From Microcystis aeruginosa NIES-2549 (lineage in GTDB: Bacteria; Cyanobacteriota; Cyanobacteriia; Cyanobacteriales; Microcystaceae), in assembly GCF_000981785.2 (NCBI RefSeq), contig NZ_CP011304.1, positions 1,290,001 to 1,322,000 on the forward strand: a DNA stretch of 32,000 nt, read 5' to 3'. Below, in pieces: positions 1 through 32,000 of this stretch; positions within the stretch are counted from its first letter, which is position 1, and every line of letters starts with the position of its first letter. The notes beneath the pieces were generated by a model that was given only the letters and a program-made list of their open reading frames with translations, was not told the DNA's origin and ran no database searches. The translations under genes and the position numbers were made by a program.

Positions 1-2
1 AT

Positions 3-560
3 TTTCCCTATCTAGACATCTTTTTTGCGGGAACATCGCCCCCCCCGTCAATTTTACAGGCCGATCGAGCTAAAACTAATTCGATCGAGTTTTTTACCTT
101 TTCTAAGTCCTATAATATGGGCGGTTTTCGCATCGGTTTCGCCATTGGCAACCCGCAGTTAATTATGGCTTTGCGACAGATTAAAGCCATGGTTGATTTT
201 AATCAGTATTTGGGCATCCTTAACGGTGCGATCGCTGCTTTAACCGGTAATCAAGATTCGGTCAAGGAAACCGTCGCTATCTTCCAAAAACGTCGGGATG
301 TGTTTATTAATGCCCTAAATCGCATCGGTTGGCCGGTTGCCACTCCGGCCGCCACTATGTACGTTTGGGCGAAAATTCCCCCCAGTTGGCCGGGTAATTC
401 CGTCGATTTTTGTCGGCAATTGGTGGCCCAAACCGGTGTCGCTGTTTCCCCGGGTTCCGGTTTTGGCAAGGGTGGCGAGGGTTATGTGCGTTTTGCCTTA
501 GTTCACGATCCCGATATTCTAGAGGCTGCCGTGGAGAAAATTGGGGCTTTTTTGGGATAA
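3..560 (+). CDS. PLP-dependent aminotransferase (class I/II fold), 3' portion; the 5' end is upstream of the window
   Basis: The frame of track ORF 117..560 stays open back to base 3. My translation is ..FAGTSPPPSILQADRAKTNSIEFFTFSKSYNMGGFRIGF.. This gives the SxSK...G.R PLP-lysine region typical of fold-type I aminotransferases, so ATG 117 is internal. Confidence 0.85.
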   Translation, partial: FPYLDIFFAGTSPPPSILQADRAKTNSIEFFTFSKSYNMGGFRIGFAIGNPQLIMALRQIKAMVDFNQYLGILNGAIAALTGNQDSVKETVAIFQKRRDVFINALNRIGWPVATPAATMYVWAKIPPSWPGNSVDFCRQLVAQTGVAVSPGSGFGKGGEGYVRFALVHDPDILEAAVEKIGAFLG

Positions 561-729
561 AACCGATATTCTCAGCAGTAGTTATGCTGCAATCGATAAC
601 TTTCGCCTTGTTGCTGCTGATATTCCGGGTGATATTGGTAATGTGTCCACTCCCGAACCTTCTAGTATTATCGGACTAGGCATACTAGATGGTGGTTTAG
701 TGGTGCGTCGCCTCGCTAAACGTCGTTAA
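541..729 (+). pseudogene. 3' remnant of a PEP-CTERM protein gene; only the sorting-signal end survives
   Basis: ..AAIDNFRLVAADIPGDIGNVSTPEPSSIIGLGILDGGLVVRRLAKRR shows a PEP motif, a hydrophobic span and a basic tail. Its last ~45 nt plus the following ~185 nt (687..915) are near-identical to 3791..4018. There is no signal peptide or protein body, and the ORF start overlaps the aminotransferase stop. Confidence 0.5.
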
Positions 730-794
730 TCGCGCTTGGGGTGGGGGGATGAGCCAAAATTTTGCCAATTCGCCACCCTTTGCGGTTAAAAGCT

Positions 795-1013
795 TTAATT
801 GTGCTGCTGTCTTTGTAATTGCTCGATAGTTGCGGGGGATAAATCGGTAAATCGGGCGATTTCTGGGATAGGAAAACCAGCAGATAGCATTTTTAGGGCA
901 ATTTGTCGAGCTTTTTCTTCTTTACCCGCTTGCAATCCTTTTTGTAGTCCCTTTTCCTCGCCTTCCTCTCTGCCTTCCTCTAAAATATCTTGATAGATGA
1001 CGGATTCTCTCAT
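795..1013 (-). CDS. Free-standing copy (orphan A, 72 aa) of the Rpn-like C-terminal module: E/K/G-rich linker plus helix-turn-helix-like ..ARQIALKMLSAGFPIPEIARFTDLSP..
   Basis: Track ORF. ATG (rc of 1011..1013) lies 7 nt downstream of GGAG (rc of 1021..1024). The same ~40-nt linker+SD is found inside genes 1036..1827 and 2091..2870. Confidence 0.6.
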   Translation of the reverse strand: MRESVIYQDILEEGREEGEEKGLQKGLQAGKEEKARQIALKMLSAGFPIPEIARFTDLSPATIEQLQRQQHN

Positions 1014-1035
1014 AATGTCACTCCGAAGGATTTTT

Positions 1036-1239
1036 TTAATCGTCTCTCGATTGTAATTCCTCGATAGTTGCGGGGGATAAATCGGTAAATCGGGCGATTT
1101 CTGGGATAGAAAAGCCAGCAGATAGCATTTTTAGGGCAATTTGTCGAGCTTTTTCTTCTTTACCCGCTTGCAAGCCTTTTTTTAGTCCTTTTTCCTCGCC
1201 TTCCTCTAAAATATCTTGATAGATGACGGATTCTCTCAT
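1036..1239 (-). CDS. Putative nested in-frame small ORF (67 aa) equal to the C-terminal module of copy 1
   Basis: Internal ATG (rc 1237..1239) lies 7 nt downstream of GGAG (rc 1247..1250). The identical context precedes the free-standing orphan modules. Confidence 0.3.
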   Translation of the reverse strand: MRESVIYQDILEEGEEKGLKKGLQAGKEEKARQIALKMLSAGFSIPEIARFTDLSPATIEELQSRDD

Positions 1240-1827
1240 AATGTCACTCCGAAGGATTTTTTTAATCGTCTCTCGATTTAATACTAACCCGGCGAGAATA
1301 CTGGTAGCGGCAGCGAGATTGCTTTGCACCTGTTTTTCGGGGATAGTTTCTAAAGAACGGGACACCTGACTTAACACCTGTTCGGGGTCATCGGTATTGC
1401 TGAGGATGGCAAAGGGTAATAAACCGGGATGATGAAAAAATTGTGGTGTATTTTCTTCCCAAAGACGGATGACTTGAAAGGAATGAAAGGTTTCCCCCAG
1501 ACGGAAAGTATTTTCTTGCACTAGGGGGGAATCACTGCGTCGCAGATAAATTACCACTTGACGCATTTGTTTTTGGGGATGACGACGATAGACGCGAATG
1601 CGATAATCGAGCATTCGGAAGGGAATTTTGGAGTCGGGGTCGGTTTGAAACTCGGTATGGAGAATCAATTCCTCTGACTGCAAAAAAATCAGGGAATCGG
1701 CACGAATGGGGTCTAATTGTAATTCCGTCGGGTCGAGGACGGTTAAGGGGAGGGGAGAACCCAATAACCAAGTGGCTAGATCATCGGAGAAGTTTTCGGC
1801 GATAAATTTACAAATATTATCAAACAT
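1036..1827 (-). CDS. Rpn-family (YhgA/Transposase_31-like, PD-(D/E)XK) putative recombination-promoting nuclease, copy 1
   Basis: 263 aa from ATG 1827, equivalent to the start of copy 2. The track's extra 21 aa up to 1890 overlap orphan B and have no counterpart in copy 2. It carries the nuclease-core-like ..RADSLIFLQSEELILHTEFQTD.. and a C-terminal HTH-like module. Confidence 0.8.
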   Translation of the reverse strand: MFDNICKFIAENFSDDLATWLLGSPLPLTVLDPTELQLDPIRADSLIFLQSEELILHTEFQTDPDSKIPFRMLDYRIRVYRRHPQKQMRQVVIYLRRSDSPLVQENTFRLGETFHSFQVIRLWEENTPQFFHHPGLLPFAILSNTDDPEQVLSQVSRSLETIPEKQVQSNLAAATSILAGLVLNRETIKKILRSDIMRESVIYQDILEEGEEKGLKKGLQAGKEEKARQIALKMLSAGFSIPEIARFTDLSPATIEELQSRDD

Positions 1828-2068
1828 CGTGAGCGTTTTGTCTTTGTAATTCCTCGATAGTTGCGGGGGATAAATCGGTAAATCGGGCAATTTCTGGGAT
1901 AGAAAAGCCAGCAGATAGCATTTTTAGGGCAATTTGTCGGGCTTTTTCTTCTTTACCTTCTTGTCGTCCTTCTTGCAGTCCTTCTTGTCGTCCTTCTTGT
2001 CGTCCTTTTTCCTCGCCTTCCTCTCTGCCTTCCTCTAAAATATCTTGATAGATGACGGATTCTCTCAT
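1820..2068 (-). CDS. Free-standing copy (orphan B, 82 aa) of the Rpn-like C-terminal module with an expanded (R/L)QEG linker
   Basis: Track ORF. ATG (rc 2066..2068) is preceded by GGAG (rc 2076..2079). Its stop overlaps the ATG of copy 1 by 8 nt. Confidence 0.6.
   Translation of the reverse strand: MRESVIYQDILEEGREEGEEKGRQEGRQEGLQEGRQEGKEEKARQIALKMLSAGFSIPEIARFTDLSPATIEELQRQNAHDV
1956..2003 (-). repeat. 4 x 12-nt tandem repeat (ccttcttgtcgt / ccttcttgcagt) encoding (R/L)QEG x4 inside orphan B
   Basis: Read directly: 1956..1967, 1968..1979, 1980..1991, 1992..2003. Confidence 0.9.
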
Positions 2069-2090
2069 AATGTCACTCCGAAGAATATTT

Positions 2091-2282
2091 TTAATCGTCT
2101 CTCGATTGTAATTCCTCGATCGCGTCGGGGGATAAATCGGTAAATCGGGCGATTTCTGGGATAGAAAAGCCAGCAGATAGCATTTTCAGGGCAATTTGTC
2201 GAGCTTTTTCTTCTTTACCTTTTTGTAGTCCCTTTTCCTCGCCTTCCTCTAAAATATCTTGATAGATGACGGATTCTCTCAT
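2091..2282 (-). CDS. Putative nested in-frame small ORF (63 aa) equal to the C-terminal module of copy 2
   Basis: Internal ATG (rc 2280..2282) is preceded by GGAG (rc 2290..2293). Confidence 0.3.
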   Translation of the reverse strand: MRESVIYQDILEEGEEKGLQKGKEEKARQIALKMLSAGFSIPEIARFTDLSPDAIEELQSRDD

Positions 2283-2870
2283 AATGTCACTCCGAAGGAT
2301 TTTTTTAATCGTCTCTCGATTTAATACTAACCCGGCGAGAATACTGGTAGCGGCAGCGAGATTGCTTTGCACCTGTTTTTCGGGGATAGTTTCTAAAGAA
2401 CGGGACACCTGACTTAACACCTGTTCGGGGTCATCGGTATTGCTGAGGATGGCAAAGGGTAATAAACCGGGATGATGAAAAAATTGTGGTGTATTTTCTT
2501 CCCAAAGACGGATGACTTGAAAGGAATGAAAGGTTTCCCCCAGACGGAAAGTATTTTCTTGCACTAGGGGGGAATCACTGCGTCGCAGATAAATTACCAC
2601 TTGACGCATTTGTTTTTGGGGATGACGACGATAGACGCGAATGCGATAATCGAGCATTCGGAAGGGAATTTTGGAGTCGGGGTCGGTTTGAAACTCGGTA
2701 TGGAGAATCAATTCCTCTGACTGCAAAAAAATCAGGGAATCGGCACGAATGGGGTCTAATTGTAATTCCGTCGGGTCGAGGACGGTTAAGGGGAGGGGAG
2801 AACCCAATAACCAAGTGGCTAGATCATCGGAGAAGTTTTCGGCGATAAATTTACAAATATTATCAAACAT
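2091..2870 (-). CDS. Rpn-family (YhgA/Transposase_31-like, PD-(D/E)XK) putative recombination-promoting nuclease, copy 2
   Basis: 259-aa track ORF. The N-terminal ~205 aa are identical to copy 1. It differs only in the C-terminal module (GLQKGKEEK vs GLKKGLQAGKEEK; SPDAIE vs SPATIE). Confidence 0.85.
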   Translation of the reverse strand: MFDNICKFIAENFSDDLATWLLGSPLPLTVLDPTELQLDPIRADSLIFLQSEELILHTEFQTDPDSKIPFRMLDYRIRVYRRHPQKQMRQVVIYLRRSDSPLVQENTFRLGETFHSFQVIRLWEENTPQFFHHPGLLPFAILSNTDDPEQVLSQVSRSLETIPEKQVQSNLAAATSILAGLVLNRETIKKILRSDIMRESVIYQDILEEGEEKGLQKGKEEKARQIALKMLSAGFSIPEIARFTDLSPDAIEELQSRDD

Positions 2871-3053
2871 TGTCAGGGATTACTTTCCGTTTCTCCTAGG
2901 ATACCCTCGGTCGCCGGTGTTGACATCCTGTATTCGCCGTAACTGTTGCCGAAGAGAATCGTAGCGCAGAATACATTATAGACAAAATTCAACTTTAATT
3001 ATGGACTAATTGTATAAATATCGGCAAATTTGTCACATATTCCCAGAAATTTC

Positions 3054-3083
3054 TTGACAATTGCTAGAGGAAGGGAGTAGATT
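3054..3083 (+). promoter_or_regulatory. Candidate sigma70-type promoter for the PEP-CTERM gene
   Basis: TTGACA at 3054..3059, an 18-nt spacer, TAGATT at 3078..3083, about 27 nt upstream of ATG 3111. Based on sequence pattern only. Confidence 0.3.
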
Positions 3084-3110
3084 ACAATCACATCAATTTT
3101 ATGAAGCTTT

Positions 3111-3833
3111 ATGTCATTAGAAAAACTTATCAACCATGGGGGGGGGGAGAAGCATAGCTTATCAAAGGCTCTGCTCAAATCCTTTTCCCTAGCCACGGTT
3201 TTTACCACTACCCTTGTGCTGAGTTCGGTATCTTCCGCCGAAGCTTTCACTACTTTCACTAATCGCACCGCTTGGCAAGCTGCCGTCGATGCCATCGCTG
3301 GCAGTGTCACCACCACCGATACTTTTACCAACAACATCGCCTCTGCTCAAACAATAACACTGGATTCGGGCATCGTTTCGGCGAATTCCTTTCCACCCGC
3401 AGTTGCGTATGGGGATAATAGCGTTGGTGGAGGACTTTTCAACAATGCCACTGATGGAGATGCGAGTGGTGCTTCCGCAACTATCACTTGGACTTTTCCC
3501 TCACCTGTGTTTGCCTTCGGAGCGGATTTTAAAGGTACTGCGGCTGGCGGGCTAAACCTAACGGGAAATTTCGATGGTACAGGAAACCAAACTCTGCTTG
3601 TGAATGACAGTATCGGCGGACCAGACGGCTTTCTGGGCATTATTGGTAACGCAAACTTTAGCTCGATCGTCTTTGGGAATAATACAACTTTCTTCGATTC
3701 CTTCCAGATCGATAGCGCTTCTTTTGCCTCTGTTGCCTCTGTTCCCGTCGCAGTTCCTGAACCTGGTATGATCACAGGATTGGTGTTCTTAGGTGGTGGT
3801 TTAGTGGTGCGTCGCCTCGCTAAACGTCGTTAA
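3111..3833 (+). CDS. PEP-CTERM sorting-domain secreted protein
   Basis: Signal-peptide-like KALLKSFSLATVFTTTLVLSSVSSAEA, a G/T/N/S/A/F-rich body, and a C-terminal VPEPGMITGLVFLGGGLVVRRLAKRR (PEP motif, TM span, basic tail). Confidence 0.85.
   Translation: MSLEKLINHGGGEKHSLSKALLKSFSLATVFTTTLVLSSVSSAEAFTTFTNRTAWQAAVDAIAGSVTTTDTFTNNIASAQTITLDSGIVSANSFPPAVAYGDNSVGGGLFNNATDGDASGASATITWTFPSPVFAFGADFKGTAAGGLNLTGNFDGTGNQTLLVNDSIGGPDGFLGIIGNANFSSIVFGNNTTFFDSFQIDSASFASVASVPVAVPEPGMITGLVFLGGGLVVRRLAKRR
3138..3147 (+). repeat. Homopolymeric G10 tract inside codons 10-13 of the PEP-CTERM gene
   Basis: Counted directly: ccatGGGGGGGGGGagaag. Confidence 0.9.
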
Positions 3834-3841
3834 TCGCGCTT

Positions 3842-3890
3842 GGGGTGGGGAGATGAGCCAAATTTTGCCAATTCCCCACCCTTTGCAGTT
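3842..3890 (+). terminator. Candidate terminator hairpin after the PEP-CTERM gene
   Basis: GGGTGGGGA (3843..3851) pairs perfectly with TCCCCACCC (3873..3881) and is followed by TTTGCAGTT. The loop is long (21 nt), so this is tentative. Confidence 0.35.
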
Positions 3891-3897
3891 AAAAGCT

Positions 3898-4098
3898 TTA
3901 ATTGCGCTGCTGTCTTTGTAATTGCTCGATTGCGTCGGGGGATAAATCGGTAAATCGGGCAATTTCTGGGATAGAAAAGCCAGCAGATAGCATTTTTAGG
4001 GCAATTTGTCGAGCTTTTTCCTCTTTGCCTTCCTCTTTGCCTTCCTCTAAAGCTTCTTGATAGACTTTAGTTTCCCTTAAATCACTTAAACTAAACAT
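3898..4098 (-). CDS. Free-standing C-terminal module (orphan C, 66 aa from ATG 4098): MFSLSDLRETKVYQEALEEGKEEGKEEKARQIALKMLSAGFSIPEIARFTDLSPDAIEQLQRQQRN
   Basis: ATG (rc 4096..4098) lies 9 nt downstream of AAGGAG (rc 4108..4113). The frame is open upstream to 4216 but without an ATG. The track ORF 3898..4131 starts at a TTG that is a Leu codon in the homologous gene. Confidence 0.5.
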   Translation of the reverse strand: MFSLSDLRETKVYQEALEEGKEEGKEEKARQIALKMLSAGFSIPEIARFTDLSPDAIEQLQRQQRN

Positions 4099-4216
4099 TT
4101 TTTCAATCTCCTTACGGTTTAATTTGGGCAATTTATAAATGAGAATTGTCTCGATTAATTCCAGAATGTCCTCTCTTTTTAAAGACTCCTGAAATTGTTG
4201 CTTAAATTGTTGAATC
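4040..4216 (-). repeat. 177-bp segment about 97% identical to 4406..4582 inside gene 4231..5052
   Basis: My manual alignment gives a constant offset of 366, 5 mismatches and no indels. Homology stops exactly at the ..EALEEG | C-terminal-module boundary. Confidence 0.9.
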
Positions 4217-4230
4217 TAAGGCTTTTTTCT

Positions 4231-4464
4231 TTAATTTAACCATTGCCGCAAATCTTCTAAATCCGAAAACCCCAACAACGCAAGAGCTAAATTATCCAGT
4301 TGATTAGGATTTAATTGTTTAATTTTTTGTTCTACCTTTAAAGGAATAGAACCGAGTTTTAAGTTTAGCTGACGCAAAATTAGGCTTTTTTTAGCGGATA
4401 ATTCTCCTTCCTCCAAAGCTTCTTGATAGACTTTAGTTTCTCTTAAATCACTTAAACTAAACAT
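4231..4464 (-). CDS. Putative nested in-frame small ORF (77 aa) equal to the C-terminal module of gene 4231..5052
   Basis: Internal ATG (rc 4462..4464) lies 9 nt downstream of a perfect AAGGAG (rc 4474..4479). Confidence 0.3.
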   Translation of the reverse strand: MFSLSDLRETKVYQEALEEGELSAKKSLILRQLNLKLGSIPLKVEQKIKQLNPNQLDNLALALLGFSDLEDLRQWLN

Positions 4465-5052
4465 TTTTTCAATCTCCTTACGGTTTAATTTGGGCAATTT
4501 ATAAATGAGAATTGTCTCGATTAATTCCAGAATGTCCTCTCTTTTTAAAGACTCCTGAAATTGTTGTCTAACTTGTTGAATCAGTTCTTTTCCTTGAGCT
4601 AAGGTATTTTGTTCCGATTCCACAATTAATTGTAACACTTTTACCCCCAGAGAATCCCCCTCATCTAACTGATTCAGATAATAACAGTTAACCCGGCCTG
4701 ACTCAAAGAATTCTTGATAACGAGATTTGGGACTATTTTCAATTTCCCGATGGGGATAAATGATCACCCCTTGCCAATTGTTCTTACTCTCACTTTGATG
4801 AAAATAGAGAAATATTTCACTAAAAAAGCGCGAGTAAAACCGTTCATCTTTTTGAAATTGTACCTCAACAAAGTAAATCGGATCATTGAGGTTATCGGGA
4901 AGAAAAACCCCATCTAAACGAAAAGCGAGTTGTTTAACTTCTAGGGAGGAAAATTGATAATGATTGACGGTTTCTGGGGGAAGATTGAGCAAATCAAAGA
5001 AACTTTCAGGAAAAGTCTCAAAGAGACGATAGAAAATACTGTCCGTTTTCAC
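4231..5052 (-). CDS. Rpn-family PD-(D/E)XK putative nuclease paralogue (MKTDSIFYRLF.. type) with a DUF4351-like C-terminus
   Basis: 273-aa track ORF with ..RLDGVFLPDNLNDPIYFVEVQFQKD.. as a nuclease-core-like motif. The C-terminus ..LILRQLNLKLGSIPLKVEQKIKQLNPNQLDNLALALLGFSDLEDLRQWLN resembles DUF4351. Confidence 0.8.
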   Translation of the reverse strand: MKTDSIFYRLFETFPESFFDLLNLPPETVNHYQFSSLEVKQLAFRLDGVFLPDNLNDPIYFVEVQFQKDERFYSRFFSEIFLYFHQSESKNNWQGVIIYPHREIENSPKSRYQEFFESGRVNCYYLNQLDEGDSLGVKVLQLIVESEQNTLAQGKELIQQVRQQFQESLKREDILELIETILIYKLPKLNRKEIEKMFSLSDLRETKVYQEALEEGELSAKKSLILRQLNLKLGSIPLKVEQKIKQLNPNQLDNLALALLGFSDLEDLRQWLN

Positions 5053-5099
5053 TCAATTTTGTCCCTCATTGACTTGTGGTACTTGTTCAATTTCTCAGT

Positions 5100-5203
5100 C
5101 TAAAGCTTGGGGATAGGAAAGCCAGCAGATAGCATTTTTAGGGCAATTTGTCGAGATTTCTCTTCTTTGCCCTTTTCCTCTCCTTTCTCTAAAATGTCTC
5201 GAT
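5100..5203 (-). pseudogene. Truncated remnant of the HTH-like module, abutting the dapB stop
   Basis: My translation is ..DILEKGEEKGKEEKSRQIALKMLSAGFPIPKL*. It lacks both a start and the distal half of the module. Confidence 0.6.
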
Positions 5204-6034
5204 TTAGAGGATTTTTTCTAAACCGTAAACGAGGGATTGCAGCTGAGTAACTTTGCGGATAGAAAGGAGAACCCCCGGCATATAACAGGAGCGATCGCTG
5301 GTATCGTGACGAAGGGTATAGATTTCTCCAGGAGAACCGAAAATGACTTCCTGGTGAGCAATTAAACCGGGTAAACGCACGCTATGAATACGGATGTTCT
5401 CAGCAGTTAAACCGCCTCTAGCACCGGGGATGGTTTCTTTTTCGGAAACTTGGGCAGGATTAAAGGTTTTACCTAATTCGGCCAGTAATTCGGCGGTTTT
5501 AATGGCTGTGCCACTGGGTGCGTCTGCTTTTTGATTGTGATGCAGTTCGATAATTTCCACATGATCAAAGTAGCGGGATGCTTGCACGGCAGCCTGTTGT
5601 AGTAAAACCATGCCAATGGAAAAATTGGGGATAACTAAACAGCCAGTGCTGGCTTTTTCGGCAAATTCGGCTAAATCTTGCAGTTGTGCCGCCGATAATC
5701 CCGTAGTTCCCACCACGGGACGCACTCCATAGGCGATCGCACTGCGGGTATTGTCATAAACACCGTCGGGATGGGTAAAATCCACCATTACCCCCTGCAC
5801 TTTTTCCTGAGTTGCCAGGACTAAAACACTCTGTAAATCGTCGAGAATCGGCACTTCTAGGGGTTCACAACCGGCCACTTCCCCCACATCCTGACCTCGA
5901 AAAGCTGGATTTCGATCGACTGCACCCACTAAGATCATATCGTCGGCACGAGCAACGGCTTTAATAACTTCCCGTCCCATTTTGCCGGCTGCACCGTTGA
6001 CAACTACGGGAATCGGGCCTCTATTTTCGGTCAT
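5204..6034 (-). CDS. dapB: 4-hydroxy-tetrahydrodipicolinate reductase
   Basis: The N-terminus [14 protein letters not shown] is a Rossmann motif, followed by ..[15 protein letters not shown].. (the DapB signature). AAGGAG lies upstream of the ATG. Confidence 0.95.
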
Positions 6035-6492
6035 AGTTAATTATTCTCCTTATATGTAGGGATTATGGACTGTTGGGGTGGAGGGGTATTTCAGGGACAA
6101 AGGAAAAAACCCCAACACCTAACCCCCTGTTGCCTAATCACTGAATCAATTATCCGTTTTCTCGCGCACAACGATCGAGGGGTAGTTATGAGAAAATCGT
6201 GATTATTTAGGGAGAATATGGGTTTTTAACCCTCCATGCCATGCTTAAACTGTCGTTTTCAGGGATTGGAAGAAGGGCAAAAATATCAGGCGTACAGTGT
6301 AAAAGTGAGAAGGTCTAGAGCATTCTACATTTTGCGCTGTTCCTACGTCAATGGTGCTTTGTCTGGGTGATATTTTGGCAAATGTGAGTGTATCCTTAAC
6401 CATATTTTATCACCTCAAACTAATCAACTTATTATTTGGCGAGTTCTAGCAGTTGTAAAAATTAATTGCTCGCTGAATTTTGATGATAAGAT

Positions 6493-6607
6493 ATAGCGTT
6501 TCCTAAGCTAGTGAGGTACACCTATTTTTCTTCCCTTTTGCCTTTTGCCTGTTGCCTTTTGCCTAAAACCCATAACTTTTGTACCTCAGCAGAGTGAAAA
6601 ACGCTAT
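6493..6607. repeat. Imperfect inverted repeat enclosing a (CTTTTGC)x4 heptamer array (6535..6562); MITE-like or terminator-like
   Basis: ATAGCGTTT..TGAGGTAC (6493..6519) faces GTACCTCA..AAACGCTAT (6581..6607). The right arm overlaps the stop codon of gene 6604..7416. Confidence 0.6.
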
Positions 6608-7416
6608 AAATTTTTAGTGATCACTTTCCACGCCCACTTTAAGGGTTTTCTGTTTTCCAATGCTTTTACAGAAACGGCAACAGTATCCATACTATTTAAC
6701 TGCAACAATTGATATCCTCGTGCGCTCAAGAGACTCCGAGCGGATATCCTATCGCTATCGGAAAGATGTTTATGCTCGTACAGGATTAAACTAGGCTGAA
6801 ACCGATCAATATCTATCATTTTCAGTACCTCGTAATCGAATCCCTCCGTATCTATGTGGATTAAATCTACAGTGCGAACCGAGTTCCGGTTACATAATTC
6901 TTCAAACGTTATACATTCCACTTGAGTTTTCCGAATTCGTTGTTCTAGTTCTGGGATAAAATCAATATGCTTTAAGACATGAGATAAGGAAAATGAACCG
7001 ATTTGATCGTACCAAACAGGCAAAGGGGAATCTGTCTCTTCAACATAGTAGAAGTCTTTAAACCCGTTTACCTCGGCAATCGCTACATTTTCCAACTTAA
7101 ATCGACCATAATCACCATATTTGGAGCATAATCTTTTGAATACATAGTCAACGGGTTCTATCATAATTCCACACCAACGTTTATCTAGCAGAAAATAACG
7201 TAGGGGATCACCGTAGCTAGAATCGTTTGAACCTACTTGAACAAAGAAAATATGCGCTTGTGAAATGGATAAACTATACAGCAGTGTATCGAGCTTATCC
7301 TTAAAGATTTTGTAGCGAAGACTAGGTGATTTAAAAATGCTCCAGAACTTTGACTGTTTGTCCGATCTTTTGCCGACTAATCGAGAGATATAAGTTTTAA
7401 GTTTTGCAAGTATCAT
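6604..7416 (-). CDS. FkbM-family methyltransferase
   Basis: ..FVQVGSNDSSYGDPL.. and ..VDLIHIDTEGFDYEVL.. match the FkbM-type SAM-methyltransferase pattern. Confidence 0.75.
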   Translation of the reverse strand: MILAKLKTYISRLVGKRSDKQSKFWSIFKSPSLRYKIFKDKLDTLLYSLSISQAHIFFVQVGSNDSSYGDPLRYFLLDKRWCGIMIEPVDYVFKRLCSKYGDYGRFKLENVAIAEVNGFKDFYYVEETDSPLPVWYDQIGSFSLSHVLKHIDFIPELEQRIRKTQVECITFEELCNRNSVRTVDLIHIDTEGFDYEVLKMIDIDRFQPSLILYEHKHLSDSDRISARSLLSARGYQLLQLNSMDTVAVSVKALENRKPLKWAWKVITKNL

Positions 7417-7438
7417 GGCTAAAAAATTATAACTTTTG

Positions 7439-8437
7439 CTAGAAAATATTAGAACTAAATGATTTGGTTTTGAAATAGGCTAGAGCCTTGTTAAAATATC
7501 GTTCTAATCTTTTTTTCCATGCCTCTTTCGGTCGCCATCCAGACCAATCCGTTCGATCTAAGTATTCAAAAAATTGCTTTTCTGTATCCCTTAACGGAGA
7601 GAATTTAAATTTCCAAGGTTTATCATCTGATGCAAAATGTATTAGATAAGGAGCTTCCATAACCTGATGATAAACTTCCTCGGAAAAATGACTTTCTTGC
7701 CAAGAAGAAAATTTATTAGGAAGTTGATTCCAGCGTGGATCCAGTTTCCCCCAACAGCCCGCCAAAATAGCGTTGAGACCGTCCTGATCCCAGTAACGGA
7801 GACGGCTCCCATTTTCCTCTAGATAATTAATAACTTTAAAAGACATATCGTCTTCTCGCCATTTTTTTAAATTAAGAATCATTACCCCAGAGTTAAAATA
7901 TGGCGTATCTGGGGGTATTTGAAGTTCTTGATAAGTTTTTAAGCCATTTTTACTTGACACTAGAGGACATCCCATATCTTGCACCGCAAATAAATATTGA
8001 TTATCAATATCAATTTTCCATAAATTGTTTAAATCTTCTTTCAAAATTAAATCACAATCTAGATAAATAACTTTCTCAATCGACGGGGGTAAGAGATAAG
8101 GAATTAATAAACGATAGTAAGCGGCAATAGTAACATGACCCCAAGTCGGAAGTTTTTCCACGATTGTAAAGAACGCTGCTTCTTGAGGCTTTAGCCAGTT
8201 AAGTACCACTTCAACTTCTAATTTTTGTAGGGACCGAATCACCTTTTTTTTATTAGCATTGGTAATTCCTCCATCAATAACATAAATAAAAGCTTTCCCC
8301 TCTTTCAGGTTCTCTGCCAAGGAGTAAAGCATTACGCCAAGAGGAATTGCGTAATTGTTGTCCGCAGCACAGACGACTGTGGGTGTTTTAGTATTTTGCA
8401 TTATCAACTCTTCGTGTCTTACAAGTTTAAATTCCAT
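7439..8437 (-). CDS. Glycosyltransferase family 8 (LPS/lipooligosaccharide-type galactosyl/glucosyltransferase-like)
   Basis: ..VVCAADNNYAIPLGVMLYSL.., ..VIYLDCDLIL.. (DxD) and ..YFNSGVMILNLKKWRE.. are GT8 hallmarks. An alternative start is the second Met (8401). Confidence 0.85.
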   Translation of the reverse strand: MEFKLVRHEELIMQNTKTPTVVCAADNNYAIPLGVMLYSLAENLKEGKAFIYVIDGGITNANKKKVIRSLQKLEVEVVLNWLKPQEAAFFTIVEKLPTWGHVTIAAYYRLLIPYLLPPSIEKVIYLDCDLILKEDLNNLWKIDIDNQYLFAVQDMGCPLVSSKNGLKTYQELQIPPDTPYFNSGVMILNLKKWREDDMSFKVINYLEENGSRLRYWDQDGLNAILAGCWGKLDPRWNQLPNKFSSWQESHFSEEVYHQVMEAPYLIHFASDDKPWKFKFSPLRDTEKQFFEYLDRTDWSGWRPKEAWKKRLERYFNKALAYFKTKSFSSNIF

Positions 8438-8683
8438 AGAAACAAGGTCAAAGAATCGCTTCTCTATTAGACATCTCTAAAAATTATAACCCAATTACAG
8501 CTTGCTTTTATGCTCTGTCCTAATTTAAAATAGTTCAATGGCTGAAATGTATATCTATCTTGGCTAATTCAATTTCACCGCAAAAATATAGGACAATTAA
8601 AATCATTTCTATTTGGGTAAGTTTCTTAACTAGAAAGACTTTTAGCCTTTTGACGATGACGGCTCGCCTCCTCCAGATAACTG

Positions 8684-8875
8684 CTATCGCAATGATGAGG
8701 GGAGCGGGATGAGCGAATCGGATTTGGCAAAAACTTCAGGGCGATCAGTGAGAACTACAAAAGGGCTATTATCAGCTATAGTACGAATATCCTCGGCGAG
8801 GGTAAGGGCATGATCTCGATATTTCTTCCCGACAGCTAGGGTGACGAAACAAATTTTCCTATCGATCAAACTCAT
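8684..8875 (-). pseudogene. N-terminal fragment of a nucleotide-sugar-transferase-like gene
   Basis: MSLIDRKICFVTLAVGKKYRDHALTLAEDIR..VVLTD resembles the start of a GT-A fold transferase, but the ORF ends after 63 aa and no coding continuation is visible downstream. Confidence 0.4.
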
Positions 8876-9185
8876 AGGCTACTGTTGGTATTGTCTTGAA
8901 CTGCCGCACACTCAGCGAGAATGCCACCACAGTTTACCATAGACCCATTGATCCGTCAAGATCGAATTGAGAGATAAATCTCCCGGTGCTTCCCCTGCCC
9001 CTTCTGCTCTCCCGGCTTGTCTCCACTGATCCTTTTAAAATTGACAGAGTAAATCTATCGGTTAAGTGGGATTGCCACGCCCCCCCTCTGGGAACCGCCT
9101 TCAATCGAATGATTGCCCGCCACAGTCAGCCATAAGGCAGCAAAAACTTTTCTTTTTGTTCCATTAAGCTTTGTTAACCGACTAT

Positions 9186-10139
9186 TTACAATAAAGCCAT
9201 TTCCCCCACTACTTCCAAGCGGGTATAACTGCCGATTGTCAGGAATTTTTCCGAGAGAGATTCGGCCACATTGGGAGTAATCCAGCCTAACTGTTTAAGA
9301 ATTTGCAAAGCGGCGGCATATTTAGCCCGTTTGGAACCATCTAGGGCTTTAATCGCTAATCCTAAACCTTCACCGACGCGCCCGATACATTGAATCCCTT
9401 CGGCCCCAGCTTTACTGACGATTTCTCCTTGGCTAACCTGCATTAATTCCGTATCAAAAGCCCCTTCTCCTGCTACCATGCGGGGATGATAGGTCATCGC
9501 CCGGACGATTCTTTCTAAGTCTAAACGGTTGCCAGAGGCTAACTGGGCGTAGAGATGGGCCATTTGCCCCAACTGCATTGAATAGGTGGGCGCACCGCAG
9601 TCATCGTGGGCGCTGATTAATTCATCCCCCGGCATCCCCAATAATTCGGCAATTTTGCTTAAAATTAGCTTCTGTATCTGACTAGAACGCCGGAGATAGC
9701 TATTTAACGGCCAGCCGCGCTGTTGACACACCGCTAACATCCCGGCGTGTTTACCAGAACAATTGTACTGGAGGCGACTGCGTTTACCTTCGGGGAGGGG
9801 ACATAGCAGGGCGTTGGGATCGATATCGGCGCGCCAGAGAATATTAAAGACTTGACGGGCGTGTTCCACCGTGCCTTGGTGAGAACTACAGATAATGGCT
9901 AGATCCTTATCGTTAAGATCGTAGCGTTCGAGGGTGCCGGTACTGATGACAGCCAGTGCTTGAAAAGGTTTCAGGGCCGAACGAATAAAGGCGCTAGTTT
10001 CGGCGCTGCCGGCGGTGGATAATACCCGGCCGCGGTCATCGCAAATAGCGGCCTCGACATGATGGACCGATTCAATAATGCCTTCCCGGAGGAGATGAAT
10101 TTCTAAGCGGTGGGTTGGTGTACGTTTTACCCTATTCAT
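9186..10139 (-). CDS. Asparaginase II family protein
   Basis: ..RSALKPFQALAV.., ..CSGKHAGMLAVC.. and ..DDCGAPT.. fit the L-asparaginase II family pattern. Confidence 0.8.
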   Translation of the reverse strand: MNRVKRTPTHRLEIHLLREGIIESVHHVEAAICDDRGRVLSTAGSAETSAFIRSALKPFQALAVISTGTLERYDLNDKDLAIICSSHQGTVEHARQVFNILWRADIDPNALLCPLPEGKRSRLQYNCSGKHAGMLAVCQQRGWPLNSYLRRSSQIQKLILSKIAELLGMPGDELISAHDDCGAPTYSMQLGQMAHLYAQLASGNRLDLERIVRAMTYHPRMVAGEGAFDTELMQVSQGEIVSKAGAEGIQCIGRVGEGLGLAIKALDGSKRAKYAAALQILKQLGWITPNVAESLSEKFLTIGSYTRLEVVGEMALL

Positions 10140-10154
10140 TCAGATTGGTTGCGG

Positions 10155-10658
10155 TTAGTGAGTGAAAAATAGCCAGAAAAGACCACTGATAGCGACAATT
10201 GCCCCTAGAATTAGGGCGGTTTTTTGTAAACGCTGGAGAATGGGCTGGATTTGATAGGAGACGATTAAACGATCGCGGGTTAAAATAGCGGCGGTTTTTG
10301 TCCAGATTTGGCCATCATACCAGCCCGACTCTTCATAAAATACTTTCTCCGATTGCAGGCGGTCATAGACGTAGATCCAGCCTAAATACAAGCGCAATAA
10401 CACCAATCCTACCAAAATTGTCGAGCCAAAAATCCCCGCGCAGAAGAAGAGAAAAGGGGCCTTTTTCAGGGGAAAACTAGCGGCGGCAATCGGTCCGACA
10501 ATTAACCATGTCCACAACCATAACCAGACAATTTTTTTTGTATAAGAGGCTACATCTAGCGTTGCCCAACGGAAAAACCAAGATTCTTTTAATTGTTCGT
10601 ACTCGTTAACCGGTTGCTGTTCTTCCGGGACGGGACAGAAATCAAGGGAGGATTTCAT
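10155..10658 (-). CDS. ycf36: Ycf36 / DUF1230 (CGLD27-like) membrane protein
   Basis: N-terminal CPVPEEQQPVNEYEQLKESWFFRW followed by hydrophobic helices, typical of cyanobacterial/plastid Ycf36. Confidence 0.8.
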   Translation of the reverse strand: MKSSLDFCPVPEEQQPVNEYEQLKESWFFRWATLDVASYTKKIVWLWLWTWLIVGPIAAASFPLKKAPFLFFCAGIFGSTILVGLVLLRLYLGWIYVYDRLQSEKVFYEESGWYDGQIWTKTAAILTRDRLIVSYQIQPILQRLQKTALILGAIVAISGLFWLFFTH

Positions 10659-10663
10659 GGATT

Positions 10664-11068
10664 CTACTCCTCCAAATGGTCGCTAGGTAGAGGAATCCGT
10701 TGAGCATGACCCCAAAATGCTTCTAAATTATAAAATTCTCGCTCTTTTGGCAAAAAGATATGGACAATGATAGCGCCATAATCCATCAGGATCCAGCTAC
10801 CTTCGCTTTTTCCTTCCACTTGTCGGGGGGATTGTTGCCATTCTAGTTCCATAGCGGCTTCGATCGCATCCTCGATCGCTCGCACTTGAGTGGTAGAATA
10901 GCCGGTAATAATCAGAAAATAATCGGTTAAATAACAGATATCGGCGACTTTCAGGATGGCGATGTCCCCTGCTTTCTTGTCCTCGGCAGCGGTAACAATT
11001 GTCTCTAGAAAATTTTCGGTCTTGAGATTTTCGGCGACAGGGGTAATAATTCCAGTGGGATTGGTCAT
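10664..11068 (-). CDS. rsfS: Ribosome silencing factor RsfS (iojap)
   Basis: ..LKVADICYLTDYFLIITGYSTTQVRAI.. and ..WILMDYGAIIVHIF.. fit the RsfS pattern. Confidence 0.9.
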   Translation of the reverse strand: MTNPTGIITPVAENLKTENFLETIVTAAEDKKAGDIAILKVADICYLTDYFLIITGYSTTQVRAIEDAIEAAMELEWQQSPRQVEGKSEGSWILMDYGAIIVHIFLPKEREFYNLEAFWGHAQRIPLPSDHLEE

Positions 11069-11123
11069 TCAGGTTGTGGTTATCCTTTGGCTGAGGTGGT
11101 TGTAAGCGAGTCTTGAGATTATG

Positions 11124-11747
11124 TTAATCAATGGGTTTAGTTTTTGTTGGTTGTTCTTTAACAATTTGTAACGCCCAGTTGCGCGTTAGCACGGTGCGGG
11201 GATGAATGGGACAATGGCTACTTAAAAGATATTTTAGGGAATAATCGCAGGTTTGTTGAACGCTTTTATGGAGATTTTGATAGCTGAGTTGTCGTAGGGC
11301 GTTTAATTCGGGTGTATCGCCGCGATTGGGTTCCAAGGCATCGGCAATAAAGACTATACAGCTAAGATCGCTCATATTGGGTTTACCGAGGGTATGATTG
11401 CGAATTGCTTCGAGAATTTCCTCATCGGTAACGTTAAATTCTTTTTGGGCGACAACTGCACTGACATCGGCGTGGAGTAAGTGGGGATGGGATGCACAGA
11501 TATTATCCACGTCTATTCCCGCCGATTCCGCCATTTTTAGCAGTTTTTTGGGCTTGAAAAATTTAGCCAGATCGTGCATTAACCCGGCTTGCCCTGCTTG
11601 GACGGTATCGAGATCGTGATGACGAGCTAAATCAATACACATGGTCTCCACACCAAGAATATGGCGCAGACGGTGTTCGTTGACGTTTTCTTTTAACCAG
11701 TCGATAACTTGCTGTCGCATCTTTTTTTTGCCCTTGTGGAACCCCAA
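11124..11747 (-). CDS. yqeK: HD-domain YqeK-type bis(5'-nucleosyl)-tetraphosphatase
   Basis: RLRHILGVETM.. and ..GLMHDLAK.. give the HD motif. It lies adjacent to rsfS, as in many bacteria. The start may be the downstream Met at 11720. Confidence 0.8.
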   Translation of the reverse strand: MGFHKGKKKMRQQVIDWLKENVNEHRLRHILGVETMCIDLARHHDLDTVQAGQAGLMHDLAKFFKPKKLLKMAESAGIDVDNICASHPHLLHADVSAVVAQKEFNVTDEEILEAIRNHTLGKPNMSDLSCIVFIADALEPNRGDTPELNALRQLSYQNLHKSVQQTCDYSLKYLLSSHCPIHPRTVLTRNWALQIVKEQPTKTKPID

Positions 11748-11800
11748 AACGATTGTAACAATTACTATACAATTTTGCCTATCGCTTCAAGGTTCGATCT

Positions 11801-13369
11801 TTACCAATCATCCTCGCGAGTAGCTTCTAAAACTTCTTCTTGCTGCCAATCATCCTGAAAAGGTTGTACCACTTTACCGATCGCATCGGCCACAAAAGAC
11901 TTAATAAATTCTTCCTTGCGACTGAGTTGAAATTGTCTTTGTACCACTTCCGTCATGCCACCGTCACCCCAGTCTTGATCCTGACGGAAATATTCAATAA
12001 AACTTTTGCCAGCAATGCGGGTTAAATAGGCGGCACTGACTCCTTGAATTGCCTTCCCGACTATATAGGTAGTAAAATTTAATTGTAGGATTCTGGCTAA
12101 TAATTCTACTGCTCCTTTCACCACTCCCAAACTAACTAGAGTTTTACCCAAAGATACGGCCAATTCTTTGCCTCGATCGCTGTTAATTTCACAGCCATAA
12201 ACTTGACCAATTTCCCTAACCATTTGAGCATTAACCGCCGCCGTTGCTAACATATCGATCACCGGTAAGGGAGTCACCGCAATCACTCCCGCACCGATCC
12301 ACTGATAGCGATCGATAATTTTATCAGCTTGGCGACGACGTTGGCGATCGATAATTTTCCTAGCTTCTTCTCCTAATCTTTGGGATTGTAAGAGGATATT
12401 ATCCGCCACTAAATCCTCCCCTTCGGCCCGTAAAACTGAAGCTAAACGTTTAATTAAAGCTAAAATATCCGGTTCCGGTGTGATGATTTGTCCACCGGTT
12501 AACTGTACTGGTTGGGGATTAGCGGTAACGGCAATAATATCGGCGGAAAGGATCACTCCTTTTAGCCGTTCTCGTAATTGTTTTAAAATCATTTCTCGAT
12601 CTTCGTCGCTATAGAGATCGATTTTATTAAAGACTAAGAGAGAACGTTTACCAATATCAATTAAACCCAATAAAGGGCCGTATTCCGATTGTCGAATATC
12701 GTTATCGATGACAAATAAAAGTAAATCTGCTTCCGTGGCTAATTGTCGCGCTAACTGTTCCCTTTGACCTCCGGCCGCACCAATTTCGAGAATGCCGGGG
12801 GTATCGGTAATTTGAATTTCCCGATTCACACCTTTCATTTTTAAACTATAGGTTTCCCCTTTTTCCGTGGTTCCCATGGTTGCCTCCACATTGCCCACCA
12901 TTTGACCGATGAGGGCGTTAATTAGGGAGGTTTTTCCCGCCGATCCCGTGCCGAAAACAATGATTTTAACTTCTTTTCTGGCTAAACTTCGCTCAATTTC
13001 TTGAGAACGCTTAATAAAAACCTGTTGAGTTACTTTATCTTGAATTTGCTCCACTTGTTGCCGGATAGCTTTTAAGGTTTCCCCGGCGGCCTCGGTTTTT
13101 TCTACTGGTAATTTTAGGGGTGGACGGGAGGAAGAATGCAACCCGCGGCGACTTTTTGGGCGCTGGGGCAGCAGATAAAAGTAGTACAAAAGAACGTATA
13201 TCAGCAAGCCCAGCAGTCCGATAATGAGCAAAAGCAGAATATTAGCTAAGATAGGAGCGGTAAAGGCGATCTGGATGTAAAGACGATAGATAGAGTTGAC
13301 TAACCACAACATTAATCCGAAAATAAAGCTCAGACCAATGATTAAAGTGGCAAGACGGGGTAATTTCAT
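11801..13369 (-). CDS. Membrane-anchored GTPase with a DUF697 (YcjF-like) C-terminal domain
   Basis: N-terminal TM helices, a P-loop GTGSAGKTSLINAL, DTPG, NKID, and a C-terminal ..IGAGVIAVTPLPVIDMLATAAVNAQMVREIGQVYG.. DUF697-like segment. Confidence 0.8.
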   Translation of the reverse strand: MKLPRLATLIIGLSFIFGLMLWLVNSIYRLYIQIAFTAPILANILLLLIIGLLGLLIYVLLYYFYLLPQRPKSRRGLHSSSRPPLKLPVEKTEAAGETLKAIRQQVEQIQDKVTQQVFIKRSQEIERSLARKEVKIIVFGTGSAGKTSLINALIGQMVGNVEATMGTTEKGETYSLKMKGVNREIQITDTPGILEIGAAGGQREQLARQLATEADLLLFVIDNDIRQSEYGPLLGLIDIGKRSLLVFNKIDLYSDEDREMILKQLRERLKGVILSADIIAVTANPQPVQLTGGQIITPEPDILALIKRLASVLRAEGEDLVADNILLQSQRLGEEARKIIDRQRRRQADKIIDRYQWIGAGVIAVTPLPVIDMLATAAVNAQMVREIGQVYGCEINSDRGKELAVSLGKTLVSLGVVKGAVELLARILQLNFTTYIVGKAIQGVSAAYLTRIAGKSFIEYFRQDQDWGDGGMTEVVQRQFQLSRKEEFIKSFVADAIGKVVQPFQDDWQQEEVLEATREDDW

Positions 13370-13460
13370 CGGAAATTTTGGGTCTGAAACCCCGTCGTTC
13401 TACGACGGCTTTGCTGTTAAATATTAGCACATTTACGAAATATATGCTAAAATGTGAGAT

Positions 13461-14573
13461 ATGGAAAAAGCCTATTCTTACCGATTTTACCCCACACCCG
13501 AACAAGAGTCGCTATTGCGGCGCACTTTGGGCTGTGTAAGATTAGTTTACAACAAAGCTCTCCACGAACGAACACAAGCTTGGTACGAAAAGCAAGAAAG
13601 AGTAGGCTACGCTCAAACTTCTTCAATGCTAACCGATTGGAAAAAACAAGAAGAATTAGAGTTTTTAAACGAAGTTAGCTGTGTACCCTTACAACAAGGG
13701 TTAAGACATTTACAAACAGCTTTCACTAATTTCTTTGCTGGTCGTACTAAGTATCCTAACTTTAAGAAAAAACATCAGGGAGGAAGTGCCGAATTTACCA
13801 AGTCTGCTTTTAAATTTAAAGACAGACAAATCTATTTAGCTAAATGCACAGAACCTTTACCTATTCGATGGTCAAGACAAATCCCAGAAAGCTGTGAACC
13901 AAGCACAGTAACAGTCAGATTACATCCCTCTGGACGCTGGCATATTTCAATAAGATTTGATGACCCAACGATTAAGCCTTTACCAGTAACAGATAAAGCC
14001 ATTGGAATTGACTTAGGAATTAGTAGCCTAGTAATTACCAGCGATGGCGATAAAGTATCTAATCCCAAGCATTTTAAGAAACATTATCAGAGGTTGCGAA
14101 GAGCATCGAAAAGCCTTTCTAGAAAACAGAAAGGGTCAAAAAATCGAGAAAAGGCAAAAATCAAAGTAGCCAGAATTCACGCTCAAATCACCGATAGTAG
14201 AAAAGACCATCTACATAAGCTAACCACTCAATTAGTTCGTGAAAACCAAACGATTGTGGTTGAGAATTTAGCCGTCAAGAATATGGTCAAAAACCCGAAA
14301 TTATCTCAGGCAATATCTGATGTAAGCTGGGGTGAAATCACTAGACAATTAGCCTATAAATGCCGTTGGTATGGGAGAAATTACATCGAAATAGATAGAT
14401 GGTTTCCTAGCTCTAAAAGGTGTAGTAATTGCGGGTATATTGCTGAGAAAATGCCGTTAAATGTTCGAGAATGGGACTGTCCAGACTGTGGGACACACCA
14501 TGACCGAGATATTAACGCAAGTAAAAATATTTTGGCCGCAGGGCTTGCGGTGTCAGTCTGTAGAGCGACCTGA
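13461..14573 (+). CDS. tnpB: TnpB (OrfB) RNA-guided endonuclease-type transposon protein
   Basis: MEKAYSYRFYPTPEQ.. N-terminus. The split RuvC triad is IGIDLGI / VVVENL / HDRDINASKNI, with a zinc ribbon CSNCGY..CPDCGTHH. Confidence 0.95.
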   Translation: MEKAYSYRFYPTPEQESLLRRTLGCVRLVYNKALHERTQAWYEKQERVGYAQTSSMLTDWKKQEELEFLNEVSCVPLQQGLRHLQTAFTNFFAGRTKYPNFKKKHQGGSAEFTKSAFKFKDRQIYLAKCTEPLPIRWSRQIPESCEPSTVTVRLHPSGRWHISIRFDDPTIKPLPVTDKAIGIDLGISSLVITSDGDKVSNPKHFKKHYQRLRRASKSLSRKQKGSKNREKAKIKVARIHAQITDSRKDHLHKLTTQLVRENQTIVVENLAVKNMVKNPKLSQAISDVSWGEITRQLAYKCRWYGRNYIEIDRWFPSSKRCSNCGYIAEKMPLNVREWDCPDCGTHHDRDINASKNILAAGLAVSVCRAT

Positions 14574-14574
14574 T

Positions 14575-14690
14575 GACCAGAACAGAGTAAATCTGTTAAG
14601 GCAGGTGCGAAAAATCCTTCGGGACAGAAGCAGAAACCCAAATCGTGAGGTTTGGGAATCGCCGTCCGTTTACGGCGGTGAGGATGTCAA
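14575..14690 (+). ncRNA. Structured 3' part of a putative omega-RNA (reRNA) of TnpB; the true 5' end is probably inside the tnpB 3' coding region
   Basis: Consecutive hairpins immediately after the tnpB stop: TCC-ttcg-GGA (~14615), CCCAAA-tcgtgagg-TTTGGG (14636..14656) and CGCCGT..ACGGCG (14660..14677). This position is as expected for TnpB guide-RNA scaffolds. Confidence 0.45.
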
Positions 14691-14728
14691 AATTGTTTTT
14701 ATTCATCAGTAGGGGGGCAAAATTATTT

Positions 14729-14869
14729 GTAGGATGGGTTAGCGGTAGCGTAACATAATCGGGCGTTGGGTTTCATGCTTCAACCGTTCGGCAAAAGCTC
14801 ACGGCCGAAGCCCAACCTACGTTCTTCCCCACTTCCCCATCTCCCCACTTCCCCACCTCCCCACTTCCC
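14729..14869 (+). repeat. Palindromic element (14729..14820) followed by a C-rich octamer array (CCCCAYYT)x5 (14827..14869)
   Basis: GTAGGaTGGG..CCCAACCTAC outer arms, with inner stems GTTGGGtTTC/GAAgCCCAAC and TTCGGC/GCCGAA. The array reads ccccactt ccccatct ccccactt ccccacct ccccactt. Confidence 0.8.
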
Positions 14870-14944
14870 GCTCCTTCGGGCCAGAAAAGGGGTAAGATAA
14901 TAAGTTTAGTGATAAGATGACCGAATTGTGAGCGGGGACTTGAT

Positions 14945-15928
14945 ATGGCAGAAACCCTATTATTTAATGCTTTGCGACAGGCGATCGATGAGGAAATGGG
15001 CCGGGACCAGACAGTATTTGTTTTGGGTGAAGATGTGGGTCATTACGGTGGTTCCTACAAAGTTACCAAAGATCTCTACAAAAAATATGGCGATTTAAGG
15101 GTTTTAGATACTCCCATCGCTGAAAATAGTTTTACGGGCATGGCAGTGGGGGCAGCCATGACGGGATTACGTCCGATTATTGAAGGCATGAATATGGGTT
15201 TTCTTCTGCTTGCCTTTAACCAAATTGCCAACAATGCCGGGATGTTACGTTATACTTCCGGCGGTAATTTTAAAATCCCCATGGTTATCCGCGGTCCGGG
15301 GGGTGTGGGGAGACAATTAGGGGCGGAACATTCCCAACGTTTAGAGGCCTATTTTCACGCGGTACCCGGTCTAAAAATTGTCGCTTGTTCTACTCCCTAC
15401 AATGCCAAAGGTTTATTAAAATCGGCGATTAGAGATAATAACCCCGTGCTTTTCTTTGAACACGTTCTTCTCTATAATCTCAAGGAAAATTTACCTGATA
15501 GCGAGTATCTTTTACCCCTCGATAAAGCGGAAATCGTTCGCAAGGGAGAAGATATAACTATTCTCACCTATTCGCGGATGCGTCATCACTGTTTACAGGC
15601 ATTAAAACAGTTAGAAAAAGATGGCTACGATCCAGAAATTATCGATTTAATTTCCCTGAAACCCTTTGATATGGAGACGATTGCCGCTTCGATTCGCAAG
15701 ACTCACAGGGTGATTATCGTGGAAGAATGTATGAAAACTGCGGGAATTGCTTCCGAGTTAATTGCTTTAATTAACGAGCAGTTATTCGATGAATTAGATG
15801 CCCCCGTGTTAAGATTATCTTCCCAAGATATCCCCACACCTTATAACGGTAATCTAGAAAGATTGACGATTATTCAACCTAATCAAATTGTCGAAGCTGT
15901 CCAAAAAATGGTCGGTGATCGCATTTAA
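14945..15928 (+). CDS. pdhB: Pyruvate dehydrogenase E1 component, beta subunit
   Basis: ..[21 protein letters not shown].. and ..[24 protein letters not shown].. are classical E1-beta motifs. Confidence 0.95.
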
Positions 15929-15954
15929 AAAATTCTCCTTTTGATACTGAAGTT

Positions 15955-17361
15955 ATGCAGAGACAAAATTGGTTATTGTTACTGATCATCGGCCTGGTTG
16001 TTGCCTCGATCTTCGTCCTGATTAAGTTACCCCTACAATTAGGTTTGGACCTGCGCGGTGGTAGTCAATTAACCATTCAGGTTAAACCCACTGAAACCGT
16101 GACGACCATTCAACCTAATGATTTAAAAGCCGTACAAAATGTGATTGAAAATCGCGTTAATGCCCTCGGTGTTTCTGAATCATTAGTGCAGACTGTGGAC
16201 AGTAAAAATCAGGTAATCGTGCAACTACCAGGGGTTACAAATCCCAAAGAAGCTGAGAGAAACCTAAATGTTCAGGCCCAATTAGAATTTCGTCAGCAAA
16301 AACAAGGTACAGAAGGAGAATTCCGGGCTGAATACTCGATTTTTCAACAAAAAAAGGCGGAATTAACCGCCCTCAAAACCGAGAATAAACCCGAAAATGC
16401 CGCTAAAATTGCCGAACTAGAACAATCTCTGCAAAAATCTAAAGAGGCAATTTTAAATTTATTTGAGTCGGTGGACTTAACCGGAAAAAATCTGCAAAAT
16501 GCCACCATTAGTTCCACCCAAGGCACTAACTGGGAAGTGGCCATTACTTTCGACTCGGAAGGGGGCAATAAATTCGCCGAACTAACTAAAGCGATCGCGG
16601 GTACGGGTCGCAGTATTGGCATTTTCCTCGATAATGAATTAATTAGCGCCCCTGTGGTTGATGTGCAGTTTGCCCAAACCGGAATCACGGGAGGCCGGGC
16701 CGTGATTACTGGTAATTTTACCGCCGAAACTGCCAACGATTTAGCGATTCAATTGCGCGGTGGTTCCCTACCTTTCCCCGTTAAAGTGGAGGAAATTCGC
16801 ACCGTCGGAGCAACTTTAGGCCAGGATAGCATCCGTCGTAGTATCTACGCCGGTTTAGTGGGTTTACTGTTAGTTTTAATCTTCATGGCGGTTTATTACC
16901 GTTTACCCGGGATTATCGCCGATGTTTCCCTGATTATCTATACTATTCTTTCTCTGGGGGCTTTTGCCTTAGTGGGAGTCACCATGACGTTACCCGGTAT
17001 TGCTGGATTTATCCTCAGTATCGGTATGGCAGTTGATGCAAATGTACTGATTTTTGAGCGTACCCGGGAGGAATTAAGGGCGGGAAAATCCCTATTTCGG
17101 GCGGTGGAGTCGGGATTTTATCGGGCTTTTTCCAGTATTCTTGATAGTAATGTCACTACTTTAATCGCCTGTGCTGCCCTATTTTGGTTGGGTTCGGGAT
17201 TAGTCAAGGGTTTTGCTTTAACTTTAGCCATTGGGGTAGCTGTGAGTATGTTTACCGCTTTAACCTGTAGTCGCACTCTCCTGTTAATCACCGTGTTAAA
17301 CGTCCCCAGCGTCCGTCAAAAACCGCAACTTTTCTGCCCCAATTTACCGGTAAACCAGTAG
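15955..17361 (+). CDS. secD: Protein translocase subunit SecD
   Basis: ..LGLDLRGGSQL.., a periplasmic domain and a C-terminal 6-TM region ..GIAGFILSIGMAVDANVLIFER.. Confidence 0.95.
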   Translation: MQRQNWLLLLIIGLVVASIFVLIKLPLQLGLDLRGGSQLTIQVKPTETVTTIQPNDLKAVQNVIENRVNALGVSESLVQTVDSKNQVIVQLPGVTNPKEAERNLNVQAQLEFRQQKQGTEGEFRAEYSIFQQKKAELTALKTENKPENAAKIAELEQSLQKSKEAILNLFESVDLTGKNLQNATISSTQGTNWEVAITFDSEGGNKFAELTKAIAGTGRSIGIFLDNELISAPVVDVQFAQTGITGGRAVITGNFTAETANDLAIQLRGGSLPFPVKVEEIRTVGATLGQDSIRRSIYAGLVGLLLVLIFMAVYYRLPGIIADVSLIIYTILSLGAFALVGVTMTLPGIAGFILSIGMAVDANVLIFERTREELRAGKSLFRAVESGFYRAFSSILDSNVTTLIACAALFWLGSGLVKGFALTLAIGVAVSMFTALTCSRTLLLITVLNVPSVRQKPQLFCPNLPVNQ

Positions 17362-17452
17362 GGTGGGTTAGGCGACGACAAGTTATGCTGTTGACCAATA
17401 ATTTCTGATTCGCCGTAACCCACCGATTACCACTCCCCACTCCCCACTCCCC
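17362..17452 (+). repeat. Long hairpin (17362..17424) followed by a (CACTCCC)x3 heptamer array (17431..17452)
   Basis: GGTGGGTTAGGCG pairs with CGCCGTAACCCACC (one bulge, 36-nt loop). The hairpin starts right after the secD stop and is followed by cactccc cactccc cactccc. Confidence 0.8.
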
Positions 17453-17491
17453 AAATCCCTTTTTTCCTTTGTTCCTTGTTACTTAATCGAT

Positions 17492-18424
17492 ATGGCATTT
17501 AACGTTACAAAACAGCGTAATTTTTGGTGGACAGTCTCGGCCTTGCTGACGATTGGTAGTATTTTGGCCATGGTAATTTCTTGGTTCACTATTCAAGCGC
17601 CTTTACGACCGAGTTTAGATTTTGTTGGTGGCACGAGAATTCAGATAGAATTAGCCTGTGCCAAAAAGAATACCTGTGAGAAACCCTTAACTACTGCCGA
17701 AGTGCAAGCAATTTTAGAAGAGGAAGGATTGGGTAACAGTAGTGTGCAGGTGTTGGATAAATATACTTTATCGGTGCGGACTAAAACCCTAGCAGAAGAA
17801 CAGAGAACAAAATTACTCGACACCTTAAATCAGAAAATTGGCACCTTTGACCCCGAAACCGGTCAAATCGATACCGTCGGGCCCACCATCGGTCAAGAAT
17901 TATTTAGGTCGGGATTTTTAGCTTTATTAGTGTCATTTTTTGGCATTGCCGTCTATCTCAGCTTCCGTTTTCAACGGGATTACGCTTTTTTTGCCATTGT
18001 CGCCCTGCTGCACGACGTTTTGATCACTTTAGGGGTCTTTGCGGTTTTAGGCTTAATTGCGGGGGTAGAAGTGGATAGTTTATTTTTGGTTTCCCTCTTG
18101 ACAATTGTGGGCTTTTCTGTTAACGACACAGTGGTAATTTATGATCGCGTCCGGGAAAATTTTGCTAATACCCCCGAATTATCCGTGGATGAAATTGTCG
18201 ATAATGCGGTGAGTCAAACCCTAACTCGTTCAATTAATACCACCCTGACCACTTTATTGCCTCTGGTGGCGATTTTTCTCTTTGGTGGCACCACCTTAAA
18301 ATATTTTGCCCTAGCTTTAATTATTGGCTTTGTAGCCGGGGCCTATTCGAGTATTTTTATCGCTAGTACCCTACTAGCTTGGTGGCGCGGTCGTTCCCAT
18401 CGACCCACACTCAATTACAGTTAG
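17492..18424 (+). CDS. secF: Protein translocase subunit SecF
   Basis: ..[10 protein letters not shown].. and ..[20 protein letters not shown].. are SecF motifs. Confidence 0.95.
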
Positions 18425-18744
18425 GATGCCATTGGTGAAGAATCAGTCGGTCTTGGATAGGTCGTAATAGTAATTTCAACCTGTTGATTGAGACTACCCA
18501 AAATTGAGATCAAACGGTCAATAGTAAAGCGTCCCAAATTAGCACGGCGAATCTGAACAAATTCACTGTGATTAATTCCAGTTCGCACTTGAGCATCGCG
18601 GGTTGATAAGTCTTCCTTCTCCAGAACCTTGATAATTTCAGCAGCAAGCAGTGCTTTCGCTTGTCGCACGTCCGCATCCACATCGCCAAAATCGCGGTAC
18701 ACATTCCCGCTACCTTGTACCAGTTCAAATTGTTCTTCACTCAT
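18421..18744 (-). CDS. XRE-family helix-turn-helix antitoxin (HigA-like)
   Basis: ..[37 protein letters not shown].. is an HTH. Its ATG overlaps the upstream toxin stop (ATGA at 18741..18744). Confidence 0.75.
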
Positions 18745-19085
18745 GAGAGTTCCTCCTTCAATCGCTTGAGCCGTGCTTTGATAACTTCGACTTCTTGCTG
18801 TGGTGTTTTGATCCCTTTTGGGGATTTTTTCTGGAAGGCATGAATCACCCAGATAGCCTCACCTAACTGGACAGCATAAATAGTTCGATAGGCATCCCCC
18901 TTGAAAGGTAGAGCAATCTCGAACACACCAGAACCTATCCCCTTAAAAGGCTTGGTTAGGGATGATTTTGCCCCTTCTGCTGCAATAGTTAAAGCGTCAA
19001 GTACAATTTCTTGGGCTTCCTTGGGAAACTTTTGAAAATCTTTCCGTGCCGCTTTAATCCAAGATATAGGACGGGTATTACGCAT
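18741..19085 (-). CDS. RelE/HigB-superfamily toxin of the phage Gp49-like (DUF891) type
   Basis: 114 aa from ATG 19085: MRNTRPISWIKAARKDFQKFPKEAQ..FEIALPFKGDAYRTIYAVQLGEAIWVIHAFQKKS.. The toxin-first order is typical of HigBA. The track's longer start at 19157 is less likely. Confidence 0.7.
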   Translation of the reverse strand: MRNTRPISWIKAARKDFQKFPKEAQEIVLDALTIAAEGAKSSLTKPFKGIGSGVFEIALPFKGDAYRTIYAVQLGEAIWVIHAFQKKSPKGIKTPQQEVEVIKARLKRLKEELS

Positions 19086-19165
19086 TCGCTTATGGTGATA
19101 TAACTGATACCACCTGTCAAGCCCCATTATACCTGTTGAAGGTTTTGCTTGTGTCAATCAAAGCG

Positions 19166-19199
19166 GCAATCGCCTGATAATATCTGGTAGTGCGATTGC
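19166..19199. promoter_or_regulatory. Perfect 8-bp inverted repeat GCAATCGC-N18-GCGATTGC upstream of the toxin gene (candidate operator or hairpin)
   Basis: Read directly (19166..19173 and 19192..19199). It lies between the stop of ORF 19267..19494 and the toxin start. Confidence 0.3.
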
Positions 19200-19266
19200 T
19201 AATCTTGTAGGTTTGGCCGGTTGTGGGTAAACAATAAATATATTTTCGTCACAGAAAGCTCATGAT

Positions 19267-19494
19267 TCATGGATGATAAGCCGTAATAACCAGACTTCTA
19301 TCGGCACTATAAATTGCTTCAACACGACGAAAACTAGAATGATTCCACCAGACTTTAGTTCTATTTCCCTTGGCTGGAGCAGACCCAACAACGGCATAAC
19401 CAGCATTGAACATCAATTGTTCAAAAACTTCTGCTGGCATTATTTTAGATGAAATGGGAGAAAGACCATCAATTTGATGCTTATCGAGGGTCAT
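19267..19494 (-). CDS. Hypothetical 75-aa protein; the C-terminus faintly resembles RelE/YoeB-type toxins
   Basis: Track ORF overlapping the upstream ORF by 14 nt (ATGACCCTCGATAA). ..FRRVEAIYSADRSLVITAYHP resembles the ..hRLVYxVxDDxLxIxxxRYH end of YoeB/RelE-fold toxins. This is weak and judged by eye only. Confidence 0.4.
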   Translation of the reverse strand: MTLDKHQIDGLSPISSKIMPAEVFEQLMFNAGYAVVGSAPAKGNRTKVWWNHSSFRRVEAIYSADRSLVITAYHP

Positions 19495-19732
19495 AACTCC
19501 CTTTATAGGTTGTAAAAATTTGATAATCAGGTAAAACTAAGCTGATACCGGCAAAACTATGTATTGTTCCTGGATAACTTTCTTCTGCATCACTACCACC
19601 CAATCGCCAACAAAAAGAACCCAACCAAATATAAAAGCCTGGAATCAGTGCGTCCATCGAATAGGCAATATCCTTTAACTGAGGGTTAACTCCGTTTGAT
19701 GATGCCTTTTTTTGGGAAACTTTTATTTTCAT
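19481..19732 (-). CDS. Hypothetical 83-aa protein (no family recognised)
   Basis: Track ORF, apparently translationally coupled to 19267..19494. Confidence 0.4.
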   Translation of the reverse strand: MKIKVSQKKASSNGVNPQLKDIAYSMDALIPGFYIWLGSFCWRLGGSDAEESYPGTIHSFAGISLVLPDYQIFTTYKGSYDPR

Positions 19733-19928
19733 CTATTTTCATTATTTTAAACTTATACTCATTTAAGAACTATACCATATTTTTGTTAGCATTGACGATG
19801 ACAATTATCACAATTCCACACTTAAACCCTTTGGTGCGATCACTTTTGCTAAAAGGACGAGTTATACTAAATCCAAAGATGGCTTTTAGTTGTCAGCTAA
19901 ATTTTTTGACCAATTGGGTCAAATTACT

Positions 19929-20414
19929 TCAAGAGATTTGATTGCGAACGCCACTAAAAGCGGCGTATGCGATCGCTATAGCATCTACAGCATCATTAAT
20001 AGGCATTTTTGTCAATCCGAATAAATACTTAATTTGTTCGGCCACCTCAGCTTTAGTGGCCCTACCATGGCCCAGATGACATTTCCAACTAGCTTGATGG
20101 AGGAAAATCGGTTCAATTCCCCCATCGCGGCAGCTAACCAGATTGATAATTCCCAATGCTTGCAGGACTCCACCGGCTGCCTTGATTTGCCGGTTAAAAA
20201 AGGGCATTTCTACGGCAATTTCCCCCGGTTTATATTCTGCGATTAACTCCTTTAAATCCCGTTCAATTTCGATCAAACGCTGGGCAGTAGAAAGATTTTT
20301 AGAAGTTTCGATCGTGCCGTAATCGACTAAAACCGGCATTAACTCACTATTATCCCGGAGAATAGCCCAACCGACAATCGCTAATCCGGGGTCGATACCC
20401 AACCAAGTAGTCAT
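19929..20414 (-). CDS. ruvC: Crossover junction endodeoxyribonuclease RuvC
   Basis: WLGIDPGLAIVGWAIL.. with the catalytic Asp, then ..IAVEMPFFNRQ.. and ..DAVDAIAIA.. Confidence 0.95.
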   Translation of the reverse strand: MTTWLGIDPGLAIVGWAILRDNSELMPVLVDYGTIETSKNLSTAQRLIEIERDLKELIAEYKPGEIAVEMPFFNRQIKAAGGVLQALGIINLVSCRDGGIEPIFLHQASWKCHLGHGRATKAEVAEQIKYLFGLTKMPINDAVDAIAIAYAAFSGVRNQIS

Positions 20415-20417
20415 AGA

Positions 20418-21521
20418 TTAAGCCAAAAAATCTTGGACGATTTCGAGGATTCTTTGGGATGCTTGTCCATCTCCAAAAGGATTAATGGCATTAGCCATAC
20501 GATCATAGGCGATTTTATCCCTTAATAATTCTCCCGCTGCGGCTAAAATTTGCTCTGGATTAGTACCAATTAATTTCGCTGTTCCCGCTTGTACTGCTTC
20601 CGGTCTTTCCGTGGTTTCTCGCAATACTAAAACTGGTTTTCCTAAACTGGGGGCTTCTTCTTGAATGCCCCCAGAATCAGTTAATAATAAATAACAGCGT
20701 TGAATCGCCCCCACTAACTCGGCATAATCGAGAGGTTCAGTTAAAAATACCCTGGGATGATTGCCCAAAGCGGACTGTATTGGTTCTCGGACGGTGGGAT
20801 TGCGATGGAGGGGTAATAATAGGGCTGTATCGGTATATTTTTCTAACAACAAAGTGAATCCTTTGATAATATCCTGTAAGGGTTCGCCCCAATTTTCCCG
20901 GCGGTGAACCGTGGCTAATAAAACCCGATAATCTGACCAATTTAAGCCCGCAATTTGACATTCTGGCGCGGTTTTGGCTACGGTTAATAAAGCATCAATA
21001 ACTGTATTACCGGTGTGGTGAATATTGCCCGTAACCCCAGATTTTTGTAAATTTTCTACGGCTAAAGTAGTGGGAGCAAAATGTAGGGTCGTCAGTTGAG
21101 AAATTAGGCGACGATTAGCTTCTTCGGGATAGGGATTATAGATATCATTAGTTCTTAATCCTGCCTCTACATGGGCGATAGGAATTTGTTGATAAAAAGC
21201 CGCTAAAGCAGCAGCAAAAGCAGTAGTAGTATCACCTTGCACAATAATTAAATCTGGTTTTATGCGCTCAAAAACTGTTTCTAAACCGCGTAAACTGCGG
21301 CAAGTAATATCAGTTAAGGTTTGACGGGTTTGCATAATATCCAGATTTTCATCTGCTTTTAAAGCAAATAATTCCATCACCTGCGCTACCATTTCTTTAT
21401 GCTGTCCCGTCAGAATTACATGGGTTTGAAACTGTTCCGATTCTTGAAAAGCACGAATAACGGGAGCTAATTTAATCGCTTCGGGACGGGTTCCAAGAGT
21501 AATACAAATTGATTTCGACAT
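20418..21521 (-). CDS. wecB: UDP-N-acetylglucosamine 2-epimerase (non-hydrolysing)
   Basis: ..ITLGTRPEAIKLAPV.., ..VQGDTTTAFAAALAAFY.., ..HVEAGLRT.. and ..LLTDSGGIQEEAPSLGKPVLVLRETTERPE.. Confidence 0.9.
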   Translation of the reverse strand: MSKSICITLGTRPEAIKLAPVIRAFQESEQFQTHVILTGQHKEMVAQVMELFALKADENLDIMQTRQTLTDITCRSLRGLETVFERIKPDLIIVQGDTTTAFAAALAAFYQQIPIAHVEAGLRTNDIYNPYPEEANRRLISQLTTLHFAPTTLAVENLQKSGVTGNIHHTGNTVIDALLTVAKTAPECQIAGLNWSDYRVLLATVHRRENWGEPLQDIIKGFTLLLEKYTDTALLLPLHRNPTVREPIQSALGNHPRVFLTEPLDYAELVGAIQRCYLLLTDSGGIQEEAPSLGKPVLVLRETTERPEAVQAGTAKLIGTNPEQILAAAGELLRDKIAYDRMANAINPFGDGQASQRILEIVQDFLA

Positions 21522-21525
21522 ATTA

Positions 21526-21589
21526 TTATCAGTTATCAGTTATCAGTTATCAGATGGGATTTTTTAGTTCAGCGATTACTGTTCACTGC
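21526..21589 (-). repeat. Heptamer array (gene orientation CTGATAA x4, 21526..21553) plus a CAGTGAACAG core, abutting the wecB ATG
   Basis: The plus strand reads ttatcag x4. The core is actgttcactg at ~21578..21588. Confidence 0.85.
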
Positions 21590-21614
21590 AAATAGCTTGA
21601 ATTGTGCTGTTTTG

Positions 21615-22949
21615 TCATTTTTCACTCCCAGGAGGTTGTTGAACGATAAATTGGGGATAGAGTTGCATTTGCTTGGGATTTAAAGGAGGTCGAGAGATGG
21701 TCAAAACTTTTTGTTTAGCTAACTCTTGAGTCATGGTATCTAAAGTTTGAGCGATACGCAAATTATATTCTAATTGTTCCCCAGAAGAAAGCAGATTACT
21801 TAAGCCATCAATTAAACGTCTTAAATTCTCGCGAAATTGGGGATCACCGATTAACTCATCAATATCCGAGGTGATTTTTTGAGTATTTTCAAAAGTCACC
21901 CTAGCGGATTCGAGAGTTTTTTGCAGCAGGACTATTGTAGCAGGATCGTTAATAGTTTTAGTGATTTCTCGTAAATTATTTGATGTTTCCACCGCATTAT
22001 TCAAAATAGTCTCGATATTTTGCATGACTTGTTTAGTATCAATTTCATCTAAACCAGCATTCAACCTCAGGGCGGTATTATTGAGATTATTAGCGAGACT
22101 ACCAATACCTAAACTAGCTTGATTAATATTATCGAGAGTATTAACAATTTGTCCCCGATTTTCGCTGAGAACAGCATTAAGATTAGCGACTAATTGGGAG
22201 GATTGTTGAAAAGTTCTGCTGATTTGACTGCGGTTTTCCTGAACGGTATTATCTAAAGTATTGACAAAACGGGAGGCATTATTAGCCGTATTAGTGACCG
22301 AGCGACTGGTGGCCGCTAATTCCAAAGATAGACGAGAGATTTCTCTTTGGGCATTACGGATAGTCTGGGAGGTATCATCGGATAAACGGGCGATTTTTTT
22401 GGCCGCTATAGCGGTATTTTTGGTGACATCATTGAGATTGCCCACAAATTCAGGACTGGTAAAAGTATCCACTAAACGACCAACACTAGACATTAATTGT
22501 GTTCCTGTTGTCCCCTGTAAACGAGTATTATTACAGAGAATTAACTGTTGATCACAGTCGGGACCCAGAGGGTCGAGATTTTTGGCCTCAGCACTTAAAG
22601 AAACTAAGGGAGTGATATCGATGGCTGCCTCCCCAATTAATCCGGAAAGATTGGTAGCAACAGTTACCTTCCTAGGCATAACTAAAGTAGCAGAAGAGAT
22701 CTCGGCAATAACCTCCACTTGATTACTCCCCGGGATAAAACTCGTAATTCTTCCCACTCTCACCCCACGAAAACGTACCGGCGCCCCGACTTGTAACCCT
22801 TCCACGTCGGCAAACTCGAAGATTAATTGATAGGTTTTCTGACCAAATCCCCCCCCGCGAACCCAGATAGCGAGCGCCCCAAAGACCAATAATCCGCCTA
22901 GAGCAAACAAACCTAGTCTTCCTTCCCGTAAAGCTCGCGAACTCTGCAT
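21615..22949 (-). CDS. MlaD/MCE-family protein with a long helical C-terminal extension
   Basis: N-terminal TM, then the MCE domain ..FEFADVEGLQVGAPVRFRGVRVGRI.. The remaining ~300 aa are N/S/T/Q/L-rich and helical-looking. Confidence 0.8.
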   Translation of the reverse strand: MQSSRALREGRLGLFALGGLLVFGALAIWVRGGGFGQKTYQLIFEFADVEGLQVGAPVRFRGVRVGRITSFIPGSNQVEVIAEISSATLVMPRKVTVATNLSGLIGEAAIDITPLVSLSAEAKNLDPLGPDCDQQLILCNNTRLQGTTGTQLMSSVGRLVDTFTSPEFVGNLNDVTKNTAIAAKKIARLSDDTSQTIRNAQREISRLSLELAATSRSVTNTANNASRFVNTLDNTVQENRSQISRTFQQSSQLVANLNAVLSENRGQIVNTLDNINQASLGIGSLANNLNNTALRLNAGLDEIDTKQVMQNIETILNNAVETSNNLREITKTINDPATIVLLQKTLESARVTFENTQKITSDIDELIGDPQFRENLRRLIDGLSNLLSSGEQLEYNLRIAQTLDTMTQELAKQKVLTISRPPLNPKQMQLYPQFIVQQPPGSEK

Positions 22950-22995
22950 GATTTTTCTCTCATTCTCGATAGTTCTTAATTTAGCTTAATCTAGC

Positions 22996-23778
22996 TTAAA
23001 CGATTGTCCTAATCGGGCCTTCAATGCTGGCGCTAAAAAATTGCCGGATCATGGGATGATCGGTACGATCGATATCTGCCACTACTCCCTGCCATTGCAC
23101 TTTTCCCTGATAGAGAAATACTACTCGATCGGCGGTGCGTCGGATGGTACTTTGTTGGTGAGAAACCATTACATAAGTGTTCGCAGACCCCGATTTTTCA
23201 TGGAGAGTCCGCACTAGATCCTCGATGATTGTGGAAGCTATCGGGTCTAATCCGGCGGTAGGTTCATCATACAGCAGTAATTCGGGATTATCGGCCGGAT
23301 TATCGGGATTAGTGATAATAGCGCGGGCAAAAGCCACCCGTTTACGCATTCCCCCCGATAGTTCCGAAGGATAAAGGTTACTAATTCCCTGTAACCCGAC
23401 CATTTCCAGGCTTTTTTCCACTAATTCCCTAATTCTGGCTTTTTTTAACTTAGTTTGTTCATAGAGATAAAAACCGACATTTTCCCCGACGGTGAGAGAA
23501 TCAAATAGGGCCGTTTGTTGAAAAACTAAGGAAGTTCGCATCGCTTCCCGACCATCTTCTAGCAATCCCTGACGCAATTGACCTTTAATACGAATTTCTC
23601 CAGCATTTATCCCCGTTAATCCCGCAATTAACCGTAAAACCGTCGATTTTCCCGTTCCCGACGGCCCGATAATTACCAGGGCCTCCCCTCGATAAATGGT
23701 TAAATCTAATCCGTCGAGAATAACATTATCCCCGAATCTTTTCGATACTCCTCTCAATTCAATTAACGGTTCTTTCAT
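22996..23778 (-). CDS. ABC transporter ATP-binding protein (MlaF/TGD3-like)
   Basis: Walker A GPSGTGKST, signature LSGGMRKRVAFARA and Walker B LLLYDEPTAGLD. It is adjacent to the MlaD-like gene. Confidence 0.9.
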   Translation of the reverse strand: MKEPLIELRGVSKRFGDNVILDGLDLTIYRGEALVIIGPSGTGKSTVLRLIAGLTGINAGEIRIKGQLRQGLLEDGREAMRTSLVFQQTALFDSLTVGENVGFYLYEQTKLKKARIRELVEKSLEMVGLQGISNLYPSELSGGMRKRVAFARAIITNPDNPADNPELLLYDEPTAGLDPIASTIIEDLVRTLHEKSGSANTYVMVSHQQSTIRRTADRVVFLYQGKVQWQGVVADIDRTDHPMIRQFFSASIEGPIRTIV

Positions 23779-23813
23779 CGTCGCTTAATTATCTTATAAC
23801 CTCGGGAATTTTA

Positions 23814-23935
23814 GGGAGATGGGGAAGTGGGAAGTATTTTCAGTGAACAGTAAACAGTAATCAGTGAACTGAACTCTGATAACTGATAACTGATAACTGA
23901 TAACTGATAACTGATAACTGATAACTGATAACTGA
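23814..23935 (+). repeat. Composite element: G-rich block (gggagatggggaagtgggaagt), CAGTGAACAG..CAGTGAAC core, and (CTGATAA)x8 (23876..23931)
   Basis: Counted directly. It lies in the divergent region between the ABC ATPase and radical-SAM genes. Confidence 0.9.
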
Positions 23936-23997
23936 CTCGATTCTGGCTGCTATAGTAGAAAAGCACCCATTGCTGACGATATCTGAGGTAGATTGCC

Positions 23998-26568
23998 GTG
24001 ACTATTGCTTTAGACCAACTGCTCACCCCCGACATTTTTCGACCAGCGCGTTATTTGGGCAACGAGTTAGGCGCTAAACATAAAGAATGGGCAAGTGCTG
24101 TGGTTCGTTGGGTGTTAACCTATCCGGAAGTGTACGAAGTGGGGGCATCTAACCTCGGTCATATTATCCTCTACAATATCCTCAATGCTCAACCCCGCCA
24201 ACTCTGCGATCGCACTTATCTACCCGCACCGGATTTAGCCCAAAAACTCAAACAGACAAAAACCCCCCTATTTGCCCTAGAATCCCGTCGTTACCTCACC
24301 GATTTTGATATTCTCGGTTTTAGTCTTAGTTACGAGCTAGGAGCAACCAATATTTTAGAAATGCTCGACCTAGCGGCAATTCCCTTGACTTGGAGAGAAA
24401 GAGATGCGGGTAACTATCCGCTAATTTTTGCCGGGGGACAAACTGCCACCTCTAACCCCGAACCCTATGCCGACTTTTTTGATTTTATCGCCCTTGGTGA
24501 TGGCGAAGAATTATTGCCAGAAATCGGTTTAATTTTAGAAGAAGGTAAACTAGCTAATCTAAGCAAAGAAGAACTATTACTAGATTTAGCCCAAATTCCG
24601 GGGGTATATGTCCCCCGTTTCTACGATGTCACCCCAATCGGTGCAGTTATCCCCAATCGTGACGATGTACCGAAAAGAATTTTACGCCGGGTAGCTACTC
24701 CTATCCCAGCCTATTCTATCGGTTTAGTTCCCTTCGTGGAAACGGTTCACGATCGCCTGGTGGTGGAAATTCGTCGCGGTTGCACTCGGGGATGTCGTTT
24801 TTGTCAACCGGGGATGTTAACCCGTCCCGCGCGGGATGTGCAACCGGAAGCAGTAATCGAATCGATTGAAAAAGGAATGCGAGCGACAGGATATAACGAA
24901 TTTTCTTTATTATCTCTCAGTTGCTCCGATTATCTAGCTTTACCTGCCGTGGGTATGGAGATTAAAAACCGTCTCCAGAATGAGAATATATCTCTATCCT
25001 TACCCAGTCAAAGAGTCGATCGCTTTGACGAAAATATTGCTAACATAATTGGGGGCAATCGTCAATCGGGTTTAACCTTTGCACCGGAAGCGGGAACCCA
25101 ACGAATGCGCGATGTAATTAACAAAGGGTTAACCAACGAAGAATTACTCAGAGGGATAAAAACTGCTGTCGAACAGGGTTGGGATAAGGTCAAACTCTAT
25201 TTTATGATCGGTTTGCCGGGGGAAACCGATGTGGATGTGATTGGTATCGTGGAAACGGTGCGCTGGTTGCGTCGGGAATGTCGTTTACCGAAGCGGAAAC
25301 CCCTCGATTTTACCCTAACTATCTCCAATTTTACCCCTAAACCCCATACCCCCTTCCAGTGGCATTCCGTCTCCACGGCCGAATTTATCCGCAAACAGGA
25401 GTTATTAAGACAGGAATTTCAAGGCATGAGAGGGGTAAAAGTCAATTATACCGATGTCCGTATCTCGGCTATGGAAGATTTTATCGGTCGCGGTGACAGA
25501 AGTTTAGGGAAAGTGGTGCTGCGCGCTTGGCAATTGGGAGCCGGGATGGATGCTTGGTGGGATAATACAGAAAAAGCCTATCAAGCATGGTCACAGGCGA
25601 TCGAAGAATCCGGTTTAACTTGGAAATATCGTCAGGTAGAACAGGGAGAATGGAATATTTTTGCCGATGCAGACAAAGATATTTTAGAGCGTCCTTTGCC
25701 CTGGGATCATCTGGATACCGGTATCGATAAAAAATGGCTAGAGGAGGACTTAAAACGCGCCCTAGACGCGGCAACGGTCCCCGATTGTTCTTTTGAGGGT
25801 TGTTCCCATTGTGGCGTTTGTAGCGTCGATTTTGGTCATAATATCGTCATTGAAGCGCCCCCGATTCCCGCTTTTGCTGGACATTTTCAACCCAATCAAG
25901 AACGCGCCCAAAGAATTCGGGTTTGGTTTGGCAAAATTGGCGAAATAGCCCTAGTTAGCCACTTGGATCTGGTGCGTTTATTTGATCGCGTCGTCCGTCG
26001 GGCTGCTATTCCTATTTCCTTTACCGGTGGATTTCACCCCGGTCCGCGCATTTCGATCGCTAATGCTTTATCCTTGGGAGCAACCAGTAGCGGTGAGATT
26101 GTCGATTTTGAATTGACAAAAGTAATCGATTTAGAGACTTTTAAACAGCAGTTAAGCGGGCAATTACCCGCAGATTTGCCGGTTTATCAGGTGGAAGAAA
26201 TTCCCTTAAATGCCCCCGCTGCCACCCGTTTGTTGGAAAAAGCCGAGTATTTGCTCACTTTTAATAGTGAGGGAATTGATAGCCAACAGTGGCAAAATTG
26301 GCTCGAGGCAATTAAGCAAGCAACGGTGATGGAACGAGAAAAAACCACCAAATCTGGCAAAAAAGTCACGATTAATCTGCGAGAACAATTATATGAATTA
26401 GAGTTAAAAACTGTTGACAAACAAGCCGTTTTGTGCTATGTGGGCAGTTGTCGCAATGATGGCACTTTACTACAGCCTGATCATATCGTCGAGATGTTAG
26501 AAAGGGTCTCCGGGCAGGAAATTTCGCTGCTTAATTGCCATCGTCAGCGCTTGATTTTAGGGACTTAA
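23998..26568 (+). CDS. Radical SAM protein (B12-binding-like N-terminus, TIGR03960-type) fused to a DUF2344/TIGR03936-type C-terminal domain
   Basis: CxxxCxxC in ..RRGCTRGCRFCQPG.. (~24775..24810). The C-terminal ..RIRVWFGKIGEIALVSHLDLVRLFDRVVRRA.. is typical of DUF2344. The start is GTG. Confidence 0.85.
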   Translation: MTIALDQLLTPDIFRPARYLGNELGAKHKEWASAVVRWVLTYPEVYEVGASNLGHIILYNILNAQPRQLCDRTYLPAPDLAQKLKQTKTPLFALESRRYLTDFDILGFSLSYELGATNILEMLDLAAIPLTWRERDAGNYPLIFAGGQTATSNPEPYADFFDFIALGDGEELLPEIGLILEEGKLANLSKEELLLDLAQIPGVYVPRFYDVTPIGAVIPNRDDVPKRILRRVATPIPAYSIGLVPFVETVHDRLVVEIRRGCTRGCRFCQPGMLTRPARDVQPEAVIESIEKGMRATGYNEFSLLSLSCSDYLALPAVGMEIKNRLQNENISLSLPSQRVDRFDENIANIIGGNRQSGLTFAPEAGTQRMRDVINKGLTNEELLRGIKTAVEQGWDKVKLYFMIGLPGETDVDVIGIVETVRWLRRECRLPKRKPLDFTLTISNFTPKPHTPFQWHSVSTAEFIRKQELLRQEFQGMRGVKVNYTDVRISAMEDFIGRGDRSLGKVVLRAWQLGAGMDAWWDNTEKAYQAWSQAIEESGLTWKYRQVEQGEWNIFADADKDILERPLPWDHLDTGIDKKWLEEDLKRALDAATVPDCSFEGCSHCGVCSVDFGHNIVIEAPPIPAFAGHFQPNQERAQRIRVWFGKIGEIALVSHLDLVRLFDRVVRRAAIPISFTGGFHPGPRISIANALSLGATSSGEIVDFELTKVIDLETFKQQLSGQLPADLPVYQVEEIPLNAPAATRLLEKAEYLLTFNSEGIDSQQWQNWLEAIKQATVMEREKTTKSGKKVTINLREQLYELELKTVDKQAVLCYVGSCRNDGTLLQPDHIVEMLERVSGQEISLLNCHRQRLILGT

Positions 26569-26703
26569 CCATTGTCAACCGTCATGCCAAATCCGTTTTT
26601 AATAGTGTGATTAACTGCCAATTCAAGCCTAGAAACCCAGTTATGGATTGTTTCTCCCTGCTCCCCGCTCTCCTATGCCTTTTAAATAGGGTTTAGTCTC
26701 AAC

Positions 26704-27918
26704 TTATCCTAACGCCTCGAAGATTTTAAACATGGGCAAGTACATGGACAGAAGAATAGTTCCCACTATCCCGGCAATACCGACCATCATCAAGGGTTCA
26801 ATGATACTGGTTAAAGCTTTAACAGCCTGTTCTACCTCATCTTCGTAGAAATCGGCCACTTTCATCATCATGGCATCTAATTCTCCCGTTTCCTCACCAA
26901 TACTAATCATTTGAATGGCCAAAGCTGGAAAAACATTGGCTTTTTGTATGGCTAAACTCATCATTCCCCCCTGCTGAATTTCCTCCTTGGCACCGATGAT
27001 CGCATTGGCAATTACCTGATTACCCACCGTATTACAAACGATATCAAGGGAACTCAAAATCGGGACACCAGAACGCGTCAGAGTCCCAAAAACCCGGCAA
27101 AATCTAGCCACAGCCGATTTTTCATTCAAATCACCAAAAAGAGGCATTTTAAGGAAAAACTGGTCAATTTGCAGACGACCAATCGGGGTTTTGTAATAGC
27201 GACGCAGTAAAAAAACTGTGGCAGTAATGGTGACAATCGGAATTAAAATCAACCAACTACGCATCAGACTACTTAAAAAGAGCATAAATTGCGTTAAAGC
27301 TGGTAGTGGCACCTTCAAATCGGTGAAAATTTTCGCAAACACGGGAATTAAAAAGATCGTCATCCCGAAAAACACAATTACCGCTAAAATTCCCACCGCT
27401 ACCGGATAGGTCATCGCTGATTTAATCTGGTTTTTCAAGCGGGCCATATCTTCCAAAAGTTTCGAGAGACGGAGCAGCACTTCATCGAGTACCCCCCCCG
27501 TCTCTCCAGCTTCGATCATACTGACATAAAGTTCATCAAAACATTCTGTATGTTTGGCCATCGCTTGCGATAACGGACTCCCTTGCTGTACGTCGGCACC
27601 AATCGCTTGTAGTGCTTTTCTCATCTTGGGATTACCGCATTGATCCCCCAAAACTCCCAAACATCTCACAATCGGCACCCCAGCATTAATCATTACCGAA
27701 AATTGACGGGAAAAAACCGCTTTATCTTTGATGGAAATCTTGGCAAACATCAACTCTAAACCAGAAAGATCGATCTCTCCTCCCGCTTTTTTGACTTTAC
27801 CGACGGCAGCATATTTCGCCTTCAGCATCATTCGGGCATGATCGGGAGACATAGCTTCAACTTTCTCTTGGAAAACTTTTCCAGAGCTGCTTTTAACTTG
27901 TGCGACAAAATTAGGCAT
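26704..27918 (-). CDS. pilC: Type IV pilus assembly platform protein PilC (GspF family)
   Basis: Two GspF repeats (..FSRQFSVMINAGVPIVRCL.., ..FCRVFGTLTRSGVPILSSL..) and 3 TM segments. Confidence 0.95.
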   Translation of the reverse strand: MPNFVAQVKSSSGKVFQEKVEAMSPDHARMMLKAKYAAVGKVKKAGGEIDLSGLELMFAKISIKDKAVFSRQFSVMINAGVPIVRCLGVLGDQCGNPKMRKALQAIGADVQQGSPLSQAMAKHTECFDELYVSMIEAGETGGVLDEVLLRLSKLLEDMARLKNQIKSAMTYPVAVGILAVIVFFGMTIFLIPVFAKIFTDLKVPLPALTQFMLFLSSLMRSWLILIPIVTITATVFLLRRYYKTPIGRLQIDQFFLKMPLFGDLNEKSAVARFCRVFGTLTRSGVPILSSLDIVCNTVGNQVIANAIIGAKEEIQQGGMMSLAIQKANVFPALAIQMISIGEETGELDAMMMKVADFYEDEVEQAVKALTSIIEPLMMVGIAGIVGTILLSMYLPMFKIFEALG

Positions 27919-27926
27919 AGGACAAA

Positions 27927-28014
27927 TCAGTTATCAGTTATTAGTTATTAGTTATTAGTTATCAGTTATCAGTTCACTGTTTACAGCAAAAAACTTCTCA
28001 CTTCCCACTCTCCT
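27927..28014 (-). repeat. Composite element (gene orientation: G-rich block, T-run, AAACAGTGAAC core, CTGATAA/CTAATAA x7), abutting the pilC ATG
   Basis: The plus strand reads tcagtta x2, ttagtta x3, tcagtta, tcagttc (27927..27975), then actgtttacag, then cttctcacttcccactctcc (27994..28014). Confidence 0.9.
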
Positions 28015-28038
28015 ATCCCTTTTACACAGGATTTGTTA

Positions 28039-29145
28039 TTAAATCCGGGCTTTAGTTTTGGCGTTAGCACTGGCCCCAGCGACAAGACGTTGTAATTCAT
28101 CGGGTTTACCACTTTTAGAAATTGCCTCTTCAAAGGATATAACACCGCTAAAAACTAAATTAGCTAATCCCTGTTCCATAGTTTGCATTCCTAGCTTCAT
28201 TCCCGTTTGAATTGCTGAGTAGACTTGGGGGGCTTTTCCTTCGCGAATTAGGTTAGCGATCGCTGGAGTTACCACCATGATTTCCTGTACCATTGCCCGG
28301 CCAAATTCCCCTGGTTTAGGATTTTTTTTCTTGACTAGGGTTTGACTAAAAACTGCTAGTAAAGAATTGGATAACATGGAGCGAATTTGTGACTGTTGGT
28401 TAGGGGGGAAAACGTCAATGATCCGATCGACTGTTCCCGCTGCCGAGCTAGTGTGCAGAGTTCCGAAGACTAAGTGACCGGTTTCCGCCGCCGTAATTGC
28501 CAAACTAATTGTTTCTAAATCCCGCATTTCTCCCACAAGGATAATATCAGGATCTTCGCGTAAAGCTGCTTTTAATGCGTTAGCAAAACTCTTGGTATCT
28601 TCTCCTTTTTGTCGTTGGTGAAACAGGCTTTTTATATTAGGAAAAACATATTCAATTGGGTCTTCTACAGTTAAAATGTGTTCAGACCTAGTCCGATTAA
28701 TTAAGTCCAAAATTGATGCTAAAGTGGTAGTTTTACCTGACCCTGTTGGTCCGGTTACGAGAATTAATCCCCTCGGTCTTTCCGATAATTCTCGGACTAC
28801 TTCTGGTAAATTTAATTGTTCAAAGTTAGGAATGTTGGAGGACAAAGCGCGTAAACAAGCTGCATAGGCTCCCCTTTCTTTATAAACATTGATCCTAAAT
28901 CTTGCTAATCCTTTCACCCCGTAGGAACAGTCTAATTCCCAATTCTGCTCTAACTCTTTTATTTGACTATTATTGAGCATACTAAAAATCAATTTCTGAC
29001 AATCTTGCGGGGTTAAAGATTCTTCATTAATCGGGGTGAGTTTGCCACTAATGCGGAAATAGACCGGCGCCCTGGACTGAATGTGCATATCGGAACCGCC
29101 CATCTCGACCAATTGTTCCATTAAATCTTCGATCATTAAGTCCAT
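28039..29145 (-). CDS. pilT: Type IV pilus retraction ATPase PilT
   Basis: Walker A GPTGSGKTTT, ..LREDPDIILVGEMRD.., ..GHLVFGTLHT.. and ..AIANLIREGK.. Confidence 0.95.
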   Translation of the reverse strand: MDLMIEDLMEQLVEMGGSDMHIQSRAPVYFRISGKLTPINEESLTPQDCQKLIFSMLNNSQIKELEQNWELDCSYGVKGLARFRINVYKERGAYAACLRALSSNIPNFEQLNLPEVVRELSERPRGLILVTGPTGSGKTTTLASILDLINRTRSEHILTVEDPIEYVFPNIKSLFHQRQKGEDTKSFANALKAALREDPDIILVGEMRDLETISLAITAAETGHLVFGTLHTSSAAGTVDRIIDVFPPNQQSQIRSMLSNSLLAVFSQTLVKKKNPKPGEFGRAMVQEIMVVTPAIANLIREGKAPQVYSAIQTGMKLGMQTMEQGLANLVFSGVISFEEAISKSGKPDELQRLVAGASANAKTKARI

Positions 29146-29266
29146 AAGTTAAACTCCATCTATCGTATAAAGTAAAAACTGAAAAGGAGCCAGTCGTCAG
29201 GAGACAAATTCATAATACTTTTGCCGGTTCCGGAATTCCCCGCTCACTGATCACTGAAAAACTGTC

Positions 29267-30700
29267 TTAACCACTAAATCGCGGTCTCATACAATAGGGA
29301 CAATCGAGCCATTCTGGTTTTAGTTCGGCGCGACAACCACTACAGATTAAACCGCTTTTCCGTTTAGCTTTTAATTCCGCTTCCAGACCAGAATCGCTAA
29401 ATGTCACCCGTTCCACTTCTTCGAGGGTGGTGTAACCCTCGCGCACCAGATTTAAACTGTAGGCTAGGAGTGTCACCATGCCCTCATCGACGGCCGCCTC
29501 CTTAATGCGATCGGTGGTTGCCCCTTGGTTAATTAATTGCTGTAGTCGTTCACTATTCTGCATTACCTCATAGACACCGATGCGACCTTTATAACCGCTG
29601 CCGTTGCACTTGACGCAGAGATTGCCCTCTCTTCGCGCCTGTTGAATTTCCTCTATGGTCAGGGTATTAGCCTTATAAAAGGTCACTTCCTGTTCATTGG
29701 CGGCGGAAAGACCAAAACGGGCCAATTCCTCTTGGGTGGGGTGATAGGCGACTCGACACTCGGTACAGACGCGCCGCATCAGACGCTGGGCCAAAACTCC
29801 CAACAGAGAACCAGAAATCATAAACGTTTCAACCCCCATCTCATCGAGACGAGCGATCGCACCTGCGGCATCGTTGGTGTGTAGGGTAGTTAAGACCAAG
29901 TGACCGGTTAAGGCGGCCTCGATCGCTGTTTTAGCTGTTTCCTTGTCCCTAGTTTCTCCCACCAGAATCACATCCGGATCTTGTCGCATGAATGCCCGCA
30001 GAATCGAGGCGAAATCCATGCCTTTTTCGCGAATTACCTGCACCTGGGTGATGCCTGGTAGAGAATATTCGATCGGATCTTCGGCGGTACTGATATTAAC
30101 TCCGGGGTGATTTCTTTCCGCTAATACCGAGTATAAAGTGGTGGATTTCCCCGAACCGGTCGGGCCTGTCACCAGCAACAGACCAAAGGGACGACTGGCC
30201 AAGTCTCGGACAATTTGCAGGGTCTTTTGATCGGTGATTAGTTTATCTAAACCCAACTGGGTAGAGGAGTTATCGAGAATCCGTAAACAGACTTTTTCCC
30301 CGTAGCGACTGGGCAGGGTATTAACCCGAAAATCCACTTTCCGCCCTTGATAAATCCGCCGAATTTTACCATCTTGGGGAAGACGACGTTCAGCGATATC
30401 GAGATCGGCCATGATTTTAAAACGGGCTGTAACCGCTGGGGTAATTCTTTTCGGCAGTGGATCAAAAGCTTGATGAAGAACTCCATCTTTGCGAAAGCGA
30501 ATTTTCAGGAATTCTTCTTGGGGTTCGATGTGAATATCGGAAGTCCCTTCCTGTAGAGCTTTAGCTAGTATTTTATTGACCAGGTTGATGACGGGGGCTT
30601 GATTAGCGTCTCCTTCTCCGAGATCATCGGCCACTTCATCGTCAGCACCAGAGACCACCTCAATACTGGCGACAATATCGGTGAGATCCGAGAGTTTTTC
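29267..30700 (-). pseudogene. pilB: pilB (type IV pilus extension ATPase, GspE family), 3' part, separated from its 5' part by an IS insertion
   Basis: Walker A GPTGSGKSTT, ..MRQDPDVILVGETRD.., ..GHLVLTTLHT.. and tetracysteine C..C..CVKC. The frame is open upstream of the track's GTG (30658) right up to the IS boundary. Confidence 0.9.
30693..30700. repeat. Target-site duplication AGTTTTTC (left copy)
   Basis: Identical 8-mer at 31458..31465, directly outside the two IS inverted repeats. Confidence 0.85.
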
Positions 30701-30723
30701 GGCGTTGCATAATAGAGATATGA

Positions 30724-31125
30724 ATGGAGGAAATCAAAATGCAATGCCCTGAATGTAAATCTACCCATATCCGTAAAAATGGCATCAATAAACAAGGTAA
30801 ACAAAATCATATTTGTGTAACCTGTGGCCGTCAATTTATTAATAACTATGAAAAACAGAAAGGCTATGACGAAAAAACGAAGCGAGAATGCCTAACTGCC
30901 TATGTTAATGGGATGGGATTTAGAGGAATAGAAAGGCTAAAGGGAGTTCATCATACGACCGTAATTAATTGGGTAAAATCTGTGGGAGAATTATTGCCAG
31001 TCGCCTATGACCCAGAAACAATTCCTGAAGTAGGGGAACTGGATGAATTGGAAACCTTTGTTGGCTCAAAAAAAACAAAATCTGGGTGTGGACAGCCGTT
31101 GACCACTTTAAAAAAGGAATTTTAG
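30724..31125 (+). CDS. insA: IS1-family InsA-like protein (zinc finger plus HTH)
   Basis: MQCPECKSTHIRKNG..CVTCGRQF zinc finger, followed by ..GIERLKGVHHTTVINWVK.. HTH. Confidence 0.85.
   Translation: MEEIKMQCPECKSTHIRKNGINKQGKQNHICVTCGRQFINNYEKQKGYDEKTKRECLTAYVNGMGFRGIERLKGVHHTTVINWVKSVGELLPVAYDPETIPEVGELDELETFVGSKKTKSGCGQPLTTLKKEF
31068..31076 (+). other. Programmed -1 ribosomal frameshift motif AAAAAAAAC
   Basis: The A8 run at 31068..31075 lies exactly in the insA/insB' overlap, analogous to the A6C motif of IS1. Confidence 0.7.
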
Positions 31126-31433
31126 GTTGGGTAATCGGAGACCATAGTAGCGAAACGTTTCGCCCATTATGGGAATTAGTTAAGTCTTGGGGATGCTATT
31201 TTTATGTGAGTGATGGATGGTCAGTTTATCCATGTTTTATAGCAGAGGGCGACCATATAATTAGTAAGACTTATATGACCAGAGTAGAGGGTGAGAACAC
31301 ACGTTTAAGACATTATCTAGCCCGATTGCATCGCAAAACACTCTGCTATTCTAAGTCTACAGAAATGTTAGGATACTCTATTCGTTTATTAATTCATTAT
31401 CTGAAGTTTCAAGAAGTGCCTATTCCTTACTGA
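31068..31433 (+). CDS. insB: IS1-family InsB' reading frame (-1 relative to insA); expected to be expressed as an InsAB' fusion transposase of about 237 aa
   Basis: The -1 frame reads KKNKIWVWTAVDHFKKGILGWVIGDHS.. from the A-run onward and has no independent ATG. Confidence 0.8.
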   Translation, partial: KKNKIWVWTAVDHFKKGILGWVIGDHSSETFRPLWELVKSWGCYFYVSDGWSVYPCFIAEGDHIISKTYMTRVEGENTRLRHYLARLHRKTLCYSKSTEMLGYSIRLLIHYLKFQEVPIPY

Positions 31434-31457
31434 TTCATAGCTTAATTCAGCAACGCC

Positions 31458-31465
31458 AGTTTTTC
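31458..31465. repeat. Target-site duplication AGTTTTTC (right copy)
   Basis: See 30693..30700. Confidence 0.85.
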
Positions 31466-32000
31466 CAGTTCTTTTTCTTTTTCGAGTCTGGCTTTTTCCT
31501 TTTCTAGTTCCGGTTGGGCCCAGTGGAATTTTTCCAGTAATCTTTCGTAATCTTCGCCGGTAATCACTAAACGCTGTAAACCTAACTCCCTGGGGCGGAG
31601 GATACGATTAATATCGTCCGTAGCCTCTAGGTTGTCGGGATCGACCATGGCTATCAAAATTGAAGCCGGCTCTCCTTCGATTCGACGCAGGGGGATGAGA
31701 CGATAGCGACGACAAAGATCGATCGGAATCAAAGAATCGATCAATCTGGCTATTTCTAGTCCATCCACATCGCTCAATTCGGGGTCGAGCGATTCGACTC
31801 CGTAGAGAATTTTTAGTTCAAATAACTGGTTTTTCTTATACTGTCGCTGTAAATCCGGGGGCAAAGGTCGCCCGGTTAGTTTTTGTAATATTTCTACTAG
31901 CGATCGTCCCGATTTCCGTGTTTCCACCAGGGCCTGTTGCATTTCCTCGGCACCGATATAGCCCGACTGCACCAACTTGTTACCAAAGGGGGAAAAGTAA
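31458..32000 (-). pseudogene. pilB: pilB, 5' part (GspE N-terminal domains); the frame continues beyond the window end
   Basis: The track ORF 31442..31975 starts at a TTG, but the frame is open to base 32000 (..YFSPFGNKLVQSGYIGAEEMQQAL..). Its last 4 codons and stop (ALLN*) are contributed by the IS right end. Confidence 0.9.

Follow-up and report, generated by a model that had tools for sequence, protein, structure and literature searches.

A minus-strand gene array in Microcystis aeruginosa NIES-2549 is probably a cyanobacterial rpnL/rpnS toxin-antitoxin arrangement, and a candidate anti-phage system, with additional free-standing rpnSs. (The window that we analyzed is a stretch of 32,000 nucleotides, NZ_CP011304.1:1290001-1322000.) Four ORFs make up the array: two full-length nuclease genes, gene2 and gene1, each followed by a small ORF, orphan B and orphan A, respectively (Table 1). 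On re-reading the sequence, we found all four with the coordinates and in the minus-strand order given by the initial annotation of this DNA. The sequence analyses below support the family membership of the nucleases, the homology of their C-terminal modules to RpnA-S, the conservation of an internal start, and the variation of the modules by whole repeat units. Toxicity, neutralization, and a role in defense would follow by homology, from work on E. coli and C. difficile, and specificity by repeat number from work on E. coli. The initial annotation had considered this layout to be undescribed for Rpn proteins, but Zhong et al. 2023 (PNAS 120:e2307382120, PMC10400941) describe rpnSs, arrays, and variation in four-residue repeats. 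The layout is already known from E. coli rpnE-ypaA, and the Microcystis locus is a clear new example, not a new kind.

In the mechanism that we propose, the full-length genes would encode a PD-(D/E)XK DNA endonuclease (RpnL). From an internal GGAG and ATG, ribosomes would also make the three-helix C-terminal module alone (RpnS), which would bind RpnL via its long first helix and block it. The count of four-residue (12-nt) units in this helix would decide which RpnS pairs with which RpnL; gene1 (4 units) and gene2 (3 units) would thus be two insulated toxin-antitoxin pairs despite their identical bodies. Orphans A, B, and C would be rpnSs, that is, modules with their own Shine-Dalgarno (SD) sequence and ATG, outside the nuclease genes. 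The array would have been built, and would still be remodeled, by unequal homologous recombination among its repeats (linker, module, and body), in events that gain or lose bodies, modules, and 12-nt units, while gene conversion would even out the bodies and shuffle the modules.

Table 1. Features of the Rpn locus, with positions counted from the first nucleotide of the window.
Feature	Position	Strand	Description	Evidence
Promoter-like site	3009..3036	-	GTGACA-16-TACAAT, upstream of gene2; candidate operon promoter	Consensus scan, 10/12
gene2	2091..2870	-	Full-length Rpn-family nuclease, RpnL-like, 259 aa	TIGR01784, 114.3 bits
Internal RpnS-like ORF of gene2	2091..2282	-	63 aa; 3 repeat units, tract 2249..2206; ATG at 2282, GGAG at 2293..2290	
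orphan B	1820..2068	-	Free-standing RpnS-like (rpnSs-like), 82 aa; 7 units, tract 2035..1944	
gene1	1036..1827	-	Second full-length Rpn nuclease, 263 aa from its own ATG	
Internal RpnS-like ORF of gene1	1036..1239	-	4 repeat units, tract 1206..1151	
orphan A	795..1013	-	Free-standing RpnS-like, 72 aa; 5 units, tract 980..913; tail type RQQHN	
50-nt linker copies	2320..2271, 2106..2057, 1277..1228, 1051..1002	-	Carries SD and ATG	Pattern search and sequence reading
gene3	4231..5052	-	DUF2887 body and DUF4351 module, 273 aa	PF11103, 262 bits; PF14261, 60.8; TIGR01784, 72
orphan C	3898..4098	-	Free-standing RpnS-like, 66 aa; 2 repeat units	
remnant D	5110..5203	-	Truncated module without a start codon, directly after the dapB stop	

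Nuclease bodies and C-terminal modules

By sequence, gene1 and gene2 are Rpn-family PD-(D/E)XK nucleases, and the family assignment agrees with the initial annotation. Besides gene2, the TIGR01784 profile (cut-off 52.1 bits) matches gene1 at 112.5 bits and gene3, a more distant gene discussed below, at 72.2 bits. The Transposase_31 profile (PF04754) gives only 16 bits, which is below its threshold. (The Rpn family is commonly annotated as "putative transposase".)

We then examined the catalytic residues. Among 42 homologues (56-95% identity), D3, D44, E59, and R71 are invariant and Q61 is nearly so. When a profile of these 42 sequences is compared with E. coli RpnE using hhalign (E=4.3e-5, a distant relationship), E59, Q61, and R71 align with E82, Q84, and R94. 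In RpnA, whose residues are D63, E82, Q84, and R94, those corresponding to E59/Q61/R71 are required for activity (Kingston 2017, PMC5350276). D44 lies outside the aligned stretch, so its equivalence to D63 of RpnA is inferred from motif order only. We also searched with an AlphaFold model of the gene2 product (pLDDT 83.4). The top Foldseek matches include PD-(D/E)XK-type proteins (XisH, 2inb; Nt.BspD6I; EcoO109I; and the nuclease domains of Can2 and Cap4), at non-significant scores (best E=5.5e-3, none at or below 1e-3); the PDB holds no full-length Rpn structure.

The C-terminal module is homologous to RpnS. Orphan B matches the crystallized E. coli antitoxin RpnA-S (PDB:7TH0) with E=9e-4 over 37 residues and aligns to positions 223-273 of TIGR01784, and the RpnA equivalog profile was matched at its C-terminal positions 247-287. 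The precomputed Pfam label of both genes and orphans is HTH_Rpn_C. In the AlphaFold model, a 32-residue helix (201-232) runs across the repeats and is followed by two short helices; RpnA-S is a three-helix bundle with the repeats in its long first helix (Zhong et al. 2023, PMC10400941).

The start of the module is conserved as well. The internal methionine, M197, is invariant in the 42 homologues, and an SD-like GGAG or GAGG precedes its codon in 19 of 20 distinct nucleotide versions. In those 19 the motif is kept by synonymous codon choice. The arginine codon ahead of the internal ATG reads NGG in every version. In this array, GGAG-N7-ATG occurs within gene2 (2293..2280), within gene1 (1250..1237), and at orphan B (2079..2066). 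We predict a translation initiation site at the start of the module, and the C-terminal module of each gene in the array is probably separately translatable. The repeat tract begins 11 residues past the RpnS methionine. In the systems of Zhong et al. 2023 (PMC10400941), it lies 8-20 residues past this methionine and varies among strains. From sequence and position, the small ORFs that stand free directly 3' of rpn genes (orphans A, B, and C) are of the rpnSs type.

Linkers, junctions, and units of the array

The linkers of the four modules read EEGEEKGLQKGKEEK, EEGEEKGLKKGLQAGKEEK, EEGREEGEEKGLQKGLQAGKEEK, and EEGREEGEEKGRQEGRQEGLQEGRQEGKEEK. These sequences, the shared ELQSRDD* ending of gene1 and gene2, and the 8-nt overlap of the orphan B stop with the gene1 ATG (ATGTTTGA) are exactly as first quoted. 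The linkers differ in length by whole four-residue (12-nt) units: gene2 has 3 and the orphan behind it 7, while gene1 has 4 and its orphan 5. The orphans had been described as copies of each gene's own module, but these unit numbers (3 vs 7, 4 vs 5) do not agree with that. Across Microcystis, 67 of 68 module copies have linkers of 4n+3 residues, with n = 2-8 and 37 distinct linkers. (The sole exception, on contig L147, has 44 residues.) The true hypervariability of the module is its repeat-unit number.

A nucleotide linker recurs before each module, as had been noticed, but it is longer than the ~40 nt first reported: a pattern search found four occurrences of a 50-nt stretch, ATCGAGAGACGATTAAAAAWATYCTTCGGAGTGACATTATGAGAGAATCC. 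This linker is the likely recombination junction of the array. Behind the module it is one base out of frame (TTA-CAA-TCG-AGA-GAC-GAT-TAA, vs TTA-AAT-CGA-GAG-ACG-ATT within the gene), and this shift produces the SRDD* ending. The junction sequences agree with the earlier proposal that re-use of the linker in a shifted frame creates both the stop and a new SD and ATG.

The bodies of gene1 and gene2 are identical over their first 638 nt (212 codons, where about 205 had been estimated), and all differences lie from nucleotide 639 onwards. The two units form a direct repeat of 1043 nt with this identical core. A perfect repeat of 638 nt is difficult for short-read assemblers, so we considered whether the tandem structure is an assembly artefact, which the initial annotation had named as grounds for rejecting its reading. 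A repeat of this extent is not due to chance, and contig L163 (234 kb, from another strain and assembled independently) shows the same arrangement of four ORFs and is 98.9% identical over 6 kb. Similar arrays are present on L083, a 95-kb metagenome contig, and in the complete genome of NIES-102. An artefact is therefore very unlikely. It is just as hard to credit that the genes are repeatedly inserted transposases, as their routine annotation might suggest. The unit junctions lie within a few bases of the ORF boundaries, there are no inverted repeats or target duplications, and Zhong et al. (PMC10400941) argue against transposition for this family.

A single operon probably comprises all four ORFs, and translation of gene1 is probably coupled to that of orphan B. 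Co-transcription, as initially suggested, is plausible: there is a promoter-like site upstream of gene2, we found no terminator-like site between the four ORFs, and the gaps are 22 nt except at the overlapping junction.

A third unit, which the initial annotation overlooked, shares an intergenic block with the array and comprises gene3, orphan C, and remnant D. Gene3 belongs to a different Rpn subfamily, and its body has no detectable BLASTP similarity to gene2. It also has an internal start (AAGGAG-N9-ATG, with the ATG at 4464), and its orthologues differ in EEGR units (0, 2, or 3 extra). Orphan C is preceded by a 177-nt copy (4216..4040, repeat family D5) of gene3 positions 4582..4406, with 97% identity and including the SD and ATG. 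From this copy, orphan C is the relic of a gene3 paralogue that lost its 5' part. At the position of orphan C, three other contigs (L081, L082, and L106) have full-length genes with a DUF2887 body and an HTH_Rpn_C module; remnant D is fuller in L002 and L082. Orphans A, B, and C are all of the HTH_Rpn_C type, and in the window the DUF4351 type is found only as the attached module of gene3. One family of HTH_Rpn_C modules (~90-95% nucleotide identity) is common to two subfamilies of Rpn bodies between which BLASTP finds no similarity.

The surrounding window contains mostly housekeeping genes and is not a classical defense island, and no PADLOC 2.0 model matches the Rpn genes. In related strains, PIN and HicAB genes lie near the locus. 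At the same site downstream of dapB, strain T1-4 has pairs of nucleotidyltransferase-like genes (assigned by eye).

Variation among Microcystis strains

We compared the locus with about 45 other Microcystis contigs. In this comparison, of the kind proposed in the initial annotation, the region from dapB to the aminotransferase gene is hypervariable, with 0-2 orphans per gene and 2-8 repeat units. In strain Sj, two orphans follow a single gene. NIES-102 has four tandem genes of the gene1/gene2 type (one body is split by a stop), and none of the four is followed by an orphan. Wherever a gene's end reads ELQSRDD* directly and the contig continues, an intact orphan is always next.

The nuclease bodies of each array evolve in concert and the modules recombine among copies, as two patterns in these sequences indicate. 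First, in a sister strain, nine substitutions in the gene2 body are mirrored at equal offsets in that of gene1. The median difference between bodies is 6 of 636 nt within one array, vs 25 between contigs. Together, these observations indicate that identical bodies reflect concerted evolution or recent re-duplication. Second, SPDAIE/SPATIE and FSIP/FPIP are old polymorphisms that occur in all four-gamete combinations across copies, which points to recombination. Separately, the linker of orphan B has been wholly replaced between the two strains whose surrounding 6 kb are 98.9% identical. Two identical RpnS-region proteins and seven identical linkers are attached to a body in one strain and free in another. 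At the population level, then, modules interconvert between the attached and free states.

In the scenario first proposed, the module was duplicated once at a microhomology, the unit was then duplicated, and positive selection confined later substitutions to the module. We consider this scenario improbable. It does fit the junctions (TTA-AATCGAGAG vs TTACAATCGAGAG), the absence of differences in the body (0 of 638 nt, vs several in the module), and a module dN about 4.5 times that of the body. But the mirrored substitutions indicate concerted evolution of the bodies, and the differences between modules are shared polymorphisms in all four-gamete combinations. Computed separately, as had been proposed, dN/dS is higher for the module (0.34 for the module core when attached and 0.41 when free, vs 0.09 for the body), but these values are below 1; they indicate weaker constraint and give no hint that substitutions are under positive selection. 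The SRDD junction recurs across many strains and forms of the array and is therefore old. As stated, the model of selection on the module is largely refuted. Duplication of a module and then of a unit is still a possible route, but orphans also arise by deletion of the body of a tandem paralogue, as for orphan C.

Are the orphans functional? They might be neutral, short-lived by-products of unequal crossing-over or body deletion, intact because they are young. This is possible, although we think it unlikely. Truncated relics do exist, namely remnant D and the modules that lie ~1 kb upstream of a gene in seven contigs (L085, L089, L108, L127, L132, L157, and L158). Orphan C is itself the leftover of a deleted gene, modules change between attached and free among strains, and two orphans (on L086 and L091) have GCAG instead of GGAG. 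The initial annotation had named invariable decay of the orphans as a result that would count against it, but each of the 15 free-standing MRES-type copies found has an uninterrupted reading frame from its ATG to its stop, and GGAG is kept in 13. Orphan A encodes an identical protein at the same place in L163, and the two strains differ elsewhere. The dN/dS of free modules, which is well below 1 and near that of attached modules, also suggests that the orphans are not decaying, with the caveat that, since modules move between the two states, it may simply record the periods in which they were attached. E. coli gives a mixed picture: ypaA is flagged as a pseudogene in RefSeq, but YpaA/RpnE-Ss is detectably synthesized (Zhong et al., PMC10400941). 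Most orphans mismatch their neighbor's repeat number (8 of 11 gene-orphan pairs differ in length, and in only 1 of the 11 are the two identical). Going by the finding for RpnC in E. coli, these orphans would not be expected to neutralize the adjacent nuclease.

Another reading is that the orphans, which mostly differ in repeat number from all adjacent nuclease genes, are a standing reservoir of alternative specificity modules. The free modules would be cassettes, not spare antitoxin, and recombination at the 50-nt linker would fuse or convert them onto a homogenized body and so switch its pairing. We regard this as speculative and rather unlikely. It would account for the linker repeated before each module, the identical modules in both states, the replaced linker of orphan B, and the four-gamete patterns, and Zhong et al. 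(PMC10400941) note a fusion of an N-terminal domain to rpnSs. The five intact modules in the window also have five different unit numbers (2, 3, 4, 5, and 7), but by our own estimate, if there are about six length classes, chance alone gives four distinct unit numbers ~28% of the time. Moreover, the switch is one-way (a deletion) unless duplication balances it, there is no dedicated recombinase, and neutral unequal crossing-over predicts the pattern equally well. If the free modules are cassettes, then a Microcystis population could keep re-coding RpnL/RpnS pairing in an arms race with cyanophage factors, and modules could be exchanged even between unrelated Rpn body subfamilies. A switch of pairing could, for example, escape phage-encoded mimics of RpnS.

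Comparison with known systems

If the locus is an rpnL/rpnS arrangement with free-standing rpnSs, as we favor, it brings bloom-forming cyanobacteria into the range of the recently described Rpn "antitoxin within a toxin" system. Natural variants are also available at a single syntenic position, with 0-2 orphans on each gene, 2-8 units, and two body subfamilies that share one module family. Such a series is suited to asking what free-standing RpnSs with mismatched repeats do, and how an array gains, loses, and exchanges its modules and dodecamer repeats. (We framed both questions from the discussion of the origins of repeats and rpnSs in Zhong et al., PMC10400941, and from the mismatched repeat numbers at this locus.) For annotation, genes labeled "hypothetical", "flagellar assembly protein H", or "putative transposase", with their trailing small ORFs, should be renamed rpnL, rpnS, and rpnSs.

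In the systems described by Zhong et al. 2023 (PMC10400941), RpnL is the toxin and RpnS an intragenic antitoxin with hypervariable four-residue repeats and repeat-dependent specificity. Tandem rpn arrays and free-standing downstream rpnSs (ypaA after rpnE, and rpnCSs after rpnC) are described as well. As in rpnE-ypaA and rpnC-rpnCSs, a full-length Rpn nuclease in Microcystis has an internal SD and ATG for its C-terminal module. As in E. coli K-12, where the linker with SD and ATG occurs again right after the rpnE stop and YpaA has one additional four-residue unit (KLEG), the linker recurs directly after the stop and starts a free copy of the module, and the free and internal copies differ by whole four-residue units. 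The module is also homologous to RpnA-S (7TH0). Unlike E. coli, Microcystis has a tandem duplication of the entire gene-plus-orphan unit in which the bodies are identical, related strains have up to two orphans per gene, the gene's stop (SRDD*) comes from the frame-shifted linker, and the next gene overlaps the orphan by 8 nt. The Microcystis bodies are only distantly related to those of E. coli.

Other tandem rpn arrays, such as those of Bacillus thuringiensis, are products of direct tandem duplication, not of transposition (Zhong et al. 2023, SI Fig. S1B). The repeat numbers of their copies differ, which was proposed to prevent inhibition in trans (Zhong et al. 2023). To this, Microcystis adds bodies that evolve in concert, modules that recombine, and a module family that spans two body subfamilies. 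RpnS may also be a separate gene, annotated as DUF4351 (Zhong et al. 2023, PMC10400941). Like the stand-alone DUF4351 or HTH_Rpn_C small proteins known from the annotation of many genomes, the orphans are free-standing RpnS-type modules, but the module of orphans A, B, and C is of the HTH_Rpn_C type. Finally, orphan B followed by gene1 resembles a type II toxin-antitoxin operon, with the antitoxin first and an overlapping stop and start. Because orphan B has 7 units and gene1 has 4, their cognate pairing is doubtful, and unlike in type II operons, the putative antitoxin duplicates the C-terminal domain of the toxin itself.

The four-ORF array and a third rpn unit

We read the minus strand of window positions 600..3300 and listed its ORFs. 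The order and coordinates of the four ORFs described in the initial annotation were borne out: there are two tandem Rpn-family nuclease genes (gene2 and gene1), and each is followed by an orphan, or free-standing copy of the C-terminal module. The linker sequences also match what had been quoted, as do the SPDAIE/SPATIE and FSIP/FPIP differences, ELQSRDD* at both gene ends, and the 8-nt overlap ATGTTTGA. Base by base, gene1 and gene2 are identical for the first 638 nt (212 codons) and first differ at nt 639, within the repeat tract, and the gene-plus-orphan array has a period of 1043 nt per unit. A pattern search found the 50-nt linker ATCGAGAGACGATTAAAAAWATYCTTCGGAGTGACATTATGAGAGAATCC four times: 5' of both attached modules (those within the nuclease genes) and 5' of both orphans. 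Given this identity and the four linker copies, chance is impossible and the array is real. Where the linker lies 3' of a module, its reading frame is shifted by one base, which gives SRDD*. The proposed mechanism for these junctions (duplication of the module at a microhomology and then of the whole unit) is reasonable.

Coordinates of the rpn features in the window
Feature	Position	Strand	Length	Description and basis
gene2	2870..2091	minus	259 aa	nuclease gene; sequence reading of 600..3300 and ORF listing
orphan B	2068..1820	minus	82 aa	free module; sequence reading of 600..3300 and ORF listing
gene1	1827..1036	minus	263 aa	nuclease gene; sequence reading of 600..3300 and ORF listing
orphan A	1013..795	minus	72 aa	free module; sequence reading of 600..3300 and ORF listing
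gene3	5052..4231	minus		other Rpn subfamily; DUF2887 262 bits, DUF4351 61 bits (profile search)
orphan C	4098..3898	minus		free module 3' of gene3
remnant D	5203..5110	minus		truncated module without start codon; adjoins dapB stop

A third rpn unit, overlooked previously, lies in the interval that separates the aminotransferase gene from dapB (6034..5204). Its nuclease gene, gene3, has an internal AAGGAG-N9-ATG of its own. The 177 nt 5' of orphan C are a 97% copy of gene3 4582..4406, SD and ATG included, but despite this gene3-like upstream sequence, the module of orphan C is of the HTH type found in gene1 and gene2. A full-length paralogue of orphan C is intact in three of the compared contigs (L081, L082, and L106), and orphan C itself is the leftover of such a paralogue after deletion of the body. 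Remnant D (window 5110-5203) represents a third module type (..SVPRLSVLGLTIEQIAQALDSEIEQVPQVIEG) in shortened form. Longer examples are present elsewhere (L002 10885-11022, L082 1262-1525, and L157 4552-4956), and the L157 example is joined behind a normal module through read-through.

A 241-nt block occurs at window 686-926 and at 3790-4029 (93.8% identity). It consists of the module's 3' end and the tail of a convergent PEP-CTERM-like protein (..GGLVVRRLAKRR), so every rpn block abuts the same kind of tail. The ORF at 541..729 (plus strand) seems to be a fragment duplicated from the 240-aa gene at 3111..3833 (plus strand). At the 5' end of the latter, a G10 homopolymer follows the ATG (3138-3147, plus strand). 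A near-identical contig, L163, has four extra bases at this tract and a gene call that is 7 residues shorter, which could reflect phase variation or a sequencing error.

Outside the rpn block, the window contains mostly housekeeping genes, and an Rfam scan of the window found no families. There is an IS605-type OrfB/TnpB gene at 13461-14573 (plus strand; OrfB_IS605 and a Cas12f1-like TNB domain). Amid the housekeeping genes is a Gp49/HigB-like and HTH_37 gene pair (18421-19157, minus strand), which is likely a toxin-antitoxin system.

Rpn identity and the predicted internal start

Against the TIGR01784 profile, named [quoted passage not shown] (cut-off 52.1 bits), gene1 and gene2 score 112-114 bits. 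In profile searches, the orphans align to the final ~50-60 positions of TIGR01784 and to the C-terminus of the RpnA equivalog. Orphan B also matches 7TH0, the crystallised small protein of E. coli RpnA (E=9e-4). On related contigs, the precomputed Pfam label of both genes and orphans is HTH_Rpn_C (PF27070); in a Pfam set without PF27070, the modules matched generic HTH families only, below threshold. In a PADLOC scan, none of the nucleases matched, and orphan B had just a weak match to "putative invertase". (We discounted NCBIfam FliH matches as low-complexity similarity to the E/K/G-rich repeat tract. We also rejected a transposon origin, as terminal repeats are absent and the junctions fall at the boundaries of ORFs.)

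Across 42 aligned cyanobacterial homologues (56-95% identity), four residues (D3, D44, E59, and R71) never vary, and Q61 is nearly invariant. A profile comparison pairs E59, Q61, and R71 with E82, Q84, and R94 of E. coli RpnE; mutating the corresponding residues of RpnA abolishes or alters activity (PMC5350276). An AlphaFold model (pLDDT 83) has an alpha/beta body and, after it, three helices: one of 32 residues across the repeats, followed by two short ones. As modelled, the module would have the same helix layout as that reported for RpnA-S. A Foldseek search of the PDB with the whole-protein model returned only nuclease-type matches, none of them significant; 7TH0 was not among the matches.

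Rpn proteins act as toxin-antitoxin systems: the C-terminal domain, also made on its own from an internal start (RpnS), blocks the full-length nuclease (RpnL) (PMC10400941). The module's first methionine, M197, is invariant in 42/42 homologues. Metagenome contigs supplied 20 distinct versions of the nucleotide sequence. In all of them, an arginine codon two to three codons 5' of M197 is AGG or CGG, and 19 have a GGAG/GAGG motif, despite changes of the next serine codon from AGT to TCN. A conserved internal ribosome-binding site would predict this codon pattern.

As for transcription, we found a promoter-like site (GTGACA-16-TACAAT) at 3036..3009 and no terminator-like hairpin between the four ORFs. 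The tandem units keep at most 12 nt 5' of the body's ATG, so there is no space for a separate promoter for the downstream genes. On the coding strand, the stretch just 5' of the internal ATGs gave no promoter-like site, a result that neither favours nor counts against an internal promoter like that of E. coli. The simplest reading of the sequence is that the array would be an operon, with gene1 translationally coupled to orphan B.

Variation among strains and among copies

We compared loci from a dapB-anchored scan, two close-homologue look-ups, and an orphan A look-up. (Among species-representative genomes, the dapB-anchored scan gave at least three Microcystis loci; a metagenome scan was added for coverage.) Among these loci, the site downstream of dapB is hypervariable, in the manner of a cargo hot spot. 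In M. wesenbergii, gene3 (which carries three extra EEGR units) and an orthologue of orphan C are present but the gene1/gene2 array is lacking. NIES-4325 (L002 10964-12860) has gene3 in three tandem copies, repeated about every 905 nt. The complete genome of NIES-102 has gene3, a full-length gene3-type body with the HTH module, and then three tandem gene1/2-type genes, which are linked via the 8-nt overlap; none is followed by an orphan, and the final one is split by a stop in the body. Strain Sj has one gene and then two orphans, of which the first is an exact copy of the module within that gene. Microcystis sp. T1-4 lacks rpn at this site; instead, it has two small-gene pairs (L003 1255-2975) that are nucleotidyltransferase/HEPN-like by eye. 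L163, an independent assembly, is 98.9% identical to the window over 6 kb, with exactly the same architecture. An identical-sequence look-up matched orphan A to L163 and gave no record for gene2 or orphan B. The independent assemblies led us to reject an assembly artefact.

In a census from the metagenome scan and a scripted count, 33 of 68 module copies are attached and 15 are free; frameshifted genes account for 10 more, and contig ends truncate the remaining 10. The linkers fall into 37 distinct sequences, and in every copy but one the linker length is 4n+3 residues (n = 2-8). Genes with ELQSRDD* as their end all have an intact orphan after them, provided that the contig extends that far. 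The unit number (of four-residue, 12-nt repeats) differs in 8 of the 11 gene-to-orphan pairs, and only one pair is identical. In five contigs from different samples (L152, L155, L157, L158, and L160), the body is broken at one shared place (around residues 142-153) and the SD, ATG, and module ORF are still intact. These genes may be dead-toxin/live-antitoxin alleles.

The initial annotation took the identity of the two bodies to mean that only the module had changed. But the gene2 bodies of the window and L163 differ by nine substitutions that are repeated in the gene1 body at equal offsets (minus 1043), and bodies differ by a median of 6/636 nt within arrays versus 25 between contigs. So the bodies evolve in concert or are re-duplicated, and their identity does not show that change was confined to the module. 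Modules, on the other hand, recombine among copies, as common module polymorphisms show all four gametes at nearly every site pair in the census and the orphan B linker was swapped wholesale between the window strain and L163. Also, two whole RpnS regions and seven linkers occur in both states, attached on one contig and free on a different one, and one module family (about 90-95% nucleotide identity) is common to two Rpn bodies, whose subfamilies have no similarity detected in BLASTP.

Estimated separately (Nei-Gojobori), dN/dS is below 1 for both parts and higher for the module: the body has 0.09, and module cores have 0.34 when attached and 0.41 when free, although the module values are a weak test (33 codons, recombining copies, non-independent pairs, and attached/free interconversion). 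With dN/dS < 1 across these 33 codons of recombining copies, no positive selection on module substitutions was detected. The module seems to be less constrained than the body, and the free modules seem not to be decaying. The selection on the C-terminal domain that had been argued from change confined to the module is not upheld; instead, we see concerted evolution, module recombination, and change in repeat units.

Comparison with the E. coli system

The initial annotation knew of no such layout for Rpn proteins, but Zhong et al. 2023 reported free-standing rpnS copies (rpnSs) downstream of rpnE (ypaA) and of rpnC (PMC10400941). They also reported that rpn arrays originate by tandem duplication and that rpnSs can disappear through deletion or through fusion with the N-terminal domain (PMC10400941). 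In the sequence of E. coli K-12, AAAAGGAGAGATTAATG occurs inside rpnE and again directly after its stop, and YpaA is rpnE's internal module plus one unit, KLEG. The gene-plus-orphan layout was therefore already described. (RefSeq marks ypaA as a pseudogene (L164, 7817-8002), and Zhong et al. detected tagged YpaA protein (PMC10400941). The Microcystis orphans are similarly unnamed in gene calls.)

The four-residue repeat tract of the first helix varies widely among strains, and one extra repeat in a single partner abolishes neutralisation (PMC10400941). A commentary noted that repeat variation would stop inhibition in trans between paralogues (PMC10400984). It seems rather unlikely that mismatched free modules serve as a reservoir of cassettes, and we do not favour this over neutral turnover or a trans-antitoxin role. 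Like the Microcystis array, E. coli rpnE-ypaA combines a gene and an orphan module with a re-used linker and a repeat mismatch. From its sequence, the locus appears to be a well-preserved Microcystis case of the known rpnLS-plus-rpnSs arrangement, tandemly duplicated.

Follow-up and report, generated by a model that had tools for sequence, protein, structure and literature searches.

The rpn genes of E. coli encode a full-length nuclease that is toxic, together with a small protein translated from an internal start that neutralises it, and the pair takes part in phage defence (Zhong et al. 2023, PNAS, PMC10400941), as the original prediction for the present locus had correctly stated. The small protein, RpnS, carries four-residue repeats of variable number after its Met and is produced by the E. 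coli and C. difficile homologues, and in E. coli RpnC a mismatch of one repeat abolishes neutralisation (PMC10400941). Residues D11, D63, E82 and Q84 of RpnA are essential in vivo (PMC5350276). RpnS modules encoded as separate downstream genes (rpnESs, which is ypaA, and rpnCSs), annotated as DUF4351, have also been reported, each descended from its own upstream gene, as have rpn arrays arising via tandem direct duplication and fusions between an N-terminal domain and an RpnSs region (PMC10400941). Downstream antitoxin copies, first put forward as a novelty of the Microcystis locus, were thus already described.

Gene content and family membership

We analysed a window of 32,000 nucleotides from Microcystis aeruginosa NIES-2549 (contig NZ_CP011304.1, positions 1,290,001 to 1,322,000), which contains an array of three Rpn-family genes and additional modules (Table 1). 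Re-derivation on the minus strand returned the coordinates, spacers and reading frames of the original prediction, and its nested products of 67, 63 and 77 aa. The start of gene1 was assigned to ATG 1827, matching its homologues, and TTG 1890 from the mechanical ORF call was rejected on that ground; the stop codon of S2 overlaps this start (ATGTTTGA). The bodies of gene1 and gene2 are identical (196/196 aa by tblastn, 99% at the DNA level), so that the three genes represent two independent observations, not three. In RefSeq, S2 is annotated as "helix-turn-helix domain-containing protein".

Table 1. Features of the Rpn array, in positions of the window; all lie on the minus strand.
Feature	Coordinates	Description	Evidence
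Array	795-5219	Three Rpn-family genes and modules, M. aeruginosa NIES-2549	
S1	795..1013	Free-standing RpnSs-type module, 72 aa, 4 repeats, MYAER_1250	tblastn, repeat count, look-up
gene1/S1 junction	1014..1050	37-nt linker copy including SD, duplication mark	Repeated linker motif
gene1	1036..1827	Full-length Rpn-family nuclease, 263 aa, MYAER_1251	TIGR01784, tblastn, exact-sequence look-up
gene1 nested ORF	1036..1239	Putative RpnS-type product, 67 aa, 3 repeats	Coordinates and repeat count
gene1 internal SD	1247..1250	GGAG	7 nt 5' of ATG 1239
S2	1820..2068	Free-standing RpnSs-type module, 82 aa, 6 repeats	TIGR01784 C-terminal match
gene2/S2 junction	2069..2105	37-nt linker copy including SD, duplication mark	Repeated linker motif
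gene2	2091..2870	Full-length Rpn-family nuclease, RpnL-type, 259 aa, MYAER_1253	TIGR01784, AF2 model, exact-sequence look-up
gene2 nested ORF	2091..2282	Putative RpnS-type product, 63 aa, 2 four-residue repeats	Met197 conservation, 7th0 profile match, AF2 model
gene2 internal SD	2290..2293	GGAG, codons R193 and S194	7 nt 5' of ATG 2282
S3	3898..4098	Free-standing chimeric module, 66 aa, 1 repeat	Identity to gene3 and gene1-type DNA
gene3	4231..5052	Rpn-family nuclease, DUF2887+DUF4351 branch, 273 aa, GTG start	Pfam and TIGR01784
gene3 nested ORF	4231..4464	Putative RpnS-type product, 77 aa, DUF4351 tail, 0 repeats	Met197 conservation, Pfam, repeat count
gene3 internal SD	4474..4479	AAGGAG, codons K192 and E193	9 nt 5' of ATG 4464
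Decayed module	5103..5219	Fragment without start codon, adjoining the dapB stop	tblastn with gene2 module, 1.8e-13

All three genes exceeded the cutoff of the NCBIfam Rpn model TIGR01784 (gene1, 112.5 bits; gene2, 114; gene3, 72; cutoff, 52.1), and the top database matches carry the label "Rpn family recombination-promoting nuclease". The invariant residues D3, D44, E59 and Q61 of gene2 align with D11, D63, E82 and Q84 of RpnA, and gene3 has equivalents in the alignment. The profile check thus agreed with the proposed Rpn (YhgA-like) membership and extended it to gene3, which had been called an unrelated-looking paralogue and in fact belongs to the DUF2887+DUF4351 branch of the same family (Pfam, DUF2887 5.6e-78 and DUF4351 1.3e-16). 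The AF2 model of gene2 had a pLDDT of 84.9; a Foldseek search of the full-length model against the PDB gave no significant match (best E 7.8e-3), with PD-(D/E)XK nucleases among the weak matches only.

Profile comparison identifies the C-terminal module as a homologue of RpnA_S or, in gene3, as DUF4351: the module profile matched PDB 7th0, the RpnA_S crystal structure (E=1.4e-5), S2 matched the C-terminal end of TIGR01784 (E=2.5e-10), and the gene2 model places one long and two short helices after Met197 (H201-232, H237-244 and H248-258). The four-residue repeats begin 13-20 residues past the Met, and their number is very variable among strains and different in all six modules of the window. 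Weak HTH Pfam matches were all under their cutoffs.

Like the E. coli RpnA-E and RpnP2 L/S systems (PMC10400941, PMC5350276), the Microcystis genes match TIGR01784, keep the D/D/E/Q catalytic residues, and carry an in-frame internal SD and ATG at the head of a small, predicted three-helix C-terminal module that is homologous to RpnA_S (7th0) and has variable-number four-residue repeats from 8-20 residues past the Met. The start layout is AAGGAG, 6 nt and ATG (M244) in E. coli rpnA, compared with AAGGAG plus 9 nt or GGAG plus 7 nt in Microcystis. The Microcystis lineage differs in being cyanobacterial, with at most 26% overall identity to RpnA, in combining two adjacent subfamilies (RpnA_S-like tail and DUF2887+DUF4351), and in lying outside defence islands: housekeeping genes and no defence island were found in the surroundings examined, and PADLOC gave no match for the three genes. 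A scan for internal promoters, another point of difference from E. coli, returned one weak -35/-10 match in gene3 and none in gene1 or gene2, none of them convincing. The locus varies between strains, copy number included.

Conservation of the internal start

The Met at the module start is invariant, being present in 100/100 homologues of gene2 and 111/111 of gene3 (Met197 in both). Only one of the four internal in-frame ATGs in gene1/gene2, that at the module boundary, has an SD (-6.7 vs +0.4 to +2.0 kcal/mol), and in gene3 the boundary ATG is the sole internal in-frame ATG, with an anti-SD duplex of -8.2 kcal/mol. Across 160 related loci, a strong SD, defined as an anti-SD duplex of -6 kcal/mol or stronger, was found at 96% of 150 nested modules; other in-frame ATGs reached that strength in 0-3% of cases, and primary starts in 0% for family A and 24% for family B. 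Codon usage followed the same pattern: R193 is encoded by NGG in 73/76 homologues (96%) vs 26% across all Arg codons, and family B E193 by GAG in 85%, vs 28% overall and 23% at the adjacent E195. At codon 192 of family B, NAG or NGG occurs in 32/34 non-redundant homologues while the residue varies among K, E, Q and R, so that (A/G)GGAG is preserved by synonymous or amino-acid-changing codons. Host genomes favour GAA (72%). Conservation of the internal SD and ATG at the nucleotide level in both subfamilies shows selection rather than chance and supports the predicted nested small-protein start at the boundary between nuclease body and C-terminal module, although protein-level constraint could explain part of the conservation of the Met and of the R-S / x-E residues.

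Anatomy of the free-standing copies

Each free-standing ORF originated as a tandem copy of a 3' module, RBS included. The 25 nt 5' of S1 (ATG 1013) match the stretch before the internal ATG of gene1 and of gene2 exactly, those of S3 (ATG 4098) match that of gene3 exactly, and those of S2 (ATG 2068) show two A-run differences from gene1/gene2 with GGAG and spacer unchanged, in keeping with the SD+ATG contexts that had been proposed to be shared. A linker motif lies within gene2 at 2319..2302 and again at 2105..2088 (unit of 214 nt), and within gene1 at 1276..1259 and again at 1050..1033 (226 nt). Both units are 3n+1 nt long, and as a result the reading frame of the upstream gene runs into a stop codon and translation of the copy depends on its own ATG; in gene2 the linker copy at 2069..2105 is read out of frame, giving a ...QSRDD* tail and a TAA stop at 2093..2091. 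S3 is a chimera with a gene3-type leader and first helix (4040-4216 vs 4406-4582, 97% identical; D5) followed by a gene1-type RpnA_S-like tail (3860-4029 vs 757-926, 93% identical; D2), and other chimeric leader/tail modules were found free-standing or fused to full-length bodies (P0139, L088, L082_2318 and L091).

Among the 160 related loci, 27 of the 177 scored modules were free-standing, 13 of them intact and directly 3' of a nested module. Most of the 27 retain an intact ORF, and a strong SD is present in 75-82%; the decay of a few (L042, L080, L087), like that of the 5103-5219 fragment of the window, indicates that some copies are debris. Repeat number was unequal in 11-12 of 13 nested/downstream pairs of other cyanobacteria. 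As for the RpnSs genes (ypaA = rpnESs 3' of rpnE, rpnCSs 3' of rpnC, and stand-alone DUF4351), a separate small-module copy lies directly downstream, derived from the adjacent gene's own C-terminus by tandem direct duplication and subject to loss or fusion (Zhong et al. 2023). The Microcystis locus differs in having three copies in 4.3 kb, a resolved junction anatomy with a 3n+1 unit carrying the RBS, a chimera of two module types, and copies whose repeat numbers never equal those of the adjoining genes. The data disfavour the suggestion that the copies buffer several nuclease paralogues: no two of the six modules share a four-residue repeat number, and a one-repeat mismatch abolishes RpnC neutralisation (PMC10400941).

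Proposed mechanism and alternatives

We consider it roughly 75% probable that the locus is a plastic array of three Rpn PD-(D/E)XK gene-within-gene units, with free copies generated when the 3' module was duplicated in tandem. RpnL, the full-length product, would act as a DNA endonuclease and be toxic when alone, and the conserved internal SD and ATG would direct separate translation of the three-helix module (RpnS), which would bind RpnL via its long first helix with the variable four-residue repeats and thereby inhibit it. S1, S2 and S3 are RpnSs-type genes: in each case the 3' module was duplicated in tandem along with 37-118 nt of the coding DNA preceding it, RBS included, and unequal recombination in the 12-nt repeats may afterwards have altered repeat numbers and swapped tails, as in S3. 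Family membership, catalytic residues, homology of the module, selection on the internal RBS and ATG and the structure of the duplications are shown by the present sequence analysis; from homology with the E. coli systems we infer internal translation, toxicity, neutralisation and phage defence.

One alternative, which bears on S1, S2 and S3 alone and is compatible with the nested L/S mechanism, holds that these modules are functional but do not serve the adjacent genes as back-up antitoxins: they would neutralise repeat-matched Rpn paralogues elsewhere in the genome, or form a reservoir of C-terminal cassettes from which recombination within the common EEG-(xxxG)n repeat DNA re-fuses modules to nuclease bodies and creates new L/S specificities. 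The six different repeat numbers in the window, the mismatched pairs in other cyanobacteria and the loss of RpnC neutralisation on a one-repeat mismatch (PMC10400941) speak for it, as do S3 and the other chimeras, both free-standing and fused, and the fusions of N-terminal domain and rpnSs region noted by Zhong et al. (PMC10400941). The retention of SD, ATG and intact ORF in most free copies also fits, as does a pooled pN/pS of 0.33 between nested and free copies, which draws on ~60 codons per pair and counts in the constrained nested branch. However, neutral slippage after duplication, once the copy is freed from co-varying with the toxin, gives mismatch too, and the matching rule is known from RpnC only. 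We regard this alternative as unlikely.

It is considerably less probable that the Met and the purine-rich codons are kept for the protein only, with no small protein made and the downstream ORFs being recombination debris in a repeat-rich, plastic locus. R193, S194, E193 and Met197 are indeed conserved amino acids, decayed copies are present, and the locus is not the same in different strains; yet selection acts on synonymous choice (AGG/CGG in 96%, and GAG in 85% where the genomes favour GAA), the (A/G)G nucleotides stay while the residue at codon 192 changes, and no such bias exists at the adjacent E195. The SD is missing from primary starts and other in-frame ATGs, intact ORFs and strong SDs are retained in most of the free copies, and production of the small protein is documented for E. 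coli and C. difficile homologues (PMC10400941). We give scarcely any credence to the idea that the genes are mobile-element transposases with the HTH-like module as DNA-binding domain and an array produced by transposition, which would account for older annotation names ("mobile element protein", "putative transposase/invertase"), for the sub-cutoff HTH matches and for copy-number differences between strains. The copies lie head-to-tail, with junctions within coding sequence showing microhomology and flanked by no terminal inverted repeats or target-site duplications; Zhong et al. use the same reasoning to argue that the family does not function in transposition, and no PD-(D/E)XK protein is known as an autonomous transposase (PMC10400941).

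The preferred gene-within-gene reading resembles classical type II toxin-antitoxin operons in that the presumed mode of action is binding and inhibition of a larger toxic neighbour enzyme by a small helical, HTH-like protein, but the Rpn inhibitor would be the toxin's own C-terminal domain or its duplicate, located within or downstream of the toxin gene rather than in a separate upstream antitoxin gene, and antitoxin lability and autoregulation form no part of the case for Microcystis Rpn. The Microcystis locus is a new example of the known Rpn gene-within-gene toxin/antitoxin system, extra copies included.

Family membership and layout of the array

The array is bounded by dapB (5204..6034) and an aminotransferase gene (117..560, plus strand), and its features are collected in the table below. 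RefSeq labels the long genes 'Rpn family recombination-promoting nuclease/putative transposase' and the small free-standing ORFs S1 and S2 'helix-turn-helix domain-containing protein'.

Features of the array, in window positions
Feature	Positions	Strand	Remarks
S1	795..1013	-	MYAER_1250
gene1	1036..1827	-	MYAER_1251
S2	1820..2068	-	small ORF
gene2	2091..2870	-	MYAER_1253
PEP-CTERM-like secreted protein gene	3111..3833	+	opposite to the array
S3	3898..4098	-	small ORF
gene3	4231..5052	-	Rpn-family nuclease gene, DUF2887+DUF4351 branch
Decayed module fragment	5103..5219	-	reads ...ILEKGEEKGKEEKSRQIALKMLSAGFPIPKL and stop; without start codon; begins within the last codons of dapB

The fragment next to dapB is the decayed relic of one more module copy. 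A start of gene1 at TTG 1890, taken from a mechanical ORF list, was rejected, the true start being ATG 1827; the list had over-extended the gene because an out-of-frame module reading (MPDLPIYPP...) was joined on, and the ORFs opening in this way (1036-1890 and 3801-3962, minus strand) are out-of-frame module DNA (the ...FTDLSP... region) and not genes. The PEP-CTERM-like gene has no Pfam match and ends in ...GLVVRRLAKRR; within its first codons (HGGGE) lies a run of ten Gs (3138-3147) that could permit slipped-strand on/off switching.

All three long genes scored above the cutoff (52.1 bits) of TIGR01784, the NCBIfam model of Rpn family recombination-promoting nucleases, with 112.5 bits for gene1, 114.3 for gene2 and 72.2 for gene3, and the small ORFs matched the C-terminal end of the same model. 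Gene3, previously taken for an unrelated-looking paralogue, belongs instead to the DUF2887+DUF4351 branch of that family (Pfam DUF2887, 262 bits), and the Pfam Transposase_31 matches of gene1 and gene2 were sub-threshold (16.2 vs 21). In E. coli RpnA, the substitutions D11A, D63A, E82A and Q84K each lead to loss of all phenotypes (Kingston et al. 2017, PMC5350276). These four residues align with D3, D44, E59 and Q61 of gene2, the first three of which are invariant and the last nearly so in 32 homologues, and the corresponding D, D, E-x-Q and R are invariant in the gene3 family. A Foldseek search of the PDB with the full-length AF2 model returned no match at E<=0.001; its weak matches include PD-(D/E)XK nucleases (XisH, EcoO109I, N.BspD6I, NucS/EndoMS and the Cap4 and Can2 nuclease domains), which is suggestive and was not used as proof. 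By homology, the full-length protein alone would be a toxic DNA endonuclease, bound and inhibited by the small protein.

The C-terminal module was compared separately. The best natural protein match of a profile built from 20 modules was the crystal structure of RpnA_S (7th0, E=1.4e-5), and the gene3 tail matched DUF4351 (1.3e-16). In the AF2 model of gene2 (pLDDT 84.9), Met197 sits just ahead of a long helix (201-232) that is followed by short helices at 237-244 and 248-258, the same architecture of one long first helix and two short ones as in RpnA_S. Bloom-forming cyanobacteria have abundant Rpn paralogues, whose annotations read transposase, hypothetical protein or 'flagellar assembly protein H'; the last label, carried by many family members in cyanobacteria and by their stand-alone modules, is likely a systematic mis-annotation, probably caused by weak FliH model matches of the Glu/Lys/Gly-rich repeats.

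The genomic context is housekeeping: no defence island was found at the locus, whose neighbours are aminotransferase, dapB, methyltransferase, glycosyltransferase, asparaginase and RsfS genes, and defence-island association is a tendency of the Rpn family, not a strict criterion. No PADLOC model matched gene1, gene2 or gene3, and the tool returned a weak 'putative invertase' match to S1 and S2.

Conservation of the internal start

A nested start was predicted in each long gene, and its coordinates proved correct: GGAG lies 7 nt ahead of the in-frame ATG at 1239 in gene1 and at 2282 in gene2, AAGGAG lies 9 nt ahead of the in-frame ATG at 4464 in gene3, and the nested products are of the expected 67, 63 and 77 aa. 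The start is present in all three genes, which nevertheless amount to two independent cases because the gene1 and gene2 bodies are identical. The Shine-Dalgarno (SD) and ATG context said to be shared by the free-standing ORFs holds for S1 and S3, whose 25-nt upstream contexts are identical to the internal ones of gene1/gene2 and of gene3, respectively, and less strictly for S2, which differs at two A-run positions and still keeps GGAG and the spacer.

We then turned to homologues of both subfamilies. For family A (gene1 and gene2), all 100 full-length homologues (>=54% identity) have Met197, and the SD-forming codon R193 reads AGG or CGG in 73/76 genes (96%; sampled from 80 genome loci), compared with 7-71% NGG at other invariant Arg columns and 26% over all Arg codons. 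No DUF2887 paralogue occurred among the first 80 loci, and a metagenome scan was therefore used for family B (gene3), which yielded 68 genes out of 80 metagenome loci, or 34 after reduction to 85% identity. Met197 is invariant in 111/111 homologues of this family. Residue 192 varies (K, E, Q, R), yet its codon is NAG or NGG in 66/68 genes (32/34 non-redundant), and E193 is encoded by GAG in 91% (85% non-redundant), against 28-30% of Glu codons in general and 15-23% at the adjacent E195. Set against these controls, the biased codons at 192/193 show selection on the nucleotides (A/G)GGAG and not on the protein alone, in sequences that are related, so that the counts are not independent events, and whose synonymous sites are, as the control columns indicate, largely randomised at 55-65% protein identity.

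An anti-SD duplex of -6 kcal/mol or stronger was calculated for the starts of 96% of the 150 nested modules; primary starts attain this strength in 0% of cases in family A and in 24% in family B, and other in-frame ATGs in 0-3%. The dapB gene of the window has a comparable SD (-8.2), which indicates that SD-led initiation is in use in this genome. The same layout of SD and internal ATG is found in E. coli rpnA (AAGGAG, 6 nt, ATG M244), where mutation of exactly this site abolished RpnA_S, the small protein made from it (Zhong et al. 2023, PMC10400941). The retention of (A/G)GGAG before an invariant Met lends strong support, at the level of comparative sequence data, to a functional internal start in two cyanobacterial subfamilies.

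A consensus scan covering part of the cyanobacterial promoter types detected no site upstream of the internal ATG in gene1 or gene2 and one weak site in gene3 (4706..4678); for E. coli rpn genes, an internal promoter that yields a short mRNA encoding the small protein has been reported. Two ideas about the A7 run ahead of the internal ATG were also considered and rejected. One was programmed frameshifting, against which the lack of conservation of the run among homologues speaks; the other was that the many ~200-aa Microcystis homologues are body-only variants arising from a frameshift in the run, but these proved to be gene calls with a truncated N-terminus in which the module is still present.

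Origin and possible role of the free-standing modules

The 37 nt ahead of the S1 and S2 ATGs (tcgagagacgattaaaaa...ggagtgacatt) repeat the linker that precedes the internal ATG, SD included. S1 and S2 are tandem duplicates of the module of their own upstream gene, with linker-to-linker units of 226 nt (gene1) and 214 nt (gene2). Both units are 3n+1, so that the upstream gene enters the second linker in the wrong frame and ends with a tail ...QSRDD and a TAA stop, and the copy is expressible only from its own SD and ATG. The junction is old and widespread, since the QSRDD ending recurs in many Microcystis homologues. The S2 stop overlaps the gene1 start codon (ATGTTTGA at 1827..1820, minus strand), where translational coupling is possible. 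Other full-length homologues in other strains carry the S2-type end ...RQNA(H/R)DV, and where that end is ...RQNAHDV, the following rpn gene begins with an ATG that overlaps the stop codon; such a stop/start overlap is the hallmark of tandem duplication of whole genes. S3 has a composite origin: the 118 nt upstream of its ATG are gene3 sequence (97% identical), and inside the repeat tract it turns to a gene1-type tail, its 3' part and flank being 93% identical to the S1 region.

Free-standing modules account for 27/177 in the related loci, where SD and intact ORF are mostly kept and a few copies are decayed; 13 intact ones sit 199-595 nt downstream of a nested module. Comparison of nested with downstream copies gave a pooled pN/pS of 0.33, which weakly supports retention of the copies as coding sequence. 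The gene and module content of this locus varies among Microcystis strains. The 3' tail of the PEP-CTERM gene is duplicated together with the adjacent S-module flank at 84-93% identity (541-762, plus strand, and 651-926 vs 3755-4029), and a tail-only remnant ORF of that gene lies at 541..729, immediately behind the aminotransferase gene; this duplication indicates that the array was rearranged via recombination between module copies. In Microcystis more widely, Rpn modules are mosaics that combine either of two leaders (MRESVIYQDILEEG, MFSLSDLRETKVYQEALEEG) with one of three kinds of tail (RpnA_S-like, DUF4351 or ELSAKLNSIPRL...LGLSVEQIAQALDL), with crossovers within the repeat tract, for instance in the related loci L082 (2318), L083 (1219), L091 (540), L088 and L089 and in the homologous proteins P0139-P0143.

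The tract consists of four-residue repeats of the form EEG-(xxxG)n after 'YQxxLEEG', with units such as REEG, EEKG, RQEG and LQKG. These begin 13-20 residues past the Met, inside the range of 8-20 residues described for the small RpnS proteins, in which repeat number sets specificity: one repeat added to RpnC_S abolishes neutralisation (PMC10400941). All six window modules differ in n (gene2 2, S2 6, gene1 3, S1 4, gene3 0, S3 1), and values from 0 to at least 8 occur in Microcystis and other cyanobacteria. Elsewhere, repeat number is unequal in 11-12/13 nested/downstream pairs, with L132 scored as equal though its two copies differ by a four-residue indel.

This mismatch bears on the purpose of the stand-alone copies. 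The original prediction suggested that they buffer several nuclease paralogues, which predicts free copies able to neutralise the nucleases beside them, yet the repeat numbers disagree both among the six modules and in the pairs elsewhere, and under the RpnC rule the free copies would be non-cognate to the neighbouring nucleases. The mismatch fits neutral slippage once a copy is freed from co-variation, service to other paralogues, or a reservoir of cassettes for diversification by recombination; exchanges of the last kind do occur, as the leader/tail mosaics of Microcystis show. In its strongest form, the reservoir reading holds that the free-standing modules are a maintained library of mismatched specificity cassettes, not redundant antitoxins, shuffled via recombination in the 12-nt repeat tract, such that leaders, repeat numbers and tails would be exchanged between stand-alone copies and nuclease bodies. 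We regard this as an unlikely account; if true, it would explain the near-absence of equal repeat numbers in nested and downstream copies.

Relation to known Rpn systems

In E. coli, the full-length RpnL alone is a toxic endonuclease, and RpnS, translated from an internal start as also in a C. difficile gene, binds and inhibits it; rpn arrays arise by tandem direct duplication, and separately encoded RpnS copies (RpnSs), namely ypaA (rpnESs) and rpnCSs, each derive from their own upstream gene and can disappear through deletion or when fused to an N-terminal domain (Zhong et al. 2023, PMC10400941). The present locus agrees with this description in all its structural features. S1 and S2 agree with the definition of RpnSs as a downstream duplicate of the module of its own rpn gene with its own RBS and ATG, and S3 takes its leader from gene3 but its tail from the gene1 type. 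The copied-out antitoxin, supposedly the new element, was already reported in the same study (ypaA, rpnCSs). In a classical type II toxin-antitoxin operon, the antitoxin is unrelated to the toxin and has its own gene, usually upstream and co-transcribed, whereas the small ORFs of the window duplicate the toxin candidate's own C-terminal domain and are located downstream of it.

Taken together, the TIGR01784 matches, the active-site residues, the 7th0 match and the SD/Met conservation support the core of the prediction, that gene1, gene2 and gene3 are putative nested toxin/antitoxin units of the Rpn type whose internal start is conserved. Among the papers searched, those on the Rpn system were the E. 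coli studies of 2017 and 2023 and a 2023 commentary, and no paper dealt with Rpn, DUF2887 or DUF4351 in cyanobacteria. The Rpn gene-within-gene architecture has so far been shown in E. coli and, in heterologous expression, for the C. difficile gene (PMC10400941). The codon-level conservation of the internal start, a cheap and comparative line of evidence, is the main new evidence here. These findings leave the known picture of the Rpn system unchanged and extend its gene-within-gene architecture to bloom-forming cyanobacteria; the cassette reading, if true, would add a cassette-type diversification of Rpn toxin/antitoxin specificity in Microcystis.

Follow-up and report, generated by a model that had tools for sequence, protein, structure and literature searches.

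A probable rpnSs-type small gene behind an Rpn nuclease-family gene in a Microcystis rpn array

Rpn genes and a direct repeat in the window

The window analysed here, a 32,000-nt stretch of Microcystis aeruginosa NIES-2549 DNA (contig NZ_CP011304.1), contains an array of rpn genes, small open reading frames and tail remnants, all on the reverse strand (Table 1). The long gene next to the dapB flank matched PF11103 (E 5.6e-78) over its body and PF14261 (DUF4351; E 1.3e-16) in its tail, and scored 72.2 bits against the TIGR01784 Rpn family model (cut-off 52.1). Its close Microcystis homologues carry the name Rpn family nuclease. Judged from its sequence, the gene contains an Rpn-family nuclease domain (COG5464/TIGR01784, PD-(D/E)XK) and is an RpnL-type PD-(D/E)XK-family nuclease. 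We found that this gene holds a second potential start, a GGAG followed after 9 nt by an ATG. The internal ATG is conserved in all 85 DUF2887-family genes compared across cyanobacteria, as is an SD-like motif upstream of it (85/85). If it behaves as the rpn genes of E. coli do (PMC10400941), the long gene would also make a nested 77-aa RpnS of the DUF4351 type, for which a fold search against the PDB returned noise only. Variable four-residue repeats start at residues 17-21 of the small protein, and long-gene alleles of 273, 277, 281 and 294 aa differ by whole 4-aa repeats.

Table 1. Features of the rpn array in the window
Feature	Coordinates	Strand	Remarks
Two fused remnants of older tail cassettes	5053..5203	-	Between dapB and long gene
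Long Rpn gene (RpnL-type), 273 aa, GTG start	4231..5052	-	DUF2887 nuclease-family body + DUF4351 tail
Predicted nested small ORF (RpnS-type, 77 aa)	4231..4464	-	Internal ATG 4464, GGAG at 4477-4474; read from sequence
Repeat copy 1	4406..4582	-	Long-gene interior; encodes ..IQQVRQQFQESL..KMFSLSDLRETKVYQEALEEG; repeat search
14-nt spacer AGAAAAAAGCCTTA	4217..4230	-	Between long-gene stop and copy 2
Repeat copy 2	4040..4216	-	177 nt, 5 mismatches to copy 1
Free-standing small ORF (rpnSs-like), 66 aa: MFSLSDLRETKVYQEALEEG-KEEG-KEEK-ARQIALKMLSAGFSIPEIARFTDLSPDAIEQLQRQQRN	3898..4098	-	SD GGAG 4111-4108
GC-rich hairpin GGGTGGGGA..TCCCCACCC	3843..3881	.	Between small ORF and convergent PEP-CTERM-like gene; MFE -25.6 kcal/mol, z -3.3
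Second-type Rpn gene, 259 aa, HTH tail	2091..2870	-	TIGR01784 114 bits
Downstream small ORF, 82 aa: MRESVIYQDILEEG + 7 repeat units + HTH tail	1820..2068	-	SD GGAG 7 nt before ATG
Third Rpn gene, 263 aa from ATG 1827	1036..1827	-	Copy of 2091-2870 via 1043-nt tandem duplication
Terminal small ORF, 72 aa	795..1013	-	Tail + 3' flank 93% identical to 3860-4029

An earlier note on this DNA had described a near-identical direct repeat joining the interior of the long gene to the segment behind it, and a repeat search confirmed this: the two 177-nt copies share 97% identity without indels at a spacing of 366 nt, which is by far beyond chance. Identity stops where the note had placed it, inside the codon for the G of ..EALEEG. 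Past this junction the two copies part as had been described, the long gene continuing into its DUF4351 tail and copy 2 into KEEGKEEKARQIALKMLSAGFSIPEIARFTDLSP..RQQRN and a stop, a tail of the HTH_Rpn_C type that the other Rpn genes of the window also carry. The 14 nt that separate copy 2 from the stop codon of the long gene were likewise correctly noted, and this spacer junction is kept in other Microcystis strains. Copy 2 begins with 105 nt (4216-4112) that code for no part of the small ORF; its last 72 nt (4111-4040) hold the SD, the ATG and codons 1-20 of that ORF. An assembly artefact was ruled out, since the same junction is present in many independent assemblies and in metagenome contigs.

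The remainder of the array bears further marks of rearrangement. Between dapB and the long gene, the first of the two remnants is an HTH tail cut off at ..FPIPKL and a stop, and the second retains ~59 nt from the end of a third tail class (..EIEQVPQVNEGQN, stop), abutting GTG 5052; both cassettes are intact at the same locus in L006. The second-type Rpn gene loses its end at the frameshifted junction of a tandem duplication, where ..ELQ is joined to SRDD and a stop, and the 82-aa ORF behind it ends within the beginning of the next Rpn gene, the two having ATGTTTGA in common.

The small reading frame and its predicted product

Copy 2 had been described as an open frame without a canonical start. 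The frame is indeed open, from 4215, right after a TAG (4218-4216) and in the same frame as the long gene, but a start is present: a GGAG lies 9 nt before ATG 4098, in exact match to the internal start signal of the long gene. The 66-aa product is already gene-called in a sister assembly (GCA_009811875.1), where precomputed annotations record the identical product as PF27070 (HTH_Rpn_C), and a Pfam search with a model set that does not include PF27070 returned sub-threshold generic HTH families only. The identical protein occurs in NIES-3807 and NIES-2549. Compared with E. coli RpnA-S (PDB 7TH0), the product gave a phmmer E of 1.2e-3, and the same structure was the top Foldseek match among 350,542 chains for its AF2 model (pLDDT 71; prob 0.99, TM 0.77, rmsd 1.7 Å). 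The 66-aa ORF is thus predicted to have the three-helix/HTH-like fold of RpnA-S, and with an SD, an ATG and a product of predicted RpnS fold the cassette is probably not silent, as it had been called. More than 100 clusters of stand-alone homologues of 59-114 aa were found in Microcystis; many of them begin with MFSLSDLRETKVYQEALEEG, and their lengths of 66, 70, 72, 76 and 80 aa reflect whole 4-aa repeat differences.

The 66-aa protein and the nested protein of the long gene have their first 20 residues in common and then belong to different tail classes, with weak similarity at most (BLASTP). None of the HTH-tailed long genes in the window has the same number of repeats as the 66-aa protein. 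Since both tail class and repeat number are mismatched, and the mismatch of a single repeat abolishes neutralisation in E. coli (PMC10400941), we identified no cognate partner here. The product may bind, in an antitoxin-like or regulatory manner, an RpnL with an HTH_Rpn_C tail, which need not be the adjacent DUF4351-tailed one.

A consensus scan of 3750-5250 gave promoter and terminator matches no commoner than in shuffled sequence, and predicted neither between the long gene and the small ORF. A promoter of the small ORF's own is therefore unsupported and co-transcription is assumed; given the short spacer and the lack of a predicted promoter or terminator within it, the small ORF would most likely be co-transcribed with the long gene. 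Translation would start at ATG 4098 and yield a 66-aa RpnA-S-like helical/HTH protein with the variable four-residue repeat helix of the family. There is no ORF after the small ORF before the hairpin and the convergent gene; the hairpin, a possible terminator, is duplicated along with the tail at 757-926. PADLOC assigned neither the long genes nor the small ORF to a family, and a search of the literature brought up no work specific to Rpn genes in Microcystis.

Tail classes and states of the downstream copy in related loci

In Microcystis, three tail classes are found on the same DUF2887 body (85-98% protein identity), each joined to it after EALEEG and a variable number of 4-aa repeats, and at the same dapB-adjacent locus of other strains (L006, L013) the body is fused to the HTH tail. 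The proposal that C-terminal replacement by recombination operates in this family agrees with this, and the comparisons support both tail swapping and repeat-mediated recombination. A long gene followed by a partial downstream copy is also found in other Microcystis paralogues, Prochloron, Nostoc and one Microcystaceae MAG. The copies appear to exchange sequence as well: the interior of copy 2 carries private variants of its own gene, while its boundary markers are common to the orthologous downstream copies of other strains, suggesting that copy 2 was probably re-homogenised with the long gene by gene conversion. Between the window and a near-identical assembly, two of the four SNPs, at 4528 and 4441, fall in the 177-nt repeat, each turning the long gene to the paralogous state; these two could be assembly errors in the repeat.

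The earlier note took the HTH module for the gene's own former C-terminus, pushed downstream by an incoming DUF4351 module at the 177-nt/EEG junction and left silent but restorable via the repeats. The structure is compatible with such a displacement, as are the HTH-fused alleles at the same locus, the exchange of sequence between the repeats and a comparable partial case that involves another tail class, tail c, of which the final 83 nt directly follow a DUF4351 tail (L007, L008, L011). However, a full-length second paralogue with an HTH tail occupies the orphan's place both at L011, the same locus with the same left-flank remnant, and at L007, which has a different left flank. This favours truncation of a neighbouring paralogue, of which the orphan may be the 3' remnant; such an origin explains the arrangement no less well than displacement of the gene's own tail does. 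Displacement also sits poorly with a cassette that has its own SD and ATG, counts among the numerous intact small genes that stand alone, and bears an antitoxin-like rather than toxic variable module with no immunity partner. Of the claim that the repeat allows reversal or deletion, the exchange between copies is borne out, but direct repeats permit deletion only, so that any reversal would be one-way, and the predicted recombinant (a 366-nt deletion allele, with loss of 4217-4405) was not found among ~35 related loci; the deletions seen in relatives take out the downstream copy instead. We consider displacement unlikely. A separate route from the two-gene state to the orphan, deletion at a GATT microhomology, was rejected: its hypothesised precursor junction (spacer ..GCCTTAG then tail-c ..GATTAAG..) is absent among 104 loci, and nothing beyond a resemblance of 7-10 nt had suggested it.

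Another account of the locus is that unequal crossing-over or deletion in the tandem rpn array left a non-functional remnant, whose intact ORF and 97% identity would then reflect recent gene conversion only. The earlier note had associated such an inert scar with decay of the copy in relatives. We found the small ORF broken by a TAA in L002, L003 and L104, but other strains do not share this decay. In L010 the downstream copy is a startless tail only, and in CP046973.1 (two places) and ~10 metagenome contigs it is almost wholly deleted. The small ORF is thus dispensable, and its loss in numerous strains agrees with an inert scar, as do the other obvious remnants in the same island (5053-5203) and the lack of a long gene with matching repeat number in the window. 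The pattern of decay argues against it. In the L009 lineage the 5' non-ORF part differs at 31 of 103 positions, including a stop, while the SD and ORF differ at 4 of 75 (MAFFT alignment; p 2e-5) and the ORF is intact; by inspection, L103 likewise combines a decayed 5' part with an intact ORF. Intact variants with other whole-repeat numbers exist (72 aa, L087/L090), alongside dozens of stand-alone clusters, and independently formed downstream copies in other paralogues begin just 5' of the SD. Furthermore, the E. coli counterpart YpaA is synthesised (PMC10400941). An inert scar seems to us rather improbable.

We favour, as the likelier though not assured reading, an rpnSs-type small gene of its own at 3898-4216, downstream of a gene for a toxin-like Rpn nuclease within an rpn array of Microcystis. 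As we infer the order of events, the small gene would have arisen by recombination inside the tandem array, where 3' modules are exchanged at the EEG/repeat junction; it would most probably be the 3' remnant of a neighbouring paralogue with an HTH tail, and in NIES-2549 the copy would have been re-homogenised with the gene interior by gene conversion. A bolder extension, which we regard as speculative and doubtful, is that Microcystis rpn arrays are cassette-shuffling systems, in which at least two nuclease bodies and three RpnS-module classes are recombined at the dodecamer-repeat (EEG) junction, perhaps with help from the recombination-promoting nucleases themselves. Former or alternative modules would then be kept as expressed orphan small genes with repeat numbers deliberately mismatching those of all nearby long genes, and would serve either for cross-regulation or as decoys, or else as a reservoir from which the toxin-antitoxin pair could switch specificity.

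The locus reveals no new kind of system. What it and its relatives offer is a natural series of states, from the full tandem paralogue through the orphan small gene, the decayed-leader orphan and the broken orphan to the deleted orphan, which together with three tail classes on one body documents how Rpn modules arise, exchange and vanish in a bloom-forming cyanobacterium. An RpnS-like protein with a tail unlike its neighbour's is also a testable case for the specificity of RpnS-RpnL pairing.

Comparison with known Rpn and CDI/Rhs systems

Rpn genes, which occur widely, are toxin-antitoxin or antiphage elements and owe their specificity to the variable C-terminal module. CDI/Rhs loci, to which the earlier note had likened this one, carry orphan modules in which a variable C-terminal toxin domain is followed by its immunity gene (cdiA-CT/cdiI); these orphans have no translation initiation signals and are expressed only upon recombination. 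The window resembles them in its variable 3' module behind a conserved junction, in its arrays of leftover modules downstream and in the stretch of homology to the main gene at the orphan's 5' end (177 nt, 97%), which could mediate recombination. It differs from them in several ways: the variable module, an RpnA-S homologue, is an antitoxin-like or regulatory domain instead of a toxin; this module brings a translation start of its own and is not followed by an immunity gene; Rpn proteins are small cytoplasmic nucleases and not secreted polymorphic toxins; and neither a VENN nor a PxxxxDPxGL motif is present. CDI/Rhs architecture is the wrong model to compare the window with, and the known one is the Rpn framework (PMC10400941).

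In E. coli that framework consists of RpnL, RpnS and downstream rpnSs genes (Zhong et al. 2023, PMC10400941). RpnL is toxic and is bound and neutralised by its cognate RpnS, which can also have a gene of its own; in the small protein, the hypervariable four-residue repeats set in 8-20 residues past the initiating Met, and the rpnSs genes are expressed and have been lost through deletion or fusion (PMC10400941). As in rpnE-ypaA (rpnESs) and rpnC-rpnCSs, the small ORF here lies a few nt past an rpn stop, at 14 nt compared with 12 nt in K-12. By direct comparison, rpnE and ypaA of E. coli K-12 share a 72-nt repeat (97%) from the SD to the repeat junction, beyond which they differ by a 12-nt indel and are 84% identical. 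Both loci thus have a direct repeat, 97% identical, over the SD, the internal start and the first helix, ending at the four-residue repeat junction, with copies that differ in repeat number, and both encode an RpnA-S-like fold, which in the window is predicted. The repeat in the window is longer (177 nt compared with 72 nt), reaching 118 nt upstream of the ATG.

Among the traits of rpnSs genes, we found a separate small ORF right behind an rpn gene, formed by a partial duplication that includes RBS and start, but not a downstream protein most similar to the RpnS of the upstream gene itself. E. coli downstream proteins cluster with their own upstream RpnS, whereas in the window the small ORF has an HTH_Rpn_C tail and the upstream gene a DUF4351 tail. 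The long gene, unlike its E. coli counterparts, belongs to the cyanobacterial DUF2887 subfamily, of which we know no experimental study. Stand-alone RpnS genes, encoding DUF4351 or HTH_Rpn_C proteins, resemble the small ORF in being short and consisting of the Rpn C-terminal module alone; the window differs from these in that the ORF is physically linked to a long gene whose tail belongs to another class, and has 177 nt in common with the interior of that gene. Given a small ORF with a start, the RpnA-S match, variable repeats, >100 stand-alone clusters and the rpnE-ypaA layout, the known Rpn toxin-antitoxin framework fits the window better than CDI/Rhs orphan modules do. The layout has already been described in E. 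coli and is unusual only in a tail domain that differs from that of the gene in front.

A small open reading frame behind the long gene

Profile matches place the long gene among those for Rpn-family nucleases (TIGR01784, 72 bits, cut-off 52; DUF2887, E 5.6e-78), and every close homologue comes from Microcystis. In E. coli, Rpn genes have been demonstrated to be toxin-antitoxin or antiphage units (PMC10400941; commentary PMC10400984). There, the small protein RpnS, made from an in-frame internal start of an rpn gene, blocks the full-length nuclease RpnL, specificity is set by a four-residue repeat tract within the first helix, and a mismatch of one repeat abolishes neutralisation (PMC10400941). 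At some loci another gene for a small protein, rpnSs (e.g., ypaA), lies directly downstream; rpnSs are expressed and can be lost via deletion or via fusion to the N-terminal domain (PMC10400941).

Reading the sequence directly, we found the 177-nt direct repeat (5 mismatches, no indels), the 14-nt spacer and the two different tails just as the earlier note had described them. Repeat identity ends at the G codon of EALEEG, past which the long gene runs into ELSAKK..RQWLN and stop, a DUF4351 tail (PF14261, E 1.3e-16), and the downstream copy into KEEGKEEKARQIALKMLSAGF..RQQRN and stop. The frame of the copy is open from 4215, behind a TAG at 4218-4216. It had been thought to lack a canonical start, which is wrong: GGAG is followed after 9 nt by ATG 4098, the same layout as at ATG 4464 in the long gene. 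The resulting 66-aa ORF (4098-3898) has a gene-caller prediction in the near-identical Microcystis assembly GCA_009811875.1.

Judged by sequence match, predicted fold and repeat tract, the description of RpnS fits the 66-aa ORF. It matches the sequence of the RpnA-S crystal structure 7TH0 (E 1.2e-3), which is also the best Foldseek match of its AlphaFold model (pLDDT 71) among 350,542 chains (prob 0.99, TM 0.77, rmsd 1.7 A, 39% identity). The EEG-KEEG-KEEK tract begins 17-21 residues past the Met. A database search with the protein gave 247 matches, and among the 120 listed essentially all are Microcystis stand-alone proteins of 59-114 aa with PF27070 HTH_Rpn_C. Many of these homologues begin MFSLSDLRETKVYQEALEEG, and their length differences are whole four-residue units. 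Of the DUF2887-family genes compared, drawn from many cyanobacterial genera, 85/85 use ATG for the internal Met, and 85/85 have an SD-like purine motif 4-17 nt upstream of it, also where the amino acids encoded there vary.

Features of the window, by position
Feature	Position	Strand	Remark
177-nt repeat, copy within ORF 4231-5052	4406-4582	-
177-nt repeat, downstream copy	4040-4216	-
Long gene stop TAA	4233-4231	-
Spacer after long gene stop	4217-4230	-	14 nt, AGAAAAAAGCCTTA
Two fused cassette remnants	5053-5203		Between dapB stop (5204) and Rpn start GTG 5052; HTH tail cut at ..FPIPKL and stop, and end of third tail class
Second-type Rpn genes	2091-2870; 1036-1827	-	Copies made by 1043-nt tandem duplication
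Small ATG-started tail ORF behind each second-type gene	1820-2068; 795-1013	-	82-aa ORF 1820-2068 overlaps start of next gene by ATGTTTGA
HTH tail, hairpin spacer and convergent gene's 3' end, duplicated as one	651-926; 3755-4029		84-93% identity
IS605-family OrfB/TnpB gene	13461-14573	+	OrfB_IS605, Cas12f1-like TNB and HTH_OrfB_IS605 domains
Probable toxin-antitoxin pair	18421-19157	-	Gp49-like (HigB-type) ORF beside HTH_37 ORF
Suggested 21-nt tandem repeat	23811-24035	-	ORF translation with SYQLSVISYQLSVISYQLS; just 5' of large gene starting 23998
IS1-type element	30724-31433	+	InsA-like zinc-ribbon ORF and DDE_Tnp_IS1 ORF, frames overlapping

Downstream copies and tail classes in related genomes

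The junction of DUF4351 tail, conserved spacer and 177-nt copy is recurrent across Microcystis. The comparison of related strains that the earlier note called for gave a mixed answer, with the copy intact in some and broken, startless or deleted in others. M. wesenbergii (L009) has the junction and an intact small ORF; two assemblies (L002, L003) have a ~190-nt MITE-like element in the spacer and a small ORF broken by TAA; the copy is cut to a startless tail in NIES-4325 (L010) and deleted at two places in CP046973.1; and among 18 metagenome contigs it is intact in ~6, broken in 1 and deleted in ~10. The MITE-like element (L002 5838-6030, also in L003 and L104) has terminal inverted repeats AAGGCTCTTCG..CGAAGAGCCTT and sits in the 14-nt spacer between Rpn gene and copy. 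Also in CP046973.1 (L004 1200-1900), an intact 66-aa small ORF adjoins a DDE transposase gene; Rpn-copy homology begins just 9 nt 5' of its ATG, and the SD is replaced with unrelated sequence. Behind further paralogues of the DUF2887 family, in Microcystis, Prochloron, Nostoc and a Microcystaceae MAG, partial downstream copies are likewise present; they begin at the SD/ATG or up to a few dozen codons upstream of it and differ in repeat number.

The L009 copy departs from the gene consensus at 31/103 positions, a stop among them, in its 5' part, which is non-coding with respect to the small ORF, against 4/75 in the SD and ORF part (p 2e-5), with the ORF intact; another locus (L103) has the same pattern by inspection. 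These data suggest that the small ORF is under selection in some lineages and dispensable in others. On one metagenome contig (L099 4214-4774) the spacer junction is present twice, in tandem. In the first downstream copy the leader is decayed but the small ORF, with six REEG repeats and a DUF4351 tail, is open until the contig edge cuts it; stand-alone DUF4351-class cassettes are therefore present in arrays as well.

Using module maps of related loci plus direct sequence reading, we found three classes of tail on one and the same nuclease body (>93% nt identity), attached behind EALEEG+(4 aa)n: DUF4351, HTH_Rpn_C and a third class, ELSAKLNSIPRL..QVIEGQN. The HTH tail is also the one carried by a second type of body (MFDNICKF..), whose linker is found in small cassettes as well, there fused to the third class of tail. 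All downstream copies have in common derived bases near both repeat ends (T at position 11 of the repeat and G at 142), which indicates that they share one old origin. The window's copy otherwise equals its own gene's sequence, private variants included, while the identity of its L002 and L009 orthologues to any in-gene copy reaches only ~80-88%; this is what a gene-conversion tract looks like. The near-identical L001 differs from the window by 4 SNPs in 3.86 kb. Two lie within the in-gene repeat (4528, 4441), and each of these equates the gene with the downstream copy in one strain, although both could be assembly errors within the repeat.

Origin of the orphan and turnover in the island

The orphan had been explained as the long gene's former HTH tail, pushed out by an incoming DUF4351 module; this history and the tandem one set out below would each yield the arrangement seen today. 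True partial displacement does occur elsewhere, since in L007, L008 and L011 the final 83 nt of the third tail class come immediately behind the DUF4351 tail. We favour a history in which two paralogues, DUF4351-tailed and HTH-tailed, stood in tandem and the second body was lost by deletion, because L011 holds a full second HTH-tailed paralogue at the orphan's exact place, with dapB flank and remnant boundaries as in the window, L007 has the same two-gene order with a different left flank, and head-to-tail arrays with zero spacing are common. An intermediate junction for this deletion was looked for among 104 loci but not found.

L006 has intact versions of both cassettes at the position where the window retains remnants beside dapB; cassettes have thus turned over at this site in the past. 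Both second-type long genes end at a frameshifted tandem-duplication junction, ..IEELQ joined to SRDD and stop, at which tail and linker (TCGAGAGACGATTAAAAAAATCC) meet; this junction was found again in other strains. The duplicated convergent gene end, ..GGLVVRRLAKRR, is PEP-CTERM-like by eye and without a Pfam match.

Probable working and relation to known systems

The long gene and the small ORF probably share one transcript, since no promoter or terminator is predicted between them and a strong hairpin lies 3' of the small ORF. From its own SD/ATG the small ORF would be translated to give a protein of RpnS fold. This protein and the neighbouring RpnL have tails of different classes and just 20 residues in common. 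Within 795-5052, 3 and 4 four-residue units follow the first EEG in the HTH-tailed long genes, and none is present in the DUF4351-tailed one; the small ORFs have 2, 7 and 5 from the first EEG to KEEK. Neither the 66-aa ORF nor the island's two other small ORFs match the HTH-tailed long genes of the window in repeat number. Given that a one-repeat mismatch abolishes neutralisation in E. coli, a cognate partner, if any, would lie outside the window. We regard the chances that the 66-aa protein acts like an antitoxin as about even; alternatively, the ORF may be a relic, recently refreshed.

The rpnE-ypaA locus of E. coli K-12 (L105 5620-5981) has the same anatomy. Its repeat (72 nt, 97%) runs from AAGGAG to the QEG repeat junction, past which a 12-nt indel and then 84% identity follow, the same step as in the window, and ypaA starts 12 nt past the rpnE stop. 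RefSeq annotates ypaA as a pseudogene, yet its protein is reported to be made (PMC10400941). The comparison with orphan modules of polymorphic toxins made in the earlier note was not borne out; the finding belongs instead to the published kind, rpnSs behind an rpn gene, from which it departs in its heterologous tail and in how richly the shuffling of modules and conversion are evidenced in Microcystis.
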